Shown here: one piece after another, positions 1-64,000 of the stretch | How positions within the stretch are numbered: position 1 is the first letter of the stretch | Layout: each line of letters begins with the position of its first letter | Source: Candidatus Aenigmatarchaeota archaeon | GTDB taxonomy: Archaea > Aenigmatarchaeota > Aenigmatarchaeia > JACPZZ01 | Assembly: GCA_043801595.1 (NCBI GenBank) | Contig: JAZDLW010000019.1 | Span: forward strand, 43,094-107,093 | Direction: 5' to 3' | Length of the DNA stretch: 64,000 nucleotides | Program-made: the position numbers and the translations under genes | The notes under the pieces: model-generated | The model's input: only the letters and a program-made list of their open reading frames with translations | The model's database searches: none | What the model was told of the DNA's origin: nothing

Positions 1-1
1 C

Positions 2-619
2 GACAATGCGGAAGTTTCGCTGCTTAAGAATGAATTCTACTATGTCAAGGCAAAGAAAAAGGGTGACCGCGACATAATCGTTTTGATCGGCGACGCACAA
101 TCATTGGACCAGGTCGGGCATTACGAAATTGCCACAAAGATCCTCGATTTCGTGGCGGGATTCGGTTGCAAAGAGTTGTACACACTCGGCGGGTTCGGAA
201 CAGGCCAGATTGAAACGCAATCGCCAAAAGTTTTCGGCGCAATGTCGTCGCAGAAACTGAGAAAAAAACTTGAAAGTTTTGGAATAGATTTTGACGTTTC
301 ACCAAAGATCGGCACAATTGTCGGAGCTTCGGGCCTTCTGCTCGGGCTTGGAAAGCTAAGGGGAATGGAAGGCGTCTGCCTGATGGGCGAGACTGCGGGC
401 TTTCCGATTGTAACAGATCCGAAATCGGCGGAGGCTGTGTTAAGAGTGCTTGTAAAAATACTGGGTATCAAGCTTGACATGAAAGGGCTTGACCAGAGGG
501 TAAAGGAAATGGAGAGCTTCATAAACAAGGTTGAATCGCTGCAGAGAAAGGCGGTTGAAGAGATGCAAAGGGGCTCGCAAAAGGATGCGAAGGACGACCA
601 GCTCAGGTACATAGGCTAA
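2..619 (+). CDS. PAC2-family proteasome assembly chaperone (5'-truncated by window edge)
   Basis: Open frame from base 2; LYTLGGFGTG, IVGASGLLLG, CLMGET, DPKSA motifs and C-terminal YIG typical of archaeal PAC2/PbaB-like proteins. Confidence 0.85.
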   Translation, partial: DNAEVSLLKNEFYYVKAKKKGDRDIIVLIGDAQSLDQVGHYEIATKILDFVAGFGCKELYTLGGFGTGQIETQSPKVFGAMSSQKLRKKLESFGIDFDVSPKIGTIVGASGLLLGLGKLRGMEGVCLMGETAGFPIVTDPKSAEAVLRVLVKILGIKLDMKGLDQRVKEMESFINKVESLQRKAVEEMQRGSQKDAKDDQLRYIG

Positions 620-631
620 ACTTTTGGGACA

Positions 632-679
632 ACGGAAAGCAAAGCTTTCCGTGCATAGGAAATTCGATAATTTCCTATG
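632..679. repeat. 48-nt two-hairpin module, copy A (also 3097-3144 and inverted at 52305-52351)
   Basis: ACGGAAAGC-AAA-GCTTTCCGT followed directly by GCATAGGAAATT-CGAT-AATTTCCTATG. Confidence 0.7.
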
Positions 680-758
680 AAAGTTTAATCAAAAACGTCA
701 ATATTAAGCTTAAGAACATTGTTGTGCAGATTAATTGATTGCCTGAAGAGGATTTCTT

Positions 759-932
759 ATGGAATACACCAGATTCGAGAGGGTAAGGATAATCGGTGCA
801 AGAGCGCTGCAAATATCGCTCGGTGCGCCTGTCCTTATCAAAGACATTGATGAAATTGACCCTGTCAAGATCGCCATCAAGGAAATGGAACAGAACCTGA
901 TACCGATAACGGTCATAAGGCCGAAAGCTTAA
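759..932 (+). CDS. rpoK: DNA-directed RNA polymerase subunit K (Rpo6)
   Basis: Not in ORF track (57 aa); translates [24 protein letters not shown]...IAIKEM...IPITV, the Rpo6 signature; upstream of enolase as in the usual archaeal cluster. Confidence 0.95.
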
Positions 933-987
933 TCAAATAAGCTTTTAAGAAAAGCTTAAGCAAAAACGGAAAAGTTTGATCAAAAAA
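924..987. repeat. Cluster of REP-like palindromic units (AAR(C)TTT-loop-AAAG(T/C)TT + RATCAAA tail)
   Basis: aaagcttaatcaaa, taagcttttaagaaaagctta, aaaagtttgatcaaaa; same motif at 618-694, 8531-8666, 9446-9490, 43265-43310, 50539-50568, 56306-56338. Confidence 0.7.
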
Positions 988-1018
988 TATTTATACGACC
1001 TGAAAACTAAACAGGTTT

Positions 1019-2191
1019 ATGATAAACGATTTGCGTTTTCTAAAGGTGCCCAATTCAAAGGCTGGCGAGTCTGTGGCGATACGCGCAAAGACGGACAAAT
1101 ATTACATGGCTTCGGTGCCGTCGGGGACGTCGAAAAGCGATTCCGAGGCTGTTGATCTTCCGCTTGACATTGTTGAAAAACGATTCTACGACATAAAGGA
1201 CAAGATCATCGGAATAGATGAAAACAATTTTGAAGCTGTTGACGATTTCTTAAAACAGGCGGACGGAACGAACAATTTCCGCAAGCTGGGCGGCAATTTA
1301 TCGCTGGCAATATCAATGGCAGTATTCCGCGCCGCTGCGAAGGGTGATATCTGGAAGCTGGTAAATCAGTTCGCATCAACATTCCCGTTTCCGATGGGAA
1401 ACGTAATCGGCGGGGGCAGCCACGGCGGCAATACGACAATACAGGAATTCCTGATAATTCCGGCAAAGGCGAGAACAATGGAAGAGGCGGTAGCGACGAA
1501 CAGGGAAATAAGAAAAACAGTCGGCGACCAGCTTGAGGCGAGAAACTGGTTAATTGCGACAAATACGGAGAACGCCTTTACGACAAAGCTCGACGACATG
1601 AAGACTCTTGAAATGCTTACCGCAATTGCGAAAAATTACGGTGCGTTGGTTGGTATCGACGTTGCGGCGTCGCAGTTCCATTTCAACGCGCGGTATTCCT
1701 ACGACGCGCTCGGCAAAAGCTTAAACCCAGTGCAGCAGCTTGAATTTATCCAAGAATTGATAAAGAACTACAAACTTTTCTATGTCGAAGATCCTTTGTA
1801 CGAAAAGGACTTCGACCACTTCGCGGAACTTACGAAAAGCGTGAAAGGCTGTATAATAGCGGGCGATGATTTGTACTCCACCAACAAAGCGCTGATTGCG
1901 AAAGGCATAGAAAAAAATTCAACCAACGGCGTGATAATCAAGCCAAACCAGTGCGGTACTGTATCGTCGGCGTTAGGCGCAGCGATGCTGGCAAAGAAAG
2001 CTGGATTTTGTTTAATCGCGTCGCACCGCTCAGTCGAAACAACGGATAACTGGATATCGGATTTTGCGGTCGGGTTAGGCGCGTCGCTGATAAAGACGGG
2101 GATAATCGGGAAAGAGCGCGAATCCAAACTTAACAGGCTCGCGGAAATATGGAACAAAATTGAAAAACCGAGAATGGCAAAGCTGTTTTAA
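1019..2191 (+). CDS. eno: Enolase (divergent, short)
   Basis: VPSGTS, NVIGGGSH, IQEFLI, DVAASQF, VEDPL, GDDL, IKPNQ, SHRS, IKTG motifs. Confidence 0.93.
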   Translation: MINDLRFLKVPNSKAGESVAIRAKTDKYYMASVPSGTSKSDSEAVDLPLDIVEKRFYDIKDKIIGIDENNFEAVDDFLKQADGTNNFRKLGGNLSLAISMAVFRAAAKGDIWKLVNQFASTFPFPMGNVIGGGSHGGNTTIQEFLIIPAKARTMEEAVATNREIRKTVGDQLEARNWLIATNTENAFTTKLDDMKTLEMLTAIAKNYGALVGIDVAASQFHFNARYSYDALGKSLNPVQQLEFIQELIKNYKLFYVEDPLYEKDFDHFAELTKSVKGCIIAGDDLYSTNKALIAKGIEKNSTNGVIIKPNQCGTVSSALGAAMLAKKAGFCLIASHRSVETTDNWISDFAVGLGASLIKTGIIGKERESKLNRLAEIWNKIEKPRMAKLF

Positions 2192-2265
2192 TTTTTTTAA
2201 AGGCAGTAGTTGGTCAACGGACATTCTGCATAACGCTTAAACCCTTAACTATCAACTAACTATCA

Positions 2266-3006
2266 GTGTTCCAGATGGCATCAAGACCTGAAATTATGGA
2301 AAGGCTCGTAATGCAGCCGGCAAGTTCCGTTTATCCGTTACTAGGAACGGCTTACAAAAGCGCGGGCAATAACATTGAGTATTCAATGCATCTTGTCATG
2401 ACGGGCAAGAGCTATTACGATTCCAAGCCGAAAGATGGAAGGATGTCAACGGCAGCCGAAGAGTTAGCGATCCAGCTTTCGCTGGAACGTGCTGGCCAAG
2501 ATCCGAAGAAAGTGGGCGTATTCAATGATTTGTTCGTAATAAATGATTCTTATTGGCGCGTGTGGCAATGGACAGCGACTGGTTTACGAATCCCGAAAGG
2601 ACGAGATCCGACTAAATACGAAACCGACGCAAAAGGAAGAAAATACTGGGCAAGGGAAGTACTGATAGGAAAAGACGTAATCGGTGAAATTCTCGTTCCC
2701 GAAGGCAATGGAAGAGTCGCTGTTGAATGGGACGAAGTTTTCGGATTGCCAAAAACAACGGACAACATCGATTTCCCGCACAAACCTTACACGACTCATT
2801 TTTGGTTTAACCAAACTCCCAGCAAAGACGGCAAATCCGGCCATTATGATGTCGCTGTCGGGCGTAGGGGCTTTTGGCTCCGCGATGTGGACAGGGGATG
2901 CCTCGCCGTCAACGCGCTCTACGCGCGTTCGGATGCGGGTTCGGATGACGGCTTCCGTCCGGTTCGGGGTTCGTTGCCGGAAATTAAAAATACTTCTGCA
3001 AAATAA
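2266..3006 (+). CDS. Hypothetical protein, probable C-type-lectin/FGE-fold DGR target
   Basis: VWQWT (cf. FGE VWEW) and terminal ...DDGFRPV; 3' segment 2851-2973 is strongly A-depleted with NNC/NNT codons. Confidence 0.55.
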   Translation: MFQMASRPEIMERLVMQPASSVYPLLGTAYKSAGNNIEYSMHLVMTGKSYYDSKPKDGRMSTAAEELAIQLSLERAGQDPKKVGVFNDLFVINDSYWRVWQWTATGLRIPKGRDPTKYETDAKGRKYWAREVLIGKDVIGEILVPEGNGRVAVEWDEVFGLPKTTDNIDFPHKPYTTHFWFNQTPSKDGKSGHYDVAVGRRGFWLRDVDRGCLAVNALYARSDAGSDDGFRPVRGSLPEIKNTSAK

Positions 3007-3096
3007 ATATTGTTTATTTTTCTAAACTCCGCAGCTTTCGCCGCCGCTCGTTTGCGGAATGAGGTTCTGCGCCTTCAATGGCTGATAAACATTTCT

Positions 3097-3144
3097 ACGG
3101 AAACCATTTGTTTCCGTGCAGAGGAAATGACAGCTTTTCCTCTG
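3097..3144. repeat. 48-nt two-hairpin module, copy B
   Basis: ACGGAAAC-CATTT-GTTTCCGT + GCAGAGGAAA-TGACAGCT-TTTCCTCTG; compensatory change relative to copy A. Confidence 0.7.
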
Positions 3145-3191
3145 TCGCGCATCGAAGAACCTATTTAAATACCACCCTATTATCTGTATTG

Positions 3192-3920
3192 ATGCAAGAG
3201 GATCTTTTGATTCCAAGGGCGGAATACCTGTCAGCCGGCGTACATATCGGGATGAGGCAGCGCACGGAAGATATGAAGGAGTTCATTTTCAAGATACGAT
3301 CCGATGGTTTAGCTGTTCTTGACATCAAAAAACTGGATGACAGAATCCGAGTTGCTGCGAAATTCCTCGCAAGCAGAAAGAGTATGCTCATAGTTTCGCG
3401 AAGAGGCGTCGGAATGAAGGCGGCTGAGAAATTTGCAGAGCTCACGGGCGGAAAAGCGATAACAGGACGGTTTTTTCCGGGCACGCTGACAAACCCGGCG
3501 TATGAAAAATTCTTCCAGCCGGATGTTGTGATCGCTATGGATCCTTTGGTTGATGCGCAGGCCGTTGTCGAGGCTGTCGACGAAAGAATACCTGTCGTTG
3601 CTTTGTGTGACACGTTCAATGAAACCAAGAATCTGGATCTTATACTGCCGACGAATAACAAGGGAAAGCGCGCACTAGCGCTGATATTCTGGCTTCTCAC
3701 ACGGGAAACTATGAAATTGAAAGGGCTGGTAAAGTCTGACGAAGAATACGCCTCGATGATAGCGGAAAAGGTCAAAGCGGAAACGCCCGGACTCAAACCC
3801 GATGCTGCGGTAGACGGCGTAACTTATTTCGAAGGCGTCGAAACGTATGAGGACAGGGCAAAAGAAGAGAATAAGTACGAAAGAAAAGGCAAGCCTGGAA
3901 GAAGGAATCAGAGGCGTTAA
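3192..3920 (+). CDS. rps2: 30S ribosomal protein S2 (uS2)
   Basis: YLSAGVHIG, GRFFPGTLTNP, IPVVALCDT, PTNNKG; ATG 3192 lies about 22 nt after TATTTAAATA (leaderless). Confidence 0.97.
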   Translation: MQEDLLIPRAEYLSAGVHIGMRQRTEDMKEFIFKIRSDGLAVLDIKKLDDRIRVAAKFLASRKSMLIVSRRGVGMKAAEKFAELTGGKAITGRFFPGTLTNPAYEKFFQPDVVIAMDPLVDAQAVVEAVDERIPVVALCDTFNETKNLDLILPTNNKGKRALALIFWLLTRETMKLKGLVKSDEEYASMIAEKVKAETPGLKPDAAVDGVTYFEGVETYEDRAKEENKYERKGKPGRRNQRR

Positions 3921-3953
3921 AACAATATTATTCTAGTTGCATCAACTGATGTA

Positions 3954-5675
3954 GTGGTAATTATGGACGATATACGAAAAGCGGCGAAAAAGTACGCTTT
4001 GCAGAATGCCGTATTCTTTGGCGGCAAAGCCAACATGGGCGCTGTGATAGGAAAGATAATGGCTGACAAACCAACGCCGAAGGACAGGATCAAAGATATA
4101 CAGGCTGTTGCAAGAGAGGAAGTTGAAACCGTTAATCGTATGTCCGCTGACGACCAGCGAAGGGAGCTTGCGTTGATCGATCCTTCACTGCTCGAGAAAA
4201 AGGAAAAGGAGCAGCGCAAGGGTCTTCCGGAACTTTTGAACGCGATAAAAGGAAAAGTCGTAACGCGTTTCCCGCCGGAGCCGAACGGATATCCTCATCT
4301 GGGCCATGCAAAGGCCGCGATAATAGGCGAAACCTATGCAAGGATGTACGACGGCAAATTCATTCTGCGTTTCGACGACACCAACCCGCTAAAAGAAAAG
4401 AGGGAATATTACGACGCTATAAAGCTTGGAACAGATTGGCTCGGCATAAAATTTGACAGGATAAAAAACACTTCCGATGACATGGAAAAAATTTACAAAT
4501 ATGCGGAAAAACTGGTCAACGACGGAAACGCTTATGTCTGCTTTTGCAAAATGGAGGATATGCGGAAAAACAGGGCGGAGATGCGGGAATGCGAATGCAG
4601 AAACGCCGACACAAAAAAAACGAAAGAAAACTGGAAAATGATGTTTTCAAAACTGATGCCGAACGAGGCGATACTGCGATTAAAAACCGATATCGCGAAC
4701 GTAAACACGGCTGTTCGGGATCCGACGTTATTCAGGATAATCGACCACGATCATCCGTTGCAACGAAAAAAATACAGGGTGTGGCCGACATACGATTTTT
4801 CGGTCGCGATAGAAGACCATATCGACGGCATAACGCATGCGATGCGCACGAAGGAATACGAATTAAGAGACGAATTATATTTCACGCTGATAAAACTGCT
4901 CAACCTCAATAAACCCGAATTAATAGAATTTTCCAGGCTTGAGATGGAGAACGCGCCGTTGTCGAAAAGAAAAATAAACCCACTGATTGATAAAAAGCTT
5001 GTTGAAGGCTGGGACGATCCACGATTACCTACGTTAGCAGGATTGTGCAGGCGCGGTTTTCTTCCAGAAGCGATAAGGGAGTTTGTAATCTCGCTCGGTA
5101 TTGCGAAGACGGAGGCTGTGATAAAATGGGAAGCGCTTGAAAGCATTAACCGAAAAGTTCTGGACCCAATGGTCAACAGGTATTATTTTGTTCCGGATCC
5201 TATTCGCGTCGAGATAAAAGGCGCTCCATTGGTTGTTAAATCGGACGCACCACTACACCCTTTGAAAAAGGACAATAAGAGTTACGAGTTCAAGGGACCG
5301 GATTTTTATGTTTACATTTCCGGCGATGACGCCAAAGTTATGCGGAAAGACGACAATGTCAGGTTGATGCATTTGTTCAATATTGTAATTACAAAAATAG
5401 GCGAAAAATACATGGAGGCGAAATATGCCGGCGACGACAAGGCTGCGAAAAAAATACACTGGGCGCCGCAAAATTCCATCCGTGTGTCCCTTCGCACATT
5501 CGAGCCGCTGTTTATCAACGAAGAATTTAACAAAAACAGCCTTGCAATAAGGGAAGGTTTGCTGGAACCGCACGGCCAAATCATCAACGAAGGAGAGCGT
5601 GTGCAGTTCGAACGCATGTGTTTTGCAATACTGGACGATAAAAAATCGATGACGTTCAATATGATACACAGGTGA
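3954..5675 (+). CDS. gltX: Glutamate--tRNA ligase (archaeal type)
   Basis: TRFPPEPNGYPHLGH, RFDDTNP, PTYDF, LSKRK, GWDDPRLPT, QFER. Confidence 0.96.
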   Translation: MVIMDDIRKAAKKYALQNAVFFGGKANMGAVIGKIMADKPTPKDRIKDIQAVAREEVETVNRMSADDQRRELALIDPSLLEKKEKEQRKGLPELLNAIKGKVVTRFPPEPNGYPHLGHAKAAIIGETYARMYDGKFILRFDDTNPLKEKREYYDAIKLGTDWLGIKFDRIKNTSDDMEKIYKYAEKLVNDGNAYVCFCKMEDMRKNRAEMRECECRNADTKKTKENWKMMFSKLMPNEAILRLKTDIANVNTAVRDPTLFRIIDHDHPLQRKKYRVWPTYDFSVAIEDHIDGITHAMRTKEYELRDELYFTLIKLLNLNKPELIEFSRLEMENAPLSKRKINPLIDKKLVEGWDDPRLPTLAGLCRRGFLPEAIREFVISLGIAKTEAVIKWEALESINRKVLDPMVNRYYFVPDPIRVEIKGAPLVVKSDAPLHPLKKDNKSYEFKGPDFYVYISGDDAKVMRKDDNVRLMHLFNIVITKIGEKYMEAKYAGDDKAAKKIHWAPQNSIRVSLRTFEPLFINEEFNKNSLAIREGLLEPHGQIINEGERVQFERMCFAILDDKKSMTFNMIHR

Positions 5676-5931
5676 CGCTAGTTTTATTTAGGAATACCAT
5701 AACCGAACAGCTTAAAAGCTTAGCAGGTTGCACAAGTTGAATATACGGGACTAAGAGTGCAACTATCCATGTGTTTCAATTCAAAGATAACGCTGAAACA
5801 GCCTAGCAACCTTTTTATATCTATCCGCGTCAATTAACTGATGTCTTAAACGTGCTAAGGGCGCGTTTCTGATTAACCAATGAATGTATGTGGGCATTTG
5901 TAATGCAAATGCCTGAATGGAGGTTGTGAAT

Positions 5932-6297
5932 ATGACAGTTGAAAAGAAATTCGTTGTTCCGAAGGAACTTGTTAACAAGGTATACGAAGCTATAGAACTT
6001 GCAAAAACTTCTGGCAAAATACGCAAGGGAACGAACGAGACGACAAAATCCATTGAGCGAGGCGAGTCGAAGCTTGTTGTAATTGCCGAAGACGTGGATC
6101 CCGCGGAAATAGTGATGCACCTTCCGGTTATCTGTTCAGAGAAGCGGGTGCCGTTTATCTATGTTCCGAACAAAGTCGAACTGGGCAAGGCTTCTGGTGT
6201 TGATGTAGGGACAGCCGCGGTTTCGATAGCCGAAGCAGGCGATGCAGCTTCGGTTTTAAAAGAAATACTCGAAGGATTGTCCAAGGTAAAAAAGTAA
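5932..6297 (+). CDS. rpl7ae: 50S ribosomal protein L7Ae
   Basis: KIRKGTNETTKSIERG, IAEDVDP, ELGKASG; GGAGG SD before ATG 5932. Confidence 0.97.
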   Translation: MTVEKKFVVPKELVNKVYEAIELAKTSGKIRKGTNETTKSIERGESKLVVIAEDVDPAEIVMHLPVICSEKRVPFIYVPNKVELGKASGVDVGTAAVSIAEAGDAASVLKEILEGLSKVKK

Positions 6298-6311
6298 TGA
6301 CGTGATTACGT

Positions 6312-6524
6312 ATGGCAAACGAACCAACACCGGCTGAAATTGTTCAACTACTCGGGCGAACAGGCGTCAGAGGCGTAACGCAAGTGAGATGCAAACTCAT
6401 TGATGGTAAAGACGCAGGGAAAGTGCTCGTAAGAAACGTGACAGGTCCTGTGAGACTTGGCGATATAATCATGCTTAGAGAGACGGAAATGGAATTCGCC
6501 GGCGAAATGAGAGGGCGACGCTGA
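6312..6524 (+). CDS. rps28e: 30S ribosomal protein S28e
   Basis: [14 protein letters not shown]...[19 protein letters not shown]. Confidence 0.96.
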
Positions 6525-6700
6525 TGAAATGCTCTTTTTGCGGGAATGATATCATTGCCGGCACGGGCAAAACGATTGTTAGGAAAGACGGTTCGCTGTC
6601 CAACTTCTGCAACACAAAGTGCGAAAGAAATTTCAACATGCGCGACCCAGTGAACGTAAAATGGACAAACGCTGCGAAAAAAGCCTCGAACAAAGAGTAA
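6524..6700 (+). CDS. rpl24e: 50S ribosomal protein L24e
   Basis: Not in ORF track (58 aa); [33 protein letters not shown]...KWT; TGATG overlap with rps28e. Confidence 0.95.
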   Translation: MKCSFCGNDIIAGTGKTIVRKDGSLSNFCNTKCERNFNMRDPVNVKWTNAAKKASNKE

Positions 6701-6706
6701 TCCCGT

Positions 6707-7360
6707 ATGTTTGTTAAAATCGGGGCCGAGGCGACTGTCAAAACCGTTGATTTTGACAATATGGACGCTGTTCTTAAAGAGCGAATAAGGAAAAACTACA
6801 GGATAAACGAACTCGACGAAAAGCTGCGTTCACAGCGCACACGGACAGAAGCGAAAATAACCGGAGAAGCGCGGCGTGCGGGCGTTAATACGCCGATGGT
6901 TTTCCAGACCGAAGAAAAAAACTATAAAATCTTTTTCGAAAGAATAAACGGAAAAACGCTGAAAGCCTGCGTCAATAGCGGAAACCGTGAAAAAGTTTCC
7001 ATTATCGCGGAAAAATGGGGAGAAGCGGTCGGAAAGCTCCATGTCGCGAATATCATACACGGCGATTTAACAACGTCGAATTCGATAGTGCATGACAACA
7101 AAATTTATATGATAGATTTCGGGCTTTCGTTTTTCTCTTCCCGCGAGGAAGATAAAGCGGAGGATATAAACCTGCTACGACAATCGTTAGACGCCACGCA
7201 CAACCGCGTTTTCGAAGCGGTGTGGGGCGCCTTTGTCGCCGGTTATCTCAGGTATGGAAACGAAAAAACGCTGGAGCGGGCTTCGGAAATCGCGGCAAGG
7301 GGAAGGTATGTTACAGACAGAAAAAAAGGCCGAAAGCCTTTAAAAATAACGGATGCGTGA
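6707..7360 (+). CDS. bud32: KEOPS complex kinase Bud32
   Basis: GAEA, KERIRKNYR, IIHGDLTTSN, IDFGL, RGRY. Confidence 0.93.
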   Translation: MFVKIGAEATVKTVDFDNMDAVLKERIRKNYRINELDEKLRSQRTRTEAKITGEARRAGVNTPMVFQTEEKNYKIFFERINGKTLKACVNSGNREKVSIIAEKWGEAVGKLHVANIIHGDLTTSNSIVHDNKIYMIDFGLSFFSSREEDKAEDINLLRQSLDATHNRVFEAVWGAFVAGYLRYGNEKTLERASEIAARGRYVTDRKKGRKPLKITDA

Positions 7361-7604
7361 TAATTTCGTGAAAAACATAAAAAAGCTCATAAAAGGCGAA
7401 AAGCCCGAATTGGGAGCGGTTGCAGAAGAGGCGTTAATCGCGACATTGATAACCGGCGCTGTGCTTGTTGTTATCGGTGTCGTACTTTCATCGTTTATGC
7501 CAATCGGTATTGCGCCTTTAATGGCGATGTCTGGAGCTTTATTAAGCTTCCTATCATTAATCTTTATGATCACTTTTTGGTTCAGCCAAGAAGGGTTCAA
7601 ATAA
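7353..7604 (+). CDS. Small two-TM membrane protein
   Basis: Two hydrophobic segments; overlaps bud32 stop. Confidence 0.6.
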   Translation: MRDNFVKNIKKLIKGEKPELGAVAEEALIATLITGAVLVVIGVVLSSFMPIGIAPLMAMSGALLSFLSLIFMITFWFSQEGFK

Positions 7605-7712
7605 GCCTTTTCTTTTAAAAAAGAAAAGCCTTAATGGAAAAGAAAAACAACCACAAGGGTCGGCGAACATATATAATTGTTGAGCCACTAAGATTTGATT
7701 TACGTGTCTAAA

Positions 7713-8660
7713 ATGGAAGAGAAAAATAAGGAAACGGTCGAAAAGGAAAAACCGGCAGAAGCCGAAAAGGCGGTAGAAAACGTTGTCGAAACCGCCCCGG
7801 TCGAAGCGCCGATCGCAGAGGCGATTACGCCGGCCGCTCCTACAGTCGAGATAACGCCGGAAGACGTTAAAGCGTTCATGCCGTCACTTGAAAACTGGAA
7901 ACCAAAAACAAAGCTCGGAAAAGAGGTCATGGAAGGCAAGCAGGATAACATTTATAAAATTCTTGAAAACGGCGTCAAGATCAAGGAATTTCAGATTGTC
8001 GACAAGCTTGTACCAGATCTGGGAAATGAAATAATCTATATCGGCGGTTCTCCGGGAAAAGGCGGTGGCAGTCAGAGAACCATCACGAAAAAAACCGCCA
8101 GAATGCATAAATCAGGGCGCAGATTCAGACTTTCGTCGCTCGTTGTTGTCGGTAACGGCAACGGAATAGTCGGCATCGGACAAGGCACGGGAAAGGAACA
8201 CAGGAATGCCATTGAGAAGGCAGTTGAACATGCGAAACTTAATCTTGTTACCATTCGCAGGGGTTGCGGTTCATGGCAGTGTGCGTGCGGACAGGCCCAT
8301 TCGTTTGCAACAAAGGCAGTCGGACGTTCAGGATCAGTAACAGTTGAATTCCGGCCTGCACCAAGAGGAACAGGGCTTGTAACAAGCGATGATTTGAAGA
8401 AAGTCCTGAAGTCGGTTGGGATAAAAGATGCATGGTGCCGGACAAGCGGAAACACCGCGTCAAGGACGAATCTAATAAAAGCAGGGTTCAATGCGCTGAA
8501 AAGCATGAACAATATGAAAACCGTTTCAAATGACCTTTTTTTAAAAGGTCAATCAAAAGAGAATGAAAAAGTTCAATCAAATAAACTTTCTTCGGAAGAA
8601 AGTTTAATCAAAGAAGCTTTGGAAAAAGGTAAATCAAATAAGCCTTTGGAAAAGGCTTAA
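7713..8660 (+). CDS. rps5: 30S ribosomal protein S5 (uS5) with N- and C-terminal extensions
   Basis: WKPKTKLG, RMHKSGRR, VVVGNGNG, RRGCGSWQC, PAPRGTG; tail encoded by palindromic repeats. Confidence 0.96.
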   Translation: MEEKNKETVEKEKPAEAEKAVENVVETAPVEAPIAEAITPAAPTVEITPEDVKAFMPSLENWKPKTKLGKEVMEGKQDNIYKILENGVKIKEFQIVDKLVPDLGNEIIYIGGSPGKGGGSQRTITKKTARMHKSGRRFRLSSLVVVGNGNGIVGIGQGTGKEHRNAIEKAVEHAKLNLVTIRRGCGSWQCACGQAHSFATKAVGRSGSVTVEFRPAPRGTGLVTSDDLKKVLKSVGIKDAWCRTSGNTASRTNLIKAGFNALKSMNNMKTVSNDLFLKGQSKENEKVQSNKLSSEESLIKEALEKGKSNKPLEKA

Positions 8661-8676
8661 GCGAAAAGTGATAAAA

Positions 8677-9021
8677 ATGTACATTGCAATAAGATTGCGC
8701 GGACATGCGGGGACAAACCAAGACATTGACGAGACTATGGATTTTCTCGGGCTAAAGGCGCCTAATAATTGTGTTGTGGTCGAAGAAAACGCGGTCATGA
8801 AAGGAATGCTGCACAAGGCAAAGGATTACATTGCGTGGGGAGAGGCCGACGAAAAGACAGTGGAGCAGTTGCGTGCGATTGCCAAGGACAAAGACGGAAA
8901 AATAATTATCAGGTTCAGCCCGCCTTCAAAGGGGTTCAAGAACCTCAAGGAGCATTACCCGAAAGGCGCGCTGGGATATTACGGGAAAAAAATAAACGAT
9001 TTTGTGCAGATCTTCATCTAA
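8677..9021 (+). CDS. rpl30: 50S ribosomal protein L30 (uL30)
   Basis: IAIRLRG, GMLHKAKDYIAWGE, RFSPPSKGF, GALGYYG; position between rps5 and rpl15. Confidence 0.93.
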   Translation: MYIAIRLRGHAGTNQDIDETMDFLGLKAPNNCVVVEENAVMKGMLHKAKDYIAWGEADEKTVEQLRAIAKDKDGKIIIRFSPPSKGFKNLKEHYPKGALGYYGKKINDFVQIFI

Positions 9022-9044
9022 CGCAAAAGAGAATGGTGTGGAAA

Positions 9045-9437
9045 ATGGCAAGAAAAGAAAAAAAGAACAAAAAGTTCAGAGGGCTCCATACACACGGTCA
9101 CGGGAACAAGAAAAAGTGGAGAGGCGGCGGGTCGCGCGGCGGGCGCGGTTTTGCCGGAAAATACCATCATAAAAAAACGTGGGCGATCAGATGGGGAGAG
9201 GTCAATGTCAAAAAGGGATTCACATCAATAGGGCGTGAAACAAAGAAAACCATAAACGTCGGCGATATAGAGGATGTTGCAAACGGCAAAAATTCCGTCA
9301 ATTTATCAGAGCTGGGTTACGGCAAGGTGCTCGGATCCGGAAAGATAACAAAGGCGGTTAAAGTCGAGGCGCCGCAATTTTCGAAGTCCGCAAAAGAAAA
9401 GATAGAAAAGGCTGGCGGCCAGGCAATAGAAGCCTAG
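9045..9437 (+). CDS. rpl15: 50S ribosomal protein L15 (uL15)
   Basis: RGLHTHGHG, RGGGSRGGRGFAG, GYGKVLGSG, AKEKIEKAGG. Confidence 0.96.
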   Translation: MARKEKKNKKFRGLHTHGHGNKKKWRGGGSRGGRGFAGKYHHKKTWAIRWGEVNVKKGFTSIGRETKKTINVGDIEDVANGKNSVNLSELGYGKVLGSGKITKAVKVEAPQFSKSAKEKIEKAGGQAIEA

Positions 9438-9522
9438 TTAATGGAAAAAGCTTAATCAAACAAACTTTTAAGAAAAGTTTGATCAAAAAAGCGAAGGCTG
9501 GTAACAATGACGAGGTATTACG

Positions 9523-11079
9523 ATGATTTTGGAGCCGCTATTTAATTTTCTGCCTTCGATAAAAAAGCCTGTTGAAAAGCAGACGCTTAAAAAAAGATTG
9601 AAGTGGACAGGCATAATGCTTCTTCTTTATTTTGCAATGTCCCAGGTCACGGTTTACGGCGTTTCAGAAACGGCGTTGCAAAGGTTTGCGTTTCTTGAAC
9701 TGATTTTAGGATCCAGGTTCGGATCTTTGATGACGCTGGGAATAGGGCCTATCGTAACCGCGTCTATAATATTGCAGCTGATGGTCGGTTCAAAGATAAT
9801 AAACTGGGACCTCTCAAAACGCGAGCAGAAATTGAAGTTCGAAGGCACGCAGAAGATCCTTGCAATTGTAATTACAGTGGTCGAGGCTGCGGCATACGTA
9901 TCGTTTGGCGCGGTTCCGCCCATACCCGGTGCTTCTGCGTTGCTGGTTGCATTTCTCATATTACAGTTGTCTCTGGGCGGCTGGCTGGTCATACTCATGG
10001 ACGAAATAGTAACGAAATGGGGTTTTGGATCAGGCATAAGCCTGTTTATCGCAGCGGGAGTTTCGAGCCAGATAATAATACGAATGGTAAATCCACTCGC
10101 CGCATGCGTCGATAACCCGTTAAAAGTCTGCATTCCCGATGCCACGAACGCGCCCGCAGGATTGATACCGAATGCGCTGCTGGGTTTATTTTCCGGCAAC
10201 TTCGCAGATGCAATCGTCAATCTTATACCGATAATATCAACCGTGATAGTTTTCATGATCGTAATCTACGCGCAGGCGATACGCGTTGAGATACCGCTGG
10301 CTTTCGGATATTTCCGCGGGTTCGGAAGAAGCTGGCCGCTGAAATTCATTTACACGAGCAATATACCTGTAATCTTAACAGCAGCGCTGATCGCAAACGT
10401 GCAAGTTATGGGCGCGCTGCTCGCAGCGAAGGGATTTCCGATACTCGGCACGTTCGACGCGTCCAATACACCACAAAGCGGCATTTCGTTGATGTTTTCC
10501 GTGCCGCGTGAACTGCCGGTACAGACAATGATGCTTACAATCGGGATAGCGGTCGTTATCGGGTCTTTGATTTCGGTTTACTATATCAAAAAATACCTTG
10601 GCGAGATAATGGTCTTGTCAGGGTTGCTAGGGATAATCATATGGTTCTTCGGATTCCAGGCCTTGGGATTTTCCGCAGCCACAGCTTTGACAGCGCAGAG
10701 CGTTGCGAGGCTGATCGCGTACACGCTGTTCCTGTCATTGGGGTCAATTATGTTTTCGATATTCTGGGTGAACACTGCCGGAATGGACGCCGGAAGCGTT
10801 TCAAAGCAGATACAGTCAATAGGAATGCAGATACCCGGATTCAGGCGCGATCCGCGAATAATAGAATCCGTGCTTGAGAAATACATACCAAACCTTGCAG
10901 TGCTCGGCGGTGCGTTCGTAGGTATTCTAGCCGCGTTCGCAGACTCTGTAAACGCGCTTGGAACAGGGACGGGAATACTTTTAACAGTAATGATAATATA
11001 CAACATGTACGAACAGCTGGGCATGCAGCAAATGGAAGAGCTGCATCCGGCTGTGCGAAAATTGTTCGGAAAGGAGTGA
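9523..11079 (+). CDS. secY: Preprotein translocase subunit SecY
   Basis: LGIGPIVTASIILQL, GFGSGISLFIAAG, PLKFIYTSNIPVIL, IPGFRRDP, GTGTGILL. Confidence 0.97.
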   Translation: MILEPLFNFLPSIKKPVEKQTLKKRLKWTGIMLLLYFAMSQVTVYGVSETALQRFAFLELILGSRFGSLMTLGIGPIVTASIILQLMVGSKIINWDLSKREQKLKFEGTQKILAIVITVVEAAAYVSFGAVPPIPGASALLVAFLILQLSLGGWLVILMDEIVTKWGFGSGISLFIAAGVSSQIIIRMVNPLAACVDNPLKVCIPDATNAPAGLIPNALLGLFSGNFADAIVNLIPIISTVIVFMIVIYAQAIRVEIPLAFGYFRGFGRSWPLKFIYTSNIPVILTAALIANVQVMGALLAAKGFPILGTFDASNTPQSGISLMFSVPRELPVQTMMLTIGIAVVIGSLISVYYIKKYLGEIMVLSGLLGIIIWFFGFQALGFSAATALTAQSVARLIAYTLFLSLGSIMFSIFWVNTAGMDAGSVSKQIQSIGMQIPGFRRDPRIIESVLEKYIPNLAVLGGAFVGILAAFADSVNALGTGTGILLTVMIIYNMYEQLGMQQMEELHPAVRKLFGKE

Positions 11080-11083
11080 TCGA

Positions 11084-11668
11084 ATGTCTTTGGTAATTGT
11101 TGCAGGGGCGCCGGGCGTGGGAAAAACAACCGTCCAGAATGTCGCATTGGAACAATTGCAGCAAACGAAACCGATCAAGGTCGCGATGTTCGGCGATTAT
11201 ATGTTTTCGATAGCAGAGAAGGAAAAACTTGTAAAAAACAGGGACGAGATGCGAACGAAAATACCGCGCGAAAAGTACAAGGACCTGCAGGCGAAAGCCG
11301 CGGAACAGATAGCGGCGGATGCGAAAAGCCGGAATGTGATCGTAAACACGCATCTTTCAATGATAACGGCTTTCGGGATAATTCCCGGGCTGCCGTTGAA
11401 CATATTGAAGATGCTTGATCCGAAACTGATAGTGATTGTCGAAGCGGATCCGGAGGAGATAGCGATTCGCCAGAAGACGGACAAGGAACGGGAACGCTCC
11501 GACTTCGGAGACGCGGGAAAGCTGCGCGAGTTCCAGAATTATTCGAGATCGTGCGCTGCGGCATATTCGGTCATACAAAACGTGCCTGTAAAGATAATAA
11601 TGAACAGACATGGAAAGATCCGCGAGGCGGCAGGCGAACTGACAGAAGTGTTGCGCAATGTTTTCTGA
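11084..11668 (+). CDS. adkA: Archaeal adenylate kinase
   Basis: GAPGVGKTT P-loop, FGDYM, RDEMR, PGLP; follows secY. Confidence 0.92.
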   Translation: MSLVIVAGAPGVGKTTVQNVALEQLQQTKPIKVAMFGDYMFSIAEKEKLVKNRDEMRTKIPREKYKDLQAKAAEQIAADAKSRNVIVNTHLSMITAFGIIPGLPLNILKMLDPKLIVIVEADPEEIAIRQKTDKERERSDFGDAGKLREFQNYSRSCAAAYSVIQNVPVKIIMNRHGKIREAAGELTEVLRNVF

Positions 11669-12122
11669 TCTGCTAAACGCGATATTCGCGCCATTGTTAT
11701 CGCAAGGCCTTTTCATAGGAGTGACAATCATATCCGTGCTCGCATCATCGATTACTACGTTGTTCTACAGATTTTTTGTTGACCAGACGACGATGAAGGA
11801 CGTAAGAAAGAACATGGAGCTGTACCGCGAGCTTGCAAATGCCGCGCAAAAGGAAAATAATGTCGGGAAAATGAACGAGAATGTGGATAAAATGATGAAG
11901 CTGAACAAACAATATTTTTCGTTGTCAACGAAGCCGATGATATTGTCTTTGCTTGTGTTTGCGGTGATATTTCCGTGGATGGGACAGACTTTTTTGAATG
12001 TTGTGGTTAATTTACCGTTCACGCTGCCGTTTATCGGCAATACGACCGGCTGGTTCGGCTGGTATTTTTTGCTGGCGATCCCGTCGAGCATAGTGATGCG
12101 TAAACTCTTGGACCTCGAATAA
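11658..12122 (+). CDS. DUF106 / EMC3-TMCO1 (Oxa1-superfamily) membrane protein
   Basis: TM-coiled coil-TM, KPM motif, GWFGWYFL; conserved position after adk. Confidence 0.85.
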   Translation: MFSDLLNAIFAPLLSQGLFIGVTIISVLASSITTLFYRFFVDQTTMKDVRKNMELYRELANAAQKENNVGKMNENVDKMMKLNKQYFSLSTKPMILSLLVFAVIFPWMGQTFLNVVVNLPFTLPFIGNTTGWFGWYFLLAIPSSIVMRKLLDLE

Positions 12123-12176
12123 ACCGGCAATTTCTTGCTTAAAAACTTCTTAGTCCAATCAGTTTCAGGAACGACC

Positions 12177-13127
12177 ATGATAACGAAAGAAGACGCGAAA
12201 ACGAACGACAGGTACGGGACGTATCCAGAAAAAAGAACCATAGCCCAGCTTATGGATTACGGCGTGATAAACCTGGATAAACCGCAGGGACCGACCAGCC
12301 ACCAAGCGGTTGCATGGTTGCGCGACATTCTTGGAACAAGGAAAATCTCGCACACAGGTACGATCGATCCGATGGTAAGCGGGGTTCTTGTTGTTTTGTT
12401 AAACGAGTCGCCGAAAGCGACAGAAGTTATCGGGCACGAAGAGAAGGAGTATATCGCGCTTATGCACGTGCACCAGCAGTTTCCGAAAAACATTATTGAA
12501 AATTCGGTCAAAAAATTCGTTGGAAAGATAACACAGCTTCCTCCGCTGCGATCAGCGGTTGCGCGTCGCGAGAGGGTGCGCGAAATAAAGGAAATAGAAC
12601 TGCTTGAAATAAACGGTAAAGATGTTTTATTCCGCGTCCGCTGCGAGGCAGGCACGTACATACGACGATTGATCGACGACATAGGAAAAGATTTGAAGTC
12701 GAAAGCGCACATGGCAGAGCTGCGAAGAATACGGGCGGGCGTGTTCGAAGAGAAAGATTCTTTCACAATGCACAATGCCAAGGACGCATGGGACGCTTAC
12801 AAGGAGAACGGCGATGAAAGCAGGCTGCGAAAAATAATAATGCCGCTTGAAAAAGTTTTGGATGTTGTTGGCGTGAAAAAAATAATTGTAAAGGATTCGG
12901 CTGTCAATAAGATATGCAACGGAGCGGCTGTCGGCGTTAACGGCATAGCGAAACTCAGCGATAACATCGGAAAAGGCGAAACTGTTGTCATACTAACGCT
13001 AAAGGGCGAGATAGTCGCTGTTGCAGCAGCGTTGATGGACTCGAAGGCGATAACAAAAGCAAACCGCGGGATTGCGGCGAATACGGACCGCGTGTTAATG
13101 AAACTAAATACGTATCCCTATTTGTAA
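12177..13127 (+). CDS. cbf5: tRNA/rRNA pseudouridine synthase Cbf5
   Basis: INLDKPQGPTSH, HTGTIDP, QLPPLRSAV, CEAGTYIR, PUA domain. Confidence 0.95.
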   Translation: MITKEDAKTNDRYGTYPEKRTIAQLMDYGVINLDKPQGPTSHQAVAWLRDILGTRKISHTGTIDPMVSGVLVVLLNESPKATEVIGHEEKEYIALMHVHQQFPKNIIENSVKKFVGKITQLPPLRSAVARRERVREIKEIELLEINGKDVLFRVRCEAGTYIRRLIDDIGKDLKSKAHMAELRRIRAGVFEEKDSFTMHNAKDAWDAYKENGDESRLRKIIMPLEKVLDVVGVKKIIVKDSAVNKICNGAAVGVNGIAKLSDNIGKGETVVILTLKGEIVAVAAALMDSKAITKANRGIAANTDRVLMKLNTYPYL

Positions 13128-13141
13128 CCGGAAAAAATCGC

Positions 13142-14110
13142 TCAGCGTCCGGGTATCGGCTTCACAAACATATGTTCTTCCCAGTGAACTGTTTCGGTGT
13201 AGCCTGCTGACGGAAGCACCTTTTTACGGATATATTCGTCAAGCTCTACCGTTGTCTTTTCTTTCAATGTTCTGTAACTCCTTTCTATTTCCGCAAAAGC
13301 GCTTCCGGTCTCCCTTCTCAGAATTGCGAGATGGGTGTTGAGGCGGGCTGCGCAATATCCGACTTTGTCTGAACCGGTTTCTTCGTGCATCCCGCGCATG
13401 CAATCGGTTATGACCGAAGCCGTTATTTCCGCGCGCTTGTCGCGGTGATGCTCTCTTCTGTAACTTCTTGTGCCCTCCTCGAATTTTCTTAGCGCTTCGT
13501 AATAGTCTTTCATGCCATTGATAATCTTTCCTGTCAGGAAGCTAAGATAATCCGGTTGCAGTTCAAAAGTGATCGGTGTCAGGTCGATTGTCACGTTTTT
13601 GTTAGACTCTGACTCGCTTGGTCCCAGTGGCGTGACTTTCTTTTGCTTGTATAGGACGCCTCCCATGACCTCCGCTACTTCTGAATTTGTTTTTTGCAGG
13701 CCTTTTCCTTCAAATACATTGTTTGGCAGCAAAACGAAAACATGCTGCATAAGGCGGGTGTTGTAACCTTCAGTGTCGTCCAGAGGAGAAAGTATCGACC
13801 GCCAGTATTCCGAGGGCGGTTGCGACAAAATCAGGCTAGATATTCTGTCCCTGATTTCATCAGGCGCACACGCGTTCTTTGTCAATATTTGTTTCTGTTT
13901 CTGGCTGTGGAAAGTCCTTACCCTTTCTTCTACAGCGGTTTTTTCAATACTTTCGATTATCTGCGAACCGTAGGATGTTGCTATGTCCATTGCCAGCTGT
14001 TTCGTTTTTCCAGGGTCCTGTTCCGATTCGCGGAGCGTCAGGCGGAGGTCTTCTACCGAGAACATGGCATCGTTGTTGATTTGTTGCATTTCTTCCCAGC
14101 TGTTCATCAT
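13142..14110 (-). CDS. Hypothetical protein
   Basis: 322-aa ORF with own upstream TATA-like site; no motif recognised. Confidence 0.65.
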   Translation of the reverse strand: MMNSWEEMQQINNDAMFSVEDLRLTLRESEQDPGKTKQLAMDIATSYGSQIIESIEKTAVEERVRTFHSQKQKQILTKNACAPDEIRDRISSLILSQPPSEYWRSILSPLDDTEGYNTRLMQHVFVLLPNNVFEGKGLQKTNSEVAEVMGGVLYKQKKVTPLGPSESESNKNVTIDLTPITFELQPDYLSFLTGKIINGMKDYYEALRKFEEGTRSYRREHHRDKRAEITASVITDCMRGMHEETGSDKVGYCAARLNTHLAILRRETGSAFAEIERSYRTLKEKTTVELDEYIRKKVLPSAGYTETVHWEEHMFVKPIPGR

Positions 14111-14187
14111 GACAAATCATTATCAGGTAAGTTTTAAATTACCATGAGAATGAAAGGTTTTAATCCCTTGCACGTCAGAAAAATCTT

Positions 14188-14985
14188 ATGAAAAACGGAT
14201 GGAAAATCTACGTGTTTGAGCACGATCCTTATTCTTCCGAACTGGCAGAATCGCTGCAACTGGTATTCGGGCTGGAGAGGAGAAGCGTAAATGTAACGTA
14301 CGGGGACAACAGGAAACAAATTATAAATAAAGTGAAAAAAGCCATCAACGGGGATCATGAAAGGATTCTCACTGTCCTTGGTCACGGATACGCACACAAA
14401 ATGACCTACGGCCTCTGCAAGCACGTCGCCGACAGTCGAAGCGACGGTTATGTCTACTACCATTTCGACCAGCACGGCGACATCGGTCACATATGGACGC
14501 GCATCACCCACGGCGGCTTCGTAGCCAGATTGTTCAATGATACGAAAGCGCAGGATGTTGTATTTTCCGATGAACCCGATTTCAACAGCCGCGCGCTTGC
14601 CAGGGGTTTGGACGTGGACGATACCGGGGCGTCGTTGATGACAAATAAGAACGTTCCTGACGCATATTGTTCGTTCGATCTGGATTGCATGCGTTACGAG
14701 GAAATAAAAACCGGCTGGCCGGGAGGAACGATGCATTCGATCGCATTGCTCAACGAAGTGGAAAATATCAAAACGAAGAAGGACATAATCTCAGCCGATG
14801 TCCTTGGCTATTCCGGCGAAAGGGATGCCAAAAGTCACGTGATGTATGCGGTGCTCATGGAGACGCTCATCGGAGGCGGACGCGTCGATGAATTCAAGTC
14901 GCTACACGAAATCGCAAAGAATGGGCGGATCGACTATCAAGACATGCTCAAAGAATTCAAGTCAATCGGAAGTTGCGGACGCTGA
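14188..14985 (+). CDS. Arginase/ureohydrolase-fold protein
   Basis: HFDQHGD (DxHxD) and SFDLD (DxD) metal motifs, ADV near C-terminus. Confidence 0.7.
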   Translation: MKNGWKIYVFEHDPYSSELAESLQLVFGLERRSVNVTYGDNRKQIINKVKKAINGDHERILTVLGHGYAHKMTYGLCKHVADSRSDGYVYYHFDQHGDIGHIWTRITHGGFVARLFNDTKAQDVVFSDEPDFNSRALARGLDVDDTGASLMTNKNVPDAYCSFDLDCMRYEEIKTGWPGGTMHSIALLNEVENIKTKKDIISADVLGYSGERDAKSHVMYAVLMETLIGGGRVDEFKSLHEIAKNGRIDYQDMLKEFKSIGSCGR

Positions 14986-14994
14986 TAACGCATA

Positions 14995-15022
14995 CTAAAA
15001 AGAATAGCGCCGAGGAAGCGAT
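14995..15022 (-). repeat. att-like copy 1 of tRNA-Ser 3' end
   Basis: ctaaaaagaatagcgccgaggaagcgat matches 17129-17156 at 26/28. Confidence 0.85.
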
Positions 15023-15079
15023 ATACCTCGAAGTGTTCACATCCTGCCCTTGTTTTATCTTATTAGGACTTTCTATAGT

Positions 15080-15523
15080 TTACGTTGCATGCACAGCATA
15101 ATTCGATGGCGCATACGAATCGTATAATTTCCAAATGTCGCCAATCTTTTGCATTCTAAAGGTGTTTGCGGGATCAAGATATGTTTTATTATTTTCTGTT
15201 TTTATCACATCCGCGGTAATAGTAGCATCGGTCTGATTGTTATACTCTACTTTGGTGATGTTTAGATCCATCCCCATTTTGGAGCATGCATCCGGTTGCG
15301 GTTTAGTTTCTACACAGAATTTTCTAACAACATCCCAATATTGGATACCCAGATAATCTCCGGATTTTTCAAAATCACCAGATTTCCAAAGGGAAAGAAG
15401 TGCTCTAAGGTCGTTTTCCGGCGTATGTGAGAAATATGTGTTAAAAATAAGCCAAGCCATAGCAACGAACAGAACAATACTTACAATTCGCTTTTTATTA
15501 GGAGTTATTTTCAGTGTTTTCAT
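15080..15523 (-). CDS. Membrane-anchored protein, possibly NTF2-like
   Basis: N-terminal TM; ITKVEYNNQTDATITA...FRMQKIGDIWKL pattern. Confidence 0.6.
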   Translation of the reverse strand: MKTLKITPNKKRIVSIVLFVAMAWLIFNTYFSHTPENDLRALLSLWKSGDFEKSGDYLGIQYWDVVRKFCVETKPQPDACSKMGMDLNITKVEYNNQTDATITADVIKTENNKTYLDPANTFRMQKIGDIWKLYDSYAPSNYAVHAT

Positions 15524-15604
15524 TCTCTCACTTGATGTATGTCCATGCCCATCCTTCCGGCCTCCAAACCTTAAACCCAAAGGATGGGATATGGACAATT
15601 TGAC

Positions 15605-15619
15605 TTAGCGCCGAGGAAG
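15605..15619 (-). repeat. att-like copy 2 of tRNA-Ser 3' end
   Basis: ttagcgccgaggaag identical to 17138-17152. Confidence 0.8.
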
Positions 15620-15807
15620 AACGACCCGGTTTATCAGGGTCATACAGCCTTCCGCACGAAACTATGATGAGCTTTCATGTTATTGGGGTCGCTGGAAAAT
15701 AAAGGCGACGGTAAAGCTCCCTTTTTGGCTGCATCTTGCCTAGTTTGCGGGTAAAGGCACCGAAATCTATAAAAACTATAACTGCTATAACACCTATAGG
15801 TGATATA

Positions 15808-15987
15808 GTGACCAACACTACAATAGCAGTGAGGAAAGAGACGAAAGAGCTGTTGAAGCACTTCGGCGGCAAAGGCGACACGTACGATGACGTTATCCAG
15901 AAGATGTCAGCGACATACGAAGAGTTTGTAAACACTCAATACAACCGTTTGACGGAAAAACATAAGTTCAAGAAGATGGACCTATGA
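15808..15987 (+). CDS. Putative ribbon-helix-helix antitoxin
   Basis: GTG after AGGTGA SD; TTIAVRKETKELLKHFGGKGDTYDDVI; ATGA overlap with RelE-like gene; palindrome CACCTATAGGTG at 15791-15802. Confidence 0.75.
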   Translation: MTNTTIAVRKETKELLKHFGGKGDTYDDVIQKMSATYEEFVNTQYNRLTEKHKFKKMDL

Positions 15988-16247
15988 TGGCTGTCCTGAT
16001 ACACGACGCAGCCGATAAATCGCTAAGAAGTTTTGAGAAGAAAGTGCGGGAAAGGATAAAACAGCAAATAAAACTTCTGGCTGAGAACCCGTATTCCACA
16101 CAGTTGGACATCGTGAAACTCAAGGGAATAAACGACGGCCCGGACTTATTCAGGATGCGCGTCGGTAATTACAGGGTCATTTATTTCATCCAAGATGGGA
16201 AAATCCTTATAACGGATATAGGAAGACGGGAACGAATCTATGGTTGA
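15984..16247 (+). CDS. RelE/ParE-family toxin
   Basis: 87 aa; LAENPY, KLKG, FRMRVGNYRVIY, IGRRERIY. Confidence 0.9.
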   Translation: MMAVLIHDAADKSLRSFEKKVRERIKQQIKLLAENPYSTQLDIVKLKGINDGPDLFRMRVGNYRVIYFIQDGKILITDIGRRERIYG

Positions 16248-16321
16248 TCCGCATGGTTGGCAAATAAAACCGACGGTGGGGATCCCTCGCTAGTTTTAAG
16301 TTTAGATATTGAATTCTAATT

Positions 16322-17035
16322 ATGGCAGTCGATGACAAGCTATCTAAATATTGTAAAGGAATAATAGAATACCCATTTTATAGCCATCCTTATTTTTCTG
16401 ACGCTATTAACGCAAACGGAACTGTAGATGTTAAAAAATTTCAACAACGATATCAGACATTCTTATCAGATAAACGATTAAGACGATCCCTCTCTGATAC
16501 TGAAAAAAAAGTGTTGCTGGGAAGAGCGGGCATAGAAGGTTACCAGAAAACCCAAAAGGAGATAGGAGCGGAAATGCGGCGATCCGGTAACAGAGTTTTT
16601 CAAATAGAAACAAAGGCGTTGAGAAAATTACTGCCAAGAAGCAACGGAGGTGTATTAGACGCACTCTACCTTGAAGAGTTTGAAGCCACAAGTGCGAAGT
16701 ACGCTAAATCGAAAGATTTTGATTTGGATTATATAAACCGAATTAAATCGCAGGCGGCGGCAAAGATCATGGAGGAAGAAGAAAAGACACGCAAACAAAT
16801 ACAGCTAACTGAAGAAAATGCTCGTCATAAGGCTCATTTAACTGAGTACGGTATCCAACATTTAGGACTTTCATCACGCACAAATAACAGCTTATTGAGA
16901 GGAGGCGTCGATGTCATAGATCAGCTAGAAGAAAAAAGTGATGAAGAATTACTTAAAATACGAAATGTAGGAGTAAAGTCAATAAGAGAAGTTCGTGAAA
17001 GACTGGAAGCTTATCACAAACAAAGGAAGCCCTGA
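16322..17035 (+). CDS. Sigma70 region-4-like HTH fused to RNA polymerase alpha-CTD-like domain
   Basis: LSDTEKKVLLGRAG...TQKEIG...RVFQIETKALRKL and IQHLGLSSRTNNSLLRGGV...EELLKIRNVGVKSIREV. Confidence 0.8.
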   Translation: MAVDDKLSKYCKGIIEYPFYSHPYFSDAINANGTVDVKKFQQRYQTFLSDKRLRRSLSDTEKKVLLGRAGIEGYQKTQKEIGAEMRRSGNRVFQIETKALRKLLPRSNGGVLDALYLEEFEATSAKYAKSKDFDLDYINRIKSQAAAKIMEEEEKTRKQIQLTEENARHKAHLTEYGIQHLGLSSRTNNSLLRGGVDVIDQLEEKSDEELLKIRNVGVKSIREVRERLEAYHKQRKP

Positions 17036-17141
17036 TCACAAGACTGTTATTTTGGTGAGGTCTCCAACCAGTGGGTCTCCTGGGCCGGGAGTTTACCCTA
17101 TAATTGAACTCCCTCGTATGGGCGTCCTCTAAAAAGATTAG

Positions 17142-17375
17142 CGCCGAGGAAGGGATTTGAACCCTTACGGGACTTGCGCCCCACCGGATTTCTAAGGCTC
17201 CAAACTTAAAGGATTCCTCATCTCGCCGCCGTGATCAGAATCAAGCCTTGTTGTCATAGCCTCTCAAGTATCGCCTATGCACCAATCATCTCTGGTATCA
17301 GCATATCCGGCGCATTTAACCTGGTTCTGCCTTCGATTGTACAGCTGGAATACTTCCAGCAGCAAAAACCTCGGC
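17142..17375 (-). tRNA. tRNA-Ser(TGA) with introns at 30/31 (17270-17306), 37/38 (17190-17262) and probably 8/9 (17332-17367)
   Basis: Spliced: GCCGAGG TG GCAGAACCAGGTTAAATGC G CCGGA CTTGAGA TCCGG long variable arm AAGGG TTCAAAT CCCTT CCTCGGC G; discriminator G; perfect BHB for 30/31; CCA not encoded. Confidence 0.85.
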
Positions 17376-17557
17376 TCTCCTCGGCATATTTTAATTGCGC
17401 GGAAAGGTTAATAAACGTCCGTTTGGCACGCCGCGTTTAGATACCAAGCTACGTCAAAAAATCACGCATAAATATGGCATATGACGTAGTTGAATGACAG
17501 GTATTATAAAAAAAACATTCGCTAAATCTAAAAGAAACGAAAAACGGAATAATTGTT

Positions 17558-19273
17558 ATGACTAAACTTGTTTGGCTGATCGGAGGGGAAGCGGGCTTCG
17601 GAGTCCGTGAGGCCGGCCTGATATTCGCAAAAACGTGCACACATGCCGGTTTTAACATATTCGGGCACGTCGAATACCCGTCGCTGATACGCGGAGGGCA
17701 TAACACATACCAAGTCAGCGTTGATGACGAGGTTTTCTGCCAGTCGAAGAATGTCGATATCATTGTGGCGCTTAACAAGGAGACCATAGACAAGCACACA
17801 AACGAGCTTTCCAAAGGCGGCGCAATAATTTACGATTCCGGTTCGATGACAAAGGATGTTGAGAAAACTAACGCGTTGTTTTATCCGGTGCCGCTTAAGC
17901 AATTAGTAACGGAAACGGGCGGAAAGGACATAGTCCGCAACACGGTTGCAATAGGAGCGTCGTGCGCTGTTGTCGGCCTTGATTTTTCGTTTGTGAAAGA
18001 TTCGCTCAGCGAAGAGTTTAAATCAAAGGGCGCGGAGATAGTCGAGATGAACGTTAAGGCTGCGAAAGCGGGCTATGATTACATAAAAAAGAATTTCAAG
18101 AATGAATTCGCTTTCACGCTCAAACCGAAGAATAGAGAGGAAAAAATAGTACTGACAGGCAACGATGCGATCGGGATAGGTGCGGTAAAAGCGGGATGCA
18201 ATTTCTACGCAGGCTATCCGATGACGCCTGTAACATCGCTGATGCAGTTTTTTGCAGCCCACGCAAAGGATTATGAAATCGTTTTCCGAAATTCCGCCGA
18301 CGAAATAGAAGCGATCAATATGGCAATCGGAGCTTCGTATGCCGGTGCAAAATCAATGACCGCGTCTTCAGGCGGCGGTTACGCGCTCATGGTCGAAGCA
18401 ATCGGAATGGCTGCGATGACAGAGATACCGGTTGTAATAGTTGAAGGGACGAGAACCGGACCTTCGACAGGCTTGCCGACGTGGACAGAGCAGGGCGATT
18501 TGCGATTCGTATTGCATTCGTCTCACGGCGAGTTTCCGCGAATAGTCGTTGCGCCCGGAGATGTCGAAGAATGCTATTACAAAACCATCGAGACATTCAA
18601 TCTGGCCTACAAGTATCAGGTGCCTGCTGTCATATTGACAGACCGCCAGCTTGGCGAGAGCCATATGAGTACGGACAAGTTTGAGACGGATGCGAAGAAT
18701 GACAAATTCGTAATGGACGACAACGATGCGAAGAATGATTACAAAAGATTCGCTTTTACCGAGAGCGGATTATCGCCGCGCTCCGTGCCAGGGCAGAAAA
18801 ACGGTCTTTATGTTGCAAACAGCTATGAGCATGACGAGACGGGCGTCTATGCTGAAGACGCCGATAATACGAAAAAGATGAAGGACAAAAGAATGAAAAA
18901 ACTCGAATTGATACTCAAGGAGATACCGGAACCCGTATTGCACGGGGAGAAGAATTCTGACATAACATTGATCGCGTGGGGATCAACAAAACTTCCGGCG
19001 CTGCAGGCAATAAAGATCCTTAATGAACAGAAAATAAGTGCGAACGTCTTGCAAATCGTTTACATGGAGCCTTTCAAATCCGAGGCTGTTGCGAAAATTC
19101 TAAACAATGCTAAAAAACTGCTGATTGTTGAGAATAACCAGACAGCGCAGCTTGCCGGACTGATACGCGAGAAGACCGGTATCGAAATAAAGGAAAAATT
19201 GTTGAAATACAACGGGCGGCAGTTTTTCGCAGAGGAGATCGCTGACAAAGCAAAGGAAATGCTAAAGAGATGA
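17558..19273 (+). CDS. 2-oxoacid:ferredoxin oxidoreductase alpha subunit
   Basis: GGEAGFG, YPSLIRGGH, YAGYPMTP, SSGGG, RTGPSTGLPT, VENNQTAQ. Confidence 0.95.
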   Translation: MTKLVWLIGGEAGFGVREAGLIFAKTCTHAGFNIFGHVEYPSLIRGGHNTYQVSVDDEVFCQSKNVDIIVALNKETIDKHTNELSKGGAIIYDSGSMTKDVEKTNALFYPVPLKQLVTETGGKDIVRNTVAIGASCAVVGLDFSFVKDSLSEEFKSKGAEIVEMNVKAAKAGYDYIKKNFKNEFAFTLKPKNREEKIVLTGNDAIGIGAVKAGCNFYAGYPMTPVTSLMQFFAAHAKDYEIVFRNSADEIEAINMAIGASYAGAKSMTASSGGGYALMVEAIGMAAMTEIPVVIVEGTRTGPSTGLPTWTEQGDLRFVLHSSHGEFPRIVVAPGDVEECYYKTIETFNLAYKYQVPAVILTDRQLGESHMSTDKFETDAKNDKFVMDDNDAKNDYKRFAFTESGLSPRSVPGQKNGLYVANSYEHDETGVYAEDADNTKKMKDKRMKKLELILKEIPEPVLHGEKNSDITLIAWGSTKLPALQAIKILNEQKISANVLQIVYMEPFKSEAVAKILNNAKKLLIVENNQTAQLAGLIREKTGIEIKEKLLKYNGRQFFAEEIADKAKEMLKR

Positions 19274-19277
19274 AGAA

Positions 19278-20129
19278 ATGAAGATAGAAGATTTTGATTT
19301 TGGAACAAGGCCGAAATGGTGCCCCGGATGCGGGAACTTCTCAATATGGGTCGGGCTGCGCCAAGCACTGGTTGAGACGAACGTCGAACCGCACAATTTG
19401 TCTGTTGTCTACGGAATAGGATGTCACGGGCATTTGTCGAACATGCTGAGATGCTACGGTTTCGAGTCGTTACACGGACGGGAGATTCCGGTTGCCATCG
19501 GCGCGAAGCTTGCTAACAATAATCTCAAGGTTATCGCTGTTGCCGGTGACGGCGACTGCTACGGAGAAGGATTGAATCATTTCATCAATGCAGCGAGAAT
19601 GAACGTAGGAATAACGCTGATGGTCTGCAATAACATGGTTTACGGTTTGACAGCAGGGCAGACGTCGCCGACATCGGAGAAAGGATTCAAAACAAAAACA
19701 ACGCCTTCCGGTTCGATAGACACACCGATCAATCCGCTGGCTTTGGCAATATCAGCAGGCGCAACGTTTGTAGCGCGGGTTTTTGCAGGCGATCTTCAAA
19801 GCATGAAAAAAATAATCGCGGAGGCGATAAACCACAAAGGATTCGCACTTGTCGATGTTTTGCAGCCTTGCGTCACGTTCAACAAGATAAACACGCATGA
19901 ATTTTACCAGAAACACATTTACAGACTGCAGGACGAGAACCACGATATGGGCGACAAAGCCAAGGCGCTTGCGAAATCCTTTGAATGGGGCGAACGCATT
20001 CCCACGGGCATATTCTACAAGGAACAAAGACCAGCGTACGAGAGCTTGCTTCCGCGTGTTAAAATGCCGCTGTACAAACAGGACCGCACAAACGTGAACG
20101 TCGATAAGCTCATAGCTGAGTTTGCCTGA
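19278..20129 (+). CDS. 2-oxoacid:ferredoxin oxidoreductase beta subunit
   Basis: WCPGCGNF, GIGC, LHGR, GDGD TPP motif, YGLTAGQTSPT, QPCVTFN. Confidence 0.95.
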   Translation: MKIEDFDFGTRPKWCPGCGNFSIWVGLRQALVETNVEPHNLSVVYGIGCHGHLSNMLRCYGFESLHGREIPVAIGAKLANNNLKVIAVAGDGDCYGEGLNHFINAARMNVGITLMVCNNMVYGLTAGQTSPTSEKGFKTKTTPSGSIDTPINPLALAISAGATFVARVFAGDLQSMKKIIAEAINHKGFALVDVLQPCVTFNKINTHEFYQKHIYRLQDENHDMGDKAKALAKSFEWGERIPTGIFYKEQRPAYESLLPRVKMPLYKQDRTNVNVDKLIAEFA

Positions 20130-20188
20130 TCGCTTATAGCGCGAAAACGCAAGGCGAGTTTTTTATACCAGAAGAGGCAACATTATTC

Positions 20189-20308
20189 ATGAAATGGGAC
20201 TATGAAGGCCTTCATGTCGACGGATACATAATAAACAAGAAATTATTTCCGCTGATACTCATTTTCATCGGAATCGTTCTGCTGGCACTGATCGAAATCG
20301 CAAAATGA
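20189..20308 (+). CDS. Small single-TM protein (39 aa)
   Basis: MKWDYEGLHVDGYIINKKLFPLILIFIGIVLLALIEIAK; TTTATA about 22 nt upstream. Confidence 0.5.
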   Translation: MKWDYEGLHVDGYIINKKLFPLILIFIGIVLLALIEIAK

Positions 20309-20350
20309 CCTGAAAACCGCGTTTTTAAGCGTTGCATAACTATTTTTATT

Positions 20351-20623
20351 ATGGTGAACGAACGCAGCGAGGCGCTGTTCAGGATTGTAGTTGCAATAGT
20401 TTCCGGTATTGTTCTCGGCATTTGGAGAGTAGCGACAAAAATTGTCGCTGTCGTTCACTGGTTTATTGTTCTGATAACTAAAAAACGCGATGCTGAGCTT
20501 GCGTTGTTTTGCAACAGGTGGAACGTTGAGTATTACAGGTTTATCCGTTATCTGACTTTTGTAACGAACAAGCGGCCTTTTCCGTTTGAGCCGTTATCGA
20601 AAAAAGTCCCGCGAATGGAATAG
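20351..20623 (+). CDS. DUF4389-like membrane protein
   Basis: EALFRI...VHWFIVLITKKR...YLTFVTNKRPFPF. Confidence 0.75.
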   Translation: MVNERSEALFRIVVAIVSGIVLGIWRVATKIVAVVHWFIVLITKKRDAELALFCNRWNVEYYRFIRYLTFVTNKRPFPFEPLSKKVPRME

Positions 20624-20637
20624 CTATTCAGGTGCGT

Positions 20638-21111
20638 TTAACAGCCGTATTTTTTGGCCCACGGCTCGCGTCCGAATTCCGAAGAGTCGCAGTATTCGGT
20701 GAATATGTATCCGAAACCGTTTTCGAGCAGCGCGCTATTTAGGTTTTTATTGTTGCAATAAACCACAGCAACAGTCCGGCCGTAGCTTCCCTTTGTCTGT
20801 TTATCATCTTCGTCCACGATTGCGGTTGATCCTATCGGGCATAACGACGATGTGAAGTTCGTGGCTTCGTCGCCGCCCTCCTCGCCTTTTTCCGGCGCGT
20901 TGACAAGCACCAGCCTTATTGTTTTGTTGCCAATTACTAGCGTGTCGCCGTCGACTATCCGTTCCACTGTGCTGCTGAAACATTCCGCGTTTCCTTTGCA
21001 TACATTCGCAGTGTTATTGACAACCAGTGCTGCGGAAACAGCAATGAAAAATAAGATCATGTATGCGAGTTTTGCCACGATTTCACAACGCCTTTTGCTT
21101 GAGAACAACAT
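20638..21111 (-). CDS. Secreted thermonuclease (SNase family)
   Basis: IVDGDT, IRLVLVNAPE, YGRTVAVVY, LLENG; N-terminal hydrophobic segment. Confidence 0.9.
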   Translation of the reverse strand: MLFSSKRRCEIVAKLAYMILFFIAVSAALVVNNTANVCKGNAECFSSTVERIVDGDTLVIGNKTIRLVLVNAPEKGEEGGDEATNFTSSLCPIGSTAIVDEDDKQTKGSYGRTVAVVYCNNKNLNSALLENGFGYIFTEYCDSSEFGREPWAKKYGC

Positions 21112-21126
21112 TATTCGATCATTGAA

Positions 21127-21360
21127 TCATTTCAAATGAAGAAGCTTTTTCAGCGTTGGTACGTCGTAACCTAATACAATGTTTCCGTCTATGTCTATAA
21201 CCGGTATGCCCGATTGCCCGGATTTCTTCATAGATTCTTCGGCTGCGCCCTTCACTTTTTCTATATCCTTTGCTTCAAATTTTATGTTATTCTTTGTCAG
21301 AAAGTCTTTTACCTGGTGACAATAAGGACACCATTCAGCCGTGTATACGATCACTTTCAT
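21127..21360 (-). CDS. Glutaredoxin (NrdH/YruB-like)
   Basis: VYTAEWCPYC, GQSGIPVI. Confidence 0.92.
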   Translation of the reverse strand: MKVIVYTAEWCPYCHQVKDFLTKNNIKFEAKDIEKVKGAAEESMKKSGQSGIPVIDIDGNIVLGYDVPTLKKLLHLK

Positions 21361-21415
21361 AAGTCTCACTTTGATTTCTGGATTTTATACTTTAAATTCG
21401 TAACGCGTCTTGAGT

Positions 21416-21880
21416 TCACATTTTGGCAGAATCGAGGAATTTGATAACATCTTTTGCGTGATCCATCGGGTTTACATTTTTGAATATCTTTATTATTTTT
21501 CCATCCATGTCTATGATGAACGTCGTCCTTTCCACGCTCGTGAAATTTTTTCCCATGAAGGATTTGTTTTTCAGGACACAGTATTTTTTACAAACGTCAT
21601 TGTCAAGGTCGCTTAGCAATGAAAAATTAAGGCCGTGCTTTTTCTTGAATTTTTTGTGCGACTCGGAACTGTCAGGGCTTACGCCAAGCACAAGCGCGCC
21701 TTTCGAGCCAAGCGAACGAATATTGTCCCTGAATGAACACGCTTCCATGATGCAGCCGGACGTGTCGTCTTTCGGGTAAAAATAAAGGATTATCATCCTG
21801 CCACGCAGATCGCTTAGCCTCTCAATCCTACCGGAATCGTTCTTTGCCGAGAAATCAGGAGCCTTTTCGCCTTCTTTCAT
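21416..21880 (-). CDS. bcp: Peroxiredoxin BCP/PrxQ
   Basis: YFYPKDDTSGCIMEACSFRD, GVSPD, RTTFIID. Confidence 0.92.
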   Translation of the reverse strand: MKEGEKAPDFSAKNDSGRIERLSDLRGRMIILYFYPKDDTSGCIMEACSFRDNIRSLGSKGALVLGVSPDSSESHKKFKKKHGLNFSLLSDLDNDVCKKYCVLKNKSFMGKNFTSVERTTFIIDMDGKIIKIFKNVNPMDHAKDVIKFLDSAKM

Positions 21881-22017
21881 ATCAAATCCTTTTCTTTTTC
21901 GAAAGAAAAGTCTTTGAATTCCCAAAAGAAACCGATTTAATCGCCTTGTTATTTGAAAATCAGGCTGATTTATATACCTTTGATAATCTATTATTGTAAG
22001 ATTCCCCGAGGCATGTT

Positions 22018-22278
22018 ATGACAAAAATATACAAAGTCGAATACGATCGAACGAACTGCATAGGTGCGGGCATCTGTGCTGCGCTTAACCCTGAAAATTT
22101 CAAGATCAACGACGACACAAAGGCTGATTTTCTCGAAGCCAAATTAAATGAAAAAACTGGCATGTGGGAGCGCGAAATTACCGAAAAAGAACTCGAAAAG
22201 GTAATGGCAGCTGCGAGCGGCTGTCCTGTACTTGTAATACACATAACAGACAAAGAGACGGGCGAGAAACTAATCTGA
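22018..22278 (+). CDS. Single-cluster ferredoxin (likely 3Fe-4S)
   Basis: CIGAGICA...CP. Confidence 0.85.
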   Translation: MTKIYKVEYDRTNCIGAGICAALNPENFKINDDTKADFLEAKLNEKTGMWEREITEKELEKVMAAASGCPVLVIHITDKETGEKLI

Positions 22279-22306
22279 TTCCCTTGTTTTTCGCGTTCTA
22301 AAAAAT

Positions 22307-23521
22307 TCATCCGCGCAACGCATCAACCGGCCTAAGCCTTGCTGCCTGGCGCGCAGGCGCAATGCCGGACGCGCAACCTACGACGAACGAAAACACCAAA
22401 GCGCCAAGCACAAGCTCGGGCGATGCGTAGACCTTAAAAAATCCCACATTCGCAGTTGCTGCAATGGCCTGTACAACCTGTCCGATGCCAATGCCCACTG
22501 TGACCCCAACAACGCCGCCCACCAATCCGAGAATTCCTGATTCAAACAGGAATATTGTCAGTATATCCTTCTCTGTCGCGCCAACAGCCTTCATTATTCC
22601 TATATTTCTGGTCTGTTCGAGCACGGACGTGTACATCGTGTTCATAATTCCAATCCCGCCGACCAGCAGGGATATTGCTGCGATACCAAGCACAACAATC
22701 TGTATAACTCCAAGAATCATGTCAACGCTGTCCAGAAGCTGTTCTGATGTCTGGACCGAAAAGTCTTCCTGACCTTTTTTCAGTCCGCGGTCGCGCCTCA
22801 TTTCCTGTTTGATACTCTCAGCGACAACCGCAGGGTCATTTCCGGACTTCGGCTGTACCATTAACATGTTAAATTTGTCAGGTTCGTTGAACAAATCTCG
22901 CGCCGTGTCCATTGTGATGTACAGCTGCTTGTCGTCTTCTGGGTTACCGATACTGTCCAGAGCACCAACAACCTGGAATCCCTGGCCGTTAATTTTCAGG
23001 CGGTCGCCGATTTTAACGTTTGTATTAAAAACATTTTCATGCGCAATCAGATAGCCGATATCGATTGCATACCTGTCGCCTTCCCTAAGCCCGCGACCCT
23101 CGATCACATTGAACGATCCCATGTTGTCGACGAGCTCTTTTGCCCTGTCTGTCGGAATTCCGATTACAAACAGGTATTTCACTTCATTCCCGTATTCCAC
23201 CTTTGATATTTTATACAGCATACCGCCGACGATATCCACACCGTTTGCCCTCTGTATAACATCAACATCATGCGTTGTAAGGTAGGAGGAGGTTGATCCT
23301 ATGAAACCTGAAAAACCAGCGCCCCCTCCGGGCATAATCATTAATAAGTCTGTGCCAAGCGACTTGAACTGCTGCGATATGGAATCCTGCAATCCCTGGC
23401 TGATTGAGATCAACGCAACAACTGACGCGATTCCGATGAATATTCCCAGCATGGTCAGCCACGAGCGCAGCCCGCGCCTGCTTATTGTCCTCCACGCCAG
23501 ACTGAAATAATCGTGCAACAT
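22307..23521 (-). CDS. MacB/FtsX-type ABC transporter permease
   Basis: RSWLTMLGIFIG, ISLLVGGIGIMNTM, IGIMKAVGA, PARQAA. Confidence 0.93.
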   Translation of the reverse strand: MLHDYFSLAWRTISRRGLRSWLTMLGIFIGIASVVALISISQGLQDSISQQFKSLGTDLLMIMPGGGAGFSGFIGSTSSYLTTHDVDVIQRANGVDIVGGMLYKISKVEYGNEVKYLFVIGIPTDRAKELVDNMGSFNVIEGRGLREGDRYAIDIGYLIAHENVFNTNVKIGDRLKINGQGFQVVGALDSIGNPEDDKQLYITMDTARDLFNEPDKFNMLMVQPKSGNDPAVVAESIKQEMRRDRGLKKGQEDFSVQTSEQLLDSVDMILGVIQIVVLGIAAISLLVGGIGIMNTMYTSVLEQTRNIGIMKAVGATEKDILTIFLFESGILGLVGGVVGVTVGIGIGQVVQAIAATANVGFFKVYASPELVLGALVFSFVVGCASGIAPARQAARLRPVDALRG

Positions 23522-24741
23522 TATTCATACCTCAATGCTGACATCGGATTCATCTCGGCAGCCCTTCGCGCAGGAGTCAATCCGGAAACGCAGCCGACTA
23601 TGAATGAGAATAAAATTGCGCCGATTATCAAGTCGGGCGCTATATACGCCTTCAGTGTCTCGAATCCGGCGTTCGCAGCAATGGTCTGGACAATCAGACC
23701 GATAACTATGCCTATGAATGTTCCAATAGCGCCGCCGGCTGCGCCGAGAATTCCTGATTCAAACAGGAATATTGCCATGATATCCCGCTCCTTTGCGCCA
23801 ACAGCCTTCATTATTCCTATATTTCTGGTCTGTTCGAGCACGGACGTGTACATCGTGTTCATAATTCCAATCCCGCCGACCAGCAGGGATATAGCAGCTA
23901 TCCCTATCAGGAACAGTTGTACAATGTCAAGTACCACAGTAAAACTTTTTATCATCTGCTGCGCCGTCTGTACTGTGAAGTCTTCCTCGCCTTTTTTCAG
24001 TCCACGGTCCCTGCGCAACCGGTCGCTGATGTCGTTTGACACCTCGGTTGTGTTAAAACCCGGCTTGCTGCGCGCGGTTATTGTCGACACTTCATCCCCG
24101 ATTCCAAAAAGCGTTTTTGCGGTTTCAAGCGATATCATGATCTTCCGGTCGTAAATCGGGTTCCCGGATTTCTTTGTTACACCGCTTACGTCGAATTCGA
24201 AGCCGTTGATGGTTATTTTGCTTCCAACACCAATCGGCTTTTCAAAAACATTCTTCGTTAACTCGTAACCGATCACTGCCCTGTTGTTTTGATTATCCGG
24301 CGGGTAACTGCCGTCAATCAGTGAAAAATAATCTACGCTGTTCAAATTTTCAACAGTCTTTGTATCAAACGGAAGCCCGAATACCATCAGGGATTTGGTT
24401 TCTCCGCGGAAATCTACATTTGCAGTGATTATTGAAACGCCGATCGCGTAATCAACGCCCCTCACTTGGCGTACAATGTCAACGTCGTGCTGGTAAAGCT
24501 TGGATGAAAAAAGATCGCCGGTTACCGGCGATGAGTATGAGCCAGAACCTGCGGTAATGGTTATTCTGTTGCTTCCGATCTTGTTTAACTGATCATTTAT
24601 TACAGCCTGCATTCCGGCGCTCAGGGATATCAGCGCAACAACTGACGCGATCCCTATGAATATTCCCAGCATGGTCAGCCAGGAACGCTTGCTGCTCCTC
24701 CGAAGGTTTGTCAGGGCAAGACTGAAAAAATCCATGATCAT
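23521..24741 (-). CDS. MacB/FtsX-type ABC transporter permease (tandem paralog)
   Basis: Same motifs; ends ALRYE. Confidence 0.93.
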   Translation of the reverse strand: MIMDFFSLALTNLRRSSKRSWLTMLGIFIGIASVVALISLSAGMQAVINDQLNKIGSNRITITAGSGSYSSPVTGDLFSSKLYQHDVDIVRQVRGVDYAIGVSIITANVDFRGETKSLMVFGLPFDTKTVENLNSVDYFSLIDGSYPPDNQNNRAVIGYELTKNVFEKPIGVGSKITINGFEFDVSGVTKKSGNPIYDRKIMISLETAKTLFGIGDEVSTITARSKPGFNTTEVSNDISDRLRRDRGLKKGEEDFTVQTAQQMIKSFTVVLDIVQLFLIGIAAISLLVGGIGIMNTMYTSVLEQTRNIGIMKAVGAKERDIMAIFLFESGILGAAGGAIGTFIGIVIGLIVQTIAANAGFETLKAYIAPDLIIGAILFSFIVGCVSGLTPARRAAEMNPMSALRYE

Positions 24742-24784
24742 CTTTTTCACGCGTTTTCGACCGGCTTTTTCCAAAAAGGACCGA

Positions 24785-26002
24785 TCATTTCTTTACGAAC
24801 TTCTTATACAAGAAATAGAAAGCAATTAATGCGATCGCCGCAATGAGTAATGTTGACACGGTGTTCGATGATCTCAGCCCCATCAAATTCAGCTGGCTGG
24901 GCGTGTACAGGACGAGACTCAGGTTGCCGGTCTCGGTATAAGGATTGTTGTTACCATCCCTGTAGGCAAGGGTTATCGGGACGCTGACGTTACTGGCGCC
25001 TTTGTCCACGTACAGATCGAATTTCGCGCTCTGGTAATCGTCAGACTTCAATTCGCCGATATAGACATAATCTGCAGAGAGGACCTGATATTTGTAACTT
25101 TGCCCGATTGTTACTGTAAGGAATTTTATCTTGGTAAGGCCTTTATTGACAATATTGACATTGATGCTTCCCTTATCTCCGGGAGATAATATGGTTGAAC
25201 TTTCTATGTTGCTGATGATCTCGGGCTTTGCGCCCACTATCAATGTTATGGTATCGGATTTGGTGTAATTTGTTCCGACCTCGTCGTGGTATTTGATTGT
25301 CAGCGGAATCTTGTAAGGCTTTGCATCGGCATCGGGGTCTGTGATCACGTCAAATGTCACATTTTTTTCCTCGAGCGCATTGACAATGTACATTTTCTTT
25401 TCTGTTGCCGAGCCTATTGGCGAGAACGGAACTCCGGAAGCGGTAAGATCGAGTTTTACGCCAACGTCCTTGAGAACCGAATTAGCGGTATTCTTCAATG
25501 AAATCGTGACCTTGCCCGTACCTCCAGGGGGTATCTCGCTGGGTTCGCTGTAAACCTTGTCTACCGCTATCACAGCCTCGCTTGTCATGACAAATATTTT
25601 CGCAGTAAAATCTTTCGAACCCGTGTCGGTTTTCAATCGTATCTTGAGGTCGTTCCAACCTTCAACCGTGTTAGCATCAATCCTGATTTTGTAGCTGATT
25701 ACAAGATCCTGGAAAGACGCTATCTTTGAAAAGAATCTGGTGGAATTCTCGCCTGCGTCAAGATAGAAAGGATACGAAGGCATCAGTTCCACAATGACAT
25801 TATCGGCCTGTTCGGTTGCCGCGTTCATGACATCAATCCAAACCTGTACGTATTTGCCCGGTTCAGCAGGGTAAGGCGTGTATTTTAATGCCGATACATT
25901 CAGATTTGCAAAGTTCGCAGTAGCCATTACGCCGTGGGAAAAAAACACTACAAATGCAAGGATGGCAATAGGAATAAGCAATGTTTTTTTCAATCTATTC
26001 AC
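24785..26002 (-). CDS. COG1361-like S-layer-domain protein
   Basis: Signal peptide, PYPAEPG and PSEIPPG Ig-like repeats, C-terminal TM; typical partner of this ABC operon. Confidence 0.8.
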   Translation of the reverse strand: MNRLKKTLLIPIAILAFVVFFSHGVMATANFANLNVSALKYTPYPAEPGKYVQVWIDVMNAATEQADNVIVELMPSYPFYLDAGENSTRFFSKIASFQDLVISYKIRIDANTVEGWNDLKIRLKTDTGSKDFTAKIFVMTSEAVIAVDKVYSEPSEIPPGGTGKVTISLKNTANSVLKDVGVKLDLTASGVPFSPIGSATEKKMYIVNALEEKNVTFDVITDPDADAKPYKIPLTIKYHDEVGTNYTKSDTITLIVGAKPEIISNIESSTILSPGDKGSINVNIVNKGLTKIKFLTVTIGQSYKYQVLSADYVYIGELKSDDYQSAKFDLYVDKGASNVSVPITLAYRDGNNNPYTETGNLSLVLYTPSQLNLMGLRSSNTVSTLLIAAIALIAFYFLYKKFVKK

Positions 26003-26684
26003 CTACAACGAAACCGTCTTTAAGATGTATCATGCGTTCAGCCTGCTTGGCCACGTTCATGTCATGGGTAACGATTATAATTGTTTTGTTGTTCTCCCTA
26101 TTTATCTTTTTAAGAAAATCTATCACAACCCCTCCCATCTTGGAATCGAGATTTCCGGTCGGCTCGTCGGCGAGTATTATCTCGGGGTCGTTGGCGAGCG
26201 CCCGCGAGATTGCAGTTCGCTGTTGTTCGCCTCCGCTTATTTCAGTGGGCTTGAAGTCAAGCCTTTTTTCAAGGCCGATCATTTCTAACAGTTCCGTCGC
26301 TTTTCGTACCCTTTCCAGCTTCGGCACATTCTGGAACATCATCGGGAGCATGACATTCTCGATTACTGTCAGGCTAGGGATAAGGTTGAATACCTGGAAA
26401 ACGAAACCTATTTTCCTTCCCCGCACTTCGGCGAGCCGGTTATCGCTGAGCTTCGAAACATCCTTATTGCCGAGCATCACCTTTCCGCTTGTGGGCGTGT
26501 CAAGACATCCCATTATATGCATGCAGGTTGATTTTCCGCAACCAGAAGGGCCGGTTATGCTCACAAATTCACCCCTGCGGATTTTTACGTTTATGCCTTT
26601 CAGTACAGGCACTTCAAGCTTTCCGAGGTGGTATGTCTTGAAGACGTTTTGAAGTTCGAGAATGGTCTTTTGCATTTTAAACAC
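25995..26684 (-). CDS. ABC transporter ATP-binding protein (LolD/MacB-like)
   Basis: GPSGCGKST, ISGGEQQR, ILADEPTGNLD, VTHD. Confidence 0.95.
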   Translation of the reverse strand: MFKMQKTILELQNVFKTYHLGKLEVPVLKGINVKIRRGEFVSITGPSGCGKSTCMHIMGCLDTPTSGKVMLGNKDVSKLSDNRLAEVRGRKIGFVFQVFNLIPSLTVIENVMLPMMFQNVPKLERVRKATELLEMIGLEKRLDFKPTEISGGEQQRTAISRALANDPEIILADEPTGNLDSKMGGVVIDFLKKINRENNKTIIIVTHDMNVAKQAERMIHLKDGFVVGE

Positions 26685-26801
26685 TATAGCCGATTAATAT
26701 TATTATCTTGCATTTACATCAAATACGCATAACAGACTGCGAGAAATATTCTGTAAAGGGTTATCGCGCGTTGCAGGAACTTGTTTCTAGAAACTGACTC
26801 T

Positions 26802-27236
26802 CTACAATCGTCCGCTTGCTTTGATTTCAGCGAGAATTTGATCAGCGTCAATGCCCTTTTCGAACTCAATTACGATTTTCTCGGTCAGTTCTTTGATTTT
26901 GTCGTCTCGCGGATAGAGTACTGCCCTTTCATAACCACGTTTAGTCGCTTCTATTTGTATTCCTGCCAGAGCATCTTCGTATGTGTTCAACCCGTCCTTT
27001 GATACTATCATCTGGATTTTTGTGCAATATCTTCCTGAGCGGGTTCGTTGGTGCGGCCTTTTCAAGGCAATATGGTGTCCTTCGTAAATAAGGCCGGGTA
27101 GTATGGCGCCGGCTTCCAGTTTTTTCTCTGCGGATAGTATCATCAACGTCGCTTTTCCCTGCTTAGTTTCGGGATCCACATAACACTTTGCATTGTTCGG
27201 AGCAAAACTATCGCATTCAAAATAAACCTTTGCCAT
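26802..27236 (-). CDS. Hypothetical protein
   Basis: 144-aa ORF, no motif recognised. Confidence 0.55.
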   Translation of the reverse strand: MAKVYFECDSFAPNNAKCYVDPETKQGKATLMILSAEKKLEAGAILPGLIYEGHHIALKRPHQRTRSGRYCTKIQMIVSKDGLNTYEDALAGIQIEATKRGYERAVLYPRDDKIKELTEKIVIEFEKGIDADQILAEIKASGRL

Positions 27237-27238
27237 CT

Positions 27239-27661
27239 TTATAACAAAAGAGAAAGAGATTTAAGCGCATTATCGTTGCTCTTTGTATAATGTATTTTTG
27301 AATTCGAATTTATAGACTCTAAAAACTTTCGTAAATGAGATTTGTCGGAATTCATAAGACCGATGGACAAAGATTTGTCTCTCTCAGAAAGGCTGCCATC
27401 AGCTGCAATGAATCCTGCCCAATAAGCGGAAGCGGGATTTAGGTTTAAAAAGCAATTCTCATTGCAACAAAATTTTCTTTTGAACCTTCCCATGTTTTGT
27501 AATTTCATTCCTTGGTTGTGCAGAGTTCCTAGAATGGTATTTCTACCACAATCGAAGACCAACGCTAATTGCGGAGCGGAAAATTTATTACTTTTGGCTA
27601 ATTTTATGAGCGATCGAAGCTTCTTTTTGTCAGCAAATTTCTTTGCTCCAAACCCTTTCAT
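27239..27661 (-). pseudogene. Truncated LAGLIDADG homing-endonuclease-like ORF
   Basis: N-terminal HTH-like stretch then SAYWAGFIAADGSL...SDKSHLRKF; stops about 45 aa after the motif. Confidence 0.65.
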
Positions 27662-27725
27662 AAGGCAACATAAAATTTTAACACTAAAAAAGACACATGT
27701 TTATACGGTGCCGATAGGATAGTTA

Positions 27726-28214
27726 TTATTCCTTTCCCATATTCTGTCTCTCAAAATCTATATGCTTCGAATATTCTTTTTCGAGTGTTTCAACCGTTTT
27801 TTTAATTCTTTCATGCTCTTTAATCAAGCCTTCCGGGATTGTCAAATTATTTTTTTTACAATAATCATAGATAGCCTCGGAAAGTGCGTCTGCGGCTAAA
27901 ACGGAGCAGTGAATCTTGGTGGCAGGAACTTCGCCCAATTCTCTCAAAACATCTTCCTTTCCAATCTTCAATGCATCTTCCAGAGTTTTACCTTTAACCA
28001 TTGCTGTTATCAAACTTGTGTTTGCAATTGCAACAGCACAACCCAGACATTCAAATTTCACATCAGAGAGTATTTTGTTATCGTCAACTTTTATATAAAT
28101 TTTCATTATATCTCCACATTTGATATTGCCAGCTTCACCGACGCCGTCCGCGTTCTCGATCCTTCCCATATTTTTGGGATTCATGAAATGCTCCATCACT
28201 TTTTTTGAATACAT
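27726..28214 (-). CDS. iscU: Fe-S cluster scaffold IscU/NifU
   Basis: YSKKVMEHFMNPKNMG, CGD, GCAVAIA, KIHCSVLA. Confidence 0.95.
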   Translation of the reverse strand: MYSKKVMEHFMNPKNMGRIENADGVGEAGNIKCGDIMKIYIKVDDNKILSDVKFECLGCAVAIANTSLITAMVKGKTLEDALKIGKEDVLRELGEVPATKIHCSVLAADALSEAIYDYCKKNNLTIPEGLIKEHERIKKTVETLEKEYSKHIDFERQNMGKE

Positions 28215-28215
28215 A

Positions 28216-29382
28216 TTACACCTCAAATCCCTTTTTAAACGGCGAAATTCTTCTCAATCTCTCCACGCATCCTGGCAATACACTCAACAAGTAATCGACA
28301 TCACTTTCTGCAGTTTCACGCCCGAGAGTCAATCTCAATGAACCGTGCGCTTCCTCGTGCTTCAGGCCGATCGCGAGCAACACGTGACTGGGTTCAAGCG
28401 ATTTCGAAGAGCACGCGGATCCGGTTGACGCGGCGATTCCTGCCTCGTCGAGGAGAATCACAAGCCCCTCACCCTCGATGAATTTGAAACACAGGTTCGC
28501 ATTGTTTGGAAGACGTTCTGTCGCATGGCCGTTTAACCATGTATTATCGATTTTTAGTGCGCCCGCTATGAGCTTATCGCGGAGTTTTGCCAGCCTTTTT
28601 GCTTCCGCATCCATCTCGACGCATGCGAGTTCTGCAGCTTTGCCGAACCCGATTATTCCAGCAACGTTTTCCGTGCCCGACCTTAATCCTGATTCCTGCC
28701 CGCCGCCGTGAAACAGCGGATGCATTTTAACGCCTTTTCTTACATACAATGCGCCGACTCCTTTGGGTCCGTATATTTTGTGGGACGATATGGACAGCAA
28801 ATCTATATTCATCTTCTTTACGTCAATCGGTATTTTGCCGAATGTCTGGACAGCGTCTGTGTGAAAAATCACGTTTCGCTCTTTGCAGATTTTCCCGATT
28901 TCTCCCACTGGTTCTATTGTCCCGATTTCATTGTTCGCATGCATTATTGACACGAGTATGGTATCCTTTGTGACGGAATTCTCCAGTTCATCCAGGCTGA
29001 TTAGTCCGCATTTGTCAACCGGCAGGCGCGTGACAGAGAATCCGTCCTTCTCAAGAAATTTAGCTGTTTGCAACACGGCGTCATGCTCGATTGAGGACAC
29101 GATTATGTGGTTTCCCCTGTTTCTGTTTGCATATGCAGTTTCCTGCAATGCGAGGTTGTCGGCTTCTGTTCCGCCCGATGTGAATATTATTTCGCCCGGC
29201 TCGGCGTTTATAACGCCTGCTATAATCTTTCTCGCGTTCTCAACAGCCTCGAAAGCTTCACGACCGAACGAGTGCAATGAAGACGCGTTGCCGTATTTTT
29301 CCGAGAAATAAGGCATCATCCCCTCCAAAACTTCCCTGCGTACCGGTGTTGAAGCTGCATAGTCCATGTAAACCCTTTTCAT
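28216..29382 (-). CDS. iscS: Cysteine desulfurase IscS/NifS
   Basis: YMDYAASTP, FTSGGTEADN, HTDAVQ, SSHKIYGPKG, STGSACSS. Confidence 0.96.
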   Translation of the reverse strand: MKRVYMDYAASTPVRREVLEGMMPYFSEKYGNASSLHSFGREAFEAVENARKIIAGVINAEPGEIIFTSGGTEADNLALQETAYANRNRGNHIIVSSIEHDAVLQTAKFLEKDGFSVTRLPVDKCGLISLDELENSVTKDTILVSIMHANNEIGTIEPVGEIGKICKERNVIFHTDAVQTFGKIPIDVKKMNIDLLSISSHKIYGPKGVGALYVRKGVKMHPLFHGGGQESGLRSGTENVAGIIGFGKAAELACVEMDAEAKRLAKLRDKLIAGALKIDNTWLNGHATERLPNNANLCFKFIEGEGLVILLDEAGIAASTGSACSSKSLEPSHVLLAIGLKHEEAHGSLRLTLGRETAESDVDYLLSVLPGCVERLRRISPFKKGFEV

Positions 29383-29466
29383 AATTTCATCCCATCGTTT
29401 GCTATACAATGTATAGTATCATTGATATCGAAAGAATATTAATAACCACGGATATATAGCTATCTC

Positions 29467-29760
29467 ATGCCTCGATGTTTAAGACGCGGTTGCCCGTTGT
29501 TCGGGGAGATCGGTTTTGTAAGCAAGAAATGGTCGTTGCTGATACTAAGGTCACTTTCGCACGACAAGAAAAGGTTTGTGGACCTTTCCAGAGAGTTAAA
29601 AAACATAACTCCGAGGATTCTGGCGCAAAGACTTGAGGAGATGGAAAGCATAGAAATAATATCGAAAAAAAGGTTCAGCGAAGCTCCGTCGCGAGTGGAA
29701 TATTTTCTTACTGCCAAAGGCAAGAAACTTGCAAGATGTTATATGCAAGATTCACAATGA
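29467..29760 (+). CDS. HxlR-family winged-helix regulator
   Basis: CP...KKWSLLILRSL...RFVDL...ITPRILAQRL...PSRVEYFLTAKG; divergent from iscS. Confidence 0.88.
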   Translation: MPRCLRRGCPLFGEIGFVSKKWSLLILRSLSHDKKRFVDLSRELKNITPRILAQRLEEMESIEIISKKRFSEAPSRVEYFLTAKGKKLARCYMQDSQ

Positions 29761-29763
29761 GGT

Positions 29764-30738
29764 TTGGTTATGAGGCTTTCTTTTGTGGGAAATCTTGTCG
29801 ATTCGGAATTAAGCTGGCTGACAAATACCGCAAAAAAATTTGCAGACGTGACAAATGAGGTTTCGATAGAGTTTCACCAAAAACACGAATGGCTGCGCAC
29901 GCTTCGTGCGCAATCGGAAAAAATAAAGCTTCTTCGCAGCGAGCTGCCTGAATTTTGCGAGCCGAGCTTCGGATTGCACATACCATGGGAGCCGAAAAAA
30001 TATTACCGTGTTTTGGACGAAGGCTTTGACGACAAAACCGTTTTGGCGTGGCTAAAATTCTGCGCTGAAAACAATATTGAACTTGTCAATATGCATCTGG
30101 AATGGGGCGACGGTATCGGCAAGCTGGACTGGAGGGACGATGAAAACAAAAGGGATAAACAAATAAAAACCGCCGCCGACAACCTGAAAAATATAATATC
30201 CTTCGTAGAAGCGAACAATATCAAGCTGTCCATTGAAACGCTGCCGTCGTTTTTGTATGACGATGTTTCAGGACGCGGGTTTGTCGATTTTCCAGCTTTC
30301 CCGACAGATTATTTAAAATTGCGCAAACTGATCGGTTTTGAATTCGGGATAAATCCGGACGTATCCCACACAGGAATAACGTGGTACAATATCCGGAACA
30401 ATATCCTTGACGGAATTTACAAATCCGATAGCGAATGGTTCGGCCTGACAATGGAAGGTTTTTTTGAGAAGTTCATAAAAATGTCAAAACCCAGTTACCA
30501 GATACATGTGGCAGATTTTGCAGGAAACCGCAACCCGTCACAGCACGCAATGACGCTTGGTGAAGGATTTTTAACTGATAAAACGATCAAGACGATAATT
30601 AAAAGCATAGACAAAAAAACGGTCGTCGTTCTCGAAATAAAGGAAGACTGGAAGACCATGGAGAAAATGCGTTTGGCAGGATATTTACCGAACACGATGA
30701 AGTCGCTGGAGAAATTGAAGGAATTTTTGAAGAATTAG
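29764..30738 (+). CDS. Xylose-isomerase/AP-endonuclease-2-like TIM-barrel protein
   Basis: GLHIP, LSIETL, DVSH, QIHVAD, H..LGEG, VLEI. Confidence 0.75.
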   Translation: MVMRLSFVGNLVDSELSWLTNTAKKFADVTNEVSIEFHQKHEWLRTLRAQSEKIKLLRSELPEFCEPSFGLHIPWEPKKYYRVLDEGFDDKTVLAWLKFCAENNIELVNMHLEWGDGIGKLDWRDDENKRDKQIKTAADNLKNIISFVEANNIKLSIETLPSFLYDDVSGRGFVDFPAFPTDYLKLRKLIGFEFGINPDVSHTGITWYNIRNNILDGIYKSDSEWFGLTMEGFFEKFIKMSKPSYQIHVADFAGNRNPSQHAMTLGEGFLTDKTIKTIIKSIDKKTVVVLEIKEDWKTMEKMRLAGYLPNTMKSLEKLKEFLKN

Positions 30739-31142
30739 ATCAATGCTTTGTTAAGCCTTTCTAGGAGCGTATCGACCAGTTCCCGCGAATATGTGCATAG
30801 CGGTTCGTCGTTTTCGCGGCCTTTCCTGTACGCACACTCGGCAACTCTGGTATTGCATATTTTTTCATATCTGAATATAGTTCTCGGTGCACCGGTGACA
30901 AGATCATTTTCCTCGAATTCGATTAATTTTAATGATACAGTGCACGTTATAGCTATAGGCGGCGCAGAGTTTGCGAGTCCGTAGGAAAATGGCTGCGCGT
31001 ACGATTCATGATCATGGCGTGATTCGGTTGTCATGCTCTCATCTGGACAGCAAACAAATATAAAGTTAAGATTTTTGTTCTGCTTATAAAGCGAGGTTAG
31101 GAACCGTTTCCAGAACCGTTGTGACGGTTTATTCGTGTACAC
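30735..31142 (-). CDS. Hypothetical protein (start uncertain)
   Basis: ORF filling gap, convergent with TIM-barrel gene; no motif. Confidence 0.4.
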   Translation of the reverse strand: MYTNKPSQRFWKRFLTSLYKQNKNLNFIFVCCPDESMTTESRHDHESYAQPFSYGLANSAPPIAITCTVSLKLIEFEENDLVTGAPRTIFRYEKICNTRVAECAYRKGRENDEPLCTYSRELVDTLLERLNKALI

Positions 31143-31333
31143 TGATGCGATAATGCAAGAAGCGCCGTGTTCGTTGCCGGCACAAAGAAACCTATTTAAA
31201 TAGTAGCGTCGAGAGTTATAGAGAAGCCTCCCAAGATAGTTATATTTGGCTGGCGTTTCAAAGGTTTTGCTCGTGCAAAACTACGCGCGGAAATCAGGAT
31301 TTTCGCTGTTTTAAAGGCTTATAGAGTGGTCAA

Positions 31334-31975
31334 ATGGCTGAAAGAAGATACGAGGAAATTGTCCGATTGATGGACACGGATCTAGATGGCAACAGATCGC
31401 TCGCAATGGCGCTAAAGGAAATAAAGGGGATAAGTTCGAGGTTAAGCAGGGCTGTACTTGTTGTTTCTGGCGTTGATTCCTCGAAGAAACTAAAAGAGAT
31501 TTCCGAGGATCAAATTAAGAAAATAGAGGAAATAATACGGGAGCCGATCAAGGCCGGGATCCCTGTTTGGATGCTTAACCGAAGAAAGGACATCGAAACC
31601 GGAAACGACATACATCTTGTTTCCAGTGACTTGGATTTTGCGAAAAAAGGCGACATAGACAGGATGAAAAAGATAAGGAGCTGGAAGGGTGTAAGGCACA
31701 CGTTGGGGCAGCCTGTAAGAGGACAAAGCACACGTTCATCGTTCAGGGTATCGGGAATGGTTATAGGCGTTTCAAGAAAGGCGGCGAAAGCTGCGGCCGC
31801 TCCTGCACCTGTGGCTGGCGCAACAACAGCAGAAGCGGTGCCAGCAGCGAAGCCGGTTGCAGGCGCGAAACCGACGGCTGGCGCAAAACCAGTAGCTGGA
31901 GCAAAACCAACAACAGCTAAACCGGAAGCAAAGACTGCTGCCAAACCTGTTGCAAAACCAGAGGCAAAGAAGTGA
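31334..31975 (+). CDS. rps13: 30S ribosomal protein S13 (uS13) with Ala/Lys/Pro tail
   Basis: IPVWMLNRRKDIETG, WKGVRHTLGQPVRGQST. Confidence 0.97.
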   Translation: MAERRYEEIVRLMDTDLDGNRSLAMALKEIKGISSRLSRAVLVVSGVDSSKKLKEISEDQIKKIEEIIREPIKAGIPVWMLNRRKDIETGNDIHLVSSDLDFAKKGDIDRMKKIRSWKGVRHTLGQPVRGQSTRSSFRVSGMVIGVSRKAAKAAAAPAPVAGATTAEAVPAAKPVAGAKPTAGAKPVAGAKPTTAKPEAKTAAKPVAKPEAKK

Positions 31976-31979
31976 TTGA

Positions 31980-32444
31980 ATGAGAAAGATAAGATCCAAA
32001 ATTAAGCCTGTGCGCGACCATTGGAATGAGGAAAGGATAGCGCTCGAGAAAGGGTTAATGAAAAAATACGGATTAAAACGCAAAAAAGAGCTGAGGGCTG
32101 CCGAGGCAATATTGAGAAGCTTCAGGACTCAGGCGAGAGCACTGCTGGTAAAGGCTGATGAAAACCGCAAACGCGTACTGTTTGAAAAGTTGCAGGCTCT
32201 TAATATTCTTTCAGAACCCATGTTGGATACTGTATTGTCGCTTTCATTGGAAGACATCCTTGAAAGAAGGCTGCAAACCGTGATAAACAAGAAGGGACTG
32301 GCAGCCACTGTCAAACAGTCACGCCAGATGATAACGCATGGCAGGATTTACATAAATTCGAGGCGAATAACGTTCCCTTCATATCTTGTAAGGAAAGCTG
32401 ATGAAGAGGGCATTGCGCTCTCGGCAAAGAGTGATGCAAAGTGA
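31980..32444 (+). CDS. rps4: 30S ribosomal protein S4 (uS4)
   Basis: [28 protein letters not shown]. Confidence 0.95.
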
Positions 32445-32872
32445 TGAGACGAAGATCCGATATAGCAGGCTTGCAGTTCACAGGACAGACAGGAAGATGG
32501 GGTATTGCGTACATATTCGCTTCCCCGAACAATACGATTATTCATGTAACCGATATTACAGGATCCGAGACGGTTGCACGTTTTTCGTCAGGAATGATGA
32601 CGGATAAGGACAGGGAAGGCGGTTCGCCGTTTCCGGCAATGCTCGCAGCAAGGCGTGCTGCTGATGAGTGCATGCAGAAAGGCATAACAGGAATTCACAT
32701 CAAGGTTCGTGCGCCAGGCGGCAACAAATCAAAGATGCCCGGTGCGGGTGCGCAGCCCGCGATCCGAGCGTTAGCAAGAGCTGGTTTAAGAATCGGAAGA
32801 ATAGAGGAAATAACGCCCACAAGCCATGACGGTGTGAAGAAGAAAGGCGGCAGGCGCGGAAGAAGAGTGTGA
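32441..32872 (+). CDS. rps11: 30S ribosomal protein S11 (uS11)
   Basis: [34 protein letters not shown]. Confidence 0.97.
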
Positions 32873-32878
32873 TCATTG

Positions 32879-33499
32879 ATGAAGATTAAAGTAAATGAGC
32901 AAACTAAAGATAAAATTTCGTTCACTTTGGAAGAGGCTGACGTGGCTTTTGCGAACGCGATGAGAAGGGTAATGATGGTCGAGGTTCCGGCAATGGCAAT
33001 TGAGTTCGTCGACTTCCACGAAAACAGTTCCGCGATGTACGACGAGGTTATTGCGCACAGGCTCGGACTTATACCCCTTACGTTTGATCCAAAGCTTTTC
33101 AACCTTCCGGACGAATGCATTTGCGAAGGCAAAGGATGCTCGCAATGCCAGGTCTATTTTGTTATTGACAAAAAAGGACCTTGTACTGTCTACTCCGGCG
33201 ATATGAAATCCACTGAAGAGAGCGTAAAACCGGTTGATCCGGGATTTCCGATAGTCGAACTGCTTGAAGACCATAACCTTAAACTCGATGCAATCGCCCA
33301 GCTTGGAAAGGGCGAAGCGCACATAAAATGGCAGGCAGCGATTGCAGCATACAAGTACGCGAAGAGCAATGATACGAAGTTCAATTTCACTGTTGAGACT
33401 GTTTCCGGGCTTGAGCCGTCGTACATAGTACAGAAGGCGGCCGCAATAATCGAAGGAAAAGCTGAAGAGTTTAAGAAACAGCTAAAAGAAGCGAAATAA
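32879..33499 (+). CDS. rpoD: DNA-directed RNA polymerase subunit D (Rpo3)
   Basis: FANAMRR, ENSSAMYDEVIAHRLGLIPL, HIKWQ; CxCxxxxCxxC Zn motif. Confidence 0.95.
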   Translation: MKIKVNEQTKDKISFTLEEADVAFANAMRRVMMVEVPAMAIEFVDFHENSSAMYDEVIAHRLGLIPLTFDPKLFNLPDECICEGKGCSQCQVYFVIDKKGPCTVYSGDMKSTEESVKPVDPGFPIVELLEDHNLKLDAIAQLGKGEAHIKWQAAIAAYKYAKSNDTKFNFTVETVSGLEPSYIVQKAAAIIEGKAEEFKKQLKEAK

Positions 33500-33543
33500 G
33501 CTTTTGAAAAGTTATATAGGGTCGGCTGAGATTAATAATATAT

Positions 33544-34065
33544 ATGGCGCAGGCCGACTGGGATAATATTCTAAAAGAGCTGCTTGAATTTAACACTGTC
33601 AAGGCTGACATAAACGACATTTCAAACAGCATCAAACTTGTTTTTACGAAGATAAACGAACTTGAAAAGGAATTGAACATGATTTCGCAGCAAGTGCTCG
33701 AGCAAAATAACAAAATAGATTCGATTGCTCAGTACATGACCGAACAAATCGAGGTTGTTTCCGAGCAGGTTGATGTCAAAAATGAAACTGTGACTGAGCA
33801 ACCGAGCGCCGAGCAACCGAAACAAATCCAGATTTCGAGCGCAACCGGAAGATACCGCGAAATACTTTCATTGCTGATAAACGAAGGGTTCTTCACATAC
33901 ACGAAGCTTGCGGAAAGAATGAGAATATCGCAGTCGCGTGCAAGGGCTTACATCGCAGACCTGAAGAAATATTATTCCATACCGATTACTTCTGTAAAGG
34001 ACACGGAAGGCGTAAAAGTCGGGATAAGTCCTGAATTTGTCGATAAGATACTCGGCGTGCGCTGA
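33544..34065 (+). CDS. Coiled-coil plus C-terminal HTH protein
   Basis: Heptad N-terminus; FTYTKLAERMRISQSRARAYIADL. Confidence 0.7.
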   Translation: MAQADWDNILKELLEFNTVKADINDISNSIKLVFTKINELEKELNMISQQVLEQNNKIDSIAQYMTEQIEVVSEQVDVKNETVTEQPSAEQPKQIQISSATGRYREILSLLINEGFFTYTKLAERMRISQSRARAYIADLKKYYSIPITSVKDTEGVKVGISPEFVDKILGVR

Positions 34066-34080
34066 ATTTTTTCTTAATCG

Positions 34081-34160
34081 TGCTCGGTAACTGCTCGGAT
34101 ATTGCTCGGCTTGTGCTCAACAACATGCTGAGCAATATCGAGCGCTCAGTCGCGCTCAGA
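34081..34160. repeat. 11-bp-period TGCTCGG direct repeats
   Basis: TGCTCGG at 34081, 34092, 34103; TGCTCAA 34114; TGCTGAG 34126. Confidence 0.75.
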
Positions 34161-34283
34161 GCGGGTTGCAACAGCGATTTGCATTGTTGCGTGCCATATT
34201 GACAAGGTAGCATAACATCGTACTGTGCAATATAGCGTACTATACATAGGTTTATATATAACACTATTACATTCATATTCTAC

Positions 34284-34481
34284 ATGGTTTCAGAAAACAA
34301 TGCGCTAAACAAGCGAATCTTGAGCGAATTAAGGAAGAAACCGATGTCAATTGCGAAACTTTCAACTGAACTAAAAATGCGCAGGGAGTTCCTCGGGGGG
34401 TATCTCGAGGCGTTGAGAGCAGTTGGAAAATTGGAAATGATACAGGTCGGAAAAGCTAAAGTTTATAAACCCAAAAAATGA
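34284..34481 (+). CDS. Small winged-helix DNA-binding protein
   Basis: PMSIAKLSTELKMRREFLGGYLEALR...VGKAKVY. Confidence 0.75.
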   Translation: MVSENNALNKRILSELRKKPMSIAKLSTELKMRREFLGGYLEALRAVGKLEMIQVGKAKVYKPKK

Positions 34482-34492
34482 GGTTATGAATA

Positions 34493-37400
34493 ATGAATTT
34501 TAAAGCGTTTGCAGGTTTTGCGGCGTGGGGAATAGTTGCGGCATCAATTTCATTAATTTTAGTTTTCGCTGTTTCTATTTTGATGAGCTCAGCGGAAACC
34601 TTGGTTATTGATGCTGGTAACGTTTCAGTATCCGCACCCAATGGTGCGACATCTGGCGCCGGGATAATTGTAAAAAACGACACAACGGTGTTATACAACT
34701 TTACAATCCAAGTCACGGGCAATGTATCATTTATTAACATAACGGTTCCTTCTTGGCCTCATGCCGCGGATTCAGCAAACATTACTGTTGGACGAAACAC
34801 AAGCATCGTACCAGCTAATGTTCAACTTGGTCAAGGACTTACCAGTAATTGGGCAGTAAGTTATATTGAAAATTTCACTAACGGCGGGGTAAAAACAATT
34901 CGATTGAATGCAACAATGCCTGCAGGAACAATAGGCGGAGCTTCAAATGTAAAGATCGTGTGGTTCGCATTCAACGGCACGTCTAATATCACAGGACTTG
35001 GCAACCTATCCGATAACCAGACAATGACATGGTATGTTTATGCCGCAAATGATACCAGTTCGTCTTTGCTGAAAGTAATAACGCTGGTCGACAACAACCC
35101 GCCGAGAATATTAGTAACAAAACCTTTGCTGAACAGTTCGAACAACGCGTACATACGCGGTCTGGCCGCAGAAATATTCCAGGTCAACGTGACTGAAGTT
35201 GAATTGAATGTATCGGAGAGCGCAAATAATGACGGTTCTACCAACGCGACTTTGTGGTACAGAAACGTAGGAACCAACAGGGATACGGGTGTAGGTTGGA
35301 GCAAAAAGACGCTGGCTTGTTATAACTCTGCAGGCGGCATGCTGCCTAACGATCTCACACACAACAAGTATACGTGCAATACAACGATAGATTTGTCATC
35401 GCTTGCGTTTGTGGGTGAAAACGAGTTGATACAATTTTTCTTCAACGCATCGGATCTTGTGCTGAATGCAGGTTACAACGGCACGCAGGCTTCGCCGCAC
35501 GAGGCGCAGGTCGACAGGACAGCGCCGACATCGTCAAGCGTGGCTAACAATGTGTCGTATGTGAACCCGAGCAATTTCGTCCGATTGAACGTGCAATTCG
35601 ATGATAATTTTGCGCTTGCGAATGCGACGTTGGCGACGAATGAAACCGAAACTGGGGCATATTTCAACTACACCGACAACAAAACACGGGGCTCTCCCAT
35701 AACGATGGCAGGAAATTCATACGTGCTCAATTTCACGTGGCAAAACACATCGCTTGTGTCCGGGCTGATAGTGGGATGGCAGATTTTGGCAACGGACATA
35801 GCGGGCAATGTGCATGCGACAGCGCTTAAGACATTCACTGTTGATGCCGATGCTCCGTCAACGCTTGGCGGATTCATGAGTCCTGCTAGAAATGCAAATT
35901 TAACCGGGGACTCCATACTCGTAAACGTTTCCGTCAATGACACATTATCAGGCGTATCTATGGTTTACCTTAACATTTCGTACGAGGCGTCAACAGGGTC
36001 AATAAGAGGAATTAATAACATAACGCTGACGCAGGGCATAGCAGGTTATTGGAACGCGACTGTAAATTCCACATTTAACCTTATTACAGAATCGCCCGCC
36101 AACGGCAATTATACATTCAGAATTGTTGCGAATGACACGTTGAATAATGAAAACCACACTATGAATATCACGGTCTGGATAGACAACACAGCGCCGGCTA
36201 TATCCATCACGCGACCTACTGCAGGCCAGATTGTGACAGGGCAGTTTAATATAGAGGCTTTGGTTACAGATGCGGTAAGGGTTGCCAGGGTTCAGTACAG
36301 ATTAAGCAATGCCACATACACGAGCGGGATATATTTCCAGATGCTAAACACTTCTGACCTCTTGATGAACCAGAGCGGTGTTTACAACCTGACAAATGTT
36401 ACCAATGCCAATTTGTTCCTTGACGGCGTTTGGAACGTGACAGTGTGGGCGAACGACAGCGTGAACAACATAGCGCAGGAGAATGTGAGCATAACAATCG
36501 ACAACGTGCAGAATGCGACTGAACTTGATATCGTATCCTATGTAAACGGAAGCGTCAGGAAAGCGGGTCAAACCATAAACTTAAACTTCACAACAATAGG
36601 CAACCAGTTCGGTTTGTTCCCGTCCGGCTTCGGTTATAACATTTCAGTTTACATCGTCAACTCAAGCGGGACAGCGATCTATGCCGGTAACGTGTCCAAC
36701 AGTTCGGAATTCTGGGCCAACGGCACGATTACGATACCCGCGAACACCGCAGATTCCGTGATAGACGACGGCAACAGAACGTTTGTGTTCAAGACATTCG
36801 ACAACGGCGGGAACCTGATGGTAAATGGATCTTCAAACTTCACAGTCAGCATAGACAATACCGCTGCGAGTTATTCCAACCCGTTGCCTTTGAACAACAG
36901 CTACATTACAGGAAGTGCGGCACAGCTGTTCCAGATAAGCGTGACTGAGGTCAATTTAAACGCAAGCAAGAACGTGACGCTGTACTGGGGTATTGGCCCT
37001 GCCATACCGACTGCTTGGAACGCTAAAACGCTGTTATGTACAGGAACTGCGGGCAGCAATTATCTGTGTAACACGACAGTAGACCTGTCAACTTCTCCTA
37101 CCAACAAGATAATTTATTACTTCTTCAACAACTCAAACGTTACTCAACCGAACGGAGATTTGGCGGGCAATGGAGCCGGGTTTGGAACAGAGGTTATTCC
37201 GTTTAACACAACGATTGACAGGGTGAACCCTGTTGTGGGCGTATTACTTCCGTTGGGCAGCGCTAATGTGTCAGGTTCATTTACACTAAACATAAGTGCG
37301 AACAACACGCCTTCGGGCATTGCGAGCGTTTCCTACAGGGTAACAAATGACACTTTCCAGTCGGGTCCAATAGCTTTGAGCTTGGGTATAGGAACAGCCT

Positions 37401-40168
37401 TTAGCGGTTACTGGAACGGAACCAACAATACTTTCGGAATAGGTTTGGAGGACGGCCTGTACAGAATAAGCATTAACGCAACGGACAACGCAGGCAACTT
37501 AAACACTACAGTCAACGTGACAATAACGATTGACAACACAAAACCTAATGTTACAATCGTTACGCCTACAGCGAACCTGAATTTCTCAACCTCGATAATC
37601 ATAAATGCGACTGTCCGCGATTCTGGAATAACGTCGACGATAAATGCTGGCAACATACAGTCTGTGCAATATCGTCTTTCAAACAGCAGCTGGGCAGGTT
37701 CATTGTTGGCAATGACAAACGAGTCCTCGGCTGGAGAAGCGTTCTTTGATATGTACAACGCGACAAACTTCACGAGCGCAAATCTAGCAGACGGACGATA
37801 TAACCTGACAATAGTCGCAACCGACTACGCAGGGAACGTTAACAATTCGCAAAATGTGACAATCGGTATTGACAACACAGCGCCGATGGTTAGCATCAAG
37901 TCGCCGACAGCGAACCAGTTTATCAAAGGTACGTTCAACATAATGGCTGATGTCAATGACGCGGTCTGGGTTAAGAGCGTATGGTACAGGATAAGCAACG
38001 TAACGGACGCGTTTGACGTGCTAGGAAGCGCTTATCTCACCATGAGTAACAATTCAGGCGTGAATGCTACTGGCGGTGGATACTTCAATGGAACAAATAT
38101 AACATCTGCCGCATTGTTCGGTGACGGTTTGTACAACATAACAGTTGCTGCGAACGACACCCTGAACCATGTAACATACGCTAACGTGACTGTCACGATA
38201 GACAACAATGTGCCTGTGGAATTCGACGTTACTACGAATACTTCAGAACCTGCGTCAGGAATAGAATACTTCCCCGGGAGGTTCTACAGGTTCAACAAGA
38301 CTTTCAATGATACAATAGGTGTTACGAGCGTCATAATGCAGATTAATGCGACGAACCGCACGGCTTTCAGGTATGAAGGCGACGCACAAGGCGGCAATTG
38401 GTCGGCTAATGTAACAGATCTGGCTGCGAACACGACAGGTTATCCGATAATCTGGTACGCTTCGGACACGACTGGAAACTGGCTCAAGACAACGCAATGG
38501 TATTATGTAATTGCAAAGAACGCTTCACCGGCAGTGATATTGGAAGTTAACGGCACGCAGGCGAGCGGTGGCATCGTCAATGTGTATACATGGGAGAGGG
38601 GAACGGCGCTTAACATAACTGCGTATTCGCCGACAAGCCTGACAATAAACACAACATTGTTCGCGAACATAACGACTGTGGCGAATCAATTCATAAACCT
38701 GACTGCGCTGTCGTTCAGGCCGTATCCGGCAGGCAACCAGAACATAACGATTTCGAACTTGAATATGGCGTTGGGCATTTACAACATCACCGCCAATACA
38801 ACAGACAATGAAAACTACACCGCAAACGGCACAGTGGCCATGGTAATCGTTACGCTGCAGGATTCAGCGCCTTATTCAATGATACTGTCGCCCGCTAACA
38901 ACTCGAATATAACCGGCTCGATGCTGATCAACGTATCGACGATAGACTTGAGCGGTGTTGCCAATGTGTCATACTACCTGTTCAACGAAACCGACGGCAT
39001 AAGCGCATCGGGATTGTTAAACAACACAGGGAACATAAACGGCAACCACTACAATGTTACTATAAGCACATCCTCGTTATACGAGGGCAGGTTCAAGCTT
39101 AACATAACGGCTTACGACTCCATCGGCAATGTGAACATAACATATTACTTCAACATTACAGTGGACAGGACTGCACCGGTGATAATATTCAATTATCAGG
39201 CAGAGGGAACGAGACTGGCAGACTTGACACCGGGCAACAATTCTTACAGGTCTGGGACTATCTCGGCGAACGCGACTATATCCGACTCTGTATCCGGTGT
39301 TAACGGCGGGACGCAGTTATTCAGAATCGGCAACCGCACGAACTGGATGGGACCGGCATTCGGGCTTTCGGTGTTTGCGGGCGCGTTCAACGGAACCAAC
39401 GGCACGATCTTGTTGGCCGACGGTTTATACAATATCACGATAACAGCGAACGACACAGTAGGCAATGTAAGAACCAATGTGACGTTCTTCTATGTGGACA
39501 ATACGGCGCCGACTGTGATAGCGTTGAGCAACAGCACAAGAGGAAAATACATTCCGAATGCGTCGGAACAAATAATGGTACAGGTCAATGATGCTTCGCA
39601 GACAAATGCAACTATAGATGTGCGTGCTTGGTCCAACAATACAGGATGGACTATTTACAAGACTACAAATGCAACGCCTGGCACAGCGTCCATTTACAAC
39701 GTGACTATAGACACCTCTGACCTTGTGGACAACGAGAGAGTAAAGTTCTTTGTCATGGTGACAGATAATGCAAGCAACGTAGCGACGTACACGGGTTCGT
39801 TGGGAATACCGCTAGCTAACATAACGATTGATGTTAACTGCGGATATGTCGGCAGATTATTGAACTACTGCTCTGATAACGATCTTTGGCAAGCTAAGTT
39901 CGCCTCTGCACAACTGCCGCAGAAGAGCGATATAGAGAGTATCAGTTCGCTGCAGAGCAACTTTACAGTTGAAAATGTTACAAAGAGAGCCGGTATGTGG
40001 GGCTTCTTCAACTACACCTACTATTACAACGGCGCGTCATGGCTTTCGTTCGACCCGAACTCAGCGCCATCCGAGAACACGCTCAAGATGTTCAATAACA
40101 CAGGTGCGCAGGTATACCTGTTCAACATGAACAAGACTATCCCAGACTTTGTGTTCAGAATAGAATAA
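34493..40168 (+). CDS. Giant Ig-repeat surface glycoprotein (1891 aa)
   Basis: Signal peptide; repeated DGxYN.T..A.D.AGN...IDNTAP units; very dense N-x-S/T sequons. Confidence 0.85.
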   Translation: MNFKAFAGFAAWGIVAASISLILVFAVSILMSSAETLVIDAGNVSVSAPNGATSGAGIIVKNDTTVLYNFTIQVTGNVSFINITVPSWPHAADSANITVGRNTSIVPANVQLGQGLTSNWAVSYIENFTNGGVKTIRLNATMPAGTIGGASNVKIVWFAFNGTSNITGLGNLSDNQTMTWYVYAANDTSSSLLKVITLVDNNPPRILVTKPLLNSSNNAYIRGLAAEIFQVNVTEVELNVSESANNDGSTNATLWYRNVGTNRDTGVGWSKKTLACYNSAGGMLPNDLTHNKYTCNTTIDLSSLAFVGENELIQFFFNASDLVLNAGYNGTQASPHEAQVDRTAPTSSSVANNVSYVNPSNFVRLNVQFDDNFALANATLATNETETGAYFNYTDNKTRGSPITMAGNSYVLNFTWQNTSLVSGLIVGWQILATDIAGNVHATALKTFTVDADAPSTLGGFMSPARNANLTGDSILVNVSVNDTLSGVSMVYLNISYEASTGSIRGINNITLTQGIAGYWNATVNSTFNLITESPANGNYTFRIVANDTLNNENHTMNITVWIDNTAPAISITRPTAGQIVTGQFNIEALVTDAVRVARVQYRLSNATYTSGIYFQMLNTSDLLMNQSGVYNLTNVTNANLFLDGVWNVTVWANDSVNNIAQENVSITIDNVQNATELDIVSYVNGSVRKAGQTINLNFTTIGNQFGLFPSGFGYNISVYIVNSSGTAIYAGNVSNSSEFWANGTITIPANTADSVIDDGNRTFVFKTFDNGGNLMVNGSSNFTVSIDNTAASYSNPLPLNNSYITGSAAQLFQISVTEVNLNASKNVTLYWGIGPAIPTAWNAKTLLCTGTAGSNYLCNTTVDLSTSPTNKIIYYFFNNSNVTQPNGDLAGNGAGFGTEVIPFNTTIDRVNPVVGVLLPLGSANVSGSFTLNISANNTPSGIASVSYRVTNDTFQSGPIALSLGIGTAFSGYWNGTNNTFGIGLEDGLYRISINATDNAGNLNTTVNVTITIDNTKPNVTIVTPTANLNFSTSIIINATVRDSGITSTINAGNIQSVQYRLSNSSWAGSLLAMTNESSAGEAFFDMYNATNFTSANLADGRYNLTIVATDYAGNVNNSQNVTIGIDNTAPMVSIKSPTANQFIKGTFNIMADVNDAVWVKSVWYRISNVTDAFDVLGSAYLTMSNNSGVNATGGGYFNGTNITSAALFGDGLYNITVAANDTLNHVTYANVTVTIDNNVPVEFDVTTNTSEPASGIEYFPGRFYRFNKTFNDTIGVTSVIMQINATNRTAFRYEGDAQGGNWSANVTDLAANTTGYPIIWYASDTTGNWLKTTQWYYVIAKNASPAVILEVNGTQASGGIVNVYTWERGTALNITAYSPTSLTINTTLFANITTVANQFINLTALSFRPYPAGNQNITISNLNMALGIYNITANTTDNENYTANGTVAMVIVTLQDSAPYSMILSPANNSNITGSMLINVSTIDLSGVANVSYYLFNETDGISASGLLNNTGNINGNHYNVTISTSSLYEGRFKLNITAYDSIGNVNITYYFNITVDRTAPVIIFNYQAEGTRLADLTPGNNSYRSGTISANATISDSVSGVNGGTQLFRIGNRTNWMGPAFGLSVFAGAFNGTNGTILLADGLYNITITANDTVGNVRTNVTFFYVDNTAPTVIALSNSTRGKYIPNASEQIMVQVNDASQTNATIDVRAWSNNTGWTIYKTTNATPGTASIYNVTIDTSDLVDNERVKFFVMVTDNASNVATYTGSLGIPLANITIDVNCGYVGRLLNYCSDNDLWQAKFASAQLPQKSDIESISSLQSNFTVENVTKRAGMWGFFNYTYYYNGASWLSFDPNSAPSENTLKMFNNTGAQVYLFNMNKTIPDFVFRIE

Positions 40169-40200
40169 GGTTGATGGCGTGAGGTTCAAGAGTGAGCACG

Positions 40201-41433
40201 ATGAAAGGATCCAAACTTGTATGTTATAGTTTCCTGCTATCGTTAATTGTTGTGCTTTCGTCTTTTGTCGTGGCTCAATCCACACCTGGAACATGGAAAG
40301 GGTATGTTTACACGAACACAACGCTCGCTGAAAATGGTCTACCTGTTTCTGCGTATATAGCTGGTGTTTTGAAAGCGAACACCAGCACGATCACTGCGGA
40401 AGGCAGGGGATTTTATATTCTTGAAGTCGAAGGTGTGGCTGGACAATCCGTAGGTTTTCAGATTTGCGGTGTCAATGTTGCGCAGGAAAACCAGTCCTGG
40501 TCTGCAGGTTCGCATTACAACGGCACGTCAACAAGGTTCAACCTTACTTTTAGCAGATCAGCTGATGCAGCGTCGTGCACATATGCGTGTGGCTGTACGG
40601 GCGGATACTGCAATTCAGGTTCGTGTGCGAGTTCGGCTCCGGCAACAACACCAACAGTCAATACCAATCCTGGCGGTGGCGGTTCTTCCGGAACAACGAC
40701 CACAACAACGACAACAACAGTGAGTACGACATCGACTACCACAACAACCACCACAACAACGACAACAATGATAACACAGACCGTAGGCAATGTTCAGGCA
40801 AACACGCCGACCGAGGTTAGTCTGCCTGCATCGGAATCAACAGCTGTGCAGTCAATAACAATGCAAACCAATGTTGCGGCGAGCAACGTTCAATTGACAG
40901 TCCAGACAACGTCTGCGCCGTCAACAGCATCTGTAGTTATATCATCGTCTTCCGGTTCGGTTTATAGGTATCTTGATATCAAGGCTGTGAATGTCGAGAC
41001 TTCGGCAATAACAAGCGCTAAATTCAAGTTCAAGGTTGAACGAACATGGTTTGACGCGAATCAGATAGACCAGACCACTGTAAACCTAAACCGCCTTGTA
41101 AGCAACAGCTGGGTAAAATTAACAACAATCATCACTGGCGGTGACAACAGCTATGTATTCTACGAGGCGACATCGCCCGGATTCTCGGTATTTGCAATAA
41201 CAGGCCAAAAAATAGTCACAGGCGCTACGACAACGACTGTTCCGCTGCCAACGACTACAACTTCTGCAGTAACTACAACAACCGCTGCGACTACAACGAC
41301 AATGCCTACGACGGGTGGAGCGAGCATAATCCCGATAATCATAGTTTTGGTTGTTCTGATTGCCATAGCGGCTTATTTCTACATGCGGAAGAACAAGGGT
41401 TATAGTTTCAAGTCGGTTCTGCCGCAAGTTTAA
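40201..41433 (+). CDS. PGF-pre-PGF domain surface protein
   Basis: VYRYLDI, FKVERTW, WVKLTT, YEATSPGFSVFAI; poly-Thr linkers; C-terminal TM. Confidence 0.88.
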   Translation: MKGSKLVCYSFLLSLIVVLSSFVVAQSTPGTWKGYVYTNTTLAENGLPVSAYIAGVLKANTSTITAEGRGFYILEVEGVAGQSVGFQICGVNVAQENQSWSAGSHYNGTSTRFNLTFSRSADAASCTYACGCTGGYCNSGSCASSAPATTPTVNTNPGGGGSSGTTTTTTTTTVSTTSTTTTTTTTTTTMITQTVGNVQANTPTEVSLPASESTAVQSITMQTNVAASNVQLTVQTTSAPSTASVVISSSSGSVYRYLDIKAVNVETSAITSAKFKFKVERTWFDANQIDQTTVNLNRLVSNSWVKLTTIITGGDNSYVFYEATSPGFSVFAITGQKIVTGATTTTVPLPTTTTSAVTTTTAATTTTMPTTGGASIIPIIIVLVVLIAIAAYFYMRKNKGYSFKSVLPQV

Positions 41434-41468
41434 ATGTTTGTTCTTTGTTATCGGTGTAAGGCAGAATA

Positions 41469-42401
41469 ATGTCTAAAATTGAAAATCTAGACGAGGTCAA
41501 AGGCATTGACATATCGAAAGATATTACGATAAAGGAGTTACTGGGGGGCATAGGTTCCACAGGTTTTCAGGCTACGAATCTTGGCAAGGCTGTTGAGATA
41601 ATCGAAAAGATGAAGCGTGAGAAAGCTACGATATTCCTCGCATTCACCTCGAACATGGTTTCTTCGGGGCTTCGTGATATTTTCGCGTACCTTGCGAAAA
41701 ACAAGCTTGTTGACGTAATAATAACCAGCGTCGGGTCCATAGAAGAGGATCTGATAAAATCCGAAAAGCCGTTCCTGCTCGGAAGTTTTGATTCCGATGA
41801 TATTGAACTACATAAAAAGGGCGTCAACCGCATCGGAAATATTTTTGTCCCGAACGACCGCTACGAGCATCTTGAAAAGGTTTTGCAGCCGTTTTTTGCA
41901 AGAATGCATGAAAAACAAAAAGAAACGGGAAAGATGGTCTCTCCGAGCGGGCTGATAAACGAGCTTGGAAAAATATCAGGCGAGGATTCGTTCATTTACT
42001 GGGCGACGAAAAATAAGATACCGATATTCTGCCCTGCGATAACCGACGGCGCTTTTGGGCTGCAGTTATTCTTTTACAAACAGGACCACAAAGACTTCGG
42101 CGTCGATGTTACGGCAGATATGAAAGATCTTGCGGATATAGTATTGCTTTCGAAAAAGACGGGCGCGATAATACTTGGCGGAGGGGTTGCGAAACACCAT
42201 ACTATCGGCGTGAACATACTACGCGACGGATTAGATTATGCTGTTTACGTAACAACAGCAAACGAAGGCGACGGTTCAGTTGCTGGTGCGCGGCCGAAAG
42301 AAGCGAAGTCGTGGTCGAAGCTTAAGGAAGACGCGAATTCAATTTGCGTTGAGGGCGATGCGACAATAATATTCACGCTCCTTTCCTTTGCGTTGAAGTG
42401 A
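41469..42401 (+). CDS. dys: Deoxyhypusine synthase
   Basis: GFQATNLG, TSNMVSSGLR, NRIGNIFVPNDRY, GGGVAKHH, GARPKEAKSW. Confidence 0.96.
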   Translation: MSKIENLDEVKGIDISKDITIKELLGGIGSTGFQATNLGKAVEIIEKMKREKATIFLAFTSNMVSSGLRDIFAYLAKNKLVDVIITSVGSIEEDLIKSEKPFLLGSFDSDDIELHKKGVNRIGNIFVPNDRYEHLEKVLQPFFARMHEKQKETGKMVSPSGLINELGKISGEDSFIYWATKNKIPIFCPAITDGAFGLQLFFYKQDHKDFGVDVTADMKDLADIVLLSKKTGAIILGGGVAKHHTIGVNILRDGLDYAVYVTTANEGDGSVAGARPKEAKSWSKLKEDANSICVEGDATIIFTLLSFALK

Positions 42402-42405
42402 TACG

Positions 42406-42927
42406 ATGATAGAGATAATAGCCGCAGCTTTTGCAACCGGAATACTCGTTAAATTCGTCGACGATATACACGATAAACCCATGAAACGGTTCAAGAATGT
42501 GGAGATGTTTTTCGGTTTTAGCTACGGACTTCTGCTTTCGTATGTTGCTTTAAAGTCCGCTGATGTTGCTAACCTTTGGATAGCCGTTGTTCTTGCGAAT
42601 TTTTTGGCGGGAAAACTCGATTCGCCGGGGCACAGGATCGGCGCGTTTTCGATGTTTGCGATCCTGTTTATTCTGGGTTTTCCAATGCTGCAGCCCGCAT
42701 TGTTCCTGATATTCCTGGCCGCAGCTTATGCGGACGAGTTTTTCAGCGACCTTGCAGATGCCAAGAAAATAAAAAACAAGACCATCGCAAAAATAATATT
42801 GTGCAGGCCATTCCTCGAGGTCGCGGCGTTCGTTGCAGCGGCTATAACAGCAACGTGGATAATTTTTGCCTCGATAATAGCGTTTGATCTCGGATACGTT
42901 GCGACAAAAAAATTAATAACAGCATGA
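42406..42927 (+). CDS. Hypothetical membrane protein
   Basis: Multiple TMs; KFVDD, GKLDSPGH, AAYADE. Confidence 0.7.
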   Translation: MIEIIAAAFATGILVKFVDDIHDKPMKRFKNVEMFFGFSYGLLLSYVALKSADVANLWIAVVLANFLAGKLDSPGHRIGAFSMFAILFILGFPMLQPALFLIFLAAAYADEFFSDLADAKKIKNKTIAKIILCRPFLEVAAFVAAAITATWIIFASIIAFDLGYVATKKLITA

Positions 42928-43109
42928 CCGGCGCTTTTAAAAAACGATACGATATGGCCGAAATGCGGTTTTTTGCCCGCAGCTTATAAAGCGTGCGCCG
43001 CATCTATTTATATCCATTATATTGATATAACTTAGACATACGGAAGGATTCTCTTTTTCAGGGAGTTTTTTTGCGTGTCTGATATAGGAAAAAAGGGTGA
43101 ATAAGGAAA

Positions 43110-43262
43110 ATGGCATTCGGTGGACGCAATTTCGGCGGTCCCAGAGAAACACACAAGATAACTTGTGCTGACTGTGGGAACGAATCTGAAGTCCCTTTCA
43201 AGCCGGACGGCAAAAGGCCCGTCTATTGTAGGGATTGCTTCAACAAGAGACGCGGAGCTTAA
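43110..43262 (+). CDS. CxxC-x17-CxxC zinc-ribbon protein, copy 1 (50 aa)
   Basis: Not in ORF track; ITCADCGNESEVPFKPDGKRPVYCRDCF. Confidence 0.9.
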   Translation: MAFGGRNFGGPRETHKITCADCGNESEVPFKPDGKRPVYCRDCFNKRRGA

Positions 43263-43400
43263 GTTAAACTTTCAGAAAGTTTAATCAAAGTTACACGGTT
43301 CTTTGATCAAACCTTAAATAAGTTTGAAAGGCAACGATTTGAGTTTTTGGCTTCATTGCCAATTTTGTATTTTTATATCCTAGACATCTCTATATTTTTC

Positions 43401-43682
43401 ATGGTTACAGAGGTTCGTGCAAGTCACATTCTGGTGAAGACGGAGAACGAAGCGAAAACAGTTCTGGAAAGAATCAATAAGGGCGAAAGCTTTGCGAAAA
43501 TCGCAATGGAAGTTTCGTTGTGCCCGTCCGGCAAGAAAGGCGGGGATCTTGGTTATTTCGGTCGCGGTCGCATGGTGCGCGCATTTGAGAATGCGGCTTT
43601 TGAACTGGAAAAAGGCAAGGTTTCATTGCCGTTCAAAACAGAGTTTGGGTGGCATGTGTTAAAGGTTACAGATAAAAAATAA
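43401..43682 (+). CDS. Parvulin-type peptidyl-prolyl isomerase
   Basis: VRASHILV, SLCPSGKKGGDLGYF, FENAAF, TEFGWHVLKV. Confidence 0.95.
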   Translation: MVTEVRASHILVKTENEAKTVLERINKGESFAKIAMEVSLCPSGKKGGDLGYFGRGRMVRAFENAAFELEKGKVSLPFKTEFGWHVLKVTDKK

Positions 43683-43702
43683 TTTTACAAACGTCCCAAG
43701 TT

Positions 43703-44089
43703 TTACAGATCGATCGTTTTTTCCAAACTTTCTCCGAACTCAAACAGTTCTGCTGCGGAAATATCCGTGTCCATAAATGCAGTCAGGTAGCCGTGATCAA
43801 TGACCCTAAGCATCAAAAGCGCAGATCCGCAGCTGCTTGAAATGATTGCAGCGTTTTTTTCGTAGAATTCCTTGACATTTTTTTTGCCGTCCCTGTCCAG
43901 GTACGCTGCTTGTACAAGCTTCGCTTCGGCCATTTGCATCAAAGCGTATCCAGCCGGATAATCGTTGGAAAAGCGCGGTGAGACGTAACCGGATATCGGC
44001 AGGCCGTTTTCATCCCAGGCGCGCACGGATAATATGCCGGGGAAAATCGGATCCGACTCAAATAAGTTTCTGAAAAGATCCTGCATCAA
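43703..44089 (-). CDS. Hypothetical protein (possibly roadblock/profilin-like fold)
   Basis: AWDENGLPI pattern; weak. Confidence 0.5.
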   Translation of the reverse strand: MMQDLFRNLFESDPIFPGILSVRAWDENGLPISGYVSPRFSNDYPAGYALMQMAEAKLVQAAYLDRDGKKNVKEFYEKNAAIISSSCGSALLMLRVIDHGYLTAFMDTDISAAELFEFGESLEKTIDL

Positions 44090-44193
44090 ATCGCCTTGCG
44101 TAACAACAAATTTAATGGGAAGGTTAGTTATTTAAGCGCGTCTTCCCGCTTTTATAAGCGACGCAGGCGTTAATATGAAACTGGACTGACGGA

Positions 44194-45723
44194 ATGGAAC
44201 GAAAAAATAACAAGCTTGTCATAATGCTCAGCGTGCTGAGCGGATTATTTCTTTCTGCATTGGACCAAACAATCGTATCGACAGCGTTGCCGAAAATCGT
44301 TTCGGCGCTTGGCGGCATAGAACTTCTCAGCTGGGTAGTTTCCTCGTACCTGCTTACGTCAACGGCTGCTGTCATAATCTACGGGCGGCTCTCCGATATT
44401 CACGGGCGCAAGAATTTGTTCATACTGGGAATACTGATATTTCTCGGAGGTTCAGTTTTATCAGGGTTTTCTGGCAACATAATAGAGCTTGTGATATTCC
44501 GCGCAATACAGGGAATCGGAGGAGGCGCGATAATTGCGAACTCTATGGCGATAATAGGCGATTTATTCCCGCCCGCGGAACGCGGAAAGTGGCAGGGCGT
44601 CATCGGCGCGACATTCGGGTTAGCGTCGATAATCGGCCCGTTACTGGGCGGATTTATAACGGATACGCTGAGCTGGCACTGGATATTCTTCATCAATCTG
44701 CCAATAGGCGCTGTTTCAATCCTGATATTGTCGAAATATTTGCCGGACATAAAAGGACACCGTGCAACAATCGATTACAAGGGCGCGGCGCTGCTTACTA
44801 CTTCTTCGGTATTATTCATGCTTGGTTTGTTCCTAATTAACACACATTATATGCAGACTGTTGCGCTATCGCTGCTTTCGGCTGTTGCGCTGTTTTTCTT
44901 TGTCAAGACGGAAAGAAAAGCAAAAGATCCGATCCTTCCGCTTTCGATATTCAAAAATAAAATATTCTCCGTGTCGGTAAGCGCCGCGTTCATAACTGCA
45001 ATAGGAATGTTCGGCACAATAACATACATACCTCTATTTGCCCAGGCTGTTTTGGGAAAGTCCGCGACAGCAGCGGGCGTAATACTTACGCCGATGGTCG
45101 TTGCGATGGTAACCGTTAACATGATTTCCGGACAGATAATATCGCGTACGGGCAAATACAAGGCGCTGGCGATTTTCGGCCTGACTCTTGTCGTATTAGG
45201 AATGTTTCTGCTTTCTCGGATGGGCGCGTCTACAACCGATATAGCGCTTGTCAGAAATATCGCACTTGTCGGCGCAGGAATGGGCGTCACGTTCCCGCTG
45301 TTCGTGATAACAACGCAAAATGCATTCGAACATTCCATGATAGGCGTCGTAACCGCGTCGCTGCAGTTTTTCAGGAACATAGGAAGCCTGATAGGCGTGA
45401 CTATTTTCGGCGTAATATTGGTCGCGTCGCTTAACAGCGTGCTTGGCGCAAACAACACAACGATAAACCCGAGTGTGCTGCTTGACGCGGATTATTTGTC
45501 GACGCTCAGCGCTGCGCAGATAGTTGGTCTGCGATCGGCGCTTGCAGTTTCATTGGACAACGCCTTTTTGCTGGCGACGGCTGCGAGTTTATTTGCGCTG
45601 TTAGTAACGTTCTCCTTAAAGGAAATCCCGCTTAGGAAGACGCACGAGACGGTTATCGAGGAAGCGGGCATGGATCTTGCAAAAGGTGAGGGCGTTTTCA
45701 ATCCCGAATACGAGAACAAATAA
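44194..45723 (+). CDS. MFS drug:H+ antiporter (DHA2, EmrB/QacA-like)
   Basis: [43 protein letters not shown]. Confidence 0.93.
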
Positions 45724-45813
45724 TATTTCTTATAATTTATTTTATCCATAACTAAATGAGAAACCGTTATCCTACATCTATTCAACAGAAAGGTCAATGT
45801 TTTAATTACCTGA

Positions 45814-47688
45814 ATGTATTCATTAAATATGGCATTAATGGGGAAGATCGTCTTTTTTATGATTATTTTCATGCTGCCGGTATTTGTTATTGCCGAAGAC
45901 AAGCCGGACTTGGGAACACTGGGGAGCATTCCAAAATTAACCGATGCGGAGAAAGTCGATGCGCCCGAACTTTATTCTTCGACAGTTTACCCGTCCTTCG
46001 GAACCCCATGCATGAATTTCACATACAGGGTATATTACAAGGACAGTCAAGGCCGTCCTCCGGCATACGTAAAAATATGGCACGATTACAAGTGGTACAA
46101 CATGACAAAGGAAAGCGGAAATTATGCGAGCGAAGCAATGTATACATTCAATTATGTGCCGACATCCGGCAAAGAACTGTTCTATTATATTGAAGCCAGC
46201 AATGGCGTTGGAAAGGCGAGGGCTGCGATAATAGACAGCCCGGACCAAGGTCCGCTACTCTATGCTGAAAAACTTGACAACAATGAAATAATTTTGCTGG
46301 ACAATAACGGAAATAAATTATGGTCATATGAAACAAAAAACGACTGGGTTGAGGGCGTCGCACTTTCCGATGATGGCAGATACGCTGCTGCTGTTACAGG
46401 ATACGCGATCTACCTGTTTTCAAACAGCAGCAACGAGACGCTAATAAAATGGAAATTATGCGACAAGTGCGATGTGCCGAAGGTTACGATGGCAGGTTTC
46501 AACGGGGTGGACATTTCCGGAGACGGCAGATACATGGCAGGAACACTCGGAACCACTCTTTATTATTTTGATACAGCATCCAGGCAGTTGCTCTGGAAAA
46601 CATCCCTTGAGGCAAATGTCATAGGTGTTTCAATGTCCGATGACGGAGGGCGTGTCGCGGTTGGATTGGGAAACGCTGACAATAAGGGCGATAAGGTAAT
46701 TCTTTTTAACAGCACAGGGGGAAAACTTTGGGAATATAAAGCCCCCAATCCCGGATACACGCAGACCGGAAATTTCTACAAGCCAGACATCACTTCGGAT
46801 GGTAGCTATACAGCAGTATCATCGGGATGCCCTGACAGAAGAGCTTATCTGTTCTCGAATAACGGGGAATTGCTTTTTATGAGCGAAATGCTCACAAGGG
46901 ATTCACCTGTCCATGAGTCGGCGATATCGGATAACGGAGAATATATAGCGTATGTAGCAGATCAGGAGCAGGGCAAACCGAATTTATTTTTATTTTCCAA
47001 ATCCGGCAGGAAAATATGGGAATTCTCGTCCCCGGACGACGCGACAGCGCGATCCGTTTCGATTTCATCCGATGGAAAATACATAGCATCCGGAACCCTG
47101 AGCGGGAATGTATATTTATTTTCGAGTGAAAGCAACGCTCCGCTCTGGAAATTCTCAGAAAGCGGGGATTTCAGAAAGATCGGCGATTTGAAACTGAGCC
47201 CTGACGGGAGATTTCTGGCAGCCGGGAGCAGTTCGAAAAAAATCTATCTTTTCTCAATAAACAGCAGCAAACCGTTGTGGGAATACACGGCTCCGACTTA
47301 TGTGACATTCGTTGATTTCAACGGCAAGTATGTGGTTGCAGGTACAGGAGTCAGGCAATTCGTGTTTGAGGGGAACAGCGCATCCACAGAGGAGGTTCAA
47401 TGCAGCGAAATAACCCAGATGCCTTACGTGGAAAGCGCCGATTCGAACGGCGCTTCTGCGAATAACACCGCTCCATCATATTGCGGGAATGGGATTTGCG
47501 AGAATTGGGCGGAATCGAAGGATATCTGTGCGCAGGATTGCTGCCCGGATTGTAATAATAAAAACACCCAGTCGATCACTGGGAACAATACAACCAAAGA
47601 AACGGGCAGCCCCCGGAGAAATCTTGAAAATAAGAATTTCCTCGAAATCATAATCGATTTTTTCAGGAACCTGTTCGGAACAAAATAA
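45814..47688 (+). CDS. Secreted WD40/PQQ-like beta-propeller protein
   Basis: Signal peptide; repeated ISxDGxY...LW blades; Cys-rich CGNGICE...CAQDC module. Confidence 0.85.
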   Translation: MYSLNMALMGKIVFFMIIFMLPVFVIAEDKPDLGTLGSIPKLTDAEKVDAPELYSSTVYPSFGTPCMNFTYRVYYKDSQGRPPAYVKIWHDYKWYNMTKESGNYASEAMYTFNYVPTSGKELFYYIEASNGVGKARAAIIDSPDQGPLLYAEKLDNNEIILLDNNGNKLWSYETKNDWVEGVALSDDGRYAAAVTGYAIYLFSNSSNETLIKWKLCDKCDVPKVTMAGFNGVDISGDGRYMAGTLGTTLYYFDTASRQLLWKTSLEANVIGVSMSDDGGRVAVGLGNADNKGDKVILFNSTGGKLWEYKAPNPGYTQTGNFYKPDITSDGSYTAVSSGCPDRRAYLFSNNGELLFMSEMLTRDSPVHESAISDNGEYIAYVADQEQGKPNLFLFSKSGRKIWEFSSPDDATARSVSISSDGKYIASGTLSGNVYLFSSESNAPLWKFSESGDFRKIGDLKLSPDGRFLAAGSSSKKIYLFSINSSKPLWEYTAPTYVTFVDFNGKYVVAGTGVRQFVFEGNSASTEEVQCSEITQMPYVESADSNGASANNTAPSYCGNGICENWAESKDICAQDCCPDCNNKNTQSITGNNTTKETGSPRRNLENKNFLEIIIDFFRNLFGTK

Positions 47689-47747
47689 CTAAATGGGGAA
47701 ACCGTCAATTTTTATATCATAGGAAAGCTAAAAAATATTTAGATTCG

Positions 47748-50018
47748 ATGTCTGGTTTCAAGTTTTCATCGAGAAAAGCGTCCAAACAATCATTCCGCAA
47801 GCGGCATCCGATTTTCTTCTGGGGTTCCCTCGTTATAGGTTTGGCTGTTTTTGTGTTTGCGTTGAGCATACCTTCAAACCATAATATTCAGTCTCAATCC
47901 AAAGCGTTCACAGCCATTGTTGCAAAGGGACCAATCGCAGGCGCCACTGTGAGCGTCTACGAATTGAAAGATGACGGGACCAGAGGAAATTTGCTCATTG
48001 ATTCTATGATTTCAGACGCTTCCGGGAGCGTAGACTTCTCTATACTCAAGGAACTTCCCACCCGCTTACTCGTGGAGTCTTCCGGAGGAGCATATAGGGA
48101 TGAAGTTACCGGAGTGCAGGTGCAGTTATCCGGCAATGACGTGATTCATACAGTATTACCGGCAGGCATACGGCAGGCTGCGGTAACACCATTCACTGAT
48201 ATGGCAGCCTCTTTAGCAACGAAATGGATGCAGCAGGGAATTCCGGCAGGCGATGCGGTGACGCAGGCGAACATTGCAGTTGCCCAGCAATATCAGCTCC
48301 AGAGCATTCTTGAGATTGTGCCAGTTGCTGCGAACGACCCGAGCGCAATGAAAGCGGCAAATCTGGATGCGAGAAAATACAGCGCGCTTCTGGCAGGGCT
48401 AGACCAAGAGGCGAAGAACATGAATGTCCGTGCCATAGATCTTGCGCAAGCGCTTGCAAATGACTGGTCTGACGGGATTGTGGACGGCACAGCAAATGGA
48501 AATCCTATCACGGTCAATGATTTGTCTGGAAAGCCTGTACAAATAACCGCGAAAACAGGCCTTGACGATCTTCAAACCGCTGCCAACACTTTCCTTGCCG
48601 GCGCGAATGATGCAACAAAACTCAAGAAGATGGATATTTCATTGAATCCTGTCAGGGCAGATACAACATTTGCCATTACTACAACAGCGCTTCCTGTCTG
48701 GGAATCCGGCAAAGCCGGCGCATTTACAATTACAGCAAGCGGCGGAAAACCGCCTTATGTCTGGACTCTGAGGCAGGGTTCGACGCTTCCGAACGGATTT
48801 ACGCTGAGCAGGGACGGGATTCTTTCAGGCAAGAGCACACTTTCTTTGGGAACAACAAAGAGCATCTCCCCGCCATTTGTCGTAATCGTGAGCGACTCAT
48901 CATCGCCGCCAAACACACGGGAAATCGAGTTGAGAATTACCATTGTCCAGTCTGCTCCGCAGCTCACACTCAGACCGGCCAAATGCATGGTTGGCAGAGC
49001 GTGCTCTGTGCAAGTCGCAACAGCAAGCGGCGGAACGCCTCCGTACTATTTCAAATCCGATACGTTCAGAGCCGGAGCTCCGCCTATGGGCATGATGATA
49101 GATTTGAACGGATATCTGACAGGCACAACCAGAGTACAAGGAACGCATACTTATGGAGTTTGTGTTGTGGATATGGTCGGTGCGTCGAGCTGCGACACGA
49201 CAGATGTGACCATAATCGAAGCAATTCCTGATGCCCAGATTGCCAATCTCACAGTGTTCTGGGCTGGCACAGGAAGCGGTTCGATAGGTTGGAATCCGGG
49301 CAGCATTGTGCAAAAGGACTGCGGAACCACTGACAGCGGAATTTATTGGTGTGTCCTGCCCTACAAACTTGGCACCAAAGTCACACTTACGAATGAACCG
49401 AACGACGAATCCACATTCGACAGCTGGTCCGGAGAATGCTCCGGAACCGATTGTTCTGTCACAATGGATAAAGATAAAACTGTAGTCGCAAATTTCGCAA
49501 GCAAGTCTGAAACATGGACCGGAAAGATTATTGGCACATTCCTTGAGGAGGGCTGTGCTTGGTGCGAGAAGGGAACTCTCGGCATCAACCTTGATGTGAG
49601 TATGACATTTTCAGATAGTTTGGTTGCTGCACTGAGAGGCAATAGCAGTGACCAGTATTATTCCCCCGCCAACGGCTACGGATACGTCAGCGGAACCTCA
49701 AGTTCGGCAACAGCACCAGTATCAAATACGAAGGATTGCACGTGTCAAATTACCGGCGGAAGCGTTACCAACATTCCGGTAGATGTCAGCGGCTACAGGG
49801 GCGAAGGAAAAAGCACGATTTCGATTTACTCAAGCAACACCACATATTCCATAGCTTTGGGCGGGCTTACCCACAATTGCCCGAATGATTTTCTGACACA
49901 TCCCGTATCGGAATATGGGGTTACATTGGTGCCCACGTCCATCACAAATACAGTAATTAAGGGGAATTTGGACGACGATAAAGACCATTCCGGCACATTC
50001 ACGCTTACAAAGAAATAG
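47748..50018 (+). CDS. Membrane-anchored putative-Ig-domain surface protein
   Basis: N-terminal TM; ASGGKPPY/ASGGTPPY Ig repeats; FDSWSGECSG..C.VTM repeat-like module. Confidence 0.8.
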   Translation: MSGFKFSSRKASKQSFRKRHPIFFWGSLVIGLAVFVFALSIPSNHNIQSQSKAFTAIVAKGPIAGATVSVYELKDDGTRGNLLIDSMISDASGSVDFSILKELPTRLLVESSGGAYRDEVTGVQVQLSGNDVIHTVLPAGIRQAAVTPFTDMAASLATKWMQQGIPAGDAVTQANIAVAQQYQLQSILEIVPVAANDPSAMKAANLDARKYSALLAGLDQEAKNMNVRAIDLAQALANDWSDGIVDGTANGNPITVNDLSGKPVQITAKTGLDDLQTAANTFLAGANDATKLKKMDISLNPVRADTTFAITTTALPVWESGKAGAFTITASGGKPPYVWTLRQGSTLPNGFTLSRDGILSGKSTLSLGTTKSISPPFVVIVSDSSSPPNTREIELRITIVQSAPQLTLRPAKCMVGRACSVQVATASGGTPPYYFKSDTFRAGAPPMGMMIDLNGYLTGTTRVQGTHTYGVCVVDMVGASSCDTTDVTIIEAIPDAQIANLTVFWAGTGSGSIGWNPGSIVQKDCGTTDSGIYWCVLPYKLGTKVTLTNEPNDESTFDSWSGECSGTDCSVTMDKDKTVVANFASKSETWTGKIIGTFLEEGCAWCEKGTLGINLDVSMTFSDSLVAALRGNSSDQYYSPANGYGYVSGTSSSATAPVSNTKDCTCQITGGSVTNIPVDVSGYRGEGKSTISIYSSNTTYSIALGGLTHNCPNDFLTHPVSEYGVTLVPTSITNTVIKGNLDDDKDHSGTFTLTKK

Positions 50019-50066
50019 AATACTGTCAGAATTTTTCAGGGAAATATGCGTTAGCAAGATAGAGCA

Positions 50067-50324
50067 CTAACCTTTCTTGACAAGTTCGCTTTTTAGTTTT
50101 TCCAAAAGAACTGGATCTAGTTTTATCTTAGAACATTCAGCTTGGTTGATTATGTAGCCAAGCATTTCCTTTGTCGGGTTGAAAAACTTTAACCTTTGCT
50201 CCAGATATCTTATCTGCTTTTCAAGTTTGGTAGGTTCAACGTTTTTGACATTTTTGATTTCAGCGTTGATTCTACTCAGCATTTCTATGAGTTTTTTAAC
50301 ATCCCCAGGTTCATAAGTTTCCAT
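50067..50324 (-). CDS. Hypothetical protein
   Basis: 85-aa AT-rich ORF with ATG after TATA-like site. Confidence 0.5.
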   Translation of the reverse strand: METYEPGDVKKLIEMLSRINAEIKNVKNVEPTKLEKQIRYLEQRLKFFNPTKEMLGYIINQAECSKIKLDPVLLEKLKSELVKKG

Positions 50325-50704
50325 GATATTATCTTTATTTTTTAAAATTATTAAAGTTTTTACGTAATAAGGTAATTTTTATGGCTTCAAAATCCATTCC
50401 ATATTACCCAATGGGGAAACCGTGATTTGAACACGGGTCACCGACTAATTCTAAATCTTTCTTTCCCTTAAGGCTTTCTTGTTGAAAGAAAGGCTTACCC
50501 GAAGCCGGTATCTTAGACCAGGCTGGACCATTTCCCCCAAACTTTCTTACAAAGAAAGTTTGATCAAAGAAGGAAAGTTTGTTGTGCAATGATTTACCTT
50601 TCTCCTCTTTCTTTATTTCTGTCAACTATAAGTATTAAACCACGCTATACTTTTGTTCGCTGCGAATGATCGCGTATTTATTAGGATTATAACGAGGTTA
50701 AATT

Positions 50705-51592
50705 ATGCTTAACGCCGGCAGAATGTTCAGTGTGTTTGCACTTGTAACGATCGTACTGGCAGGCATGTTTCCGATAATCGCAGCTGCGGATACTGTCAAT
50801 TCAAATGCGAACAGCGTAGGCATATCCTTTGATATCAACGCGGACAATTCGGTGAAACAGACAACGAAATTCCATTTCAACAGTTCTGTGGCGAATAATT
50901 CCATAAACTATACGCTAAGCGGACCTGTCAGGGACATAAGCGTCATTGACGACAGCGGAAACAGTCTCGCATACAGGCTTCTGGTGCAGAACAACGGCTC
51001 GATCCTGGAAATCTTCCTGGAAGGAGCGACGAGCACTCTTACACTCGGCTATACGGCCGATAACGTGATATTTCACAGCGGCACGATAAGCCACTTCTTT
51101 ACAGAGTTTTCCTTTGAAAGGACGCTTTACAACGTGAGCGTGCAGGTGGCGTTGCCTCCGGGCTATGCCATATACCAGAACGATTACAGTCCTATGGGAG
51201 CGAGCATTGTTTCAGATGGTTCACGAATAATCCTATTGTGGAATGGAAACAATGTCGGCGGTCCGATCCTTTTCTCGGTGAAGTTTACTGGTGCCGGTCA
51301 GGGCAGCGTTATTTTGATTGCGTTCGTTGTTGCGCTGATCGCGATAATCATGGCGCTTTACATTTATTTCAAACGAAAAACAAAGGAAGAGTTTATGAAA
51401 GGATTCAGGGAGGATGAGCGTAAAACGATAACGTTCATACAGGCCAGGAAGACCGCTTTGCAGAGCGACCTGCAGAATGAATTCGGATTCTCGCGCGCCA
51501 AATCCACGCGGATAGTTTCGAGGCTGGAGAGCGAAGGCTACATTAAAAAACAAAGACACGGAAGAACGAACAAACTTTTCTGGCTAAAGTAA
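50705..51592 (+). CDS. Membrane-anchored regulator (extracellular domain, TM, C-terminal wHTH; COG2512-like)
   Basis: Signal peptide, TM, then LQSDLQNEFGFSRAKSTRIVSRLESEGYIKKQRHGRTN. Confidence 0.85.
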   Translation: MLNAGRMFSVFALVTIVLAGMFPIIAAADTVNSNANSVGISFDINADNSVKQTTKFHFNSSVANNSINYTLSGPVRDISVIDDSGNSLAYRLLVQNNGSILEIFLEGATSTLTLGYTADNVIFHSGTISHFFTEFSFERTLYNVSVQVALPPGYAIYQNDYSPMGASIVSDGSRIILLWNGNNVGGPILFSVKFTGAGQGSVILIAFVVALIAIIMALYIYFKRKTKEEFMKGFREDERKTITFIQARKTALQSDLQNEFGFSRAKSTRIVSRLESEGYIKKQRHGRTNKLFWLK

Positions 51593-51724
51593 TTTTTTCG
51601 TAAAACTATTTTCTGATAACCGTTTCACGACTGTTTCAGCACACCAATTAGTAGCTGAAACGGACTAAAACTGCTTGTAAGAAAAGGGCGCGAAAAGACG
51701 CCCTTTGTGTGGGGTGCATACAAT

Positions 51725-52252
51725 ATGAAAGTTTGGAAAAAAGGAGTGCTTGTGGCATTTGTATTGGTTTTGCCATTGGCTGTAGCTGCGGAGGCGCAAA
51801 GGACCTCTGAAAACAGTATGGGAGAATATACGGAAAGGTACATGAACAATGTGCCTTCTGAAAATATGAACCGTATGATGTCCGGCGGAAACCGAACATA
51901 CGACCATGATGTAGACGACGACAATGAAACGGACGACGAGGACCAGAAACCACGCATGTCGTTCCACGGCATGGGAAACGGGATTAACGGGCTTGTTAAC
52001 GGGTTGGGACACGTCAACATGACATCCGAGAAGATGGGAAAGATGATAGCCAACAGGCTCGGGTTCAAAAACGCAACCGTTACGACGAAAACCGTGGACA
52101 ACGCAACATTTTACGTTGTTTCGGGAATTGACATTCGCAAAGCGAATGATCGGTTCCTCAATAAAACCTTTGAAGCGTGGTTTGACGTTTCGACCGGAAA
52201 GCTGATCTCGTTTGACATTAACATGCATGCGACACTCATCGAGGATCAGTAA
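51725..52252 (+). CDS. Secreted hypothetical protein
   Basis: Signal peptide; Met/Gly-rich and acidic segments; PepSY-like C-terminus. Confidence 0.65.
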   Translation: MKVWKKGVLVAFVLVLPLAVAAEAQRTSENSMGEYTERYMNNVPSENMNRMMSGGNRTYDHDVDDDNETDDEDQKPRMSFHGMGNGINGLVNGLGHVNMTSEKMGKMIANRLGFKNATVTTKTVDNATFYVVSGIDIRKANDRFLNKTFEAWFDVSTGKLISFDINMHATLIEDQ

Positions 52253-52501
52253 TGATCTGCGGAACATACAGCAGATGCTAAGGTGGCTGCCAACTAAAAG
52301 GCCGCATGGGAAATCAATAATTTCCTATGCACGAGTTGTTATACAACTCGTTGCCTAGCGAAAAAGGAGGTATGAAACAACAAACGGTCTGATGACCGCC
52401 AGGCGGGCAGGGTAGCGTAGTCCAAGCCTGAGATAGCGAGATAAATGCCCGCCTGGGTAATATTATTAGTATCAACGGTCTAAACGAAAAAGAGGGACAA
52501 G

Positions 52502-53422
52502 ATGAAAAAACAAGTGATTTTATTCGCGCAGATAATCGCACTTGTGATTATTCCGTGCGCTGCGTACGGTCAGCTGGGATCGCAATCGTTTCCCGCGGTT
52601 AATTTCAGCGATAACACTGTCACAGCTGCAGAGATTTCCGTAATGGAAACAGAGATGTCGCAACCCGGTCTTCTTCCGGATAATCCAATGTACATATTCA
52701 AAAGGTTCGGTGAGGCTGTGCAAATGACATTGACGTTCGATCCCAAGAAAAAAGCCGAGTTACATCTCGAGTTTGCCAAGAATCGTCTTGCCGAAGCAAA
52801 AAAAATGATAGATAACAACAAGACAACAGAGGCAAAAAATGCTGTCGAGGATTACAGCAAAGAGATTGACGATTTTGAGAACGTTTCCAGCGGTATAGGA
52901 AGGAACGTTTCCTCTTTCATAAAGGCGAACGACAATCTGCTTGTCAAGAGCACGTTCGTGCTTGGTATGGTTTACGACAAAGTTCCGGATGAAGCGAAAC
53001 CGGCAATAGAAAACGCGCTGAACAATTCCATTGAGCATATTGTAAGGGCGACGGAAAGGGTTGAAAACAAAACAGATAAAAATTACACAGAAGCTATTGA
53101 AGCAGTGATTGAAAGGGAATATACCAGGAGCATGCAGTTCAGGCACAGCGAAAACCTGGCAACCGTAAACGCGACAATTGTTGGCGAGCATCGTGACAAC
53201 GAAGCCGGCGATAAAAAGCACTGGGACATAACAAGCGTGAAAGGAGGCGGCGTGCATGACAGCACAGCGTCCGTTTCAATAAACAAAGCGAATACGGTTG
53301 TTGAAAACGGGACAACAGGCAAAACTGTTGTTAATGCTTTGGTTCGTGTCGATAACAGCGAAAAAACCCAAACTGCTGTGCGTGTGACAACGGCAAGTTC
53401 AAGCAGCGGGAAAGTCGTTTAA
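52502..53422 (+). CDS. DUF5667-like secreted protein
   Basis: PGLLPDNPMYIFKRFGE...KAELHLEFAKNRLAE, VPDEAKPAIENA. Confidence 0.8.
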   Translation: MKKQVILFAQIIALVIIPCAAYGQLGSQSFPAVNFSDNTVTAAEISVMETEMSQPGLLPDNPMYIFKRFGEAVQMTLTFDPKKKAELHLEFAKNRLAEAKKMIDNNKTTEAKNAVEDYSKEIDDFENVSSGIGRNVSSFIKANDNLLVKSTFVLGMVYDKVPDEAKPAIENALNNSIEHIVRATERVENKTDKNYTEAIEAVIEREYTRSMQFRHSENLATVNATIVGEHRDNEAGDKKHWDITSVKGGGVHDSTASVSINKANTVVENGTTGKTVVNALVRVDNSEKTQTAVRVTTASSSSGKVV

Positions 53423-53427
53423 TACTG

Positions 53428-54543
53428 TCACAGTTTTAATTCCTGATATTTGATCCCAAGCGCGTCGGCTACTTTTTTGTTTGTCAGCTTTCCGTCGTAC
53501 GTGTTTATTCCTTTCCTTATAGATTCGTCGGCCTTCGTAGCTTTGTCAATGCCCTGCGTTGCTATTTTCAAAAGATACGGGAATGTCGCGTTTGTCAGTG
53601 CGAGCGTTGATGTGTTCGGAACAGCTCCGGGCATGTTGGTAACGCAGTAATGCGTTACGCCTTCCTCCACATAAACAGGATTATCGTGGCTCGTTGGCTT
53701 CGACGTCTCGAAACAGCCACCCTGGTCTATCGCGACATCGACGATTACGGAACCACGCCTCATTTTTTTGACCGTGTCCCTTGTCACAAGTTTCGGAGTT
53801 TTTGCGCCTGTGATATAAACGGCGCCGATCGCCAAATCGGATTCTGCGATTGAACGGTCGATGTTGTGCGCGTTTGAGAACAGGGTTTTAATGCGGCCGT
53901 TGAACAGGTCGTCGATATTGCGCAGCTGGCCGGGATTGCGCCCGATAATCGTTACGTTTGCACCCACACCTGCAGCGGTTTTCGCAGCGTTTATTCCGAC
54001 AATGCCGGTTCCTATCACAGTCACGTTTGACGGCGCAACGCCCGGAACGCCCTGCAATAATTTTCCGGAACCGTTGTACGTTTTTTCAAGATAATGCATT
54101 CCTACCTGGACTGCCATGCGGCCAGCAACTTCGCTCATCGGGGCGAGCAACGGCACGGATCCGTCGGGAAGTTCGATTGTCTCGTAAGCGATTGCCGTAA
54201 CTTTTTTATCGAGAAGCGTTTTTGTGACTTCGCGCTCTGCGGCTAAATGCAGATACGTGAATAATACCTGTTTTTCCCTGAGCAACGGGAATTCCGATTT
54301 TTGCGGTTCTTTTACCTTTACTATGATACCGGCCTTCGCGTATACATCTTTGGCGGTTTTCACGATTTTGGCGCCGTTGCTTTCGTAATCCTTGTCTGAA
54401 AATCCGGAATTTACGCCGGCGTTTGTTTCAACCAGAACTTCGCAGCCTTGTTTAACAAGTTCGTTCGCGCCATGCGGCGTCAAACCGACGCGGTTCTCGC
54501 CGATTTTGATTTCCTTTACAACGCCGATAACTGTTTTAACCAT
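53428..54543 (-). CDS. ald: Alanine dehydrogenase (bacterial type)
   Basis: KEIKIGENRVGLTP, VKVKEP, FTYLHLAA, PMSEVAGR, DVAIDQGG, NMPGAVP. Confidence 0.96.
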   Translation of the reverse strand: MVKTVIGVVKEIKIGENRVGLTPHGANELVKQGCEVLVETNAGVNSGFSDKDYESNGAKIVKTAKDVYAKAGIIVKVKEPQKSEFPLLREKQVLFTYLHLAAEREVTKTLLDKKVTAIAYETIELPDGSVPLLAPMSEVAGRMAVQVGMHYLEKTYNGSGKLLQGVPGVAPSNVTVIGTGIVGINAAKTAAGVGANVTIIGRNPGQLRNIDDLFNGRIKTLFSNAHNIDRSIAESDLAIGAVYITGAKTPKLVTRDTVKKMRRGSVIVDVAIDQGGCFETSKPTSHDNPVYVEEGVTHYCVTNMPGAVPNTSTLALTNATFPYLLKIATQGIDKATKADESIRKGINTYDGKLTNKKVADALGIKYQELKL

Positions 54544-54626
54544 TTTATCTAATTGCATTCCGTTTTAAATAACAGCGGCTGTCCGCTATTAATTAAATAC
54601 CTTAAATCATTATACGAGGTAATAAT

Positions 54627-55490
54627 ATGCCGGTAAACGCAGGATACGAATATTTCGCGGCGCATAAAAAATACGAGGCCGCGAAAACGACTGAAGAGAA
54701 AATAGCGGCGCTAGAGGAACTCATACGCGCATTGCCGAAACACAAGGGCGCGGAAAACGTATTGGCGCAGCTTAAGACGAAGCTGTCAAAGCTGAAGTCG
54801 CAGAGGTTTGCTACGAAAAAAAGATCCGGGCGGACTGTTGCGATTGAAAAAGAAGGCGCTGCGCAGGCGTGCATAATCGGTTTCGCATCGTCGGGAAAGT
54901 CCGAATTGTTAAGATCGTTAACGGGCGTCGGCGAGCCGAGCCCGCACCCGTATTCGACGAAGAATCCGCGGGTTGGGATGATGTTATACGAAGGCGTGCA
55001 GATACAGGTCGTGGAAATACCGTCGCGGATGTCGCCCGAACTTTTATCAATAGCGCACAACACCGACGAGGTTGTAATGATCTATGACGCAACCAAGCCG
55101 GAGGATATTGCGAAATTAACCGCCATTGCCGAGCGGGAGGACCTGAAAAACCTGATATGGGCGGCGAATAATATTTCCGGAAATAAAACACATGGCCTTG
55201 TCATCAATGCGAAGACGGGCAGAAATATTTCCGAGTTAAAAAGATTGATGTGGGAGCGGTTAAAACTTGTCAGGATTTACACAAAGATAATCGGAAAGAA
55301 AGCGGAGACAAAACCGTTGACACTGCCTGCTGGATCAACGATAAGGGATGTTGCGTTAAACGTCCATAAGGACTTCCTGAAGAATTTCAAATTCGCCAGA
55401 GTCTGGGGATCAGGAAGGTTTCCAGGCGCACAGATCGGGCTTGAGCATATTGTAAAGGATAAGGATATTGTGGAGATACACGTCAGCTGA
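54627..55490 (+). CDS. DRG/OBG-like GTP-binding protein with TGS domain (degenerate G3/G4)
   Basis: MPVNA, PKHKG, GFASSGKS, YSTKNP, VHKDF..FKFARVWG...VEIH. Confidence 0.85.
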   Translation: MPVNAGYEYFAAHKKYEAAKTTEEKIAALEELIRALPKHKGAENVLAQLKTKLSKLKSQRFATKKRSGRTVAIEKEGAAQACIIGFASSGKSELLRSLTGVGEPSPHPYSTKNPRVGMMLYEGVQIQVVEIPSRMSPELLSIAHNTDEVVMIYDATKPEDIAKLTAIAEREDLKNLIWAANNISGNKTHGLVINAKTGRNISELKRLMWERLKLVRIYTKIIGKKAETKPLTLPAGSTIRDVALNVHKDFLKNFKFARVWGSGRFPGAQIGLEHIVKDKDIVEIHVS

Positions 55491-55610
55491 TTATTCGTCC
55501 CCGTTGCCCGAATCGCCGCTGTCATTCATCAGAGTCATCCGCTTGTGATTCCAGTCTGTTAATCACAGTACTAAAAGCGCAATATCTTCGGAACTACGGT
55601 GTACCCAAAA

Positions 55611-55889
55611 TTAAAATTTCTGCTTCATTGCCCAGTTCCAGACTGCTGCAAAGGCGTAACCAAACACATACCCAAAAACAAATGTCAGAATTACCAGCAA
55701 AACCGCGTTGCCAAGATTGAACGGCAATAGCGCGTAGAATGGTTTCAAGTGATGAAGCGTGAACACCCAATCAAGAAAACTTTGAAACGACCCGGGAATG
55801 ACCGCAACTATTACTGACCAGACCACATGCAACAATGCAACAAAAGTCGCCAAAACCAAGCCTGTTTTGCTTTCATTTAACTGCTTCAT
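55611..55889 (-). CDS. Small membrane protein
   Basis: Two TMs, LHVVWS..DWVFTLH..FAAVWN. Confidence 0.7.
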   Translation of the reverse strand: MKQLNESKTGLVLATFVALLHVVWSVIVAVIPGSFQSFLDWVFTLHHLKPFYALLPFNLGNAVLLVILTFVFGYVFGYAFAAVWNWAMKQKF

Positions 55890-56136
55890 AATACCATTTG
55901 TGAATTGCCTTTATTTATAATTATCGAATTGTCCGGCGTTGCGACTAAAGTCTGATTTGTGATTTAAGTCGGACGGGTGTAAGTTTAGTACGTCTTTTGA
56001 CGTCTTTTGACGTATTTTGATCATAGGTTGATCTTATAAATCTGTGATATTATTCTAGTCTAGACATATGGAAAGTTTCTTTTCTAAGAGGAATTTTTTA
56101 TGTGTCAAATATAGGAAAAAAGGGTGAATAAGGAAA

Positions 56137-56289
56137 ATGGCATTTGGTGAACGCAATTTCGGCGGTCCCAGAGAGATGCACAAGGTAACTTGCGCTGACT
56201 GTGGGAACGAGTCTGAAGTACCTTTCAAACCAGACGGCAAAAGGCCCGTCTATTGTAGGGATTGCTTCAACAAGAGACGCGGAGCTTAA
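56137..56289 (+). CDS. CxxC-x17-CxxC zinc-ribbon protein, copy 2 (50 aa)
   Basis: 47/50 aa identical to 43110-43262. Confidence 0.9.
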   Translation: MAFGERNFGGPREMHKVTCADCGNESEVPFKPDGKRPVYCRDCFNKRRGA

Positions 56290-56444
56290 GTTTAAGCAAC
56301 ACGGTTCTTTGATTAAACTTTCTTGATAAGAAAGTTTGTAGGACAGTAGTTTGATTTTAGGGCTGTATTGCCCGATTAACTTTTATTTTTTTAATGCGGA
56401 TTGATTTTAACCAATTTAAATCCTTTCGTAAAGTGTGGCATGTA

Positions 56445-56927
56445 ATGGAATATCGGAAATTAAAGGTAGAAATGGGGCAAGGGGTAAAATGGGAAAACAC
56501 AGGGCTGATCTATACAGAAAAAATTGGAACTTGCATGGGGGTCAGTTTTTACAACCTGGCAACAAAAAAAGGAGCTTTGTGCCATATTGCAGGGTCTGAA
56601 GAATCTTCTATCGAAGCTTTACGCCGGATTGCAGACGAAGAGACGAGGAGACTTGGACCAGGCATTCATGCGTACTTTGTGAGCGGTTTTGCAACCAAAG
56701 ACAAGAATGCACAAAGAACAATACTGGAGTCCCGTGCAAAAGCGATGACTATTTTGGGAAAAAACAAAGCTGTAGAAAAATTTGAAGTAGATTTCTGCAA
56801 AACCCCGGGCGAGTACATAAGCTACTTTTCGTTGGACCTTTCTTCGGGCAATGTTTCTGTGAGAAAAGCAATGCTTTCAGAGTACGAACTAGAACTTTAT
56901 GACATGCTTGCGGACATGTTTGGATAA
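56445..56927 (+). CDS. CheD-like deamidase-fold protein
   Basis: VEMGQ...IYTEKIGTCMGVSFY...GALCHI resembles CheD LGSCV...GGLAH Cys-His pair. Confidence 0.55.
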   Translation: MEYRKLKVEMGQGVKWENTGLIYTEKIGTCMGVSFYNLATKKGALCHIAGSEESSIEALRRIADEETRRLGPGIHAYFVSGFATKDKNAQRTILESRAKAMTILGKNKAVEKFEVDFCKTPGEYISYFSLDLSSGNVSVRKAMLSEYELELYDMLADMFG

Positions 56928-56934
56928 CAATCCC

Positions 56935-57040
56935 GACTTCTTGGGCAGGAACGACTTTTAGGCACAAAGCCCCCCCGGCGTTGTAGGGGAAGTGGGTTAA
57001 ATTGACGTACATTAGCTACGGGACGATGACTTTAGGTACA
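56935..57040. repeat. Multi-box site A (GACTTTAGSWACA boxes around C7GGCG core)
   Basis: Boxes at 56935, 56953, inverted 56981, 57008, 57028. Confidence 0.75.
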
Positions 57041-57192
57041 AAATTGAACTATTGCCCCATTAATGGTGCTAATGATGATGCTGATGATACTGCTGATGTT
57101 GTTGATAATGACGTAAAATATGAAGCATATACTGTAGTATATAAATCTTTTTAAATGTAGCGGTTATTTAACATGAATTACAAACTAATAAA

Positions 57193-57288
57193 TGTCACAA
57201 GTAATTCCTATCCGAAAGGATTTCGTCGAAAGATGATGCCCTGTTGCCTTGTGTGGCAGGGTTCGACCAGTAGGAGGGTTTTGTGACA
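57193..57288 (+). ncRNA. Candidate structured RNA adjacent to DUF3800 gene
   Basis: TGTCACAA/TTGTGACA closing stem, TCCTA/TAGGA, two GAAA-tetraloop hairpins, 9-bp GU-containing hairpin, followed by T6. Confidence 0.7.
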
Positions 57289-57294
57289 CATTTT

Positions 57295-57972
57295 TTATTT
57301 TTCTATTATTGTTAGTTTTAATTTATTCCCTTTCAGTAAGGCTATGTATCCTTGATTTTTTTTGGAGAATGATTGGAAAACACTTCCACAAATTAGGTCT
57401 ATCGCTTGCAATTCTTTTTTATGTTTTGAGTCTTCATGTAGTACTCTGAAGGTATTTAATTCGTCAAAACCGTCATTATGCAATTTTTCATTTTCATCTT
57501 CCGTGCATATACAGAATTTTATGGAAGATCCATTTTTTTTATGAAAAATGTGAAATTTGTTTTCTTTCTTGTTGTTGATGAATTGTGTGTCTGCTATTAT
57601 AGATTTGGGAAATTCTCCTCTGTTTACTATCATATGCCTAATTAACAATTCGAGTCCCATGATCTTATCTAATTTTTGGTCTGGTTTATTTTTCTTATTT
57701 ACAGCGATGCAATAACAATCGATATCTATTTCCGACAGCTTACTCAGTATCCTTTTTAATAGATCTTTATCTGGGAATTTGTAAAATTTTAGTTCTCCTC
57801 CGTTATCATTTAACCATTTTTTAGTTTTGGGGTGTCTGAGCATTTGATCTATACCCCATTGAATTGCTCTTCTTACGGCATGAATTTGATTGGTACACAT
57901 TAGACCTAAAATCAAGTAATCTGTGCCGGTTTTTCCGGTATCTCCGCTTTCGTCGAAACATGCAAATTCCAT
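57295..57972 (-). CDS. DUF3800 family (RNase H-like) protein
   Basis: N-terminal FDESGDTG, GELKF, IIAD, C-terminal DSK...LQAIDLICG. Confidence 0.85.
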   Translation of the reverse strand: MEFACFDESGDTGKTGTDYLILGLMCTNQIHAVRRAIQWGIDQMLRHPKTKKWLNDNGGELKFYKFPDKDLLKRILSKLSEIDIDCYCIAVNKKNKPDQKLDKIMGLELLIRHMIVNRGEFPKSIIADTQFINNKKENKFHIFHKKNGSSIKFCICTEDENEKLHNDGFDELNTFRVLHEDSKHKKELQAIDLICGSVFQSFSKKNQGYIALLKGNKLKLTIIEK

Positions 57973-58080
57973 TTGAGTAACCTTTGATTATTACAATAGT
58001 ATCTTATCAATATGAGGTGATTTGTCTAAATTTGTTTATTAACTTCACGTAGTTGACAAATGTATCAACTATATTTGATC

Positions 58081-59019
58081 TTAATTAACTTCTTGTATCA
58101 ACACACAAACATTATGACAAATAATCTTACAGAGTAGTTCATTTTCTTGCGCAATTCTGTTCTTTGACTTCAATGAATCTCCAAACTTCGCCTTAATCAT
58201 CGAAAAAGTGCTTTCAATGTTGCTTCTACGATGATAATGAGCCATGAATTCTGGTTGCCTAAATTTGAAGTAATGATACATCTTTTTCCACATTTCAGAG
58301 CCATTTCTCCTTCCGGTAACATTGGATCTGAATGGTATGAAAATTTGAGTGTTCAATTCATTAGCCATATTGTAATTATCTCTCGATAGATATGCTTTGT
58401 CCGCTGTTATTTCTTCCACATTAAAACTTTGAGTGGTTTCATACACTAACGGTTTGAATTGTTTAATATCCGCTCCGTTTTCGTCTGTGATTCTAATAGC
58501 GGTAATTACGTTTGTTTTCGTTCCGCAGATTGCATGACACTTTAACCATTTGTGCTTTCTTGATAATCCGTGCTTTACGATGCAGTATTCTGTGAATCTT
58601 GTAGTCCTGAATCCGGTAGAATCAATAGCGAACTGCGTTTCCAAATCCTTCAACGGCAACGCTGAAAGTGTTATTAGTTTGTGTAATATAGGCGTTATTG
58701 AAGGGTTGTTCAACAGTTTAGACGTAGCTGTGAAGTGAGGTGACCTCTCGATTAGTTCGTCTTCTTCGGCGTTATCAAAAAGACCGTTTGCACGCCTGCA
58801 TGACATCATAGAGTATACTTTTTTGATGGTACAAAACAAGACATCTCTTAGGCTTAGTGTAGGTCTGCCAAATTTGTATTCTGGTTCCTCTACACTTTCG
58901 AGTAGATCTTTCAAAAGAACGTCAAACTGTTTTAGCTCCATACACTGGGCTTTATTGTAGACTGACCAATTCTGAGTGCTTTGTTGTTTCCAGAGATCTT
59001 GTAACGGATTGTTCTTCAT
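58081..59019 (-). mobile_element. DDE transposase 1 (IS4/IS5-superfamily-like)
   Basis: FAIDSTGF, ITADKAYLS, YHRRSNIESTFSMIK (Y-R-E-K). Confidence 0.9.
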
Positions 59020-59034
59020 GATTACCAACACTAT

Positions 59035-59070
59035 TAGGTACCTACAAATATTTAAATAGATAGGTACCGA
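59035..59070. promoter_or_regulatory. Operator pair TAGGTACC(T/G)A flanking a bidirectional TATA
   Basis: taggtaccta 59035-59044 and taggtaccga 59061-59070 around tatttaaata; third copy 59970-59979. Confidence 0.65.
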
Positions 59071-59083
59071 AAGATTATATGTT

Positions 59084-59251
59084 ATGAAGCTCCAAAAACA
59101 GCTTTCTCGCAAGTCCGGTAATACGGTTTATCCTAAATGGGTGGTTGTGATACCGCCTGAGAAGATAAAAGAAACTGGATGGAGAGAGGGAGAAGATTTA
59201 GAAGCTGATGTTAAAGATGGAAAAATTGTACTTAAAACTAAAAAGGCTTGA
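59084..59251 (+). CDS. AbrB/MazE/SpoVT-like DNA-binding protein (55 aa)
   Basis: Not in ORF track; MKLQKQLSRK...YPKWVVVIPPEKIKETGWREGEDLEADVKDGKIVLK. Confidence 0.85.
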   Translation: MKLQKQLSRKSGNTVYPKWVVVIPPEKIKETGWREGEDLEADVKDGKIVLKTKKA

Positions 59252-59951
59252 ATTCTCTAAATATATCATTTATCGATAAAACGTTTTCTAAAACAGGTTT
59301 TCTTATTTCTGGCTCTAGTGGATTTAATTGTCTAATGGAGAACAATTTTTTCTTGTCTTCAGGAAGTTTGTCAAATTCTTCTGGCATGTCTGGTAAAAAC
59401 CAGATTTGAGGTTCATTTCCTCCTACAGAATTATCCAATTCAAAGAATTCTATGTAATGAATGATAAAACATCCTAATTTTGCCATATCCATCATTGTTA
59501 GATCTTTGTTCCAAAATTTCTTTAAAAAGAACGATCCGTAAGGTCCACCATGTCCTATAGCTAAATATTGTTTAATGGGTTCTGATACACCGTCAGGAGT
59601 TACAATATAAAGTTCGGATTTATTACCAACTCTCAAAGCTACTAAAACTTCGATAGTATCTCTTATTCTGGGAAAATATCGTTCTGTTAATGTTTTTGAA
59701 ATGTCTTCACAATCCATAATAAAAGTATCTGGGGTATACCCACCTTCAGGCGTTCTTTCATTAACAACTTTCATCATACTTACTAAAAACTTGTGAAATA
59801 CGCCACTAACACCAGAAGCACCAACAACAACATTATTTAATGGTTGTATAATTTTTTCTTCCGTAGATACTTCTGTATCACCTCTGATAATTTTTGTATC
59901 TCCGATTAAAACAACACCATCGGAACATCTTGCACCAAGGATATACGTCAT
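59238..59951 (-). CDS. Proteasome-beta/HslV-like Ntn hydrolase without propeptide
   Basis: M-T1YILGARCSDGVVLIGD17TK...K32I, GASG, AIGHGG, DNSVGG. Confidence 0.8.
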   Translation of the reverse strand: MTYILGARCSDGVVLIGDTKIIRGDTEVSTEEKIIQPLNNVVVGASGVSGVFHKFLVSMMKVVNERTPEGGYTPDTFIMDCEDISKTLTERYFPRIRDTIEVLVALRVGNKSELYIVTPDGVSEPIKQYLAIGHGGPYGSFFLKKFWNKDLTMMDMAKLGCFIIHYIEFFELDNSVGGNEPQIWFLPDMPEEFDKLPEDKKKLFSIRQLNPLEPEIRKPVLENVLSINDIFREFKPF

Positions 59952-60013
59952 GTCCTTTCCCCTTTGTAATCGGTACCTATAATTCATACCTTTGAGATTT
60001 AAACCCTTATTTT

Positions 60014-60138
60014 GACTTTTGCTACAAACGGCTGACTTTAGGTACAAATCAGACATTAGCTACAACCCCCCCCCCGGCGTTGTTGCTAAACTGACAAAAA
60101 CCATCGACTTTAGCAACACTGGACTGACTTTAGCAACA
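60014..60138. repeat. Multi-box site B
   Basis: Boxes at 60014, 60034, 60052, inverted 60080, 60106, 60126 around C10GGCG. Confidence 0.8.
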
Positions 60139-60562
60139 GTGACTGGTGCTGTGATTAACGGTGCAAAATGTAAGCAATTTAACTCTAGAAAGATATATCT
60201 ATGTATAAGATTCAGGAAACAAAAACCTCCTGATCAAAGGTCGGGCTGACCTCACTCAGTTTCACTGGCAGGTGCTCATTAACGAAGGTTTTCCCGACCT
60301 CATCATTTCTCTATTTAGTTGGTTGACTGGGTTTAAAAAGGTTTTTTATCCAATTTTGAATGGAATTTATCTAATAATTTAATAGATAAACTATATACCA
60401 GATTAGCCATACAACGATGCATAACATCAATGTATACCATCGATATACTGCATTGATATAAAATATAATATAAACAGGATATAATACTGTTAATTTACTT
60501 CGTTATTTCAATTTATCCTGAAAACAACGGAGTTTATAAATACAATAGTATAGATAAATTGT

Positions 60563-61114
60563 ATGATTAGCGATAAAACTAAGCTGAAAGAGAAAATTTT
60601 GGAGTTAGTTGATGTAGTAGCAGACTTGGATGAACCGTACAAAAGTTTAACATTCAAAGCTCTTTTGGATAAGTTTTTAGAGTCTAAATCTGATATTTCA
60701 ACTGTTCAGGTAAATGCCCCAAAAATATCCGTGGTAACCGAACAACCTGAATTGCCAAGTCCAGAACCGGAACAGGAAAGCGGATCTGGAATAGATAAGA
60801 TTATCCATGGTAGATTTGACTGGTCTAAGTATAACTACATCCATAAGCTAGATGGCAATTTACAAGACTACCTGGTGCTGAAAATAGCATTGGAAGAGTT
60901 TGGTGTAGATGGGTTAACCCCACCAGAAATAAGTAAGATACTTGATGAGAAGTTCAGAATTTCAAGAATATACAATTCGGTAAGTATGAACCTTGCTAAA
61001 ACACGAGGAGAGTATGTAGACCGCAAAAGGGAAGGTGTAGCGTACTATTACAGGATACTAAACTCTGGTTTAGAACTTCTGAATAAAGCAATATCAAGTG
61101 TAGGGCAAATATAG
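60563..61114 (+). CDS. Hypothetical protein with C-terminal wHTH-like region
   Basis: GLTPPEISKIL...VSMNL...YYYRILNSG. Confidence 0.65.
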   Translation: MISDKTKLKEKILELVDVVADLDEPYKSLTFKALLDKFLESKSDISTVQVNAPKISVVTEQPELPSPEPEQESGSGIDKIIHGRFDWSKYNYIHKLDGNLQDYLVLKIALEEFGVDGLTPPEISKILDEKFRISRIYNSVSMNLAKTRGEYVDRKREGVAYYYRILNSGLELLNKAISSVGQI

Positions 61115-61124
61115 GAAAAATAAT

Positions 61125-61370
61125 TTATCCGAACGCATCAGTCCGCCACCATACCCATACACCCTTGGCACCAGCAGCGAGTCTCTTGCCACGGATCTTA
61201 CCTTCACCACGAAGGTTTGTTAATCGATATATTATCATAGAGTGTGTAAAGTCAGCGAACTTTTCCCTTACTTTACCTTCTATCTCACGCGTTTCCAAAG
61301 GTTCATCGCATTTGGAAATTATATCAAAGATCAGTTTCTGTATCCTCTCATCGATCTTTTCATCTTGCAT
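61125..61370 (-). CDS. Small winged-helix regulator divergent from transposase 2
   Basis: EPLETREIE...IIYRLTNLRGEGKIRGKR...VWVWW. Confidence 0.75.
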   Translation of the reverse strand: MQDEKIDERIQKLIFDIISKCDEPLETREIEGKVREKFADFTHSMIIYRLTNLRGEGKIRGKRLAAGAKGVWVWWRTDAFG

Positions 61371-61411
61371 AATTATGATTGGTATATGCATTAATAAATA
61401 TTATCGATAAC

Positions 61412-61471
61412 TCACCGATAATACAAGCTTAAATATGTAAGCATGTATTATTACCGATAGCTTATCGGTGA
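61412..61471. promoter_or_regulatory. T(C/T)ACCGATA operator boxes
   Basis: tcaccgataa 61412, ttaccgatag 61451, inverted ttatcggtga 61462, flanking cttaaata. Confidence 0.6.
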
Positions 61472-61475
61472 TAAA

Positions 61476-62468
61476 ATGAGAAAAGATGTGATAGGAAACA
61501 TGTGGGATCAGCAGAGCAGGCAGAACTGGACAGCTTACAATAGAGCTCAGACTACAGAATTCAACCAGTTCGACATATTGTTGAAAGACATACTGGAAAA
61601 TGTAGATGAATCCCAGTACAAGTTTGGTAGACCTTCGCTGAGTTTGAGAGACGTTTTATTCTGTTGCGTAAAGAAAGTCTATTCCCAAATGTCGTGCAGA
61701 AGATCCAAAGGAATGCTGGATAATGCAGCTGGAAAAAATCTGATAGGAAAATCCCCAAATTACACAGCTACGTCAAAATTATTAAGCAAAAAGAAAACTA
61801 CTGCAATTCTGAGTCACTTGATTATGTTATCTGCGTTACCTCTGAAAGATTTCGAGGAACACTTTTCCGTGGACTCAAGCGGTTTTAGGCTGACGAATTT
61901 CACGCCTTATTTCGGCGACAAGCATAAGGTGGAAATGAAACATGACTGGCTAAAATTACATATGTGCATAGGCACACACACCAACATAATAACCAGCGTG
62001 CGGATAACAGACCAGAATGGTGCCGATATGAAAGAATTCGGATATTTAGTTAGAAGCACAGCTAGAAAATTTAAAATCAAAGAATTAAGTGCGGACAAGG
62101 GGTATTCGAGCCGCAAAAGTTATGAAATTGTTGACAAGATCGGCGGGCAGGCACTCATTCCATTCAAGATAAACGCAACGGGAAAGAGCAAAGGATCTCC
62201 GATATACCATAAAATGTACCATTATTTCAAATTCCATCAGCCGGAATTCATGGCACGATACCACCAGAGATCAAATATCGAGTCTACTTTTTTCATGTTA
62301 AAGAAAAAATTCGGTGATTCCCTGAAATCGAGAAATAAAACTGCACAGGTAAATGAGCTACTTTGCAAGGTCTTAGCTCATAATCTTTGTGTTTTGCTTG
62401 AGGAATCACAGGAATCAGGTATAAATCCAGATTTGGGAAATAATAAAGAAGGACGATCCGATGAGTGA
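61476..62468 (+). mobile_element. DDE transposase 2 (paralog of transposase 1)
   Basis: FSVDSSGF, LSADKGYSS, YHQRSNIESTFFMLK; shared QNW..YN.AQ and YKFGRP.LSLRDVLFC. Confidence 0.9.
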
Positions 62469-63123
62469 AGAACAAATACGATTATCGGCGTCGTCCCTGG
62501 GCTTGATGCTCGACTGCAAACGCTGCTTCTGGCTGAAGATGGTAAAGAAGATTGACAGACCTTCAGGGGCATTTCCAAGCCTGCCAGGTGGAATTGACGC
62601 TGTTATGAAGAAACACTTTGACGCTTATAGGAGCAGGGGGTTGCCACCGGAACTGGTTGGTAAGGTTGATGGCAAGTTATTTGATGATACAGAGCTGATC
62701 AATAAGTGGCGAAATTGGAGGACAGGATTGTCAGTTGTGGACAAGACGAATAATATCAAATTAGTCGCTGCGTTTGATGACTTGCTTGTCAATGGCGACA
62801 AGTTCATTCCACTCGATGTTAAGACCAAAGGATGGGAACCGAAGATCGATGCGAAAGATCATTACCAGCATCAACTAGATGTTTACGCCTATGTGCTTTC
62901 AAAGAACGGCTACAAGGTTGAAAATTACGCTTATCTGGCGTTCTACCATCCGGAAATAGCCAACGGTGACGGGTCGATAAAGTTTGTGACTACTGTTGTA
63001 AAGGTTGATACGAAGTTAGAGCATGCTGTGAAGATGATGGAAGAAGCTGTCCGGATAATCGAAGAGAAGGAGCCTAAACCAAGCGAGAAGTGCGAGTTTT
63101 GTGGGTTCAGAGAGGCAAAGTAG
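62461..63123 (+). CDS. PD-(D/E)XK nuclease (Cas4/RecB-like)
   Basis: LSASSL...CKRCF, FDDL, LDVKT, QLDVY, CEFC; 8-nt overlap with transposase 2. Confidence 0.85.
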   Translation: MSEEQIRLSASSLGLMLDCKRCFWLKMVKKIDRPSGAFPSLPGGIDAVMKKHFDAYRSRGLPPELVGKVDGKLFDDTELINKWRNWRTGLSVVDKTNNIKLVAAFDDLLVNGDKFIPLDVKTKGWEPKIDAKDHYQHQLDVYAYVLSKNGYKVENYAYLAFYHPEIANGDGSIKFVTTVVKVDTKLEHAVKMMEEAVRIIEEKEPKPSEKCEFCGFREAK

Positions 63124-63193
63124 CCTTCTACGGTCATAGTGGCATAAAGGTAGCGGATCGGTAGTCTCTTAAATCCTTTTTACGAAGAAAGAT

Positions 63194-64000
63194 ATGATGA
63201 CAAATAACGGGTCTAATCTTGGCTTTGAACAGAAACTCTGGCAAGCGGCTGATAAACTTAGGAACAACATGGATGCAGCCGAGTATAAGCATGTTGTTTT
63301 GGGTCTTATTTTCTTGAAGTACATATCCGATGCCTTCAAGGAACTCTACGATAAATTGAAGAATGATAAAGAAGGATTGTCAGACCCCGAAGATCAAGAC
63401 GAGTACAAAGCTGAAAACGTATTCTGGGTGCCAGCACAAGCTAGATGGGACTACATTCAAAAAAACGCCAAGAAACCGGAAATTGGTAAGATCATAGACG
63501 ATGCAATGTACGCCATTGAGAAAGATAACCCATCTCTGAAAGGAGTTCTCCCAAAAGATTATGCAAGACCCTCACTTGACAAACAGAGGGTGGGAGAACT
63601 GATCGACTTGATAGGAACGATTGGTCTAGGCGATAAGGAAAGTCGAAGTAAGGACATCTTAGGCAGAGTTTACGAATACTTTTTGGGGCAATTTGCCGAT
63701 GCTGAGGGTAAGAATGGCGGTCAGTTCTATACTCCAAGAAGCATTGTAAAGGTCCTTGTAGAGATGTTAGAACCATACAAGGGGAGAATTTTAGATCCTT
63801 GCTGTGGTTCTGGGGGCATGTTCGTACAAAGCGAAAAATTCATACAAGTGCATGGAGGAAGGATAGGTGATATCGCTATATACGGTCAGGAGTCAAACCA
63901 AACAACTTGGCGATTATGCAAAATGAACCTTGCCATAAGAGGGATTGATAATAGCATACAGTGGGGAGATAGTTTTCACAACGATTTACATAAAGACCTG
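63194..64000 (+). CDS. hsdM: Type I restriction-modification methyltransferase subunit M (3'-truncated by window)
   Basis: [54 protein letters not shown]. Confidence 0.95.

Follow-up and report, generated by a model that had tools for sequence, protein, structure and literature searches.

The minus strand of the window (the whole stretch of 64,000 nt that was analysed), which comes from an Aenigmatarchaeota archaeon, carries a tRNA-Ser(UGA) gene which is interrupted by three introns and which is preceded by a second copy of its own 5′ acceptor strand. We suggest that this spare strand in the leader likely pairs with the 3′ acceptor strand and thereby frees the inner strand for the splice motif of the intron between nucleotides 8 and 9, before RNase P likely trims the leader. 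We put the probability of this reading at roughly 0.7. The 5′ leaders of tRNAs are usually deemed disposable, whereas the leader described here appears to be selected for pairing with the 3′ strand of its own tRNA. Such a helper would be a simple and testable answer to the problem of splicing an intron whose signal needs bases of the acceptor stem.

All features of the gene lie on the minus strand. A TATA-like 8-mer (17408..17415) ends 22 nt before the outer GCCGAGG (17379..17385), which is situated in the 5′ leader, is complementary to the 3′ acceptor strand and is predicted to act as the placeholder. A spacer of 3 nt (17376..17378; AGA here, AAA in six relatives) separates it from exon 1 (17368..17375; nt 1-8), which consists of the inner GCCGAGG (17369-17375), that is, the inner acceptor strand, and U8. 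The 8/9 intron (17332..17367; 36 nt) has a relaxed BHB motif, to which nt 3-6 contribute in the central helix and nt 1-2 in the exon-side helix. Exon 2 (17307..17331; nt 9-30) contains the D-arm and the 5′ anticodon stem, and is followed by the 30/31 intron (17270..17306; 37 nt) with four of four pairs in the central helix and five pairs in h′. Then come a micro-exon of only 7 nt with the anticodon UGA (exon 3, 17263..17269; nt 31-37), the 37/38 intron (17190..17262; 73 nt), for which circular RNA was found and which has a box C/D-like layout, and exon 4 (17142..17189) with the 3′ anticodon stem, variable arm, T-arm, 3′ acceptor strand and G73. CCA is not encoded at the end of exon 4, a T-run comes next. 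The exons are collinear and span 234 nt behind the single TATA-like box. In-silico excision of the three inserts leaves an 88-nt cloverleaf which ARAGORN calls as tRNA-Ser(tga); the unspliced gene gives no match in ARAGORN and none in Rfam at the gathering score. Genes of this kind escape such standard scans, and the outer copy invites the assignment of a wrong 5′ end.

A preliminary description of this DNA had read three BHB-type introns with their coordinates, a 7-nt micro-exon and a twofold GCCGAGG from the minus strand. These assignments are correct, as the spliced product is called as tRNA-Ser(tga), the anticodon exon is invariant in 7/7 aligned genes and both copies of the 7-mer are in place. 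A 4-bp central helix with 3-nt bulges is present at all three introns and is kept in the seven orthologues. The 8/9 motif is relaxed with three of four central pairs (CGAG/ATCG) and the 30/31 motif is perfect (CGCC/GGCG, 4/4), both as previously proposed. The 37/38 motif is relaxed as well, but the helix GGCT/AGCC that had been taken for its central helix is the intron-side helix h′; the central helix is CTTG/TTAG with three of four pairs.

We searched 60 relatives for orthologues. The gene is present in five of the six other genomes of the genus and in one genome of the same family (G007), and additionally on one metagenome contig (L049). Over the seven orthologues the exons differ at 0-5 of 88 nt (1-5 when the genus genes and the contig are compared with the window); the introns diverge. 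The gene of G007 has neither the 8/9 insert nor the upstream copy, and because it joins nt 8 straight to nt 9 (a junction which was read by eye) the 8/9 junction is fixed; the insert is predicted to be removed, as first supposed. The five genus genomes and the metagenome contig keep both the 8/9 intron and the copy, with intron lengths of 22-81 nt and with the junction pairing preserved. Four introns are found in G001, G002, G005 and G006, five in L049 and six in G004, when the variable-arm intron of G005, G002 and L049 is read by eye as one 50-nt intron, as in G001. The gene of G004 (L005/L068; G004:C25, about 10940-11345, minus) is 403 nt long with introns at 8/9, in the D-loop, at 30/31 and 37/38, in the variable arm and in the T-loop, each with 3/4 or 4/4 pairs in the central helix, and after splicing it is also called as tRNA-Ser(tga).

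Transcription is likely to begin at the outer copy or immediately upstream of it. The spacing of the TATA-like box had already placed the start there, and this holds up: the same spacing is seen in five of the seven Ser(UGA) orthologues (the window counted), and in 53 control Ser-type genes the distance from TATA to G1 is at least 19 nt and mostly 22-26. Counting both strands, the genome contains the 7-mer 85 times, so that chance alone would place a copy within 15 nt with a probability of about 0.0008.

With an intron-anchored scan of 371 genomes we obtained 17 matches (control: 2), namely 14 tRNA-Ser genes with an 8/9 intron and three chance matches. An upstream copy was accepted when it forms six or more pairs with the 3′ strand, of which five or more are Watson-Crick. 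The copy is present, as a complement of 6-7 nt, in 14/14 tRNA-Ser genes with an 8/9 intron, which come from four families and have three different Ser anticodons. Adding the metagenome contig and a Cys gene (family f9), which was found via its duplicate, the count is 16/16. By the same rule a copy precedes 10 of 116 tRNAs without 8/9 intron (118 matches, 116 examined), or 13 at the loosest. Seven copies before intron-less genes are intact and near the gene, and the one in G001:C33 is a clear counter-example; four of the ten belong to a set of 11 Ser(UGA) leaders that carry a box C/D-like half-guide, and in two others of this set the copy looks decayed. A class scan anchored on the duplicate gave 40 matches, and the 30 loci that were read are mostly chance matches outside of tRNAs.

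For other acceptors we searched for the start of a D-arm which is not preceded by U8, and found 94 matches (control: 8). Among these, 65 are called as tRNAs with introns at 8/9 (38) or 9/10 (27), and 64 of them have leader sequence; the 29 uncalled matches are mostly chance matches in coding sequence, with a few real tRNAs. The central helix has 4/4 pairs in most of these other 8/9 and 9/10 genes. A complement of the 3′ strand is found in the leader of 41 of the 64 intron genes versus 3 of 86 intron-less controls, the class I controls being from a single family (f18; 86 of 176 matches read). Of the remaining 23 genes, 22 show pairing between leader and D-arm with an energy no weaker than -8 kcal/mol, versus 8 of 83 controls, at an energy cut-off which was set after seeing the data (the first criterion fired in 6/12 controls). 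Taken together, a leader helper of either type, directed to the 3′ acceptor strand or to the D-arm, accompanies 63 of the 64 genes interrupted at 8/9 or 9/10, versus 11 of 86 controls; these counts overstate independence because the genomes are kin. On sequence grounds the upstream GCCGAGG is probably functional.

Some further leaders deserve mention. The tRNA-Phe L236 (G232:C20:25545) has a 9/10 intron and two tandem copies of the acceptor strand in its leader. The initiator tRNA of the assembly that contains the window (G000:C20, about 2090-2340, minus) has a 30-nt intron at 10/11, and its leader pairs with the D-arm at -17 kcal/mol. In family f18 (L089-L092, L131, L156, L158, L163, L172-L177, L180) the Ser(UGA) leaders carry a half box C/D element, D′/C′-like, with a short guide complementary to their own anticodon loop.

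The assembly that contains the window, G000, has 814 kb, is 86% complete and encodes EndA and RtcB. There is one alpha-type EndA gene, in which the catalytic Tyr and His are separated by an insertion. This insertion aligns gap-free with the alpha subunit of N. equitans, and we take it, from this alignment, as the L3 loop described in the available text of PMC5829648. The alpha-4-type EndA with L3 loop reported there for DPANN archaea may have its counterpart here; a divergent beta subunit could escape the search. An RNase P RNA match of 63.6 bits (E = 7e-18) lies below the cut-off and a match to Rpp29 lies above it. No match to PF08745 was found in G000.

We suggest that processing could proceed in these following steps. 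Transcription would start at about the outer copy, and the outer copy would pair with nt 66-73. By sequence the 8/9 motif needs nt 3-6 paired with the intron and nt 1-2 paired with nt 10-11; since nt 1-6 are taken up by this pairing, the normal acceptor stem is excluded as long as the motif exists. A single EndA would cut and RtcB would join the exons at 8/9, 30/31 and 37/38. Then the inner strand would displace the outer copy, probably driven by tertiary folding, and the cut of RNase P at the inner G1 would render the switch irreversible. The 37/38 intron is released as a circle, which is seen in RNA, and would likely serve as a box C/D guide on 16S rRNA. A single transcript would give rise to a tRNA as well as to a guide RNA in stable circular form. 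This scheme predicts splicing before RNase P, the reverse of the order reported for Methanopyrus kandleri, where according to the available text the ends are trimmed before intron removal (PMC3695527).

Folding models bear on these steps to different degrees. In an unconstrained fold the outer copy is already bound to the 3′ end, and in the modelled precursors the outer copy is paired with the 3′ strand at a probability of 0.79-1.00 in 16/16 cases; replacing the copy in the model leads to capture of the inner strand in 9/16, at a probability of at least 0.66. The central helix of the 8/9 motif, on the other hand, has a modelled probability of 0.000 at each of the seven Ser(UGA) loci of the genus, whether the copy is present or not; over the 16 cases, the copy raises this probability strongly in only three and lowers it in one. 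The cost of forming the motif with the copy is here 3.9 kcal/mol lower than with an A7 leader and only 0.5 kcal/mol lower than with scrambled copies, and the gain is about 0 kcal/mol for the four loci with long spacers. The post-splicing model still prefers the outer copy (0.53-1.00 in 16/16), so the release is left unexplained by the model. Tertiary contacts and proteins are absent from it, and we infer that tertiary folding and RNase P would bring about the release. The models hence support the outer pairing, and do not support the splice motif here or the release.

It could be argued that the copy mainly times RNase P. The occupied 3′ strand would present a wrong 5′ end, the leader would be kept until the 8/9 intron is out and freeing the inner strand would be secondary. 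Trimming first, in the order reported for M. kandleri (PMC3695527), would trap the 8/9 intron, and a strong outer pairing with little gain for the splice motif is what the model yields. We nevertheless consider this explanation unlikely, as the leaders that pair with the D-arm in 22 of the 23 copy-less genes suggest that the shared need is the splice motif. The timing of RNase P and our placeholder reading overlap and both may hold.

The copy might instead be a neutral scar of intron insertion or of a mobile element, which is inherited with the intron and spread by conversion. Copies without intron in 10/116 tRNAs, the hairpin repeats within the introns and one Ser(CGA) copy located where an inserted LAGLIDADG gene ends in the leader would fit such an origin. 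The details of the copies speak against it. The copy ends at the pairing region, being followed by a base other than U in 15 of 16 genes. Where copy and inner strand differ, the copy is Watson-Crick and the inner strand is not at 10 positions, and the copy wobbles at 7; it tracks the 3′ strand, also where the inner strand wobbles, and not the inner copy. The copy occurs with 15 different acceptor sequences among the class I genes; it survives unrelated spacers of 0-57 nt, and it looks decayed in some intron-less genes (L174, L177). The covariation already refutes a neutral scar for the most part, and we regard it as rather improbable.

Still less credible is that the outer copy is the true mature 5′ strand and that the spacer and the inner copy belong to a longer intron or to a fourth one. 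Points in favour are the start at the outer copy, as given by the TATA spacing, the preference of the model for the outer copy also in the spliced state, and the product with A8, which according to ARAGORN would still be a tRNA-Ser. However, U8 follows the inner copy only, the h′ helix fits the inner junction only (5-6 pairs in 5/7 orthologues), identical repeats are unable to pair mutually as a central helix, some copies pair across only 5-6 positions and components of RNase P are present. Moreover, the intron-less tRNA-Asn of G000 shows the wobble of the inner strand, which points to the latter as the mature one. A fourth intron of 10 nt between the copies was rejected. That the 8/9 insert stays in place, in what would be a pseudogene or a product of misassembly, is hardly conceivable: the assembly is 86% complete and a spliced 8/9 junction was not seen in RNA, but the exons of seven orthologues are nearly identical while the introns have diverged, both copies are covered by one DNA contig from another run, an exact circle of the 37/38 intron is found (see below) and no other Ser(UGA) gene was found in G000, a check already called for in the preliminary description.

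Three other known gene types were considered and rejected. A split, trans-spliced tRNA does not fit exons which follow each other in sequence over 234 nt downstream of a single TATA-like box. A permuted tRNA does not fit the collinear exon order and an upstream element which repeats the 5′ strand and not the 3′ half. A leaderless tRNA, as in archaea devoid of RNase P, does not fit the RNase P RNA match (below its cut-off), Rpp29 above its cut-off and the missing PF08745 match.

Multiple and non-canonical BHB introns in tRNA genes have been reported from Thermoproteales, ARMAN-2 and Asgard archaea (PMC4090602, PMC3239211, PMC8450103, PMC11291895, PMC12397907). As far as these sources could be consulted, known introns resemble the present ones in the 3-4-3 geometry, in relaxed variants, in occurring several per gene and in their nested dependence. 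Even an extreme acceptor-stem site, 3/4, is known (PMC4090602, PMC12397907). The published list of intron positions, in the part available, contains neither 8/9 nor 9/10; the Asgard table with 228 introns (PMC11291895) stands outside this comparison and may list 8/9 or more than three introns per gene. The maximum stated in the available texts is three introns per tRNA gene (PMC8450103, PMC3239211, PMC4033280), whereas the Aenigmatarchaeota relatives have four, five and six. Unlike here, no leader helper is mentioned for the known multi-intron tRNAs in these texts, and literature searches returned neither a leader helper nor an 8/9 site among the records or in the accessible part of PMC3218864. 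The 8/9 site may be new in print. A cis leader helper appears to be unpublished as far as searched; multi-intron tRNAs, acceptor-stem introns and intron-borne guides are already known. A parallel are the split tRNAs of Nanoarchaeum equitans and Caldivirga (PMC4033280, PMC3218864, as available), in which likewise sequence outside of the mature tRNA pairs and aids the BHB. There the flanks pair mutually in trans and within the motif, whereas here a leader in cis pairs with the 3′ strand of its own tRNA outside of the motif.

On balance, we are inclined to generalize. Archaea would possess a general class of cis-acting leader chaperones for tRNAs, in which introns that borrow acceptor bases persist only when the leader stands in for the strand or clamps the D-arm, with RNase P as the final ratchet. 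This would allow up to six introns in a single tRNA gene of Aenigmatarchaeota, one of them a circular rRNA guide.

Excision at the predicted sites is documented for the 37/38 intron. The metatranscriptome X20 contains a contig identical to this intron whose joint returns 73 nt back, at a depth of 829, as well as a variant circle; the same 73-nt joint is seen in X19, from another study, at a depth of 2.7. The ends of the circle agree with the predicted boundaries within one base, and no such joint was found in the two DNA runs compared with the gene. The result was repeated with G001 as reference, and since the 37/38 intron is identical in G001 the RNA circle is not assignable to G000. Leader, exons and the 8/9 and 30/31 introns had no RNA coverage in the metatranscriptome mapping, which proves nothing. 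No sequencing run contained as much as half of the stretch.

Of the three introns, the one at 37/38 is by far the most conserved. It contains box C/D-like words in the order C-like (about 17252-17258), D′ (17235-17238), C′-like (about 17216-17222) and D-like (17199-17202), again on the minus strand. The D′ box and the C/C′-like words are conserved in 17 fetched Ser(UGA) introns from several families; the boxes C and D are degenerate here. Rfam has no family for either the gene or this intron. The first guide is predicted to form 8 contiguous pairs with the 16S rRNA of G004 near the 3′ end (the 16S of G000 is not in the assembly). The second would form 10 pairs up to a 16S intron boundary, or 12 by eye across the boundary, and its target is presumably the helix-27 region. 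In the 23S of G000, nothing beyond wobble-rich 11-13-mers was found. The guide core and the D′ box recur in the 17 introns and in NeqsR13, a box C/D sRNA of N. equitans (PMC4644070, supplementary file 1 row 259, the portion available). In the six listed introns of family f1 one guide base is not that of NeqsR13 and agrees with the 16S of G004. Other differences to NeqsR13 are the host, here tRNA-Ser(UGA), the second guide, which fits the helix-27 region, and the degenerate boxes C and D. Guides inside introns of tRNA-Trp and tRNA-Met and stable circular forms of introns and sRNAs have been described (PMC3491384, PMC7994747, as available). The 37/38 intron is hence likely a box C/D guide, as predicted from its boxes and complementarities.

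The rRNA genes of these organisms are themselves interrupted. The 16S of G004 (L055; G004:C2:760-4093) spans 3.3 kb and the 23S of G000 (L048; G000:C1:6572-10613) 4.0 kb, each with several inserts, some of which carry open reading frames; two rRNA inserts flank the predicted target of the second guide. The fibrillarin gene of G000 (L378, about 1975-1990; G000:C23:157640) is split over two frames at an A run, which may be an assembly error, slippage or a real lesion.

It had been proposed that the 37/38 motif can form only after splicing of the 30/31 intron. This is too strong: the exon-side helix does need the 30/31 junction, but the central helix uses nt 32-35, which lie inside the micro-exon. 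A relaxed HBh′ form of the motif is therefore possible before the 30/31 intron is removed, and a strict order with 30/31 first is plausible. Local folds reproduced the exact 37/38 motif neither before nor after 30/31 removal. Nested dependence and order of close introns have already been described (PMC8450103; PMC3728597, as available).

Other tRNA loci of the genome show similar features. The Ser(CGA) locus exists in two versions within G000 (G000:C3:6466 and G000:C10:2180-2322; L036, L042; L034). In the second of these, a LAGLIDADG_3 gene is inserted between promoter and tRNA and overlaps the leader, and the tRNA has 8/9 and 30/31 introns; G005 has a LAGLIDADG gene at the same place. A further tRNA of G000 (G000:C13, about 8181-8317, minus) reads as Ile(UAU) with a 37/38 intron; an Ile(UAU) tRNA with an intron at this site is reported for ARMAN lineages in the available text of PMC3239211. 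Finally, 2.1 kb downstream of the tRNA-Ser(UGA) gene the window contains a near copy (26/28) of the 3′ end of the tRNA on the minus strand (14995-15022 versus 17129-17156). Between these 28-nt repeats are situated a gene of the ParE family, a DUF7557-like partner, a protein with Sigma70_r4/RNA_pol_A_CTD similarity and an orphan; the interval is likely a small element that integrated at the tRNA-Ser(UGA) gene.
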